Origin: Sphyrna mokarran
Lineage: Eukaryota
Reading direction: 5' to 3'
Assembly (NCBI GenBank): GCA_024679065.1
Contig: JAGIQG010000016.1
Coordinates: 39,246,001-39,310,000, forward strand
Length of the DNA stretch: 64,000 nucleotides
The position numbers and the translations under genes are program-made. This document shows, piece by piece, positions 1 to 64,000 of this stretch; the stretch's first letter is position 1; the number at the start of each line of letters is the position of its first letter. Under the pieces are notes generated by a model. It ran no database searches. It had not been told where the DNA came from and was given only the letters and a program-made list of their open reading frames with translations.

Positions 1-11494: not shown

Positions 11495-11669
11495 ATCAAA
11501 GATAGGATTATTGCTGCTCTTTGATGCAAGGGCTGACAGATTGTTGATTTGCTCTATGTTTTTAACAATCAATGTGCATCCTTACTGATTGGCAAGGTTG
11601 GTATATTTCCAGGAATCCTCAAAACAAAATCAGATGATGCTCATCATTTGAATGACTCATTAAGTGGGT

Positions 11670-12920
11670 TTTTTTTTCAGTACGGCACAGTACATGCCCT
11701 TTGGCCCTCGATGTTGTGCCAAGCTATGTCCAAACCCAAGATCAAGCTATCTCACTCCCTATCATTCTGGTGTGCTCCATGTGCCTATCCAATAACCGCT
11801 TGAAGGTTTCTAAGGTGTCTGACTCCGCTATAACAGCAGGCAGTGCATACCGCACCCCAACCACTCTCTGAGTGAAGAATCTACCTAGGACATCCCTCCT
11901 ATACCTTCCACCATGAATCTTATAGTTATGCTCCCTACTAACAGCTATATCCACCCGAGGAAATAGTTTCTGCAAGTCCACTCTATCTATCCCCCTCATC
12001 ATCTTATAAACTTCTGTTAAGTCACCTCTCATCGTCCTCCGCTCTAATGAGAAAAGCCCTAGCTCTCTCAAGCTTTCTGCATAAGACCTACCCTCCAAAC
12101 CAGGCAACATCCTGGTAAATCTCCTCTGCACTCTCTCCAATGCTTCCACATACTTCTTAGAGTGAGGTGACCAGAACTGCACATAATATTCCAAATATGG
12201 CCTCACTGAGGTCCAGCATAGTTGCAGCATAACCCCATGGCTCTTAAACTCAAACCCCCCTGTTAATAAATGCTAACACTGAAAGCTTTCTTTAAGGCTT
12301 TATCCACTTGAGTGGCAGCCTTCAGAGATCTGTGGATATGAACTTCAAGATCTCTCTATTTCTCCACATTCCTCAGAATACTGCCATTGACCCTGTATTC
12401 CACATTCAACTTTGTCCTACCAAAATGAATTACCTCGCATTTATCGGGGTTAAAATCCATCTGTCACTTTTCAGCCCAGCTCTCTGTCCTATCATTGTCT
12501 CTTTGCAGCCTGCAAGAGCCCTCCACCTCATCCACTACACCGCTAATCTTAGCGTCATCAGCAAATTAATTAACCCATCCTTCAGCCCCCACTTCTAAGT
12601 CATTGATAAAAATCACAAATAGCAGAGGACCCAGCACTGATCCCTGTGGTGCACTGCTGGTAACTGGCCTCCAGTCTGAAAATTTTCTCTCCACCACTAC
12701 CCTTTGTCTTTTATAAGACAGCAAGTTACTTATGCAATTGGCCAAATTTCCTTCTATCCCACACCTCCTTACCTTCTTCATGAGCCTACCATTGGCAACC
12801 TTATCAAATGCCTTACTAAAATCCATGTATATGACATCAACTGCTCCATTTTTGTCTACACATTTGGTTACCTCCTCAAATAATTCAATTACCTCCTCAA
12901 AGAATTCAATCAAATTTTCT
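11670..12920 (-). mobile_element. CR1 LINE, 5'-truncated (RT domain plus 3' end)
   Basis: ORFs 12566-12979 ([25 protein letters not shown]) and 11742-12230 (RPYLEYYVQFWSP..LERVQRRFTRMLPGL); A-rich 3' end near 11670. Confidence 0.95.
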
Positions 12921-13723
12921 GACCCAAGAGTGGAAAACCCACCCAAGGTTAATGGATCTTTGCATGGTCTGTCCCTCACCCACTACGAAATCATGAAATT
13001 CCCCTCACTATCTTTCATGGAATTGTCTTCAACCTCTTATTTAGAACTAATGGAAACTCACCTGCTAGAAGCTGAGGAAGTTCATGCAATCAGCAGCAAA
13101 CTTCATTATTTTACCGACACACCATCCATTAGACTCCAGATGGAAACGAACGTTCTTCATGAAGTAAGGTCAGAAGTGATGGATATAGAAGGCACTGCAT
13201 TAGATGGTAACCATCCCATGAAGATCTGCTGGCCCTGAATTGGTTTCTCCTAGAAAGTGATGGGGAATAATGGCTTGCAGCACTGAGTGATCTGTTGAAA
13301 TTGAGGCCCCTGAGAGTGATTTGTCTTTCCAGTTCATGGATACACCAGATGAAGTCTGCTGTTTTTTTAGGAGACTTAGCTATGTTTTTAAGTGGCTGAG
13401 CAGCATTCAAATCTTTGTTCCATTGAACAAACCAATATATTGCTTAATCTATCTCCTAATGTCATCAAATGACTTCAATAGAAACTACCTTGCCTGACAC
13501 CATGTCAGAGTCCATAGAGGATCACCTTGCTAAAGAGCTGAAAGTCTCCTTCCATCCAGAGCTAGAGGTTAGCACAGAAACTAGCAGAATCAATAGCACT
13601 GCTGGAGTTGCAGAATCCTGTACAGTGATCTTGTTCCTTACAATTAGCTACAGGAGATTTGTCTCCCTACAGAAGACGAGACTATCTTGTCTCCATACCC
13701 TCAACAATTGTTTCCATTCCTTT

Positions 13724-14058
13724 GGGTGGTATGGTGGCACAGCAATTAGCACTACTGCCTTACAGTGTCAGGGACCCAGGTTTGACTTCCGGCTTGGGTC
13801 ATCGTCTGTGTGGAGGTTGCACATTCTCCCCGTGTCTGCGTGGATTTCTCCAGGTGCTCCGGTTTCCTCCCACAGTGCAAAGATGTGCAGATTAGGTTGA
13901 TTGGCTGTACTAAATTATCAGGATTTCAGGATGACTTAGTGTCAGGAGGGCTAGCTAGGGTAAATGCATAAGGTTATGGAGATAGAACATGGGATTGTGG
14001 TTGGTGCAGACTCAATGGGTCCAATCACCTTCTACGCTATGGGCTTCTCTGATTCCAT
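13724..14058 (+). mobile_element. HE1-type V-SINE
   Basis: GGTGGCACAGCAATTAGCACTACTGCC head; TTCTCCCCGTGTCTGCGTGG..CCGGTTTCCTCCCACAGT V domain; CR1-like tail. Confidence 0.92.
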
Positions 14059-14649
14059 TGCCCTCAGTGCAACAACATCATACAGAGAGAAATGTTGCTC
14101 TCTTATCATCCCAACAGGAAGTAGACAGTCCTCTGAAATATCATTGCAATATCATTACTTCTCTTTTCCTCACAGTCTGACAGTATTTTGTTGCTCTTTC
14201 CTTTGTTGTCTATGTTCACGGGAATCTCAGACCTTCAATCCATTTTCATCTTCAGCAATAGATGACATAGCTGTGACAGTCTTCCCTGGAGCTGATGATC
14301 ATTCCTCATAGTTCCAGGGTGTCCAGAGGCCAATGTTCTTCAATCCTGTATCTTGGATTTCTTTTATTGAGAAGTCTTAATTATCCTTATTGTTAAGTCA
14401 CCCTGAAACCTACACTTTGCTTCCCAGCAATGCTGATAAAGTATTGTTCCTATTCTGCAGATGCCCTTCCAAATGCAGAACTAAGCCTTCATGCCTCCAC
14501 GGTTTCTGCCTAATGGTTGACAATACTGTGGGACATTGAATCCCCAGGAATGTGACTTGGGGAGGAGAGGAGCAGAGGTTGAAATTGAGTGGAATCTCTG
14601 GTTGTAAAAAAAGGAGTTTGGGAAATTCAATGTAAGTAGTTAAAGACAA

Positions 14650-16000
14650 AGAGTGGAATTTTCCATTCTGGACGCTGAGTATGGTGGTGGGTGGAAATGT
14701 TGGCATGATTCCTGCTGGGCGGCAGCAAAGAATTTTGCACTCGTTTTTTCATTTTTTAGTTAATTAATTATTCATCAATGAGGAACTTGTTGAATTTTGT
14801 GGTGGTGTCGGCAGGAATTCATCTGTCCCTCTATTACCTCATGTGGTCAGAGTTCTTGGCATTATATTTAAACACTGTGAGACATTCACCACAGCAAACC
14901 AGGTGTGTTGTGAACTTCTACATTACCATGATGCCAAATGAAACAAACCTTCAGCTCTATGGTTCAACAAGGTCTCCCTGGGGATTCTCTTGAGCTGCCC
15001 AGGAAGTGGGAGAAGCCCTTTCCTCAGCATGAGAGCAGGAGGTCTTTTTAATTGACCAAGATAGCCTGGAAGGAGGTCGGCACTACAGTAGTACACAATA
15101 AAGGATGGCACTGCAGTGCAGAAGAAGAATGATCTGATGTACTCCATTAGGATAAGTGAAACTTCTACACACTCCAAACTCAGACCCTCAGAAGGGCATC
15201 AGGCAGTCTAAAGATTAGAGTCCATAGGGATGTCACACGTTACCAGCAGATGGGACATCATTGCTGAATGTCTGCCTGTTACTTTAAAATCATTATTTCA
15301 TGTAAGATCCTGCACAAACAGCAATTTAATCCCTTACTAGAGAAGACTGAGCACACCCAACAAGCATGCGTGCCTCTGAAATGCTCTTGAATTCTTGAAT
15401 CCATAGTGCTCACAGGCTACCAACTGCTTTTCAGCAGTACAAGATAGCTCACAATCAACAGGAAAGAGCAAAGACCAGAGGTAGTATCCCTTAGCTTAAA
15501 ACATTGCCTTCCCACGAGGAACATGACAGATATTGTTTCTGTGTGGAAAATGTGAGTAACTTTCCCCAACAAGTCAGCAAATGTCCATCCAGTATTCATT
15601 GACCATACATGGACAATGACTGTGGGTGACCAACGATGTAACAGTCCACCTATTCAATCACTAATTATACTTTCTCTTTATTCTAACCAGCAGCAAGAAT
15701 AGGCAGAGGAAAATGCCAAGCAAGGGCCTCAGCCCCAACCCCAGGGCACCTAAAATGAGGAGCAGAAGAAGCATTTACAGAAGACCCTGAGAATCGGTCC
15801 TGAAAGAAAGATTGGAGGTACAAGACAGGCATAAAAACATCAAGCAGAGTTGTCAGAGGCCAGCACCAGACTGCAACCATGGATGGAGGAATCTGTCCAT
15901 ATTCTCTCAGATGTTGTGGCTCCGGCATGCAAGTACATCAAAGTATGATGTACTTGAATATGACCACATTCTGTCTACTCACCAAGTCACACGTCTCAAG
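14650..16000 (+). mobile_element. Decayed PIF/Harbinger-related element with Myb/SANT-like remnant
   Basis: 15060-15160 reads IAWKEVG..MALQCRRR/NDLMYSIR followed by a donor-like ATAAGT; MITE-like GC-rich left end; right boundary uncertain. Confidence 0.5.
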
Positions 16001-17529
16001 TTCAAGGTAGAATAATCATCTCATAATAATGAATTGTTAGGAGAGATGATGTTATCATACTTCTAACTATATTTTCTTATGCTTCCAGTTGCTATCCAGA
16101 TAAACCTCATGAAATATGTCTTCACAACAGCACTCAGGCTGAACCTTGTTGTTCTAGAGTGCAACAGTCGAGGTAAAATTAGTTGTCAGTAATGATAAAA
16201 GCATTGGCACGTTGTTTTCTACATTGTAATATTTTGTTCTCAACTGAGGTTAATTTTAATCAGGTGATTGTTACTCTGTTCCCAACTGGTGTCTTTTGCT
16301 GTTTGATGACTTTTAATTCGGCCTAGGTTACTGCTATAGACATGCCATTGCCTAACTGAAGTGCACAACCCATGGCTTGATAATGTTATCAGTGCACAAT
16401 GCTACTTTATCTGGAACTTGGATGCTTAGTGGTAAGCCAACTAGACAAACACAAGTGACCACATACGAACAATAGTGATTTATTTTTTTTTAGGAGGATT
16501 TCTTGAAGGCTGTGAGCAGTCCCATGAGCCCCAGATGGAATGAATTCCTGCTCCTGCCTTCCATTCCCCTTCCCATATCTGCACATGTATACCAAAAACC
16601 ATGCAGTGCCAATGGTCTCTGACAACTGCCCCAATTCTTGCTTTGGCTGACCTGCCTTGATGTTATTTTTCCCAACAGATGCAATATTAAAATACTGTTG
16701 TGGATTGGGCTTCTCTTGCTTTCCAGCCTCCCAGTACATCATCTACTCTAGAATCAAATCACATCAATCCACCAATGTTCGAATTAGTCCTATTAATTTC
16801 AATGGACAAAAATTTGGGCTGGGTGTAAAATGAATACAGTTGATTTGCCATCAACTATCTTACTCTGTGAAGACCGGTTAGATAGCTATACACTCAACAA
16901 AAATTCATTCAGCCCTTGTCAGATATCTTTCTATATTTCTATATTTTTAGTTAATTTTTTAAAGTTATTTTTGCCTTTTGCAGACAGTATACTTACTACG
17001 ACTGTTACTTTCCAAAGATTTATTTTTCCCCTTAGGTCTTAGAAAGTCCAGGTATGATTCATTTCTTTCTCTTCTTCTTCCACTGCTAAAAATCAAGACC
17101 TGAATGCTTTTTAAATTGTGCTTATGAGGTGCACAAGGAGTTTTCTGAGGAGAATTCATAACAAAACTGACAGGAATTTGGCCATTTCCAATTAATTCAT
17201 AGATACATGAAATGTTCCCAATTTAAATTAGGCCTTTCTTCATTCTTTCATGGAACATTGGCATTGCTTGCTCAGCCAACATTTATGGTCCATCACCAAT
17301 AACATCTGAAAAGGTAATGGTGATCTGCCTTCTTGAATCACTGCAGGCCATTTGTTGTAAGTGCACATACAGTGCTGTAGGAAGCAGTTTTCAGTGGTAC
17401 CGGGAGCTTGTTTTGATATCTTGTTTTATAATCTTGAATAAGTGCAACTCCTATACTATTTAATGTCCCAAAAACACAAACATTATATATTTTTCTTATA
17501 TATTTATTATATATTTTTGCACAATAATG

Positions 17530-18160
17530 AAACTGAACATTCTTTATGCAACCAATGAGATCAACATCCTAGGGGTTACCATTAAGCAGAAATTGAACTG
17601 GATTAGTCATATAAATACTGTGGGTACAAGTGCAGGTAAAAGGCCAGGAATCTTTCTGTGAGTAACTCACCTCTTGACTCCCTAAAGCCAGCTACAAGGT
17701 GCAAGTCAGGAGCATGATGGAATACTCTCCAATTGCCTGTATGAGCGCAGCACTCAAGAAGCTTGACACCATCAGGACAAGGCAGCCATTTGACTAGTAC
17801 CCCATCCACAACCATTCAATCTCTTCACCACCGATGAACTGTGACAGTAATGTGTACCACGACCAGATGCCCCACATCACCAAGGTTCCAAACCCATGAC
17901 CACCACCATCCAGAAGGACAAGAACAGCAGATATCTTGGAACACCACCACCTGGAGGTTTCCCTGCAAGCCATCATCGCCATTCCTTCACTGTCACTGGG
18001 TCAAAATCCTGGAATTTTCTAACAGCAATGTGGATGTACCTACACCTCAGAGATATCAGCGACTCAAGGAGCAGCTCACCACCTTCTCAAAGGCAATTAG
18101 GGATGGATAACAAATACTGGTCTAGCCAGCAATGTCAACCTCCTGTAAATAAACAAAGAA
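17530..18160 (+). mobile_element. CR1-like LINE 3' fragment (tRNA-headed family)
   Basis: NILGVTI..YKVQVRSMMEYSPIACMSAA remnants; tail CAATTAGGGATGG..ACAAATACTGG. Confidence 0.75.
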
Positions 18161-18384
18161 AAATCTGTCTTCAAATGAATGAAAATTTTCTAGCATTGCA
18201 GTCCCTTGGTAAAAACTTGTTCATTTTTTAAATTTAGATTTTGTCAACATAATACAGCAGGAGGAAGGGTTAGTACAAATAATTGTTCTCAGGATGTGAG
18301 AATCACTGGCAGGGCTGCATTTATTGTCGATCTCTAGTTGCCCTGAGAAGCTAAAGGTGGGCTTTTTCCTCAAGTCCCTGAAAT

Positions 18385-19160
18385 CAAAGAACAAAGAACA
18401 AAAAAACTACAGCGCCAGAATAGATCCTTAGACTTTCTGACCATGCTGCCCAACTTAACTAAAATCCCCTACCTTTCCAGGGACCATAATCCTCTATTCC
18501 CATTCTATTCATGTACTTAACAAGATGCCCCTTAAAAGTCACCATCATATCTGCTTCCGCTATCTCCCCCGGCAACGAGTTCCAGACACCCACTACTCTC
18601 TGTACCTTGTACATCTCCTTCAAATCTTGCCCCTTGCACCTTAAATCTATGCACCCTAGCAATTGACTCCTTCACCCTGGGAAAAAGCTTCTGACTATCC
18701 GCTCTGTCCTTGCCTCTCATAACCTTCTATCAGGTCTCCCCTTAGCCTCCGTTGCTCCAGTGAGAACAAATCAAGTTTCTCCAACTTCTCTTTGTAACTA
18801 ATGTCCTCCACACCAGGCAACATCCTGGTAAATCTTTTCTGTACCCTCTCCAAAACCTCCACATCCTTCTGTTAGCGTGGCAACCAGAATTGAACACTAT
18901 ATTCCAAATGCAGCCTAACTAAGGTTCTATAAAGCTTCAACATGACTTGCCAATTTTTAAACTCAAAACCCTGGCCAATGAAGGCAAGCATGCCATATAC
19001 CTTCTTGATACCTTCTGCACCTGCAATGCCACTTTCAGTAACCTGTGTACCTGTACATCCAAATCCCTTTGCCTATCAATACTTGTAAGGGTTCAGCCAC
19101 TTACTGTTTATTTCCTATCTGTATTAGATCTTCTAAAATGCATTATCTCACATGTGTGTT
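18385..19160 (-). mobile_element. CR1 LINE 3' fragment
   Basis: AAGAACA repeats at the 3' end; RVVGVWNSLPG and QKLFPRV remnants on the minus strand. Confidence 0.9.
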
Positions 19161-19443
19161 TTACCTCACAATCCTCGTGCTGATATTCCCACAATACCCT
19201 CAGATAAACAATTCTAGGATTTTGATTTAGTGATCATAAAGGAATGACGATAAACATCAAATCAAGTTGGTATGTGATTGAGATGGAAGCTTGGAGGTAA
19301 TAAACTTGCTGCTGAATCACATTAGTTATATTTCATCATTAATGATAAAACAGAAAATAAACTTTTCTACAAATTGCAGACAATGCGAATATCAGCATTG
19401 TCATATATGAACAAGTTATGGATGTGAATATATTCAGTTATAT

Positions 19444-19573
19444 AGGCTGAAATTTTACCGACATGCCCGCCCCAATTTGGGGAGGGCAGACAAGGCTTGG
19501 ATAATGGCATTTTCCATTGACTTTGGGTGGGACTGTATGAACCTCGGGTGGACGTGCCAGTAAAATTCTGCCC
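19444..19573. mobile_element. ~130-bp MITE
   Basis: TIRs GGCTGAAATTTTAC / GTAAAATTCTGCCC; internal similarity to 62129-62234. Confidence 0.8.
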
Positions 19574-20659
19574 GTAGTGTACATTTATATAATAAATAAT
19601 GGAAAGGAAAATCAGTCCTTTGCCAAATTGCTATTTATTGATTTAAACAAACATATGCTAAATAAGGTGCCATATAGAATTAATAGAATCTTCTGATATT
19701 AAAGGCTGGATGGTCATTTTATGAATATGTACTTTTTTAAAAAGTATTTTCTAATTTGAAATACATTTGCTGTATATGGTTTTAGTACATGCTTTCTGGT
19801 GAAATGTATCTTGGATGCAATATTTTGAAGTAAAAGATCCAGACTAGTCCCGTCAAGCACTTGGCTACCATGCCAAAACATCTGTTTTTTTCCATAGATA
19901 CTCCTTGGGAAAACATGCAATCACGTCATTAGCTGTTGCCTGCCTATGAGTGCTTGTTAAATATTATTGCTTGTGGTTTTGGTGAGTAATATGTTACAGT
20001 AACTATTGTTTGAACTGCTTCTGTATTTACTGGTATCCATACATAGTTGATATCACGAGTGCAAGTTTTACATCACTGAATTCCTAATACTTAATCTCAA
20101 GTGGGCAGATGGGAGTCATCAGCCAATTATTTCCCCTACAAAGTCTTATTTTGTTAGCTTGTGAGTTTAGTGGAATTGGCCTTTCATCAGGAGAGAAAAC
20201 ATGAAATAAATAACCAGATCATTTGTTTTAAGCGTGAGTTAGAGAATAAATGTTGACCTGATCAATGGGAAAACCTCTATTTAAATACTTTTAGGGGCTC
20301 TCTTATGCCCTACCTGAAAGATAACTCCTCTGACAGTGTAATTAACAATTATTGTTGGCCTTAGTTATGTGTTAAAGTCTTGGGAGCGACCAATCTAATT
20401 GGTCAACAACTCTCCAAAGCAGGACTTCCATCAAATGCAGACCGTACCCCCTTCCCTCCCTTAAGGAAGTCCCTATCCTTCCTTTCCCAGAGCCCCTGGT
20501 ACTTACCTGGAGTGCAGGGACTTACACTCAGTATCTCTTCCAGCCACTGCAGCACTGTACTTTATGGGGCTGGAGAGCTGTTGGCCAATCTGATTGGTCA
20601 ACAACTCTTCAAAGTGGGACTTCCATCCAAGTGCAGACAGAAGTCCTGTCTGCTGTCAT

Positions 20660-21044
20660 TTTTTTTAATCATTCAGGGGATATGTGCATCACTGGCTGAT
20701 TCAACATCTGTTGTTCACTTCTAATTGCCCTTGAATTGAGTGATTTGCTCAACCATTTCAAAGGGCATTTAAGAGTCAGCCATATTGCTGTGGGTGTGGA
20801 TTTATATGTAGGCCTGACCAGGTAAAGATGGCATATTTCCTTCCCTAAAAGACAGTAGTGAATCAGATGGGTTCAACAATCAACATGGTTTCATGGTCTT
20901 CATTAGATTTGTAATTGCAATTTTTTTTATTAAATTCAAATTTCACCATTTGACATAGTGGGATTCGAACCTGAGTCCTCAGCACATCACCTTGGGTCTT
21001 TGGATTATTAATCCAGTGATAATACCACTATGTTACCACCTCCC
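20660..21044 (-). mobile_element. tRNA-derived SINE with LINE-5'UTR-like body and CR1-like tail
   Basis: Minus strand: A-box-like TAACATAGTGG, B box GGTTCGAATCC, body CCATCTGATTCACTA..TAGGGAAGGAAAT, tail GGGCAATTAG..AACAACAGATG..TGAATGATTAAAAAA. Confidence 0.85.
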
Positions 21045-22029
21045 AGTTGAGAGTAAAATGGCAGCAGGCTGGTCACAGTTGGTGACGATGCATTTCCTGC
21101 CAACTCTCAGGATGGCGGGCACCAAGCTCTCACAATCCTGAAATTCAACCCATTGAGTAGGAGTACCTCCACTGAGCTAAGACTCATTTAAATAATTTGC
21201 TTCAATCTATAGTCAAAATGAATGAATAAAGTGCTAATAATCTCCATAAACATTCTTCTCATTCAGGTTTTGAGTAAATACTAAGCATTATAAGGATGCG
21301 GCAAGTTTCCATAGTGTCATGAGGGGTGAGATGGGACTGTGAGGCAGGTCAATGTAATCAACTGACATATTTTTACCACACAGTTCACTGATTCCATTCA
21401 AAACTCTCTTTGTCTATCATGGAACTAAATTTTATGCTGGAAGCAGGGTACCTACCCCCCCCCAGTAAAAAGTTGGGTGAGAATACCCTAACTTTGGTTT
21501 GCCTTGAAGCCATTTATCAGCTGATCTGTTGTCCTAGGCTGGTAGTCTACAGTGAGGTGGGGCAGGGGGAGGTGTTGCGGGTTAGCAGGTAAAAAGAGCA
21601 GGAGGGGAGGGAAACCTCAGGGATGGGATGAACTCTCCAATGAAAGCAGGGAGGGCTTTAAAAGGAGGTATCCCCTTACCTGTTGTGAGTCTGAACAGTT
21701 AAAGCTGCTGGGCCATACACTTGATGTGGCATTTCAATGTGGGTAAAATCTCAGTGGCGGGGGAGGAATCTCTTGTGTTCTAGACCTCAATTGACCCAGG
21801 AGTGGGTGGGCACTGGGAATGTTGTCCAATTTTATACCACCTGCCTACATAGGGCCGTAAAATCCCAGCCATGATGTTTTTGTATAGAAATATTTTAAAG
21901 TTATTATTCTGTGTTTACCTTAAAGCACAATTGCTAGAACAGATAAGAAAAGGCCTCCAAAATTTTAATGATAATATTTCTTACCTGACTAATAGGGTGG
22001 AATATCCTGAACATGTGCTTTCCACTTCT

Positions 22030-22230
22030 CATTGCCCTGATGTCCTCAACCGATATGACTAGAACAAATGATCTATTTTTTATCACAATACTATTTTGAG
22101 AAGCTTGCTGTGTATGAGTTTATTGTTGTTATTCCTACATTGCAAGATTACACTGTAAGAGAAATCTATTGCCTGTAAGATACTTTGGGAAGTCTTGCTG
22201 TGATCTAAGGCACTATATAAATGTAAATCT
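22030..22230 (+). mobile_element. SacSINE1-like SINE 3' half
   Basis: CTTGCTGTGT..TTCCTACATTGCAA..CTTTGGGA..GGCACTATATAAATGTAAATCTTTCTTT. Confidence 0.75.
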
Positions 22231-23175
22231 TTCTTTTTATTTCTTTTCTTGGGCTGAGTGCCCCAAGACTTTACATGAGGCAGCCAGCCAGCGACTTACA
22301 AAATACTTCATGTGTGTGAGTGCTTGCAGTGCTCTGAGCTATACAGGGAATCATTTGTGCCAGAGGGTTGTCATGCCAATGTCTCAATGAAGAGTTTATG
22401 TAAATTCTGAGGTTAAATTTCTCGAGTTTAAACTGGCAGTAAGATACATTGTACACTGCTGTCATGTAGTAAAACATTACAGGGCAAGTGTTCACAATTG
22501 TAAACTTACTTTCTGCAAAATGATTGAGAAGCATAATCTAAGTCTTTAAACTAATGAGACTAAGTCAATGAATATTTAAGATAAACTGTTTTGATCTGAG
22601 CTGGCAAAAAAGAACGTATAGCTGGGGTATTATTAAAAATCTGAAATTTCTACACAGAGCAGCTCATCAGTTGTGTTCTCCCAGCATAACTTACATCCCT
22701 GTTTTCCTGAAAGTGGACATGTTAAGTACAATACATGGATTATGGAGAATTCGCTGTCTTGATGAGAGGGTTAGAGAACTTGTTTAATACTTTCTTTTAA
22801 GTTTTAGAATACATTTTCCTCACCCAAACATGACTGGCACATTCAAATCCCATAGTGAAGAAGTCACCTTCAAGGCAATGTTTCCTGAATTAATCCAGCT
22901 CAAATGTTGGAGTTTATAGCTACTAGGCCCTGTGCAAAGCTCTGAGCCACTGGTTAATAGTGCTGCCAATGTAGAAAGAAACTCTCAGCTAATTCTTTTT
23001 CTCCCATTGTGAAAAGGTTTTGGGTGCAACTTTCCAGCAGAGACAGCTCACCGTCCAGATGGGGATTGCTTCAGGGAGGAAAATATTGTACTGTTGTGGG
23101 GTATCTGCAGGATAAGCACACCAACTAACAAGTGAATGCATCTGTTAAAACTGCAGATATAAGCATTGAAAGTTG

Positions 23176-23367
23176 CCAGTATTCCAGAGGACTGCTGCTC
23201 TCCCTTTGAGAGAGAGAGCTGATTGGTCTTGATTAACTTGAGTGTCACCACACGTTGGATGAGGGGGCAAGGTTGAGGAGGCAGGACTTTCATGGAAGCA
23301 GCAGCTGGTATAGAAATTGAACCTCTGTTGACATTATGAACAAGCTGTTCAGCCAACTGAGCAAACC
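23176..23367 (-). mobile_element. tRNA-derived SINE (third family)
   Basis: Minus strand GGTTTGCTCAGTTGG (A box) and GGTTCAATT (B box); body GTGGTGACACTCAAGTTAATCA..CTCTCTCAAAGGGAGAGCAGC. Confidence 0.7.
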
Positions 23368-23924
23368 AAAAAGCATTACATACCAATGGATTATCGTTTG
23401 TGTGCCAATATTTACAGGTTATGATTGTAAGACCTGCATATTTGGTTTAGTGTTTGTACCAGCAATTAACTCTTGCTTTTCATGCAGCAAGCTTGGGCAA
23501 AAGCCTTATTATTTGGAATGTAATTTAAGATGAATTCACATGTGGTGGGTTCCTAGACGACACAGAATCGCAAACAATAAGGACCCATAACAAATTGTTT
23601 ATTCACTAACTTAGCAGCTACTTCACGCTTGTACTCTGCCCGTGCCCCCCGGAATTAACTCCTGCAATACCAAAACATGACCTCTTTTGAAGCCATGCCA
23701 TCATATTGTCACTCAGCCTCCATCTTCCTCATTTAGCTGAAACATCTGCTGGCATGAAATGTACAATGTGTGCCATCAGAAATCATGTACAGACTATTTT
23801 GTCATGCACAATTAAACAGGCTAAGAATACAAATCTATTTACAAATATATGAAGCATGAATTAAACTATTGCAGCTGGTACATAGTTCATTGCATCTCCT
23901 TTTTCACTTTTTGTTGCAGAAAGA

Positions 23925-24330
23925 TGAGATTCAAAAGCCAAACATGACAAGTAACACAGTCATCATCGAGCTCAAGAGACATTTTGTCAGCATCCTGCAG
24001 AGACTCATGACAGACAACACTTGCCCATTCATATTCACAGAATTTCATAACTTTATACACGCATGGGACTTTGAGCATATCATGAACAGTCCCTTCTATC
24101 CACAGTCAATCAATCTGGTGGAACTGGCAGTACTCTCAGCCAAGTATGTTCTAGAAAATTGTGCCCGAGATCATACAGGTTATTGTGCTGCACTACTACT
24201 CAGCCTGCAAAATCTAGCATAATCGGCCATACTTTTGTCAGTACAACCAAGACCACATTCCTACTGCTAAGGCTCTGTTGCAGCCAAAAATGAAACCAAT
24301 GTGAATGGTGTTCTTAGATCACATAGATTG
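23925..24330 (+). pseudogene. Gypsy integrase core, inverted relative to the rest of the element
   Basis: ORF 23869-24222: TSNTVIIELKRHF..RLMTDNTCPF..EF..WDFEHIMNSPFYPQSINLVELAV. Confidence 0.85.
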
Positions 24331-25611
24331 AGAAGCAATTGGTGAAGTTGTTGGGTGCAGTACTTCTGAAGAGAAGTGGGGATGATGAATTGCTGACCAT
24401 GCAGTAACAGTCCATCCTGTACAATTAATTCATGTCTGATAGTGCAGAATATGCAGAGCTTATGAGGTAGCTCCTTGAAAATCATGGTTAGCTCCTCACA
24501 ATGATGCCATGCAATTGTCTGGATGTGATATCAGTCTATAAGGCATTTTTGAGTTCCTGAATTTAACAAGAGAACAGCATCAATATTGTCATGATTTGTC
24601 TGATCTGCAATGGGTAGGAAGCCTCTGGAGAGGCCACCAGTTAAATCCTGCTCCTTATCACATTTGCAGATGATACTGAGATTGTAGCTTTTGCATTTAG
24701 CTACATGTGTTGCAGTCATGGGGACAAGGGTCTTAGGCTACTTAGGAGTTTCTGATGATCTGTTTTAACAATTGCAGGATGACAAAGTCATGACATTTCT
24801 GACAAGCAAAGATTAAAGCAAGAAGTTCCTTTTCAATCTGTGCATAATGAATCTCAGTGTCAGCAAGGGCCATTGAAGCAAAATCTATTGGTTTGCCATT
24901 CTGGATGCAGACTTGCTAAATTCATGCTGGGAGGCATCTACTAGTATGAATATGGTGCTAAGTGTCAAAGAAATGTAATACTGATAGTGAAGCTGAGAGT
25001 GCGTGCTTGAGTCTGTTGGAGACTGTATGTAATGACATCCTCGTGGAAGAGTTGACAAAAGAGTTCCAGTGACCTCGCTATAACTTGGAATGAATGCAGA
25101 AACTTAACTTGTCATACCAAGAAAACACTGTAGAGATTGTTTGTCCACAAGATTGGCTATCTGTTGAATTGCTATTGTCTTAACTGGATTGGGTTTTATA
25201 CCATTGGCTGTGAGTAGATGACTCATGTAAACAACTGATTGATCCTGAATCTGCATTTGGCAGGATAATGTTTGAGCTGTATGATCCTGATTCTGTTGAG
25301 GATGAGATGAAGATGTACATCATTCCTCATCTAACAGGATCTGCCAGATTCAACATTTTGCATTAATGATGCTGAACACTTTAGCATTTGGCATGTCAGC
25401 TATTACCCGTTTCACCATATTTATAGGATGATGACGTCTGAGCAGTGTTTTGTTCAAGTGCACTGGGTCAATTCATAGACTAACTATGTCAACTTTCTTC
25501 ACCATTGTTGAAACCCATTTGTTGGCCTTCTCTATCAGAGTTATGACACCCAGTGCTGTCATCTAATGCAGTTCATTGACTACTTTTTGCTTCATGGCGA
25601 CTGGTACTCTT

Positions 25612-25844
25612 GATGTAGAAATGCCGGTGTTGGACTGGGGTAAACACAGTGAGAAGTCTGACAACACCAGGTTTAAGTCCAACCAATTTATTTGATAGTA
25701 AACTCACAAGCTTTCGAGGTTCTCCTCTTTGTCAGGTCAAGGTTTCCTCTTCATCACCTGAAGAAGAGGAGACCTTCAAAAGCTTGTGAGTTTACTATCA
25801 AATAAATCGGTTGGACTTAAACCTGGTGTTGTCAGACTTTTGAG
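25612..25844. mobile_element. Short fold-back Penelope pLTR insertion with two degenerate hammerheads, inside Gypsy RT
   Basis: TSD TGGTACTCTT at 25602-25611 and 25845-25854; ~85-bp inverted arms; hammerhead motifs at 25704-25738 (-) and 25754-25789 (+); removing the insert restores ALRRVPVAMKQK. Confidence 0.93.
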
Positions 25845-27639
25845 TGGTACTCTTCTTAGAGCATAGATTGTTGGCGGTAATGAACCGTCTAGTGTCATGT
25901 GATATACAACTGGTCGCCTGTCAATGATTTTACATTTGAAGTCATCTCTGAAGTCTGTTGTTGTACAGCATTCACTTGGATTTAGCTGAACAATATGATG
26001 CATTTTGCTTCAGTGTCAATCTTAACCTTCAATTGTGTGTTAGTGCAAATCATTTGAGAATGGTGAAGATCTCATCCTTTTCTGTGATGGTGTTGACACT
26101 GTCACAATAGAATGTTGTTGGAGGCTCTGTCACTTCACTGCTTTGACTGAGCTCCAGTTCATTCACCTTGCTGGCACTCCTACCCCTGAAGGATCTATCA
26201 ACTGCCATGTTGCTGATGGCAGAGAAAAGTTCCTGTGGTTTTGCTTTGCAGTGTTTTAATTAAGTGATTTCGCTTTCCACATTTGTTGCATTATTTACCA
26301 TATGCAAAACAAGATGGTCTGCTCTGAGGGTCCTGGTCACTGCAGTTGGAGCCGGGTGCATCTTGAACTGTGAATACTTTTGTGTCCCATCTAAAACCTC
26401 TGCTTCATTTTTCTGATTGTTCGTTTAACCAGCAGATACTAGTGACTGATTGCAAACTTAGACCTTATTGTCACAGCAGCTGCATGTGGACTAAATCACT
26501 GTGCATTTCACAAACTATTCAATCCTGAAACAGTTTGTTAGTGAGAATACCAAACACACATTTCTTTGCCAAGATTTTCAGATGGCTGTGTAAGATTGGA
26601 TTGATTCATCTGCTCTTTGGTTTGTTGAATTGAATGTATGTCTGTCAAGGATATTTTTTTCTGGAAGACATATTCTAAAATTCTTTTAGAATTATTTCAG
26701 GTCCTCTTTTTCTTCCTCCGTTTAGAAAACAAATGACTCAAATTTCACGAACGTCTCGAGGCCCACTAAGTTTAATAAGATATAAATCTGCGCCTTTTTT
26801 GACTTGTCAGTCATTACAATGCTGTCGTAAATATGCCACTCCTTCTTGAACCTTTCCCAACTATCTGCAATGTTTTCATCAAAGATGAACAGGGGTCAAT
26901 GTGGCAAAGTCCTTTTGCTATACTGCCAATTCCTGATACCATGTAAATGTGTTGGATTTCCAATTCACAGGACTTATAGATGATCTTCATCATCTTAACA
27001 GCTACTTCATGCTTGTACTCTAACCTACTCCCAGCTATAACTCCCATGATCCTGATATGTGAGCCTTTTTGTTGCTAGGTCATCACATTTTCTCATGACC
27101 ACTCAGTTTACATATATTATTGGTAAATTCTAGGGCATTTTGCTCTTTTTTGGCACATGGGTTTTCCACAAAAAGTCAAGCTGGGGAGTAACAAAGAACC
27201 ACAGTTTTCTGTCACTGTGATACAGTAAACAGCTTAGCCATTGAAGCTTAGCAGAAATGAAGCTTTTTTCTGTCTCTCCCTACTACTGTCCTGAAGAATA
27301 ATAAATCTCCAGATGATGGTGAGAGGAATGTTAAAAATTTCAGCTATTTATGCAGCTTTCAGGTCCAAGTTAAAGAACACATGAGGGTAGTAGAAATCAG
27401 AATATGATCATTTTGCAATTCAAGCTTTTGTCTATTCTTGTTACAATCAATTGAAATTTTCAAAGACAGATTACTAGGATAAGAAATTGACACATTTATC
27501 CAATCTGCAAATTGGAGTAGCAGGATTAATAATGGCTCTTGTACCTTGAGGTTTCATGCCTAAAGTTTCATTGGTGCCCAATGGACACTCCTGGCCACTA
27601 CAAAATAAGGCTGCATCATTCAGAGTGAAAATAATATAT

Positions 27640-27990
27640 TGACTTATATCATAATTGATTACAAAGTTAAGATAGAGTGGATATAGAAAAGATGTTTCCA
27701 CTTGTGGGGTGACCAACACAGTCATCAATAAATGCAACAGGAAATTCAGGAGACTTTTCAGAGTTATTAGAATGTCAAAAGTACCACATGGAATTTTTGA
27801 GGCAAAAATAGCATTGATGCATTTAAGGGGAAGCGACGGAAGTATATGAAGGAGAAAGAAGTAGGAGGGCATGCTGATAATGTTAGACAAAGTAGGATGG
27901 AAGAAGGCTAATGTGGAGAATATATGCCAACATACATCACTTGGCCCACAAGTGGCCTGCTTCTGTGCTGTATGTTCCCTGTTATACATA
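27640..27990 (+). mobile_element. Old CR1 3' fragment
   Basis: AAGATGTTTCCACTTGTGGGG..GGAAATTCAGGAGA..TGGCCTGCTTCTGTGCTGTA. Confidence 0.7.
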
Positions 27991-28219
27991 GTAAAAATGT
28001 TATACAATTGATAATTTGCAGTGCATTCCTTTCATGCACATCAATTTAAATTGTTTCTGAAACTAAAATTATAGGATTATCTAAAATTTCATATGAAGAA
28101 AGACAAAAGGATTTTTTATGATCGGAAGGTTGTCAAAGAGTTGCTCCTGTCACAAGGGATTACAAAACTACAATGAGCCATCTGCAGCATGGCCTGGCCT
28201 CACTGGTTCCTCTCACTTT

Positions 28220-28563
28220 GGAATCACAGAATTCCGACAATGCAAAAGAGAGTCATTTGGACTATTGAGTCTGCACCAACTCTTCAACCAACGTGTAGTG
28301 GATGCTGGAACAGAGAGCAAATTTAAAGAAGAATTAGAAGGATTTTTAATTAGTAATGGTTTGAAGAGTTATGGGGAAAAGGCAGGAAAATGGGGATGAA
28401 GAGCATGTAAGCCATGTTCAATGGCTGAATGGCCTAATTCTACTCTTATCTTATTGACTTATGAACTCTTAAAACATCTTACTGAGACTCAAACCCCCAC
28501 CATTTCCCTGCAATCCTGTGCATTTACTATGGCTAATTCACCTAACCTACACATATTTAGATA
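28220..28563 (-). mobile_element. Truncated HE1-type SINE interrupted by a plus-strand CR1 3' tail (28285-28463)
   Basis: 7-bp TSD AACTCTT at 28278-28284 and 28464-28470 flanks a CR1 tail (..GGCTGAATGGCCTAATTCTACTC..CTTATG). Confidence 0.8.
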
Positions 28564-28877
28564 ACACCTTTTCCAAATTCAAATGGATGGAAACACAAGG
28601 TGGCTTTTCTGGTCCCCCTTTCAATGGCAAATGGGATGTCAGAGAGTTGACAGGCCTTCCAAGGCAATTCTTCCCATTGCTTATTTCATATCACCAATAG
28701 TATTGGTGGTAGAAGTCCACCTAAATTGCTGAGAAGAAAGTAATTGATTTAATAGGAACATTATTACCTGCTATTTGCCCGCAGGTTAACCATGTGGTGA
28801 AGTTTGGGTAGCTTGGAGTGGACATCATTGAAGCACCCTTGCAGGCAAAATGCATCCACACCAGTCAACTAAAAGAT

Positions 28878-30250
28878 GGGAATGGTTGCAGAGTGGTGAT
28901 GTTACTGGAGTAGTAATCCAGAGGCTAATGCTCTGAAGTTCAAATGACAGCAGCTGCTGACATTTAAAATTCAGTTAATTAACAAATCTAGAATACAAAA
29001 ATTAGTGTCAGTAATGAAATTGCCATTTTGTCATTAAAGCTCATCTGATTCATTAACATCCCCCTTTAAAGAAAGGAAATCTGCTGCCCTTTCCCAACCT
29101 GGCATTTCTGACACACAAATATTCTTAATAGTTTTTTGGAATAGTTCTATAAGTCACTCAATTGTTTCAAATTGTTACAGAAAAGTGCACAAGAATAAAA
29201 CTGATGAGCTATTATTGGGCTAACTTGATAAAGGCATACCCTGCCCAGTTGACCGCGCAAAGTAATCTTCACTAACATTAGAGGACTTGTGGCAAAACTG
29301 GGGCAGTTGTGTCATATACTAGTCAAGCTATAGCCTGACAAAGTCATTCTCAGTGATCAAACCTTACAACCAATTGCACAGACTCCTCCATCACCATTCT
29401 GGGGCATGTCCTGTAGTGAGTACTTCAGCAAGAATAGGACTGAAACATCAAAATCCATATGCAGCATGATCAAGACTAAAGTCAGGCCTGGCCTACAAAG
29501 TAACATTTGTGTCACACAACTGCCAGGCAATGATCAGCTCTAATAAGGTAAAATCAAGCCATTTTCCCTTGCCTTTGATTGCTACTACCATTGCTGTCTC
29601 CTCTTGTACTGTCAATATCTGATGGGTTACTATTCACCAGAAATTTCACCAGACCAGCCATACTATGACCACAAAAGCATGTCAAAGATTGAGACTTCTG
29701 TGTCAAATAACTCTCCTCCTAACTCCTCAAATATGTCCTTACCACAAGGTACAAGCTTGGAGTATGATGGATATTCTCTCCACTAGCCTAAATCCAATAT
29801 CACTTAAGAAGCTCAATACATCAAGGCCAAAGCAGATGCTTTTAATTGGTAGCCCCTCCATGACTTTAAACAATTACTTCTTTCAGCACTTGCGCATTGA
29901 CAATAATGTGTGCCTGCAAGATGTATGTAGCAACTCGCAAAGATTTTTTCAAAGCGGCCTCCAAATCCACAAACCCTTCAATGTAGAAGGACAACTAAGG
30001 CAGAGGACACATGGGAAGGCCATCACCTGCAAGTTATCTTCAAGTCATACACCATCCTGACTTACAATAATATCACCATTCCTCCACTGTCCCTGTGTCA
30101 AAAACCTCACTGACAACACTATGAGTGTACCTATACCAGATGGACTGCAGTGGTTTAAGTAGGCAGCTCATCACCACCTTTGCAAGAATAATTAGGGATG
30201 GGCAACAGATATTGACCTAGTTTGTGTTGCTCACATCCTGTAAATGAATG
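28878..30250 (+). mobile_element. Internally deleted CR1-like LINE with tRNA-like 5' head
   Basis: Head and body match the SINE at 20660-21044; APE start VIFTNIRGLVAKLGQL..LVKL*PDKVIL at ~29261; jumps at ~29413 to the RT C-terminus; tail ATTAGGGATGGGCAACAGAT..AATGAATGAAAA. Confidence 0.8.
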
Positions 30251-30724
30251 AAAATTCCTGTCCCTGGTTTATGAGGTGTGACCTCTGGTTTAAGACTATG
30301 GTGAGAAGGGGTTCACTAGAAATATTGCAATTGTGTGCTGGGCCCCTGGAATTTTCAGAGCTGCAGATTCCCACACTCTCCTCCAGCAAAGTAATAATTT
30401 ATGTGGTGAGCAAATTCAAAGTAGTTCCTTGACATACTTTGTTAATCAAGAGCTGTTAAATATTAGGACATCCAATTGAGGGTTTAATTTAACCCAAAGT
30501 GACAAAATGTTCTGTGGTTATTGTGTAATTAGGGCTTGGAGGTTATCATTTGCAGAGACCAGTTAAATTGGATTGAATGTGGAACTGGAAAGGTTCTCTA
30601 GGGTTCTCTTAAATACTTTTATACAATAAAAGATATTTCAGGAAATTAAATAACTGGAATTAACTCAAAATACAACAGAATTGCTTTGTGAAAAGTTTAA
30701 AGATCAAAAAGCCTTAAAAGTAAG

Positions 30725-31028
30725 AAGTTTATTTATTGGTCTCAAGTAGGTTTACATTAACACTGCAATGAAGTTACTGTGAAAATCCCATAATCGCTAC
30801 ATTCTAGCGCTGTTCGGGTGCCCTGAGAGAAGATTTAGCATAGCCAGTGCACCTAACCAGCATGTCTTTTAGACTGTGAGGGGAAACTGGGGGACCCAGA
30901 AGGAACCCTCACAGACACAGGAAAAATGTGCAGACTCTGCACAGACTGTGACCCAAGCCGGGAATCAAAACCAGGAAACCTGGTACTGTGAGGCAGCAGT
31001 GCTAATCACTGTGCTACTGTGCTGTCCC
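30725..31028 (-). mobile_element. V-SINE with alternative tail
   Basis: AAGTTTATTTATT..CAAGTAGG.TTACATTAACACTGCAATGAAGTTACTGTGAAAATCCC followed by V domain and tRNA head. Confidence 0.9.
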
Positions 31029-31816
31029 TTTCTACCAAATATCTGGTAATTATAATTTAAAATGATCAAAAACAGATTCAGGAAATCTTTAATTGAGTTT
31101 CTTCAATATCAGGATTGGGTGCAATTAGTATTGTTACTTCTCAAGTTTTGGTGAATAAACAATGACTTGAATATCAATGCATACTGAGCAATTCTTCGTA
31201 TTAAAGACAACATTTTGTTTGGTCACATGAAGGGAGATCTTTAAAATAGAATAGTGGTGGGGTGCAGTTTGAATGGGGCATAGTCCCCATCTAGTTATTG
31301 ACCCTTTTTGAAATAATTGTAGGTGGCAGTGAGGATGGGGTTAATTCTGAGTCCAACTTCCTCCTGCCTGATTAAATGCGCACTGCCACCAAACTTGTCA
31401 TGAGACTGGGCATTAAATTCTGCCCAGTATATTAATTTGTTGCGAATGTGACACACATAATGTCACCAACTCCACATACAAACATCAACCTGGGTGGAAC
31501 ATTTGTTGCTCCCAAGGTTAGTATTCAGATGGCAGTGCTGCTGCCACAATCCAAAATAACAGACTTTGCCCCATTGAGGACAGATTCTCTGCTGGTACTT
31601 GTTGGTTGGCTGAACATTGTATTTTTACATCTAATTAAACAAACTGATTCAAATTACGTGTGAGCAGCTCCAACTGATATGACTCCCTTGGCATAGGAGA
31701 ATTTGAGTTGATGGATTTAACTGGCTGCAAAGAACAAGCAGTTTGCCAACAAGAAGCTCAACTCAGCTGGAGAAAAATTAATTGGCATCAGCTCAGTTCT
31801 GGAAAAAAGGACTCAA

Positions 31817-32235
31817 CAAAAGACCTGTGTTTGCATAGCGCCTTTCACAGCCTCAGGATTTCCCAAAGCACTTTGCAGTCAATTAAGTAATTTAGAAGTG
31901 TAGTCACTGTTGTAATGTAAAAAAACATGGCAGCCATATTGTGCAGAGCAAGTTCCCACAAGCAGTAACGCGATAATGGCAAGTTAATGGCAAGTGACAT
32001 TGATTGATGGCTAATTGTTGTCCAGAATGCCGCTCTTATTCAAAATAATGTTATAGGACCTTTTACATCAACCTGGGAGATGAGGCAGTGCATCAGTTTA
32101 ACATTTCAGCCAAAGGTGGCAATTCTAGAAATGTAATGCTTTTACCGTCAGATTAGAATTTTCTGCTGTAGTCCAGGACTGAGACTTGCATGCACAACCT
32201 TTTAACTCAGTATGCTGCCAATTGAGCCATAGCTT
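31817..32235 (-). mobile_element. SacSINE1-like Deu-SINE, near full length
   Basis: AAAGAC.TG..TTGCATAGCGCCTTTCAC..CCCAAAGCACTTT tail; GTTGTAATGTA..GTGCAGAGCAAG Deu region; CCAATTGAGCCA head end. Confidence 0.85.
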
Positions 32236-32309
32236 ACAGTGCTACATGGGAGATTTTAGTATCATTGAATTGGCAGGAAGAGCAAAGCAATTAAAGAGAA
32301 TGAAGAATG

Positions 32310-33320
32310 CTTAGAGTCACAGAGTCATAATAGAGCACAGAAACAGGCCCTTTGGCTAACCGGTCCATGCTGACCGTGGTGCCCTCCCAGTTAGTCTTAA
32401 TTGCCCATGTTTGGCCCATATCCCTTGAATGTTTTCCCATCCATGTACTTATCTAAATGTTTTTTTAAATGTTGCTATTGTACTTGCCTCAATCACTTCC
32501 TCTGGCAGCTCATTCCACGCATGCATCATCCTTTTTGTGAAGAAGTTTCCCCTCAAGTCCCTTTTAAATCTTTCTCCTCTCACCTTAAACCTATGTCTTC
32601 TAGTTTTCAACTCCCCTTTCCTGGGAAAAAGGCAATGTACTTTATCATATCTATGCCCTTCACAATCAGTAAGGTCACCCCTCATTCTCCTACATTCCAA
32701 GGGATAAAATGCTAGACTGGCCAACCTCTCCTGACAACTCAGGCTCACTAGTCCTGGAAACATCCTCGTAAATCTTTTTTGTGTTCTTTCCAGTTTATCC
32801 TATAACTAGATATCCAAAACAGAACACAGTACTCTTCATGCAGCTTCTCCAATCACTTATACAACTGTAACATAATGCGGGGGAAGTCTTCCTGTCCTGC
32901 CCGCCATGGGAGTTGTAGCAGGCGGGGAGGGGGAGAGGGTGGAACCATGCAAAGATCCATTGACCTCGGGTGGGATTTTCTGGTTTTGGGGTCCGGTGCC
33001 CGAATTCACATGTTCAACGCCTGGCTGATGAAGACTGGTGTGCTAAACACCTTCTTCACCACCTTGTCTACTTGTGTCACTGCTTTCAACGATCTATGTA
33101 TTTGTATTCCTAAGTCCCTCTGTTTCCCAATACTCCCCAGGGCCCTACCATTCAGTGTGTTTGACTTTCCAAAATGCAACACCTTACACTTATCTGCATT
33201 GAAATAAATTTGATAATCCTCAGCCCACTTCCCAAACTGATCTAGACCCCCCTGTAATTTTTGATAATCTTTATTAACAACAATACCTCATTATTTAGTA
33301 TCATCAGCTTAGCTGATCAT
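32310..33320 (-). mobile_element. CR1 LINE 3' fragment with nested MITE (32878-33008)
   Basis: ORF 32449-32763 RRMRGDL..TRRHRFKVRGERFKRDLRGNFFTKR..WNELPEEV; nested MITE shares AACCATGCAAAGATCC.TTGAC with 47703-47830 and 12921-13000. Confidence 0.88.
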
Positions 33321-34276
33321 CAGAAATAAAAAGGAACGAAGTTGGTTTTGGTCTCCCAACGTTTCTCATGTCATCATTTGTACCATGACCTCAACAGTGC
33401 CCAGCTTCAGACTCAGTTCAGCTGGAGATTCTGTAGTAGAGTCCTGCAAAAGTAGGTCACAGCTCTCTTACCCTCTGCCTCAGCTGGAGGGGGAAATCCC
33501 TGGTCTGCTCCACAGCCCAGACTTCAATGCAGATTTTGTTTCAGTTGAAATACCTTTTATGTGTACTTTTTTGATGAAATACCACTTTAAATTTCTAAAT
33601 GTCAAAAGAAACTTCAGTTTCTGAGTGGTTAACATCCAGGCGCAATCACTGGCCAGTGAAATCAGGATTTCTCAGGCCTAAGAAATATTACGATGTTACA
33701 ATTGTTATATTTATATTTGAGAGACTGCCCTTGGTGTGATGTTGTGCTGAAGCTGAGAGACGAGGATTGGGTTGGGGATTAAATGCCAGCCTAGAAATGA
33801 AATTAGTACAAGCTTCATATGTGGGGATCTGTGAGGAAGTTGGGGAATGAGATTGTAGCCTATGCGTTATCACCATATTTGTACAACGCAGATGATGTTT
33901 TAAACATAATACTATGGAATATTTTGATGTCCTTGTTAGAGACAGAGTAGAATGACAACTATTTTATTCTGGTAACTATACTCATATAATAAAAATGATA
34001 ATTTTGTCTGGTAAAAAAATTCATGCCTTAGACAGTACTAAATGATAATCATTTTAAATTTGTTATGAAACTGTGATTCTAACAGATGGATGAAATTTGG
34101 TAAGGTTAATTTGATCCTAGTTCTGATTTTGTTTTATTTGAAATGCACAAGTTTGCATCTACAAAATTCTGATGCTTTCTACTACCAGAAATTGCTGTGG
34201 ATCACGTTAATGCACGATTTTGAAGTTCTTTTTACTTAATGCAAATTCTATTGAACATGGGCTGGGAGTGAGGTGT

Positions 34277-34413
34277 AAAGTTTATTTATTAGTGTCACAA
34301 GTAGGCTCACATTAACACTGTACTGAAACCTCTGTGAAAACCTCCTAGTTGCCACACTCTGGCATCTGTTTGAGTACTCTAAAAGAAAATTTAGTATGGT
34401 CAGTGCACTAACC
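34277..34413 (-). mobile_element. Truncated alternative-tail V-SINE
   Basis: AAGTTTATTTATTAGTGTCACAAGTAGGCTCACATTAACACTG tail. Confidence 0.85.
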
Positions 34414-34599
34414 AAATACCTTAGCTATGTCCCCAGCCTCCCATACATTCCTTTTGTGCTCCCTAATCAGCCCTATTCCTTCTTTTACCATCTTGTTACT
34501 ATTTCTATGCCTATAAAAAATTTTAGGATTCCTTTTATGTTATCTGCCGGTCTCCTTTCATACTGCATCTTTGCTTTGGTTATTTGCTTTATCATCTCC

Positions 34600-34912
34600 A
34601 GCACAGTGGTTAGCACTGCTACCTCATAGAGGCAGGAACCCCGGTTGAATTCCTTGCCTTGGGTCACTGTCTGTGTGGAGTTTACACATTCTCCTCGTGT
34701 TTGCGTAGGTTTCCTCTGGGTGCTCCAGTTTTCTCCCACACTCCAAAGATGTACAGATTATGTTAGTTAGCCATGCTATATTGCCCATTAGTGTCAGAAT
34801 TAGCAGGGTAGATGTGTGAGTTTAGGGGGATAGGGCCTGCATGGAATTCTTGTCGGTGCATGCTCAATGGGCCAAATGGCCTCTTTCTGCACTGTAGGAA
34901 CTCTAAGATTCT
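34600..34912 (+). mobile_element. HE1-type V-SINE
   Basis: GCACAGTGGTTAGCACTGCT head, V domain, tail GGCCAAATGGCCTCTTTCTGCACTGTAGG. Confidence 0.92.
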
Positions 34913-36959
34913 TTCCCTCTGAATCTTCTATATTTAGTCTAGTTTTCAGTTGTACTATCCATCTGACCTCTGTCACAAGGATGTTTTTTTCTTTTTCACC
35001 TTAATCTCTAACTCTCGCAATACCCAAGGAGCTCTGGATAATAAATATATGTTTAGCGTTCTTTTTGTTATGACACATCTACTTAAGACATACACAGTGA
35101 GCACCCATGTGACTCATTTGATGACTACAGTGGAGTTTTTGAGAAATGTTTCCTAATACCCCGACACAGTGCTCACCATCTGCCTGCTAACCTGCTTCTC
35201 CATTACTATGGATACCTCTGGTGGCTGCTGTTCATGTGGCTGAAGTCTTGAGGGCTCAGCCACTTTAAAAGCTTCCTGCTGAATCATAAGAGAAGCTTCT
35301 GATGCCACAGTAATTGACCACGACTGTGCAATGGCAGACAAGAGGCAGTCCCATCAGAAAAGCCCTGAGAGGAGGGTTCCAGATGGCAGCAGGAGCCATT
35401 CATCCACTGACAAGAGGACTGATTGGTCCTCTAGCCTTCCTGTGAAGCTCTCGAAACTAAATGTACAGATTCCCAGTTTGCTTATCAGCCTGGCTCTGGA
35501 CCCCTGACCTCAGAGTCAGGGTGATAATGTGCAGGTCAGAGTGTATACTTACGACAGCAGTATGGTATGTTTTCCCATCTGGGAAAGTTGCCAATCTATC
35601 CTCAGAGAAAACTTGTCACTTTAAAGAATGGATGATCGCAGTGCAAATGGCCTGGAAGGACAGATCAGGGTAGAGTGAGCAAACTTTCTAATGTACCTGC
35701 CAAATCACCATGTAACTTGCACTGGACATCCAGCATCTTCTACCTCACAGACAACTACAGAGGCTCATCATCTGACTGAGAGTTAGTCTTTGCACTACAT
35801 CAACCACTCCTCCAACTGTCCAAGGGCCGCTCCACTACACTGTCCAGCAGTTATTTGTGTGAATGTGAAGTGCCTTCATTAGATTGTGCCTGCCCTTGTC
35901 TGGCAGGTTAATCCCTGCCTAGGTGCCAGTATCGATGTTGATGCTTGGTGCAGGGTGAGGGATGCTGCATCCTCTGAGAGTTCATCTTCATCCTCAGAGG
36001 CAATGATTGGACCAATAAGTCTGACGTTTTCTGCTGAAGAACCTTCACCAGCATAGGAAACATAGGAAAAAGGACATTATTTGCCACTTGGAAGCATTCA
36101 ATAGTATCGAAAGTCACAATGCCAGACCATGAGAAGCATACCCACCAAGAGATCTGACACATAGCAACCATTAAACCACACTTGCAGCAATATTACAATA
36201 TTTCCTCTAGGAAGCTACCCTATCTTTGAACAAAAGACTTATCATTCATGAAAGCATGCCAAGCATTAGTATGCCTTCCACTTGCCCTCTCCCCTTCTAT
36301 GTCACAGTTTCAGCTCCTTTCAAACTCACCAGATCCATGCTTTCCTTCAATCCTGCTTCTACTGTTGGATTGAGTAGATTCTGTTGAAGTCAACAGGAGA
36401 ATATTCTCTCCTGTGGCATCCGGATCGCCAGATCAGACATTCAACCTCCAGTCCTGCTTCTTTCCCTGGAATTGTGGGCCCATTTTTTGAGAATAGATGT
36501 TACATTGCAATGATTATCATGCTTAGCTTAAATATCATCCCACTTCAAAGGTAAGAGAGAAATGAGTAATGCAATTATTATCACTTCTTCGTGGGATGAC
36601 ATCCCATTTCTGTGGAATTCTCTACTCCAGATTGCAGTGAACATTGGAACATTAAACAAATTTAAATAGGAAATAGATAGTTTTTAATCAGTAGTGGGAT
36701 TTAGGATTCTGAGGACCAGGCAGGATGGAGGGGATGAAGCTGAGCTGAGATCAGGCTCAAGAGAGTGAATTGTTAACTCCTACTTCTAGTTCTTATATTC
36801 AAAGGTAAGTGAGAAATGCATGATCAGCATAATGCTTGACAGCCAAGACACTGTGCATCTTCCTCATGTATAAGATCTTCTCCTGCCACAACAATGACAC
36901 CTCTACAGAGGCATCGATCCACAAACAATGTCCTTGTTGCAAAATGTTGCCTTGGGCTT

Positions 36960-37300
36960 CATAAGGCTCCAGCATTTTTGAACCTTCCCTATTCCTTCCT
37001 GAAATAAGGGTGAGGACTTATTCACCTTTGGTCATCTCAAGAGGTCTTTCAGCCTCTTCCTATATTGTGTCAAGCACACGACATGATACCCATGCTGCCT
37101 TCTCCCAGGCTGAAGATGTCATAGAGAGAAGTCCTAATGCCAGCAGATTCCTGTCTGCTGGCACTAGGACTTCACTTATTGTGAACATAGCCTGGAGGAG
37201 GCTGTGAATGGAATCATTGTCAAAATACAGAGCTTTTTGGCATTCTGCTGCTTCCTCACCCTTTGTTCTCTTGTCTCAGCCATCTATGCTGGAAAACATG
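36960..37300 (-). pseudogene. Myb/SANT-like remnant (Harbinger ORF1-type)
   Basis: Minus strand ALYFDNDSIHSLLQAM..SEVLVPADR..SAWEKAA..QYRKRLKDLLR. Confidence 0.6.
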
Positions 37301-37319
37301 ATAAAACAAAACAGTTTCT

Positions 37320-38565
37320 CAACATTATAAATGGATATAAATTGTCCCATTGGTAAGAAGCAGCATAGGTTCATGAAAGAAAAGTTACGTTTGACTAATT
37401 TGATGGAATTCTTTGAGAACATTGCATGTGCAGTGGACAATGGGGAACCTGTGGATGTAGTCTATCTGGATTTTCAGAAGGTGCACGATATTACGAGTAA
37501 CGCATTAGCATGGATAGAGAATTGGTTAACTAACAGAAAGCAAAGAATGGGGGTAAATGGGTACTTTTTTTGGTTGGCGATCAGTGACTAGCAGTATGTC
37601 TCAAGGATCAGCATTGGGACAGTAATTGTTTACGATTTACAGTTGATTTGGAGTTGACATACTAGACCAAGTGTAATGTGTCAAAATTTGCAGATGACAC
37701 TAAGATGGCAGAGCAAAGTGTGCAGAGGATGCTGAATGTCTGCAAAGGGATATAGATATCTAAGTGAGTGGTCAAGGGTCTGGCAGATGGAGTACAATGT
37801 TGGTAGGAATAACAGCAAAATGGGCTATTATTTAAATAGCAAAATGTTGCAGCATGCTGCTGTGTAGAGGGACCTGGGTATCCTTGTGCAGGAATCTCAA
37901 GGAGTTGGTTTGCAGGTGCAGCCGGTAATTAAGAGGGCAAATGGAATTTTGTCCTTCATTGCTAGAGGGATGGAATTTAAAAACAGCAAAGGTGCTGGTG
38001 AGGCCACACCTGAAGTATTGTGTAGTTTTGGTCTCCTTACTTGAAAAAGCATATACTGGCACTGAAGGAGCTGCAGAGGATATTCACTAAGTTGATTCCA
38101 GAGTTGAGAGGGTTGGCTTATGAGGAGAGACTGTGTAGGCTAGGGTTATTCTCATTAGTATTCAGAAGAATGAGGGGAGATCTTATTGAAGCCTAAGATT
38201 ATGAAGGGAATAGATAAGATAGAAGCAGAGAAGTTGTTTCCACTGGCAGGTAAAACTAGACCTTAGGGGAATAGCCTTAAAATAAGGGGTAGCAGATTTA
38301 AGATGAATTGAAGAGGAACTTCTTCATACAAAGAGTTGTGAATCTGTAGAATTCCCTACCCAGTGAAGCAGTTGAGGCTACCTCATTGAGCATTTTCAAG
38401 GCAAGGATAGATAGATTTTTGAACAGTAAATGAATTAAGGGTTATGGTGAGTGGATGGGTAAGCGAGCTAAGTGCATGAAAAGATCAGTATGATCTTATT
38501 GAATGGCAGAATAGGCTCGAGAGGGCAGATAGTCTACTCCTGCTCCTAGTTCTTATGTTCTTATT
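37320..38565 (+). mobile_element. CR1 LINE RT and 3' end, decayed
   Basis: QHRFMKEKLRLTNLMEFFE..VDVVYLDFQK, SKFADDTK, LVRPHLKYCV; TTCTTATG-type tail repeats at ~38550. Confidence 0.93.
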
Positions 38566-39369
38566 AAGATCATGAAAGACTTTCTATGACTAGATTGTAT
38601 GCTGTATGTGCTTATTGGTGAGAAACATCTCCAATTCTGGACATTTCAAGACCATTTGCAGAAGAACTACACCTCAAACAATGTCTGGTACTATCTCCAA
38701 CAAATAAATACTGATCTTAAATAGAAGAATCTGACATTTACTCTGTCATTTGAAACTGCTTGTGCAAAGTGACCCTTTATATGAGTTGCCATGACTTCCT
38801 TCCTGGTCATGGCTGAGGACACTGGACATCCCAACAGCCAGCTCTGATTAGGTGGCAGGAGAAGCCTTGAAACCAGCCCTGAAGCTCACAATGGCTAACT
38901 GCCATTGTAAATTGCATTATTCAACAGTGGGGGTGGGAGTCAAGAAGACATCCACTTCTGGGTGCAAGTACCACTCACCAAGATAGGATGTATTATTCAG
39001 ACCAGTTTCGTTTGGTAAATTAGTGTGGCCCTACACAAATGCATTTCTACTGCTATTGTCCAAAATTATATTCCTTCTTGTTTATGAGGAATACAGTACA
39101 GAATTTGTCTGTCTGGACTCCTCACACAATTATATTCCCGGTCCTCCTGGACCTCAGCCAGGAATTGTATTACTTAGATGATACAGCACAGACAACAAAC
39201 TGTTAATTCAACTGGTCTATGCTGGTGATAACACTCCATACCTCTCTCTTCAAACTCTATCAAACTCATTCTGCTTCCTCACATCTTTCCATTCTCTTCT
39301 GACCCATATTGTGGGGATTTGTTACAGATCACCCAGGGGTCTGAGGCAACATGCAGTTTTATTAATGCT

Positions 39370-39990
39370 ATGGATAAATGATGGTATAGGTTCTGACTGA
39401 TATGAATCCCTCAAATGTATTGATACTACCTGTTTCACCTCCTCGTGGCAGTGATTTCCATTTCTTATCAATTTCTATGCAAATATTTTCTTTTCAAATT
39501 AGTTGCTATTTGCGATCTGATATTTATCATTTGGACATGGCTGATTTTTATCTTAGTTCCACTCACCTACTTTAGGTTAGTAACACTTAATATCTTCCTC
39601 TGACAAAAACCTGTCAATTACAACCTTATATTCTGGATAGACCCACAATTGGAAACAATTTCTCCATATCCGCCCAATAAACTCCTTCATAAGTATAAAG
39701 ACTTCTTTCAGATCTTTTCTTTACCAGAGAAAACAAAGTCCCAGTCTGCTCAACCTTCCCTGATAGTTGCTTCCTTTCATTACGGTCAATAACCTTGTAA
39801 ACCTATCTACATTTCCACCAAGTTTTTCAATATCCTTTTTTGTCATATGAAGGATTAGAACGGCACACAGTATTCAAGAGTGGTCTAACCAAGGTAGTAC
39901 ACAAATGTAATATTCCTGCTTTCTGTACTCTGTTCCTAAGGGAATGGACCACACTACTTTATTTGCTCTCTTTATGCTCATGCTAGTTTG
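39370..39990 (-). mobile_element. Old CR1 3' fragment
   Basis: AGTCCCAGTCTGCTCAACCTT..AGAACGGCACACAGTATTCAAG..GGTCTAACCAAGG, antisense to a CR1 RT C-terminus. Confidence 0.7.
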
Positions 39991-42683
39991 TGTTGCTTGT
40001 TTTAATGAGTTTTAGCATTTCAGTTTCCAGAAACAGACCTCACACACAACATCCCTAGCTCCATCCATCCTGTTGTCACATTACTCGCAGGCCCACTGAT
40101 GTAGTCCCAGCAGATCTTGAGCAACAATTGCAAAACTAACCCCAATCTCAAAGAATAATAGGGCTGAATTTTACCATATAATTTAGGAAACTTCAGGGCA
40201 AAGAACGAAGACTTGCTCACTGAATTTACCACAGGCCATCCAATTAAAAACTGGGGCCCGCCTAATCAGAAAGCTGGTAGCTCAAAAACCTCAGTAATGC
40301 CACTGGGAGTGATGGGCATTGTGGAGGCAGGCCTAAAATCCTGGGGTACTCCAGGTAAATAAAATAAAAATAATAAATTCAAAAAGTCAGAGGCCAAAAG
40401 GGAAACTCCTCTTGATCAGATTGTTGGAGGGGGCTGCCCACCCAGCCATATCCAGCTCTAATGGACTTTCTGGCCAGCTGCAAAATGGCTGACTTCATGA
40501 AACTGAAGACATCCAATGTGGTGGGGGGAGGGAGTGGACCCAACAGTGAGTGACAAATTGCCACCAGCCCATTCATGACCCTAATTGGAGACTTAATAAT
40601 GGATATCATGGAGGCTGATTCACATCCAATCTGCTTCTCATCCACAACTGGGAACCACCCCTTCTCCCCAAACATCCCACTCCCCTACCTCCTAGCAGTG
40701 GGACAATGTCAGGAAGCAAGCAATGTGGGCTCTGGTAAAATTCAGTCCTATTCGTGACTCCTTACATCAGAACCTTTATTATAAGACAATAACCATGTGT
40801 CAGAATAAACGTATGAACAGGGTATGGTGGCAGACTAAGAGGATAACCCAAGAAAAGACCTACATGCTCTAGTTCTCTCCATCATACATGTTGCACTGAG
40901 ATTTCACCCCTTTTTCTTCTGAAACATCCAATCTTCACCCCACAAAAATAGGCAAAGAACTCTTTTTCCTGATATTTATTAAGTTATAAAATTAGAAACA
41001 AAGACTTCACTAAGGCACTTGGCAAAACATTATGTTCAGTTTTATTGTTCCCTGTGTGAGGACAAATTCATGCTCCATTTGTTTCAATAATTGGAAAATG
41101 TCACACTGACATTCTACTATTAGAAATGTTTTTTTAATGGATGTTGGTCCCTGAGGCCTAAGGAGATATACTTTACAATCAAAGCATCCATTATCTGATG
41201 CACACCTAATGTCAATACAGAGCACAATAAATGAATTGATAGCTTGTTCTTATGTTTCTTACTTCTTGCTGTGAAAGTCTGATCTTTGCGTTTTAAATGA
41301 AGGGTGGAAATATAAACATTTATACAACAGACAAGAATTTACTTCTTCTAGAGGAAGGGATTAGAGTAGTCAAGGCTATTTTCTTGTTTCTCTCTACACA
41401 CAGTTCAAGGTCAGAAAGGAGTGACGTGGAATGAATCCTGGACTCCTGTTTGATGGCCATTTTCTGATTCACTGCATGCTCCAGACCTTTATTACAATGT
41501 CTTTATTTTCACACTGAATACTAACTAACTTTATAAAGCATTGTAACCAATTGAAATGAATAGTTTCAATGTGATGGTGCTGCTTCACACTTTGAAACAA
41601 CATCTGGTAGCCAGCATGTCAAATATTTGTTTTTTAATTGGTCTTGCTGTTGCAGTTTTAAGTTGTAGAATGCCTTTATAAAACTTGATAGATATAGATT
41701 ATTATGCAGGTGAAATTTTCAGTAATCATCTTATTGAGTTCTTCTCCCACTGCTTGATACTGATGATTCCTTCCACCTTGCAAGGTCAGGTTTTGAGTGC
41801 TGAGACTAGCAAGTTGGAGACAAAAAAATGGTCAGCTCAGGGCTGTCTGCATGCTCTGGGCCAGTGCAATATCAGGCAACCTGGACTAGAATAAGATAAA
41901 TTTGGTGGGGGATACAATGTGCAAGTGGCCACGTTGTATTCTGTGGAATCTGGGAGGCAATTCTGTCCATCCTGATCCACAAAATTGATTTAAACTTACC
42001 TTCTTTGGCTGGACTATTTACTCACATTATATTATTTTAAATTAGTAATTAGGATCATGTCATGATATGACTCTGACTTGCATAGCCATGTGTAGGCTGC
42101 TATAAGGCTTTGGTCAATTGGCAATTAACACTGAAGAAGATAGAGAAAACCACGTTGTCAGGAACTGGAAGTAAGTCACTCCCTCTACTTTCAGGGCCAT
42201 ACTACTGGGTTTACACTTAGTTGGAGGTTTCAAAATCGTTTCCATGGTTTAGCACTTGTGACTAAGATTAACAATAATAGCCATTCTTACTGTTAATCTT
42301 TCATTTTTAAAAATATTAACCAAAGTGGATAGGAATAAGAAAACAATGTATAAATTCAGAAAGCTGACAAACGTTTTGCTATAATATACAATTTACATTA
42401 ATGTAATGAGTTACGATTCAAATAATAAAGCATCTTTGGCAAGAACTTCCTCCAAGGTGGCATGTAGAATGGCAAGGGTTAGAAAGCTCCTAGCTTTACA
42501 ATCAAGTGAATGATTGAGAAGTTAGGGAAACTTGGCTTCTTATGCTTTATATATTTAAGTACACATCATGCTAATTCTAGACTGTTTTCTTTGTCTCGGA
42601 AAAATAAATTGAAGTGAATTGTAATATGCAGCAAATTTTCTCAGATTTCAATTGTCAGTATTGCATTTGGAATTTGAATATAT

Positions 42684-42794
42684 GGGCGGAATCTTACCAC
42701 CATTCATACCAGTGGGATTTTCTCATTCCTCTGTCAAATTCGCCAACTTTGCTGCAACAGGAGTGTGGCATAAGCAGCAGGTAAGATCGTGCCC
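42684..42794. mobile_element. 111-bp PIF/Harbinger-type MITE
   Basis: TIRs GGGCGGAATCTTACC / GGTAAGATCGTGCCC; 3-bp TSD TAT (42681-42683, 42795-42797). Confidence 0.88.
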
Positions 42795-44839
42795 TATGTC
42801 TTTAGTGTTACCAACCTGTATAATGAACATTTATGTTTGATGTAACATATTAAAATATGATGCTGCCAACTATTCAGTGGCAAAAATTATTCTATGAAAA
42901 ATTTCTGAGAATTTTCTGCAACATCCGTACTAATTTGATGTGTTCTGTAATGTTGAATTTCTAATAATTTAATTTCGAATGTAAGAATTTTCAGTAATTG
43001 TAAGGCTGATTTTTAGCCTTAGTTGCGTTTAGGAGGATGTGAAAGGATGGAGCAGGGAATTCCTTCCCACTGTGGAAGACATGGGCAATTTGAAATCCCA
43101 GGCCTCATTTAAATTTTGTCTGCAGTGTTTTGTCTGCAGTCTTACACAGAATCAATCACACCAGTATAAACATCATTTTCATTGTTCAGTTCAGTGGGAG
43201 AATCCTTGTTTGCTACCTCCCTTACCTATTCAATTATCAGTTGTACAACTCTGGCAATACCTTCTCTTTCTTGTTCCATGTTGTGACCATCAGAGTTCCC
43301 TAAAGTCCTTGGCCCCTCTCTTCCAAATTTACTTGCTGCACATTGCCGCCCCCTCTCTCCCCACTCCCTCAAACTTCATTCCACTGACTGAGTTCCTGCG
43401 TATATCCTTCATTGTTTACCACACTATCAGTAGCTTATACTTTCAGCTGTCTAGACATCACACTTGAGAATTCCTCCAATAAACTCTTGATTCTATCAGT
43501 CCTTATCCTTTTGACATTCCCCTTAAAATTGTTTAATATATTTAACTAAGTTTGTATGCACTCCTAATTTTTCCTGCTTTGGCTTAGCATTTATTGAGGT
43601 AGCTTTGTAAGTTATTCTGTGGATAAATGCAAGATGGTTGTTGTTTTAGAAATGTTAGTATTTTTCACAGAATAGTAATGGGGGTGTGCAAATGTGCTCA
43701 TGATTGCTAGTGTAATAAGCTGTTCCCATTTGCATCTATACAAGCTTAGGGGCTGTAAATTTGAAACTCAAAATAACCAATGTGCAGCTCTCCTTGTATT
43801 GCCCTTGGAATATCTGGCAATGCCAATATGGTACATACATAAAATAACATTGTATGATCACAACATACTTCTGTTTATTAATAACTCAAACACTTCTATC
43901 ATACCCTCCATGGATCTTTAGGAATGCATCTCTACAATACTCAGCAATAAAACTTGCTGGGGTAAACATATTGCTGTGGTGATTTTAATATGAACAAATC
44001 TTTTCTTATTACTTAAAGTTACAAAATTGATGTAGGTGAGGAAGGCCCATATCATTCATCCAAAATCCAAAGACTGCAGTCTCCCCTACCATGATATATA
44101 GTTTTTTCTAAGTTATTAAAGGATATTTGCCTTCACCATTCTTTTGTGAAGTTTATTCCATGCCTTGTTAATTTTTCTTTGAAGATAAATTAGTCCTTTT
44201 TAAACTATTTCACTACCCTGTTCTGGTCAGCCCACCCAATATTTTATTCTTCTCCCATTGAATGAGTTTGAATTGGTCTTGAATGAATCAGTACCTCTTT
44301 GAACCAGTTAGTAGTAAATGTGTTAAACACTAGCAAATATAAAGGTCTGTTACTTGATATATTTACAGCCAGACAAAAATTCCATTGCTTGTCTACAACA
44401 CTTTTCATATCTTTATATTAGCTTTATGTGCACTATTTTAGCAAGGCTTGGTAACATTTAAAATAAATCTAGGAAGGTACTATTATTTAAATAGGAAGAA
44501 AATAATATGCATGAAAAGTAAGAGATTTATGGCCCCTGGTTGACAATTAACAATGCTCATTGGCAGTGAGCTAAATTAATGTAATATTGTGATGCATTAT
44601 AAGGTCACTATTGAGCTTAAATATTGACATAATCCTGCCAGTTTGATGAAGCCTTGGAATATTGTATGCAGGTCTGGTTGCTGCAATACATAAAGATTTT
44701 GCAGCTATTGAAAAGATACTGAAGACCACAAACAGAATAATGAGAGTTTAGATTAGGATAAGCAATTATATGAATTTATCATTTCTCTCTGGAAAAGTTG
44801 AAAGATGATATCAGATGATATGTGGAAACAATGTGCTGA

Positions 44840-45200
44840 GTGATAGGAAACAGTAGTGGTAAACAATTGTGTTTTGGACTGGAGGAATGTACACAATAAA
44901 GTTCTATATGTGCTATTATGAAGATCACTGCTTTTCTTGATCAGATTAGTAACCTAGACTTGAATGTGTAGGACATAATTTCAAAATTTACAGATAACAC
45001 AAGATTTGCAAGTATTGTGAACTATGAACTTCAAGAGTTCATAGACTCATTTGAGGAATAGACCGACATGTGGCAGATGAAATTTAATTCAGAGAAGTGT
45101 GAAGTGGTATACTTTGGAAAGAAGAATGAGGAGAGGCAAGATAATGTAAAGAAAACAATTCTAAAGGGGAGTATAGGAACAAGGAGTATATATGCACAAA
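44840..45200 (+). mobile_element. Old CR1 RT fragment
   Basis: ISKFTDNTR (FADDT-like), MWQMKFNSEKCEVVYFG. Confidence 0.8.
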
Positions 45201-46072
45201 TTGTTGCTCTCCCCCAAGGCTTAGCATTCAGGTCAAGAAGAGCTTGGAGTGTCCTGCACCCTCCAACAGAAACTGTCCACTTACATTCTTGTTCTAGTTC
45301 CTACTTGCATGCGTCTTGTGCCAGATCATGTAACAATCTTGCTATCTTTACTCCAGTATCCACTGCTATATGTATATTTGTGTTGGTGCAGGATGTGCAT
45401 GAGTCATGGAACAATCCATCCTGAGAATGCTTGTCCTTTTCTGAGACTCTTCAGCCTCCTTCTGCATCAGCTTCTTTTCATCCATTAAGGATCAGTGGAA
45501 GATGAAAGACATGAGTTGGTGCTGACATTAGGGAAAAAGTATAATCAGGACAAAGGTTGGAAAAAAGTGTAAATAATGAAATTTCAGTTACTGGTGTCAA
45601 TTGATAGTTCATCACCTAATTTTGTCACTAAGTTTCTGGGCCAGTGGCTTTCATCATATTTCGTGTGCCACTCTGCTGATTTTGAGGTATCCTCCTTCAG
45701 TACAATCACAGTGGCTATGACTGAAGATCTATCCCCTTGTTCTCTGCCTCTCATTGGGTCTGTCCACATTCGTCCTGAAATGATAGAATGCAAAGAGTGT
45801 GCATTATGAGTGTGGAAAATGGGACATACGTTGAAGATGGAATGAAAACAGTTGTACAGGGTAATGTGGGAGATGGTTAAGAGATGCCAACAGGATGAGA
45901 CTCAGTACTGGTAGTTCAGATGGATGCTCTGAATCATTTATGTGCATCTTAGAGATATTAATCATATAGTCACATGGTTGTAACTGACTTCTGATAACAA
46001 ATCTTATGACTCCAAGAACCAGGGTGAAACAAGCAAACCTGGAAACTAACAACACAGAAGAACCAAGGAACA

Positions 46073-46119
46073 GAATATCTCAAGTGAACACCTTCTCTCT
46101 CTCTCTCTCTCTCTCTCTC
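46073..46119 (+). repeat. (CT)n microsatellite (~46094-46119) and its immediate flank
   Basis: TCTCTCTCTCTCTCTCTCTCTCTCTC. Confidence 0.9.
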
Positions 46120-46242
46120 CATCCATGCCGCAGACTTGGTCTCTGTTTGCTACTTAACTATCCACATATCACAGGCAGAGTTTTAAAGCATTAATTCGGC
46201 AGCTGTCATATTCACAAGAAAAGATAAATCAACTATCAACAT

Positions 46243-46569
46243 GGGGCATGGTGGAACAGTGGTTAGCACTGCTGCCTCACAGCACCAGGGACTTGGGTCA
46301 ATTCTCAGCTTGGATCACTGTATGTCTGGAGTCTACATGTTCTCCTCTGTTTTCTGCGTGTTTCCTCCGCCTGCTCCTGTTTCTGCCCACAGTCCAAAGA
46401 TGTGTGGGTTAGGTGGATTGGCCATGCTAAGTTGCCTCCTATTGTCAGGGGGACTAGCTAGGATAAGTACATATTATTATGGGTATAGGGCCTGGTGATA
46501 TTGTGGACTGTACAGATTCGATGGGCTAAATGATCTCCTTTTGCTCTGTAGGATTCTATGATTCTATGA
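46243..46569 (+). mobile_element. HE1-type V-SINE
   Basis: GGTGGAACAGTGGTTAGCACTGCTGCCTCACAGC head; GATTCTAT x2 tail. Confidence 0.92.
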
Positions 46570-47702
46570 AACCACCTCAACACCAAATTCTAAGGAACAA
46601 CAGAGCCAATCTGACATCATCCAAGTCTATAAGATCTTCATATTTTTAACTTTTATTGGACTCTCAAAAAGCCTATTTACTTTATCTTCCCATTCTGTAA
46701 TTTCTTGGTGTGTGTAAAGTTCAAGTTTGTGGTCGCATTTTTATCATTTTACTTATGTTGAGTTAATTGCAATAAAGACTACACTTTTTTCTTAAACAAG
46801 ATGCTTTGACTTTTTTTTAATGTTGTTAAGGACAGGACTGGGAGTAAACTGAAATCCTTTTACCCTTCCCTTTAATGTCTATAATCACTGTAGCTTTTGG
46901 AGAGGAAGATGTGCATGTTTCTTAACACTAAGAGTATAGTCAATTAAGTAACAGTAGCAAGCTTTTTTAGGATTAAATAAAGAGGATTATTTATTCATAC
47001 ATTCATTCCAGAGGTCCAATACTGTGTCAATCATTTAGCAAGCACACATACACGCATGCACGTACGCATGCATGCACACACCCACGAATACATTTTGCAA
47101 GATTGCGTACTATCACAAATATCATCAAAAGAGTTGTTCATACTGAGATTACTAACATGGAGATTAGTATTACTGATAGAATCGTTCATGTGTCTTGCTT
47201 ATTGTAGGGGAACAGTCATTGTGTGTCTGGTAAAGAAAGGAGTCTTCTCACCCCAGAATTCTAGTTCAGTTGAATTGAAATAGCTGAAGTCAGATATCAA
47301 GATTATTATAGGATTTCCTCAAAGAGACAAATATTCAACAAGTCGTTTACAATTTTCGATCAAGAGTTCCAATTTCTTTTTAGGTGGATCAGGTTTAGAA
47401 AACTGACTGGGAGACTTTTTAAAATTTTACAGTCTCCAGGTTCTTAAAGACAAAGATGACATAACCTTTTTCTGCATTTGCTGTTTTTTGCTGTATGTTT
47501 TGCAGATCTTTTTGTGTCTTAAAGGATTTTAGTGTTAGAAGCCAATTTCACTCACAGGATTAGCTGCCATTCCCATCTAGGATAGTTTGAAGCTGAAAGC
47601 CATTGCTCTACAATGGATATAGTAGATGAGTTCTTCACATTTAATCAGGATTAATTGATCTTTACCTAGCTTTTACTGTTATCGTTTCAACTCTGAGACA
47701 CA

Positions 47703-47830
47703 GAGTGACATTTTCCTGTCCCGCTCGCCATAGGAATTGTACTGGGGTGGGACAGAACCATGCAAAGATCCGTTGACTTTGGGGCAGGATTTTCCAATCT
47801 TGGGGTGAGTGCTACTGGAAAATCCCATCC
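47703..47830. mobile_element. ~130-bp MITE
   Basis: Ends ..ATTTTCC / GGAAAATCCCATCC; same internal core as 32878. Confidence 0.75.
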
Positions 47831-49438
47831 ATCGAGTCTGGACTTGTGTATTGGATAAATTCCAAAACAACATCAAGTATAAATTCTGCAGATGATATCT
47901 GTTTTGGTATTTCACTTCCAGGGGGATGCCTTGTTCCTAATCCATCCAGGGTGATGGATTAGAAACTTTCTGGATGCTGCAGAAAGTCAATGTTGAAGTT
48001 GAAAATGTAGCTGACCTTTGACAGGCATTTTAGATACTCTGTGAGTGTCCACTTAAAAAAAACAATAGAGGTCAGTTCCAGAAGCTTCCATGTGAACACA
48101 GTTTGTGTTTGCATTTATGAATAGGATATGTTTTCATTGGATATAACACAGGCATGGTACTTAAATGGCTAAACAATCACTGAATTTGGCAAGCAAATTC
48201 TTAAAAAGCTGATGCAGTCAAATGAGGAGTGGGATAAGAGGGAAACCATTCTACCCCTCATCATTTGTATGTAACAGATGTTAATGCTATGGCTGGGTTA
48301 AAGAACATTGGCTTCAAATACAATTTAGTTCCTGACCCACTACAAACCTCCTCCCTGCAAGTGGCTCTGTTTGATTACAATTCTACCCAAATTTTAGTGA
48401 GCTAGAGGTCAATCTATGGAACAGGCTCCTTGAGAGACAGTGGAAACATGTACTTATTGATTGATATCATTAGTTGTCAACTCCATAACAAAATTGGTAG
48501 TAGGCAAACCAGATTGATCTTTGTTTTTCTTCCAATTCCTATGTTCTTGTGACTGAATATTAGGTTCTTAACATTTCGTCCATTGCACCCCTCCCCCCAC
48601 CCCATTCATTTGGCTCAAAAATTTCACTTAATTTAATTTTAGCAAGTGATTTCATGAACAGCTGCGATCTTCAAGTGAATTCAGCATGAGACAGTGAGGT
48701 TTGGCAGGTTAGTTAACCAAATTCAATTTTGTCATCACTTCGTTCTGCACAGGTGCAGTTCAGGTTTTACTGGTTCCTCCTTCCACTCCCCTTTCTTGGG
48801 TGGTAATGAAGAACAGAATCTCTGAATAGCATAATACGTAATATAGGCTACTAGGCAGTAATCTCAATTGTATTCTTCTCATTGCCAGCAAATTCAGGTC
48901 GGCTAACTCTGCATACACTAATTATCTGCCTTATGTCAATCCTGTATTATGATCAGTATCATTTTTTTTCTCTTCAGCTCCCTGTCAAGCTCCCCCACCA
49001 CCATTCTCTATCACTCTTAAATTATAATGGGTCACTGCATCAACTGTCCTTCTTCTCTATCTAGCACACAATTAACTGCTGCTATCCCCAAAACAAGCAT
49101 GTTCTTCCACTTCAACAACTCCAAAAATATTTTATTCTGTTGTTAACAACTTACAGCTTTCTGGCACAGAACTGCTGGCACATTACTACTTCTCTGTCCT
49201 GCTCACTCCTTACTGCTTCTCTGCTTCATACTCCAGCACACTTTATAAGATCAACTCTCTGTTATTCCAAGGGAAATGACTGGCTCGCAATATATCAATA
49301 TCAGCAGGAGAGGCACTAGGATTGACTAGTCTGGAGGTCAGCTTGGGTTGGCCTTCTCATCTCCCTGCTAGCAAAGGAAATGAGGACTATATTAGCAGTG
49401 GGAGAAGGAATAATGGTCAAAGCACTTTTGGTGTACAG

Positions 49439-49536
49439 TTTTGACAAAGGTTTGTCTGGACTCGAAACGTCAGCTCTTTTGTCTTTGCACAGATGTTGCC
49501 AGACCTGCTGAGATTTTCCAGCATTTTTTCTTTTGG
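49439..49536 (+). mobile_element. 98-bp Penelope-like pLTR insertion (second family) starting at a degenerate hammerhead
   Basis: TSD TTGGTGTACAG at 49428-49438 and 49537-49547; TTGACAA..GGACTC-GAAACGTC hammerhead-like core followed by CAGATGTTGCCAGACCTGCTGAG..TCCAGCATT. Confidence 0.85.
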
Positions 49537-49914
49537 TTGGTGTACAGCTTTGGTTGTAGACTGATATTGAAGACCTTCTGATACTGTTGTGTATCCTCTG
49601 GGTGATCAGTTTCCTTCTCTTCGTGTGGTGAATAGGCATTTTCAACATCTTCACTGTTTCCCAAAGGGAACGGAAAGTATGGATGTGAAGATATATTAAT
49701 AACAGTAACTTTAATCTCATTGATAATTGGCAAAGGAAATAGCAAGATCCTAGTGTCACATAACCTACTATTACTATAGTTCCTCCTGTTGCTCCCCACC
49801 ACTTTGCATTGTGTTTTTAGAATAGGAAGCTGATGGTGGTTGATGCTCAGATGAGAGTTTCTTAGATGCTTATGGTTGTTTGTAACAGTATTTTTTCCAT
49901 TGTAGCAGAAGGCG

Positions 49915-50300
49915 ATTTGATGGAAGTACATAAGATCCTGAGGGGTGTTAACCGGGCGTTAACATACAGAAAAGATGTTTCCTCTTGTGAGAAAATCCAG
50001 AGCCAGGCTTCACTGTTTAAAACTATGGAGTAGCTCATTTAAAACAGAAATGAATTTGTTTTTCTGAGAGGATCATGAATCTTTCAAATTCTCTTCCAGA
50101 AAAGATAGTAGAAGCAGAGTCTTTGAATATTTTTAAGGCAAAAGTGGATATATTCTTAGTAAACAAGGGGATGATAGTTTATTGGTGTAGGCAGGATGCA
50201 AATTTGAGGTTACTACCAGATCAGCCGTTATCTTACTAAATGGCAGAGTACACTCAAGGGGCTGAATGGTTGACTCCTACTCCTTATTCATATGTTATGT
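49915..50300 (+). mobile_element. CR1 3' fragment
   Basis: GDLMEVHKILRG..KMFPLV; tail GGGGCTGAATGGTTGACTCCTACTCCT. Confidence 0.85.
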
Positions 50301-50824
50301 AGGAGGTAGTGCAGCATTATTATTTTAACACTCTCTCAGGGCAGTTCAGAAACAGAACTATTGTTACCCATTGAACTGTTCTGTTTAATAATGGCTGTTG
50401 CTGATTTCTGTTGGCATCCTCGGATTTTGAAGTTGGACAACCAGCCAAGTATATTAGAAGTCAGCCTGGTCAGAGAGAGTAACTTCTGGGCTGCTGGAGG
50501 TAGCAGATACAATGAGATGAAAGAACACTGGCGTGAGTTGGTCAAACACCAGCTGGGCATAAATGGAGGAAAAACTTTTGCAGTTTATGAGGAAGTCAAG
50601 CTCAGTTGCAGCTACATGGAATTGTCAGAATTTGAAAAAGGCAATAAACCTTGCAGCTTGTTCTTCAAAAGAACAAAGAATGAAGAAAAATACAGCACAG
50701 GGAACAGTCCTTGAGTCTTCCAAACTTGTGCTGATCATGATGCCCTAACTAAACTAAAAAAAATCTGCCCTTAATAGTCCGTGTTCCCTCCTTATTCATG
50801 TACTTTTCCAGATGCCTCTTAAAT

Positions 50825-53240
50825 TTTTTTTTTTAAGCAACACAGCACGGGAAACAGGCCCTTCGGCCCAACGAGCCCGCGCCACCGTAATACCAAATCA
50901 TTATCCTATTTTAATAGTCCTATATAATAATATATATATTAATCCTAATTTGGAAAATTTTCACCATAGGGACAATTTGTTACCCAATCAGCCTAAGAGC
51001 GAATTTTTGGGTTGTGGGAGGAAACCGGAGTGCCCGGAGAAAACCCACGCAACCACGGGGAGAACGCGCAAACTCCCGCAGACACCGGCCCAATTCCAAG
51101 TGTCTGCACAGCCACATCGATAGTCTCTGAGCTGTCATGGTGCCCTTCAGGTGGTCCACATAAAGCACTCATATACGACATGAGGTACCAGGCAACCCAT
51201 GAATCAACATCCAAGAGCTGTACCCGCACCACCTGCCGAATGCGTGCTCAAATTATGGACCGAATTACCTGTGAAAAAAAGCCGTAGTTAAACAGTCCTA
51301 ATATATCCCTCTATCTGCATACCGCTCATGTGGCTGTCCAAGAGACCCTTAAACAGCCCCAGCGTGCCTGCTCCCACCACCTTACTCGGCAGTGCATTCC
51401 ACACCCCCACTACCCTTTGTGTGAAAAACTGCCCTCTAATATTCGTCCTATACATAGCCCCCCTCACCCTATGGCCATGACCTCTCGTCCTATCCATTTC
51501 TAAAGGTGGAAAAAGTTTACCTCCATTTACTCTATCTATACCCCTTATAATCTTATACACCTCTATGAGATCCCCTCTAAGCCGACGTCTTTCAAGGGAA
51601 AACAACCCCAGTCTATCTAATCGTTCCTCATAGGACAGTCCTTCCATACCAGGCAGCATCCTGGTAAACCTCCTCTGCACTCTCTCCAAGGACTCCACAT
51701 CCTTCCGATAGTACGGAGACCAGAACTGGGCGCAGTATTCCAAGTGAGGCCTAACCAAAGTTGTATACAACTGCAACATCAAACTCCTACTCTTATATTC
51801 TATACCCTTTTCTATGAAAGCTAACATACTATACGCCTTCTTTGTCACCTTCTCCACCTGTGAGACTTGTGAACCTGCACCCCCAAGTCTCTCTGCGTCT
51901 CTATGCTCCTTATAGTTTTACCTTTTATCCTATAATTCTCTTCTACATTTTTCCGGCCAAAATGCATCACCTCGCATTTTTCCGGATTAAATTCCATTTG
52001 CCATCTATCTGCCCAATCTACCAACCTGTCTATGTCCTGTTGTATTGCCTGACACTGCTCTTCTGTACCCGCCAATCCAAGCATCTTGGTGTCATCAGCA
52101 AATTTGCTGATCTCACCACCTACCCCTACTTCCAAGTCGTTTATGTAGACCACAAATAGAAGAGGACCTAGTACTGAGCCTTGTGGCACTCCACTAGTGA
52201 CAGGCTTCCAGCTGGAAAAAGAGCCTTCCACTACTACCCTCTGTCTCCTCCTTCCGAGCCAGTTTTCGACCCATCTACATACCCGACCCTGTATCCCATG
52301 CGCCTTCACCTTCTCTATCAGTCTACCATGAGGAACCTTGTCAAACGCCTTACTGAAATCCATGTAGACGACATCAACAGCCTGTCCTTCATCAACTGTT
52401 TTTGTCACTTCTTCAAAAAATTCCACCAGATTCGTAAGACAAGACTTCCCCTTGACGAAGCCATGCTGCGTATCCCTGATCAGATCGCAGCGCTCCAGAT
52501 GCTCATACATCCTGTCCCTGAGGATCCTCTCCATTAGCTTACCTATAACTGAAGTCAAGCTCACCGGCCTATAGTTCCCTGGGTGATCCCTCTGACCTTT
52601 TTTAAACAACGGTACTACGTTTGCTATCCTCCAGTCCTCTGGGACCTCACCTGTGTCCAAGGAAGAGACAAAGATTTGCGTCAGAGGCCCAGCCAAGTCT
52701 TCCCTCAACTCCCTTAGCAGCCTGGGGTAAATGCCATCAGGCCCCGGAGCTTTATATGTCTTTAAGCTGCCTAACAGCCCCAACACCTCTTTCCTCGTAA
52801 TCCTTATTTCCCTCAACCAATCTTCAACTTTGTCAACATCAGGCACAGACATCTGTCCAGTCTCCTGCGTGAATACCGACGCAAAGTATTCATTCAGGAT
52901 CTCCCCCATTCCCTCAGGCTCTAAGCATAGATCCCCTCCACTGTCCCTAAGAGGTCCAATCTTGCCTCTAACCATCCTTTTGCTCCTTACATAGGTGTAA
53001 AATGCCTTTGGATTTTCTTTAATCCTACCTGCCAGAGCCACCTCATGGCCCCTTTTTGCCTTTCTAATACCCCTTTTTAGATCCCGTCTACACTCTCTAT
53101 AAGCTTCCAGCGCTATCTCAGTCCCTAGTTGCCTAGATCTAATGTAAGCCTCTCTCTTTTTCTTGATCAAGTCCTCAATCTCCCTGGTAAGCCAAGGTTC
53201 TCTAATCCTACCTTTCCCATGTTGGGATCCTACCAATCCC
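50825..53240 (-). mobile_element. Young 5'-truncated CR1 LINE: ORF2 RT nearly intact, ~460-bp 3' UTR, poly(A)
   Basis: Long open frames 51845-53240 ([35 protein letters not shown]) and 51288-51857; CpG-rich; apparent 4-bp TSD AAAT (50821-50824/53241-53244); 3' stem-loop GGCC-GAAG-GGCC. Confidence 0.96.
51288..53240 (-). pseudogene. CR1 ORF2 reverse transcriptase (truncated, one frameshift)
   Basis: Two overlapping ORFs joined by an apparent 13-nt deletion at ~51862 (HKS..QVEK versus HRSLKAATQVDK in the 12.3-kb copy). Confidence 0.93.
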
Positions 53241-54759
53241 AAATGTTGGTAATGGGCCTGCTTCCACCACCTACTCTGGCAATGCGTCCCAGGTACCAAC
53301 TACTTTCTGTATGAAAGCTTCTTCTGCACGTCTTTCTTAAACTTTCCCTCCCTCATCTTGAACCTGTGCCTCCTTGTAATTGACACTTCCAGTAGAGGAA
53401 AAAGCCTCTGACTATCCACCCTGTCTATGCCTCTCATAATTTTGTAGACCTCTATCAGGTCTCCTCTCAGCCTTCAACCAGCATCTTTCCAGCGAAAATA
53501 ATCTTAGTTTATTCAACCTCTACTCATAGCCAACACCCTTAAGACCAGGCAATATTTTGGTGAACCTTCTTTGCACCTTCTCCAAAGCTTCCACATCCCT
53601 CCAGTAGTGTGGTGACCAGAACTGCACTCAATAGTCCAAATGTAGCCTAAGAAAAGTTTTATGTGACTACAAAATGTAGTCTCTACACTCTTGTACTCAG
53701 TGCCCCAACTGATGAAGGCAAGCATGGCCACCTAGGTTGCCACTTCCAGGGAACTGTGAACCTACACGCACAGATCCCTCTGTATGTTAATCTTCTTAAG
53801 GTTCTGCCATTTCCAATATAATTCACACCTAAATTTGAGATTTCAAAATGCATCACCTCACATTTGTCTTGAATAAACTCCATCTGTCATTTCTGTGCCC
53901 AAGTTTCCACGATATACCAGGTTGTATCCTCTGACAATAGCTGGCATTATCAGCAACCCTTGTTGAAAGTTTTGGGAAAGTCCATGAAATCAGATGTCCA
54001 GCCAAACAGTGCATCAGTGACCTTTTTTACTGAAGAATGTCTGCAGCTTAGTTATATTACATACATCTGCAGCTGCAACCTGGAATGACCCTGATGCATC
54101 AAAATTCAGGCTGTTGGTGACCTTAACAACCACCCCATAGGCAAAGCAGTGCCCACTGTAATTCCTGCTGTAAACTTATATTGACAAGCAATCTCCTGCT
54201 GTACTTATTTTTACTACTTCAAGTAGCTCAATCTGAGCCTGTGCACTCTATCAGCGTGGCAAAGCTGGCCCACCAGCTTTCTGGATCCTTCAGTAGGCTT
54301 TTGTTTTAATCTTGGGAATTTTTAAATCGGTTGTTGCTGCTATTGTTTCACCTTTTTTTACAGTCAGTAAGGAGATGGCCGACACTCAATAGTGAGTATT
54401 CAGCAGAATGGTTGAAATAACAAAAATTGCAAAAGGGAAAGGCACGATTTCATCTATAAAACTGCCTTGGTAAACCTCCTAGAATGCCCCATGTAGTTGT
54501 CACTGAACAAATTCTTTGCTGTTAAGTACCCCTTTAAATATTACCAGAAGTGTCTGTTTCTGACCTGTACATCTTTAGATGGTTTCAGCATTGAGGGGTT
54601 ATCATGTTAAAATGCATGATAAGGTTTTGGGATCTATCTGAAACAGTCAGAAGAAGATTTGCACACTAATGAAACTTTTTGTTGATCAAGGCTAGCTGCC
54701 CCAGCTTTCTGTGTCCTGGTCACAATTAAAATGGTGGCACGTGGACTGGCAAAAGAAAC

Positions 54760-57575
54760 TGTATTGATGGCCTGAAGGACATGGGGTATTGTCAATAAGT
54801 CACCTCGTGGGCTTCATGGAATACGAGTTCTCTCATTGAGAAAGCAGGGACTTGCCCTGTATGAAGCACTCAGTGGGGATTTTTAAACATGTCATTCTTC
54901 TGGACCTTTGTTGTTGGTCCCAAGGTGCTGAATTGCTTAGCTGTGAGCTGTGGGAGAGGTCTCTTTCTTGGTACAGAACAAAGGGCGTGTGGTTACGGGA
55001 AACTGGTATTTGGCTGAAATATTACATTGGCAATGAGGATAGGATAGGGTTACATCCAGTAGAGGATAAGGTAAAGGCCATCAAAGAAATATCACCCCCT
55101 AGAAGCACCACAAGTTGAAATCCTTTCTGGGACTAATAAACTATTATGGAAGTTTAATCCTGAGCTCGGTTTCCATGGTAGCCCCATTGCACGTCCTACT
55201 GCAAAAATACCCGAGATGGTCCTGGGAAACTTTGCAAGTACAGATTATATCTAAAGTTAAACATCAGCTCCTGTTGATTAACCTACCGGCCCATTTTGAC
55301 CCTAAGAAAGAATTTATATTGACTTTTGATGCTTACCCATGTGGGCTGGAGCAGAGCTGTCACATTGCTGGAAAGGCGGGAAAGAAAACCCATCATGTAT
55401 GCTTCCAGATTCCTTTCAGACATGGAGTGACAGTATTCTCAGATGAGAAAGAAGCATTGGCGGTCGTATTTGGTGTGAAAAATTTCTATCAATACGTGTC
55501 TGATAGATTTGTTTTATAGTTACTGACCCTAAAGCCTTGTTTGACCTTTTCTGTCCCATTGCTTCCACATGGATTTAGTGATGGGCCTTGCTATTGATGG
55601 CCTATGAATATCTTTTAGAACACCATCACCTGAATAACTAAGGTTGACACACAGAGTCACCTCCTATTGTTCACAGAGTACCAGCATTGGCAGAGGTCAT
55701 GATGACTCTGAAGTTTTGGGAGACTTTGCCAGTGTCAACAAGTCAGGTTAAACTTTGGGCTAAAAAAATCCAACTCTTTCTAAAATAAGGCACATGATTT
55801 TGCACAGAAGATTCCAGGGACAATCCTCTGAAGAAATGAAATCTTACCTCAGGAAGAAAGATGAAAGTGTCGAGGATGGGATCATTCTTTGGGGGGTCCT
55901 GACTAACTGTTCTACCCCCAGGATGACATCCAATATTAATGGAACTACATAATGGCCATCAGGAGAATCCAAAATGAAGACGTTGGCTAGCAGTTACATC
56001 TGGTGGCCAGTCTTGAATCTGACATCACAGGCCTGGTAAAATGATGTGACCTCTAACAGCAAAAACTCCCTCCCTCAGCCGTCCCACATCTAGGAAGTAG
56101 GCTAGCAGGTTATGGGTATGTGTACATGTGGAGCTTGCAGGACCCTTTATGGGTTCCATGTTTTAATCATGACGGATGCACATTCCAAGTGGTTGGAAGT
56201 ATACTGTATGGGCTCCATGGCTTCCCAAGCTATGATCAAGAAATTACAGTAAGAGGTCTGGCAACACCAATTTTAAATCCAACCAATTTATTTGATAGTA
56301 AATCTGCTAGCTTTCAGCATTTGTGCCTTCGTCAGGTGAATGAGGTGTGCTGGTTTTGGAGACCAGAACATCTCATTTGTGTTGGTGTTGCTAGACCTCT
56401 TACTGAGTTTACCCCAGTCCAACGCCGGCATCTCTACATCTAGAAATTACAGCATAGCTTCAGTATACACAGAATACGTGATGTCCTGGTTTCCAATAAT
56501 GACACGGCCTTTACTAGTGATGATTTCAAGAACTTTGTGTTCTCCGATGGTATCCAGCACATCTAGACTGCACCTCATCATCAATTGTCAAATGGATTGG
56601 CAATATGGCAGTGCAAACCTTCAAATACAGTACAAAAAAACAACTGCCAACATCCATGGAGACCAAACTTGTATACTTTTTATTTGATTACAGGACCACA
56701 CTGCACACAAAAACATGTGTGGCCCCTGTAGAGCTGTTAATGGTTGGCAGCTTCATACCAGGTTAAGCCTGCAATTCCCAAGTCTGATGGGGAAGGTGGA
56801 GTCCCAAAAAGAAAACCAAAAAAAAATTAAAATTCTCCGAGGAAAGAAAGATCTTTCTCAATGAGTGATCTAGTTCATATCAGAAACTTTGGGGATGGTC
56901 CCAGTAGGGTCCCTGGGATCATTAGGGAGGAAACAGGACCAGTATTGTATAAGGTCCGGGGTAAAGCCTTGAGGAAACACTTGGACCATTTGAGAGCCAC
57001 GGAGTCTTTGCTCAAGCACGTTTCACTGCCGGCTATGGAGACAGCCGCTGCCCTCAAAGTTGATTCAGTGTTAATCCTTCTGGATAGTGGAGGTACAGAT
57101 TTGTGACAGAGGCTGAAGAAGTGGGCATCAAGGCTGAAGCAAGATCTGAGGAAAAACACACTTCAGTAACACCTTGATGCTCCTTCCAGTAAGGAAAGTC
57201 CCCTGTTCGGTTTATGCCATCTGATTCATTTCTGTCATCAAAAGATCTCTGAGCAATTGCTAAATGACACTAAAGACTTCCTCCCAATAGAGCTGCTGGG
57301 AGAGACTCGGACGTTATGATGGCCATGAAGACTATGAAGGATCTTTGATAGATCTCCTTCCGGATTTTCTAAGTACGAGCTCCCTTATTGAGCAAGAGGA
57401 GGCTTCTCAAATAAGAAGCATTCAGCAAGGGCTTTTAAACTTGTCCCTTCACTCAGACCAATGCTTAAGTCCCAAAGTGTTTAAAATACCTAACTGTGAG
57501 CCACAGGGACAGTCTCCTTCTTGGTACACAACAAAGGGTGCTTGGTGAGGGATAACTATGGCAATAGAGCAGTTA
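54760..57575 (+). mobile_element. Ty3/Gypsy LTR element lacking gag, PR and most of RT
   Basis: LTRs ~54760-55026 and ~57312-57575 share TACGAG.TC.C..ATTGAG and TCTTGGTACA.AACAAAGGG; PBS-like TGGCAATGAGG at 55028; GLHPVEDKVKAI, KSFLGLINYY, EKEALAVVFGVK, integrase remnants, VHIRNFGDGP..PGII..TGPVLYKV. Confidence 0.9.
56250..56441. mobile_element. Short fold-back Penelope pLTR insertion inside Gypsy integrase
   Basis: TSD AGAAATTACAG at 56239-56249 and 56442-56452; minus-strand hammerhead CAC-CTGACGA-A-GGCA(CAAA)TGCT-GAAA-GC-TA (~56306-56338); right arm internally deleted. Confidence 0.92.
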
Positions 57576-57905
57576 AGCCCTGTGTTTCTGATTTTCACAG
57601 TGCTGCTTCCTCACTTTCCTTCAAACAAGGATGAAAATGAACCCTCTCATATGGATGTTTGGACTGAAAGACTCTCTTCAGCACTTAGATGAAAAGTGCT
57701 CACAACATTTTCATCTCGGAATTCTGTAATGGCATCATGAATTTATAAAGTATTTTAATTTTCTGCTTAATGTTTGAAGTGCACAGGCACAACTCTAAGA
57801 TCTTTTGGAAACTGCCATTTGATTTTACATGGAATTAGTGATAGACCTGGATGATGTTTGGAAATTTTGGTGAGATGGAGATAATGATTGGAATTGTAAG
57901 GATGT

Positions 57906-58405
57906 GGGAGCAATCCTGCCAGTGTAGCTGAAACTGTAGTGGCAGGTGGCAGGAGACAGAGTCATATTTTATTATTCAGGTGGGTGGTCCTCACCAAGGG
58001 TTGCCGGCTCAAACAGATCAGCAGTGTCACTGTTTGTGGATACAAGCATATTGATGTCTATGTGCCTTCAATCGCAGATAACTGGCCTGGTTTGCTAAAG
58101 ACAGATGGTGCTGTTGCTGTGTGAGATGTCATTATTACTTTTGAACCCTTCTGTGGGCCAAAATGTGCCCAAAAAGGAATACCACCCGGAGCCTGCCAGG
58201 AGTTATCTTGCATTCTCTCCATGTGATACAGCTCCTCCAACCCCACACAATGAGGTTCTGGGCAGGCAAGCCATCTGTCACCTTTCCAGCCATTGGCAAA
58301 ATGGCATGACAGCAGAGAGGCATTGTGATGCCATGTGCCACCCTGCCATTTTGATATCCTTTCTGGCTCGTAGCCCATCTGTAATGGGCTGGTAAAATTC
58401 AGCCC
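57906..58405. mobile_element. ~500-bp Harbinger-type MITE
   Basis: Ends GGGAGCAATCCTGCC / GGTAAAATTCAGCCC resemble the other GGG..CCC MITE termini. Confidence 0.55.
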
Positions 58406-59234
58406 AATAAAGCTGTCAAGGCCTTGTTATGTTATGGAGTTTGTAAACTGTTCCAGATGATCTGTGAGATTAATTGTTGATCCAGGAGTGCAAACGATTT
58501 GATGAATACTTGTTTTGTGGTCTTGTAAACCCTGGGAAACTGTCAGACAGGAATGAAAATCAGAAACTATATGGTGATAGCATCTAATGAGACTGTGCAA
58601 AATACATAAAAAAGTGACACCAAGGGGGTGATTTTATGATTGTGTTGAGCCCATTTTCAGGTGTGAAAACTTGGTAAAGTCAGTCATGAGGCAAATAGTG
58701 CAATCCATGCTCATATTCGTGCCGATTTCCCCTTTACCAAGGCCTGAAAATGGCCAAGATTGACACCAAGGCTGAAACAAGTGCAATGCGTTTGCGTGCA
58801 TTTAAATTGAATTAATGGGCTGTCTGTCCAACTTTACAAGCACTTTCCCCTTTACCACCACATTCATTAATCCCAGATTGGCACGAAACAGACATGCTTA
58901 ATATAAGTCCAATTTGGATGCTTCATCAGTGAAGGTTTATGTGGGAGATAAATGCATGGCGTCCGACAACTGTCTGCTTTGGGTGTCCTGTTGTTGCGGC
59001 CATTTTCTATCTCGGGTCAGTAGTGGCTCTGAGACTATATGGGGGAATGGGGGGCAGGGGGCTGTTGCTCTGCAGGCTCTCCGATGTTTGTCTTGCAGCA
59101 CAGACCCGGATCTCAGCACTGACCTCAGGTGTTGCTGTGCTGCTGAGTCCTAGCTCACTCAGTTCACTTCCAGCTGAAGGATGTATGCAAAGTCTTTGCA
59201 AATTGCACTGCTGCATCCTCTCAATTTTGCAAGG

Positions 59235-59780
59235 AGCTGTGATTGTGGGTAGCATGCAGCTGGAGGAATTGGGAGGCTGTGAGTGTGGGGGGCATGTGGC
59301 TGGAGGAATTGGGAGGTTCTTATTTGGGGGGGCATGTGGCTGGAGGAATTGAGAGGTTGTGATTGTAGGGGGCATGTGGCTGGAGGAATTGGGAGGCTGT
59401 AGGTGTAGGGGGCATGTGGCTGAGGGAATTAGGGGGCTATAATTTTGGGGAGCACGTAGCTGGGGGAATTGGGGTTCTGGGATTGTGGGGAGCATGTGCT
59501 GGGGGACTGGGAGGCTGTGATTGTGGGGGGCATGTGGCTGGAGAATTGGGGGTACTGGATTGTGGGGGCATGTGGGTGGGGATTGGGAGTACTGGAATTG
59601 TGGGGACATGTGGCTGGGGAATTGGGAGGCTGTGATTGTGGGGGGCATGTGGCTGAGATTGGGGTACTGGGATTGTGGGGGGCATGTGGGTGGGGGAATT
59701 GGGAGTACTGGAATTGTGGGGAGCATGTGGCTGGGGGAATTGGAAGGCTGTGATTGTGGGGAGCATGTGGCTAAGGGAGT
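59235..59780 (+). repeat. G-rich minisatellite, ~39-bp unit, ~14 copies
   Basis: Unit GGGGCATGTGGCTGG(A/G)GGAATTGGGAGGCTGTGATTGTG with variants. Confidence 0.95.
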
Positions 59781-59827
59781 TGTGCGATGGGGGCTAAGAT
59801 TGTGGATGTGTTAGGGGGAAGCAGTAT

Positions 59828-60470
59828 TGGCCAATGTTGTTATGCTGCAAGAAAGGATGTCCTGAGACATGGTAATTAGGGACACCACGCAGATGCTACA
59901 ACAACGATTGAATGAACACCACTCAACAATCACTAGGCAAGAGTGTTCTCTTCCTGGTGGGGAACACTTCAGCAGTCATGAGCATTCAGCCTCTGATATT
60001 CAGAAAGGTTTCTCCAAGGCAGCCTTCATGATACACGGCAACCAGAATCGTTAAGCAGAAACTGATAGCCAAGCTCCACACACATGAGAATGGCCTCAAC
60101 CAAGATCTTGCGTTCATGTCACACTATCTATAATAGTGTCACTTGCCTGGGCTAGCAAAATCTCACTAACTGCTCTGGATGGAGATAAATATACATTTCC
60201 TTAAACTGTGCTTGGTCCTCTTTCTACTCACACTGTTTGTATCTTTAAGACTTGATTACCTGTAAAGACTCGTATTCCAACCATTATTTTGTGACTTGAG
60301 CTTGAGTCTGCAAATAACTTATTTGTGAACACAAATCCTCACTCATGTGATGAAGGAGCTTGAGACCCTGAAATCTAGTGCTGCCAAATAAACCTGTTAG
60401 ACCTTAAATCCTGATGTTGTGAGACTTTTTACTGTGCTTACCCCAGTCCAATGCCAGCATCTGCACATCA
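59828..60470 (+). mobile_element. Penelope-like 3' fragment (GIY-YIG C-terminus plus pLTR)
   Basis: CKKGCPETW..LQQRLNEHHSTITRQECSLPGGEHFS; ends ..CCCCAGTCCAATGCCAGCATCTGCACATCA; degenerate hammerhead at ~60343-60380. Confidence 0.9.
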
Positions 60471-60589
60471 ATGATTGGTGTCAGGGGAGAGAGAGGCAGA
60501 GAGAGAGAGAGAGAGAGAGGTATCACATAGCCATTGGATTCCAGAGGAGATGGGGGCCTTTCGCAGGAGGATCCAGGGGGGTGGTGAGG

Positions 60590-60760
60590 GAGATCACTCT
60601 GCCTGAGATTGGTGGAGGTGGGGGGCGGGGGGCATCTGCTGCCACTCTGCCTGAGATGAGTGAGGGGGAATTGCGGAGGTCTGCTACCACTCTGCTTGAG
60701 ATAAGTGAGGGGCCCAGGGGAGTCCACTGCCACTCTGCCTGAGATTGGTGGAGGGGAAGA
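60590..60760 (+). repeat. Short tandem repeat, ~45-bp period, 4 copies
   Basis: Recurring CACTCTGC(C/T)TGAGAT at ~60595, 60643, 60688 and 60731. Confidence 0.85.
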
Positions 60761-61660
60761 GGAGGCTGCGATCAGCATGGCTGGCGAGAGAGTGGGGGGA
60801 TAAGTGAGAGTAAATGTTGTGGGGATGGGGTAATGTCTGTGAGGGCCAGAGGAGGCATTAACACACCCAAGTGCAATTTTTTACTATGCATGCCCAGTTG
60901 AAGGCTCCAATCGGAGCAGCAGCATTTTGGGCACAATAAGCCATTCTCACAGGGCAAATCAGGTTTGTGAATTTTTTTTCTGGCTAAGTGCATATGAGGG
61001 TGCCTGAGAACAGGTTTTCAAGTCGGATCTGAATTACGCCCAGATTCAGCACTTAGAATCAAAATGGTAAAATCACGCCCCAAGAATATTAAGTGTTGAA
61101 AAGGTTACAGCAAGTCATGGATCCAATAGCTATTAATTATCACAGTTTCTGGTGCATGTTTATTAGGTTAAGTGTGGTCATAAACTGTGGGCAGTGCTGT
61201 CATGTCCACTACAAACAGAGATATTACAAACTTAAAAGCTTTATTTTTAAAAAAGCAATGACCTAAGGCCTGCTACAAAAGAGACTGAACCATACTTTCA
61301 GGTTTATTTCCTTAATCTATATTTAGTCTTTGTATGTGTGGTAATGTGTGTATGATCTCATGTTTAAACCTTCAGGACAAGTGTATGCTAATGAATAATC
61401 TTTTTCATTGTTAAATTCACAAAAGTTTGCTGCTTGAAATCATTTAAATTAGAACATGTCAATTGATGTGTTTCATGGTTCGTACCATTAGTCCTACTGA
61501 ATAAGTGATAAAATCTGAATAAATACGGGTTGTTTTAACTGTTGGTGGTGGTGTAAAGCAGCTGACAAAAGATGGACTAACATATGGAGGAGACATATCC
61601 TAAATAGCGACTGAGCTGTGATAATTCAGAAAAGTTTGAATCATACACGTTACGTTATAG

Positions 61661-62055
61661 TGGGTTTCTTCCATGGGTTTCCTCCAGATGCTCTGGTTTC
61701 CTCTCACAGTCCAAAAATGTGCGGGTTAGATTGATTGGCCAAGCTAAATTGAGCCTACTATCAGGGGATTAGCAGGGTAAATATGTGGGGTTGCGAGAAT
61801 AGGGTCTATGTGGGAATGTGGTCAGTGCAGATTTGATGGGCCGAAAGACCCCCTTCTATACTGTATGGGTTCTCTGATTCTATGATTAGTCAAGTGAGAG
61901 AGATGTTGCAGCAAAGCTGTGATTTAATTGGCACTTTAATCAGAGATAATGCAGGGTAAATATGTGGGGTTATGGGAATAGGAGCTGTATGGGATTGTAG
62001 TTGGTGCAGACTCGATGGGCCAAATGGCTTCCTTCTGCACTATAGGGATTCTGTG
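61661..62055 (+). mobile_element. 5'-truncated HE1 SINE (61661-61887) plus a second tail-only copy (61951-62055)
   Basis: Both contain GCAGGGTAAATATGTGGGGTT..GGTGCAGA.T.GATGGGCC..TTCT. Confidence 0.88.
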
Positions 62056-62128
62056 GTCAAATTAGGGAAGAGTAACAATGCAGATTAAAACCATATCTGA
62101 ATATCTTTCCAAAAACACTGTACACTAT

Positions 62129-62234
62129 GGTTCGAATTTTACTGGCATGCCTGCCCTGGGAATTGGGATGAGTGAAGATCGGAAAACAACATTCTCCATT
62201 GGCTTTGGGTGGACGTGTTGGTAAAATTCTGCGT
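62129..62234. mobile_element. 106-bp MITE
   Basis: TIR core GAATTTTAC / GTAAAATTC; TSD TAT (62126-62128, 62235-62237). Confidence 0.8.
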
Positions 62235-62390
62235 TATGAGTATAGTAGTGTAGATATAGCATCAACATTGAGCACTGCACAGAGGCATCAGAATGACTTC
62301 TGTCAATCTGTGTGATTAGAGGCAGTTTCAAATTGCGTACTTGCACTCACAAAATGAGGGATATAGTAAATGAAATTTAGATTTGAAACA

Positions 62391-62528
62391 GAAGCAAAAT
62401 ATTGCAGATGTTGAAAATGTGAAACAAAAACAGAAGATGCTACAAATATTCAACAGATCAAGCAGCATCTATGGAGGGATAAACAGGGTTAATGTTTCAG
62501 ATGTCACAGACCTGAAAAGGTAAATTAC
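62391..62528 (-). mobile_element. Short Penelope-like pLTR insertion related to the 49439 family, with a small inverted end
   Basis: AAAACAGAAGATGCT..AATATTCAACAG..GCAGCATCTATGGAG..GTTAATGTTTCAG; near-TSD ATTTGAAACA (62381-62390)/ATTTAAAACA (62529-62538). Confidence 0.7.
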
Positions 62529-62574
62529 ATTTAAAACATGTTGCTAACATGTAGGAAAACCTGAATGTTTTCAG

Positions 62575-64000
62575 TATATAAGCAGCTAGAGCGACAATTG
62601 GAAGATGCATTTTTAGTCAGGGAGAACAAGGCAATCATGGAAGGGAGGCAGAGTAAGGTGGTGGACCCGGACCCTAAGGGGGGGAACCTGACCCTTACAG
62701 GTGGATTACTATAACGAAGGGGAAAAAAGGAGAGAGGAGACAGTCCAAAGATTTCCCCAGTGGCAGTCCCCCAAAATATCAAGGGCAAAGGGGTAAAAAA
62801 GGTAAGGCAGGAGGACCAGAGTACCTCAAAGGGGAGGAAAGGGGCTAAAAGTGAGATAGTGGTGGGGGATGGGAGGGTTAAAGGAATAGTTAGGCACTTC
62901 TGTGGTCAAAGGCAGGACTTCAGGATGGTAGTTTGCTTCCCTGGAGCAGGGGTGCAAGATGTGTCTGACAGGATAGAGGGCATTTTGAAGGGTGAGGGGA
63001 CCCAGGTGGATGTGATTATTCATGTAGGAGAGGAGGATGTAGGAAGGAAGAGCAGGGAGGATATACAAAGGCAGTTCAGGGAGTTGAGGGGTAGGCTGAA
63101 GAGCAGGGCCTCCAGGGTGACAATCCCAGGGCTGCTTCCAGGGCCAACTAATAGCGGAGCCAGGAGAAATGAGATCCTACAGCTGAATGCGTGGCTGAAG
63201 GACTGGTGGAGGACAGAGGGTTTCATATTTGTGGATAACTGGGAAGTATTTGTGAAAGAAAGGCAATTGTATAGAAGGGACGGGGAACACTTAAATGGGA
63301 AGGGTGTGAATATCTTAGCTGGGAGGTTAGCTGGGCTGTTTCGGCAGGATTTAAACTAATATGGAGGGGGGGAGGGGCTGAGACCGATAGCTCGGTAGAG
63401 AGCGAGATGGGAGACAGAGTAAGCTTGGATGAGAAGAAATACACCAGGGAGAAGGAGGTTCTGAGTGGGCTTGGAGTCTGGAGTGTGTCTGCTTCAATGT
63501 GAGGAGCGTAACAGGAAAAACGGATAAATTTAGGGCCTTAATGTTTGCAAGGAACTTGGATGTGGTTGCAGCGACGGAGATGTGGTTAAAGGAAGGGGAG
63601 CAGTGGCAGCTGAATATTCCTGGGTACATGTGTTTCAGGCGTGACAGAGGAGGGTCCAGAAGAGGTGGAGGAGTGGCGTTATTAGTTAGGGAGAGCATCA
63701 TGGCGGTGTAGAGGGAGGACAATACAGAGGAGTTAGGAGTGGAGTCGCTGTGGGTGGAGTTGAGGAATAGAAAGGGGGCGATTACTATGCTAGGGGTATA
63801 TTATAGGCCAACCAACAACCCGCGGGTAGTTGAAGAAGGCATATGTAAAGACATTTGGATAGGTGCAGAAAGAACAGAGTCGTTATAGTGGGAGATTTTA
63901 ATCTCCCTAGGGTGGATTGGAAGGTACCTAGAGCTGGGTGTTTGGACAGGGAGGAATTTGTAAAATGTGTACTGGAAGGATCGTTGGAGCAGTATGTGGC
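62575..64000 (+). mobile_element. CR1 LINE 5' portion: ORF1 (coiled coil plus SGNH esterase-like) and ORF2 APE endonuclease start
   Basis: KQLERQLED..; ORF 62760-63359 VVCFPGAGVQDV, IIHVG, LNAWLKDW, RDGEHLN; ORF2 CFNVRS..DVVAATEMWL..IPGY..RRDR..GGGVALLV..LWVEL..GVYYRP; runs off the window. Confidence 0.95.
62760..63359 (+). pseudogene. CR1 ORF1 SGNH-esterase-like domain
   Basis: Blocks I-V recognisable (GDG, PGA, HVGEED, DGEHL) but catalytic motifs are altered. Confidence 0.85.

What the first reader, a model, noticed from the sequence alone, without database searches (positions are those of the whole stretch)
50825..51290. Young CR1 LINE carries a V-SINE core domain inside its 3' UTR
Seen in sequence: after the ORF2 stop (51288) there are ~200 bp of unique sequence. 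Then 51085-50965 reads GTGTCTGCGGGAGTTTGCGCGTTCTCCCCGTGGTTGCGTGGGTTTTCTCCGGGCACTCCGGTTTCCTCCCACA..TTAGGCTGATTGG..AAATTGTCCC, clearly homologous to the HE1 V domain but a distinct CpG-rich variant with no tRNA head. An AT-rich spacer, the CR1 terminal stem-loop and poly(A) follow. One apparent TSD (AAAT) encloses the LINE and the V domain together, and other CR1 3' UTRs in this window are only ~100 bp. Established: the V domain is regarded as a SINE-specific conserved core of unknown function. Inference: an autonomous LINE has captured the SINE core (or is a source of it), which could reveal its function.
Basis: partly seen in the sequence, partly recalled or inferred. Interest (0 to 1): 0.72.

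Follow-up and report, generated by a model that had tools for sequence, protein, structure and literature searches.

The report
LINE carrying a captured V-SINE
A recently inserted jumping gene (a CR1 LINE), probably from a shark, ends in what looks like a whole captured SINE whose own promoter has decayed while its conserved "V" core stayed intact, which could offer a way to test what that core does if other copies share the arrangement.

Summary
The sequence is as described. A 2.4-kb, 5'-truncated CR1 (53240-50824, minus strand) sits cleanly inside an older CR1 and has a 452-nt 3' UTR containing a V domain.

One correction: the V domain is probably not headless. A degenerate tRNA head starts at 51145, with its B-box arm deleted, so the last ~310 nt are colinear with a complete V-SINE. 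That makes the direction SINE into LINE; the LINE is unlikely to be the source.

The copy is young (no stops in 643 codons, so roughly 5% or less decay). Yet its SINE part differs from resident SINEs by 21% (V, non-CpG sites) to 48% (head) and is CpG-rich, so the divergence predates this insertion. The V core stem-loop keeps all 9 pairs. The other 142 nt form a hairpin on the sense strand only (z -4.45).

Best reading: a CR1 family that captured a V-SINE, lost its Pol III promoter and kept V as an RNA element. A second copy, the decisive evidence, could not be obtained. Two papers say such domains are unknown in LINEs; a DNA-transposon precedent (MER6) exists. Family-level capture ~0.67; selected V function ~0.45.

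The parts
53241..53244 (-). 5' copy of the 3-4 nt target-site duplication
   Evidence: the empty site restores the host reading frame
51866..53240 (-). CR1 ORF2, 5'-truncated, containing the reverse transcriptase domain (about 52600-51944); no stop in 456 codons
   Evidence: (RVT_1, E 9e-35)
51288..51865 (-). ORF2 C-terminal part after a single frameshift near 51860; stop codon 51290-51288
   Evidence: 90% identical to unnamed protein P0021, which ends at the same residue
51146..51287 (-). 142-nt segment with no homologue found; folds into one long imperfect hairpin on the sense strand only (46 pairs, 8 of them G-U)
   Evidence: (z -4.45, 0 of 200; antisense z -1.04)
51094..51145 (-). probable degenerate tRNA-derived V-SINE head; about 18 nt including the B-box loop deleted; its 3' end pairs with the start of V
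   Evidence: for. Weak or null:
50965..51093 (-). V domain, CpG-rich
51010..51048 (-). V highly conserved (Vhc-like) stem-loop with internal loop; all 9 pairs intact, all 5 differences from the resident consensus unpaired
   Evidence: structure as described in PMC4758252
50886..50964 (-). AT-rich, diverged middle part, weakly colinear with the SINE middle; holds a 13/16 repeat of the ORF2 end at 50922-50907
50836..50885 (-). CR1-type tail with bipartite stem-loop (lower stem 50883-50876 with 50851-50844; apical hairpin 50870-50855)
50824..50834 (-). poly(A), 11 nt
50821..50824 (-). 3' copy of the target-site duplication (its first base may belong to the poly(A))
53241..53902 (-). older, decayed host CR1, 5' part
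   Evidence: (CpG o/e 0.14)
50690..50823 (-). older host CR1, 3' part with its own short UTR and tail

Best explanation
An ancestor of this CR1 subfamily acquired a complete V-SINE at its 3' end, by insertion into the UTR, read-through into a neighbouring SINE, or a template switch. The composite has since been copied as one Pol II LINE transcript by target-primed reverse transcription from the terminal stem-loop.

Inside the LINE the SINE's Pol III promoter was not needed and decayed: the B-box arm was deleted and the head is about half changed. The V core and the RNA fold were kept. V most likely acts as a structured cis element of the retrotransposing RNA (stability, RNP assembly or presentation of the tail), independent of Pol III transcription.

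Shown: the anatomy, the clean insertion, the youth of the copy, the uneven divergence and the predicted folds. Inferred: that the head remnant is homologous (~0.85); that the arrangement is family-wide (~0.67); that V is kept by selection on the RNA (~0.45 overall).
For: (1) One insertion. One TSD, and the host frame is restored on removal. No CR1 tail remnant lies between the stop and the SINE part.
(2) Young copy. 0 stops in 643 codons; simulated P(no stop) is 0.07 at 4% and 0.03 at 5% divergence.
(3) The SINE part diverged before insertion. V differs from the resident consensus at 22 of 107 non-CpG sites (old copies 11-18%), keeps 5 of 9 CpG-type sites and has 4 more CpGs. CpG o/e is 0.92 in V and 0.85 in the UTR, against 0.14-0.32 in 5 resident SINEs; 0 of 135 background tiles reach the UTR value.
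(4) Uneven conservation. Head 17/33 against V core 63/74 identical (Fisher p 0.0005), whereas decayed resident copies are even (266/316 against 409/490). In free V-SINEs the head is well conserved: the resident consensus and a teleost Ac1 head match at 30/33 by eye.
(5) Head remnant. MAFFT and a covariance model built without the element place it in the same register. 10 of 16 mismatches are transitions (p 0.016), and only 4 of 120,842 background positions score as well. 13 of 15 ungapped pairs of the SINE head fold are kept, 3 through double changes.
(6) RNA structure. Whole UTR z -4.55 (0 of 100). The 142-nt hairpin folds on the sense strand only. All 9 Vhc pairs are intact and the 5 differences are unpaired (p 0.035).
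(7) The ORF2 subfamily exists elsewhere (P0021 90%, P0097 81%).
Against: No second copy of the UTR was seen. Three protein searches with UTR translations found no linked copy: 0 hits, 79 V-SINE-type hits with none matching the 142-nt segment, and 0 hits. These are weak tests for non-coding DNA.

Head homology failed a gapped-alignment test (about half of the shuffles scored as well) and was marginal as best-anywhere (80-181 of 2000). Pair retention was not significant when identical positions were held fixed (p 0.16-0.78). Alignment covariation was not above shuffles (98 of 500).

V alone does not fold better than shuffles (z -0.5). V overall is no closer to the resident consensus than old decayed copies are. 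The test segments were chosen after looking at the data, and the consensus rests on 7-10 decayed copies.
Confidence: 0.45

Rival explanations
1. The capture is family-wide, but V is only a passenger. The LINE needs the terminal stem-loop; V looks conserved because the donor was a different V-SINE lineage and too little time has passed.
For: V differs from the resident consensus at 21% of non-CpG sites. By eye its core matches a pipefish Ac1 consensus at 46 of 47 nt, so the donor may not be the resident family. V alone is not unusually stable. In MER6 a headless V-SINE spread inside a DNA transposon with no need for an RNA role (PMC6887750).
Against: The head and the AT-rich middle on either side of V have changed far more than V, although heads of free V-SINEs are well conserved between sharks and teleosts. 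All Vhc pairs are intact.
Confidence: 0.22
2. A one-off chimera. During this insertion (or in a single donor locus, by 3' read-through) the reverse transcriptase joined an ordinary CR1 to the RNA of a separate young short element (hairpin + dead head + V + tail) that is absent from this window.
For: Template switching is the accepted route for module exchange and for chimeric retrocopies (passages in PMC4758252 and PMC2653535). The junction would lie right at the stop codon, and a 13/16 direct repeat flanks 378 nt (3-4 of 300 shuffles reach it). No second copy was seen.
Against: It needs an unseen mobile element with no intact Pol III B box (best match has 3 mismatches; ARAGORN finds nothing). 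The 142-nt segment has no match in the window or in Rfam (only E 3.9 and 6). Ordinary flanking DNA would be CpG-poor and unstructured, but this segment is neither.
Confidence: 0.22
3. A 5'-truncated resident SINE inserted into this LINE's UTR after the LINE had integrated.
For: SINEs are dense here (about 10 other copies or fragments in 64 kb) and nesting is common; this LINE is itself nested.
Against: The SINE part would be younger than the LINE (about 5% or less), yet it differs from resident copies by 21-48% and is CpG-rich. No LINE tail survives outside it and the outer TSD abuts its poly(A).
Confidence: 0.05
4. The LINE is the source: V began as part of a CR1 3' UTR and SINEs borrowed it together with the tail.
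For: LINE UTRs have supplied SINE bodies (RTE and Vingi 5' UTRs; PMC5786205), and the SINE tail is CR1-derived.
Against: A probable tRNA-head remnant sits upstream of V in SINE register. V-SINEs occur from cnidarians to vertebrates with many different tails. 0 of 5 other CR1 ends in the window and 0 of 9 distant CR1 loci (37-63% identity; not all reach the 3' end) carry V.
Confidence: 0.03

Closest known systems
CR1-clade LINEs of cartilaginous fishes (HER1, partner of HE1; table in PMC3747384)
   Same: RT-encoding ORF2 with a CR1-type C-terminus (59-69% identity to named shark and ray proteins), 5' truncation, very short TSD, terminal stem-loop.
   Different: The UTR is 452 nt rather than about 50-100 nt, and contains a long hairpin, a dead tRNA head and a V domain. 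Not compared with the HER1 sequence itself.
V-SINE superfamily (HE1, Ac1, DANA, Lam1; PMC4824008)
   Same: Head, V body, middle and CR1-type tail in the same order; Vhc stem-loop intact.
   Different: B box deleted and head about half changed, so it is not an independent Pol III SINE. It lies inside a LINE transcript.
MER6/MER6A MITE (PMC6887750)
   Same: A non-SINE mobile element that carries body and tail of a V-SINE without a working head and spread it.
   Different: MER6 is a non-autonomous DNA transposon, so its RNA is not the transposition substrate and no selection on V RNA is implied. Here the carrier moves through RNA and a head remnant is still visible.
LINE-derived SINE bodies (RTE and Vingi 5' UTR in Ceph- and other SINEs; Ingi-3_AC; PMC5786205)
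   Same: Sequence shared between a LINE UTR and a SINE middle. The paper suggests recombination with a Ceph-SINE for a segment in the Ingi-3_AC 5' UTR.
   Different: Those involve 5' UTRs, mostly run LINE to SINE, and do not include V. The paper states that no sequence similar to the conserved SINE bodies had been found.
Chimeric retrocopies from template switching (U6-L1 and others; seen only as cited)
   Same: Two RNAs joined in one insertion under one TSD.
   Different: Those are one-off products of intact partner RNAs. Here the SINE part was already diverged and promoterless before this young insertion.

Membership tests
CR1-clade LINE | ORF2 with reverse transcriptase domain and CR1-type C-terminus | tested here: met
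   RVT_1 E 9e-35. Best named relatives of the C-terminus are proteins of sharks, rays, birds and turtles; I recognise them as CR1-type from recall, since the records do not say CR1.
CR1-clade LINE | RT phylogeny within the CR1 clade | not tested
   No reference RT set at hand; placement rests on similarity only.
CR1-clade LINE | Endonuclease domain and ORF1 upstream | not testable with these tools
   The copy is 5'-truncated at 53240.
CR1-clade LINE | Conserved 3' tail stem-loop, 5' truncation, short TSD | tested here: met
CR1-clade LINE | Short 3' UTR ending in a simple repeat | tested here: not met
   452-nt UTR ending in poly(A). Another CR1 in the window also ends in poly(A), so only the length and content are unusual.
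V-SINE (as an independent element) | V domain in the body | tested here: met
   E 8e-25 against a profile of resident copies; by eye 46/47 nt to an Ac1 consensus in the PMC6887750 supplement.
V-SINE (as an independent element) | tRNA-derived head with intact Pol III A and B boxes | tested here: not met
   B-box loop deleted, best match has 3 mismatches to a recalled consensus pattern; no tRNA found.
V-SINE (as an independent element) | Homology of the upstream 52 nt to the V-SINE head | tested here: inconclusive
   Probable. Supported and the background scan; marginal or null.
V-SINE (as an independent element) | LINE-derived 3' tail | tested here: met
   The last 95 nt align to the SINE consensus (z 7.8) and to 4 CR1 ends (z 2.6-7.1). 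Whether it came with the SINE or is the LINE's own is unresolved.
V-SINE (as an independent element) | Own TSD and multiple dispersed copies | tested here: inconclusive
   Only a degenerate 13/16 repeat around 378 nt; no other copy of this variant in the window.
HE1 family specifically | Identity to the HE1 consensus | not testable with these tools
   No Repbase, Dfam or SINEBase access. The element differs from the resident consensus at 21% of non-CpG V sites.
Composite LINE family with captured SINE | Same architecture at many independent loci | not testable with these tools
   No genome available; indirect protein searches were uninformative.

The most novel reading that the evidence does not exclude
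This is a member of an active CR1 family that swallowed a whole V-SINE, discarded its Pol III promoter and kept the V stem-loop under selection in a Pol II LINE RNA. It would be a conserved SINE domain found inside a LINE, which two papers say had not been found. It would show that V works at the RNA level of retrotransposition and would give a natural donor for SINE-LINE tail exchange.
Probability: 0.4. Interest if true: 0.8.

Novelty: new variant of a known kind. Interest (0 to 1): 0.6.

Why it matters
Why SINE cores such as V stay conserved for hundreds of millions of years is an open question (PMC4824008 section 13). [quoted passage not shown] A Repbase-wide comparison likewise found nothing similar to the conserved bodies (PMC5786205).

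A LINE family with V in its own UTR would remove that objection. It would also separate V from Pol III transcription and put it in cis in an element that encodes its own enzyme, so a standard retrotransposition assay could test it. If it is a one-off chimera or a passenger, it is a curiosity comparable to MER6.

Tried and rejected
Searching for other copies through translations of the UTR gave nothing linked; 2 candidates, 0 hits; 79 hits. Seven of them ran on past 51150 at 40-50% identity in tblastn and read as ordinary V-SINE or unrelated sequence. Two apparent V-to-ORF2 joins (P0128, P0172) were spurious (E 0.07 and 0.23 over the window). P0155 has a CR1 piece in the opposite orientation; no candidate.

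The prokaryotic genome scan gave 9 confirmed loci of 102 candidates, all distant CR1-like (37-63%). None has V; one has a weak tail match.

Rfam: 0 matches at gathering score in the window and only E 3.9 and 6 over the UTR, so no known RNA family explains the hairpin. ARAGORN found 0 genes.

A CpG-restored SINE consensus was over-corrected and dropped; the majority consensus was used instead. The gapped head test was null and alignment covariation was not significant.

Whether the tail is SINE- or LINE-derived could not be decided (9.0 against 7.3 bits). A resemblance seen by eye between the start of the 142-nt segment and the tail of two variant SINEs was not picked up by blastn and was dropped. 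No tree of V was built, because no outgroup sequences were available to the tools.

Full report
WHAT IS THERE. The window is vertebrate-like DNA rich in CR1 fragments and V-SINEs. The best named relatives of the ORF2 C-terminus by identity are shark and ray proteins (59-69%), so the source is probably a cartilaginous fish (inference). On the minus strand a 2,417-nt element runs from 53240 to 50824. It holds a 5'-truncated ORF2 with a reverse transcriptase domain (RVT_1, E 9e-35), one frameshift near 51860 and the stop at 51290-51288. A 452-nt UTR and an 11-nt poly(A) follow. The element interrupts an older CR1. Removing it together with one copy of a 3-4 nt duplication restores the host frame and colinearity with a paralogue at 18.5 kb. 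So LINE and V arrived in one event, unless something later inserted inside without trace.

THE V DOMAIN. blastn with 51095-50960 finds 8 other V-bearing loci in the window at 68-78% identity. A profile of 5 resident SINE copies aligns the element from model position 64 to 300 of about 323 (E 8e-25): V, the AT-rich middle and the tail in SINE order. By eye the core matches the Ac1 consensus of Syngnathus at 46 of 47 nt in the PMC6887750 supplement, better than the resident consensus (34 of 39 over the Vhc stretch). The donor therefore need not be the resident family. The Vhc-like stem-loop keeps all 9 pairs and its 5 differences are all unpaired (p 0.035).

A HEAD REMNANT. MAFFT and a covariance model built without the element (26.5 bits, E about 1e-5, much of it from V) both align 51145-51100 to the SINE head without gaps, followed by a deletion of about 18 nt that removes the B-box loop. 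Identity is 17 of 33, and 10 of 16 mismatches are transitions (p 0.016). Only 4 of 120,842 background positions score as well, roughly p 0.002 if 60 start positions are allowed. By eye it matches the head of Ac1 of Rondeletia at 25 of 42. Of 15 ungapped pairs in the SINE head fold, 13 are kept, 3 by double changes.

Against this: a gapped test was null (1430-1766 of 3000 shuffles as good); the profile test was marginal as best-anywhere (80-181 of 2000); pair retention was not significant with identities fixed (p 0.16-0.78); covariation on the 9-row alignment was not above shuffles (98 of 500). I rate the homology about 0.85. If it holds, the last ~310 nt are a whole V-SINE with a dead promoter (B box 3 mismatches against a recalled pattern; no tRNA), and the direction is SINE into LINE.

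TIMING. The two ORF2 frames have no stop in 643 codons. Simulation gives P(no stop) of 0.26, 0.07 and 0.03 at 2, 4 and 5% divergence. CpG o/e is 0.41-0.48 in ORF2, 0.59 in the spacer, 0.92 in V and tail and 0.85 over the UTR. Comparison values are 0.14-0.24 in older CR1s and 0.14-0.32 in 5 resident SINEs, and 0 of 135 background tiles reach the UTR value. Yet V differs from the resident consensus at 22 of 107 non-CpG sites (7 old copies: 11-18%), and the head differs at about half. This cannot have built up at this locus, and it does not look like decay in a dead copy, which loses CpG and is even across head and V (266/316 against 409/490; element 17/33 against 63/74, Fisher p 0.0005). Heads of free V-SINEs are conserved between this genome and teleosts (30 of 33 by eye). 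The pattern fits evolution in a replicating lineage that no longer needed the Pol III promoter (inference).

THE REST OF THE UTR. The 142 nt between stop and head have no match in the window, in Rfam or to CR1 or SINE tail profiles. They fold into one long hairpin on the sense strand (z -4.45, 0 of 200) but not the antisense strand (z -1.04); 1 of 153 background tiles is lower. The whole UTR has z -4.55 (0 of 100), mostly from this hairpin, since V alone gives -0.5. The last 95 nt align to the SINE consensus (z 7.8) and to 4 CR1 ends (z 2.6-7.1). A 13/16 repeat links the ORF2 end with 50922-50907 (3-4 of 300 shuffles). It may be an old TSD of an insertion into the UTR, or simply the LINE-derived part of a SINE tail. 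Stringent LINEs recognise their own tail stem-loop (abstract of PMC4176376), so the terminal hairpin is the likely priming signal either way.

OTHER COPIES. 0 of 5 other CR1 3' ends in the window carry V between stop and tail, but none is this subfamily. A SINE 3' fragment at 11494-11305 lies downstream of one of them, after that LINE's own tail and poly(A). Close ORF2 relatives exist as unnamed proteins (P0021 90%, ending at the same residue; P0077 86%; P0097 81%; P0001 79%), but without DNA. Three searches with UTR translations found no linked copy (with 47 and 51, 69), which is weak evidence because UTRs are rarely annotated as proteins. Nine distant CR1-like loci from prokaryotic assemblies have no V. 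The decisive test is therefore open.

MECHANISM. Best reading (0.45): a family-wide capture with V kept as a structured cis element of the LINE RNA. Rivals: family-wide capture with V as a passenger (0.22); a one-off chimera with an unseen short element (0.22); later nested insertion of a resident SINE (0.05); LINE as the source of V (0.03). Family-wide capture totals about 0.67. No step of the proposed function is shown experimentally.

LITERATURE. Nine searches listed no paper whose title or abstract start describes a LINE carrying V. The library lacks most subscription journals, and Repbase and Dfam could not be checked, so the family may already be deposited.

What I saw of each paper: PMC5786205, parts 1-4 of 5. 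PMC6887750, parts 1-3 of 5, a supplement search and supplement part 17 of 17. PMC4824008, passages, section 13 and supplement part 1 of 4. PMC4758252, passages and part 1 of 2 of section 11. PMC5804259, passages and a supplement search with no hits. PMC3747384, PMC11481361, PMC5499810 and PMC2653535, passages only. PMC4176376, abstract and outline. Ogiwara 1999 and 2002 and Buzdin 2003 were seen only as citations. I recall that BovB LINEs have incorporated SINE pieces, but that paper was not held and the point is unverified. Unread supplements of PMC5786205 could bear on LINE-SINE matches.

[quoted passage not shown] MER6 shows that V can ride in another kind of mobile element.

VERDICT. A real feature, better explained as capture of a whole V-SINE than of a bare core, and not an ordinary nested insertion. 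It is a new variant of a known kind. Interest 0.6 on one copy; about 0.8 if the genome shows a family with V conserved.

Noticed in passing
window 2843-2550 (-) and 31024-30720 (-): Two V-SINE copies share head and V with the other resident copies but have a different tail starting right after V, an example of tail exchange at the V boundary.
   Followed up: partly
window 62715-64000 (+): 5' part of another LINE with a GDSL/SGNH esterase-type ORF1 (E 3e-8), running off the window end; CpG o/e 0.34. Cannot be matched to the element because the two do not overlap.
   Followed up: partly
window 55103-55519 (+): Decayed RNase H-like remnant of an LTR retrotransposon (Pfam E 3e-5, below cut-off).
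   Followed up: partly
window about 7600-7750: Strong inverted repeat (folding z -13), possibly part of a non-autonomous element.
   Followed up: no
window 11830-11670 (-): Another CR1 also ends in poly(A) rather than a tandem repeat; a SINE 3' fragment (11494-11305) follows about 180 nt later in the same orientation.
   Followed up: partly
window 61669-61879 and 61925-62055 (+): Two 5'-truncated SINE pieces in tandem.
   Followed up: no
window 53250-53215 (-): The element's 5' junction has a 7-bp inverted repeat and a 7-nt match between the target flank and sequence about 20 nt inside the insert (read), a possible trace of how the 5' end was joined.
   Followed up: no
window 59007-59810 (-): A 267-codon open frame rich in Pro, Ser and His with strong GC skew, apparently a tandem repeat.
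   Followed up: no
loci L001-L009: Nine contigs in bacterial and archaeal genome records encode CR1-like ORF2 pieces, most likely animal host contamination.
   Followed up: no
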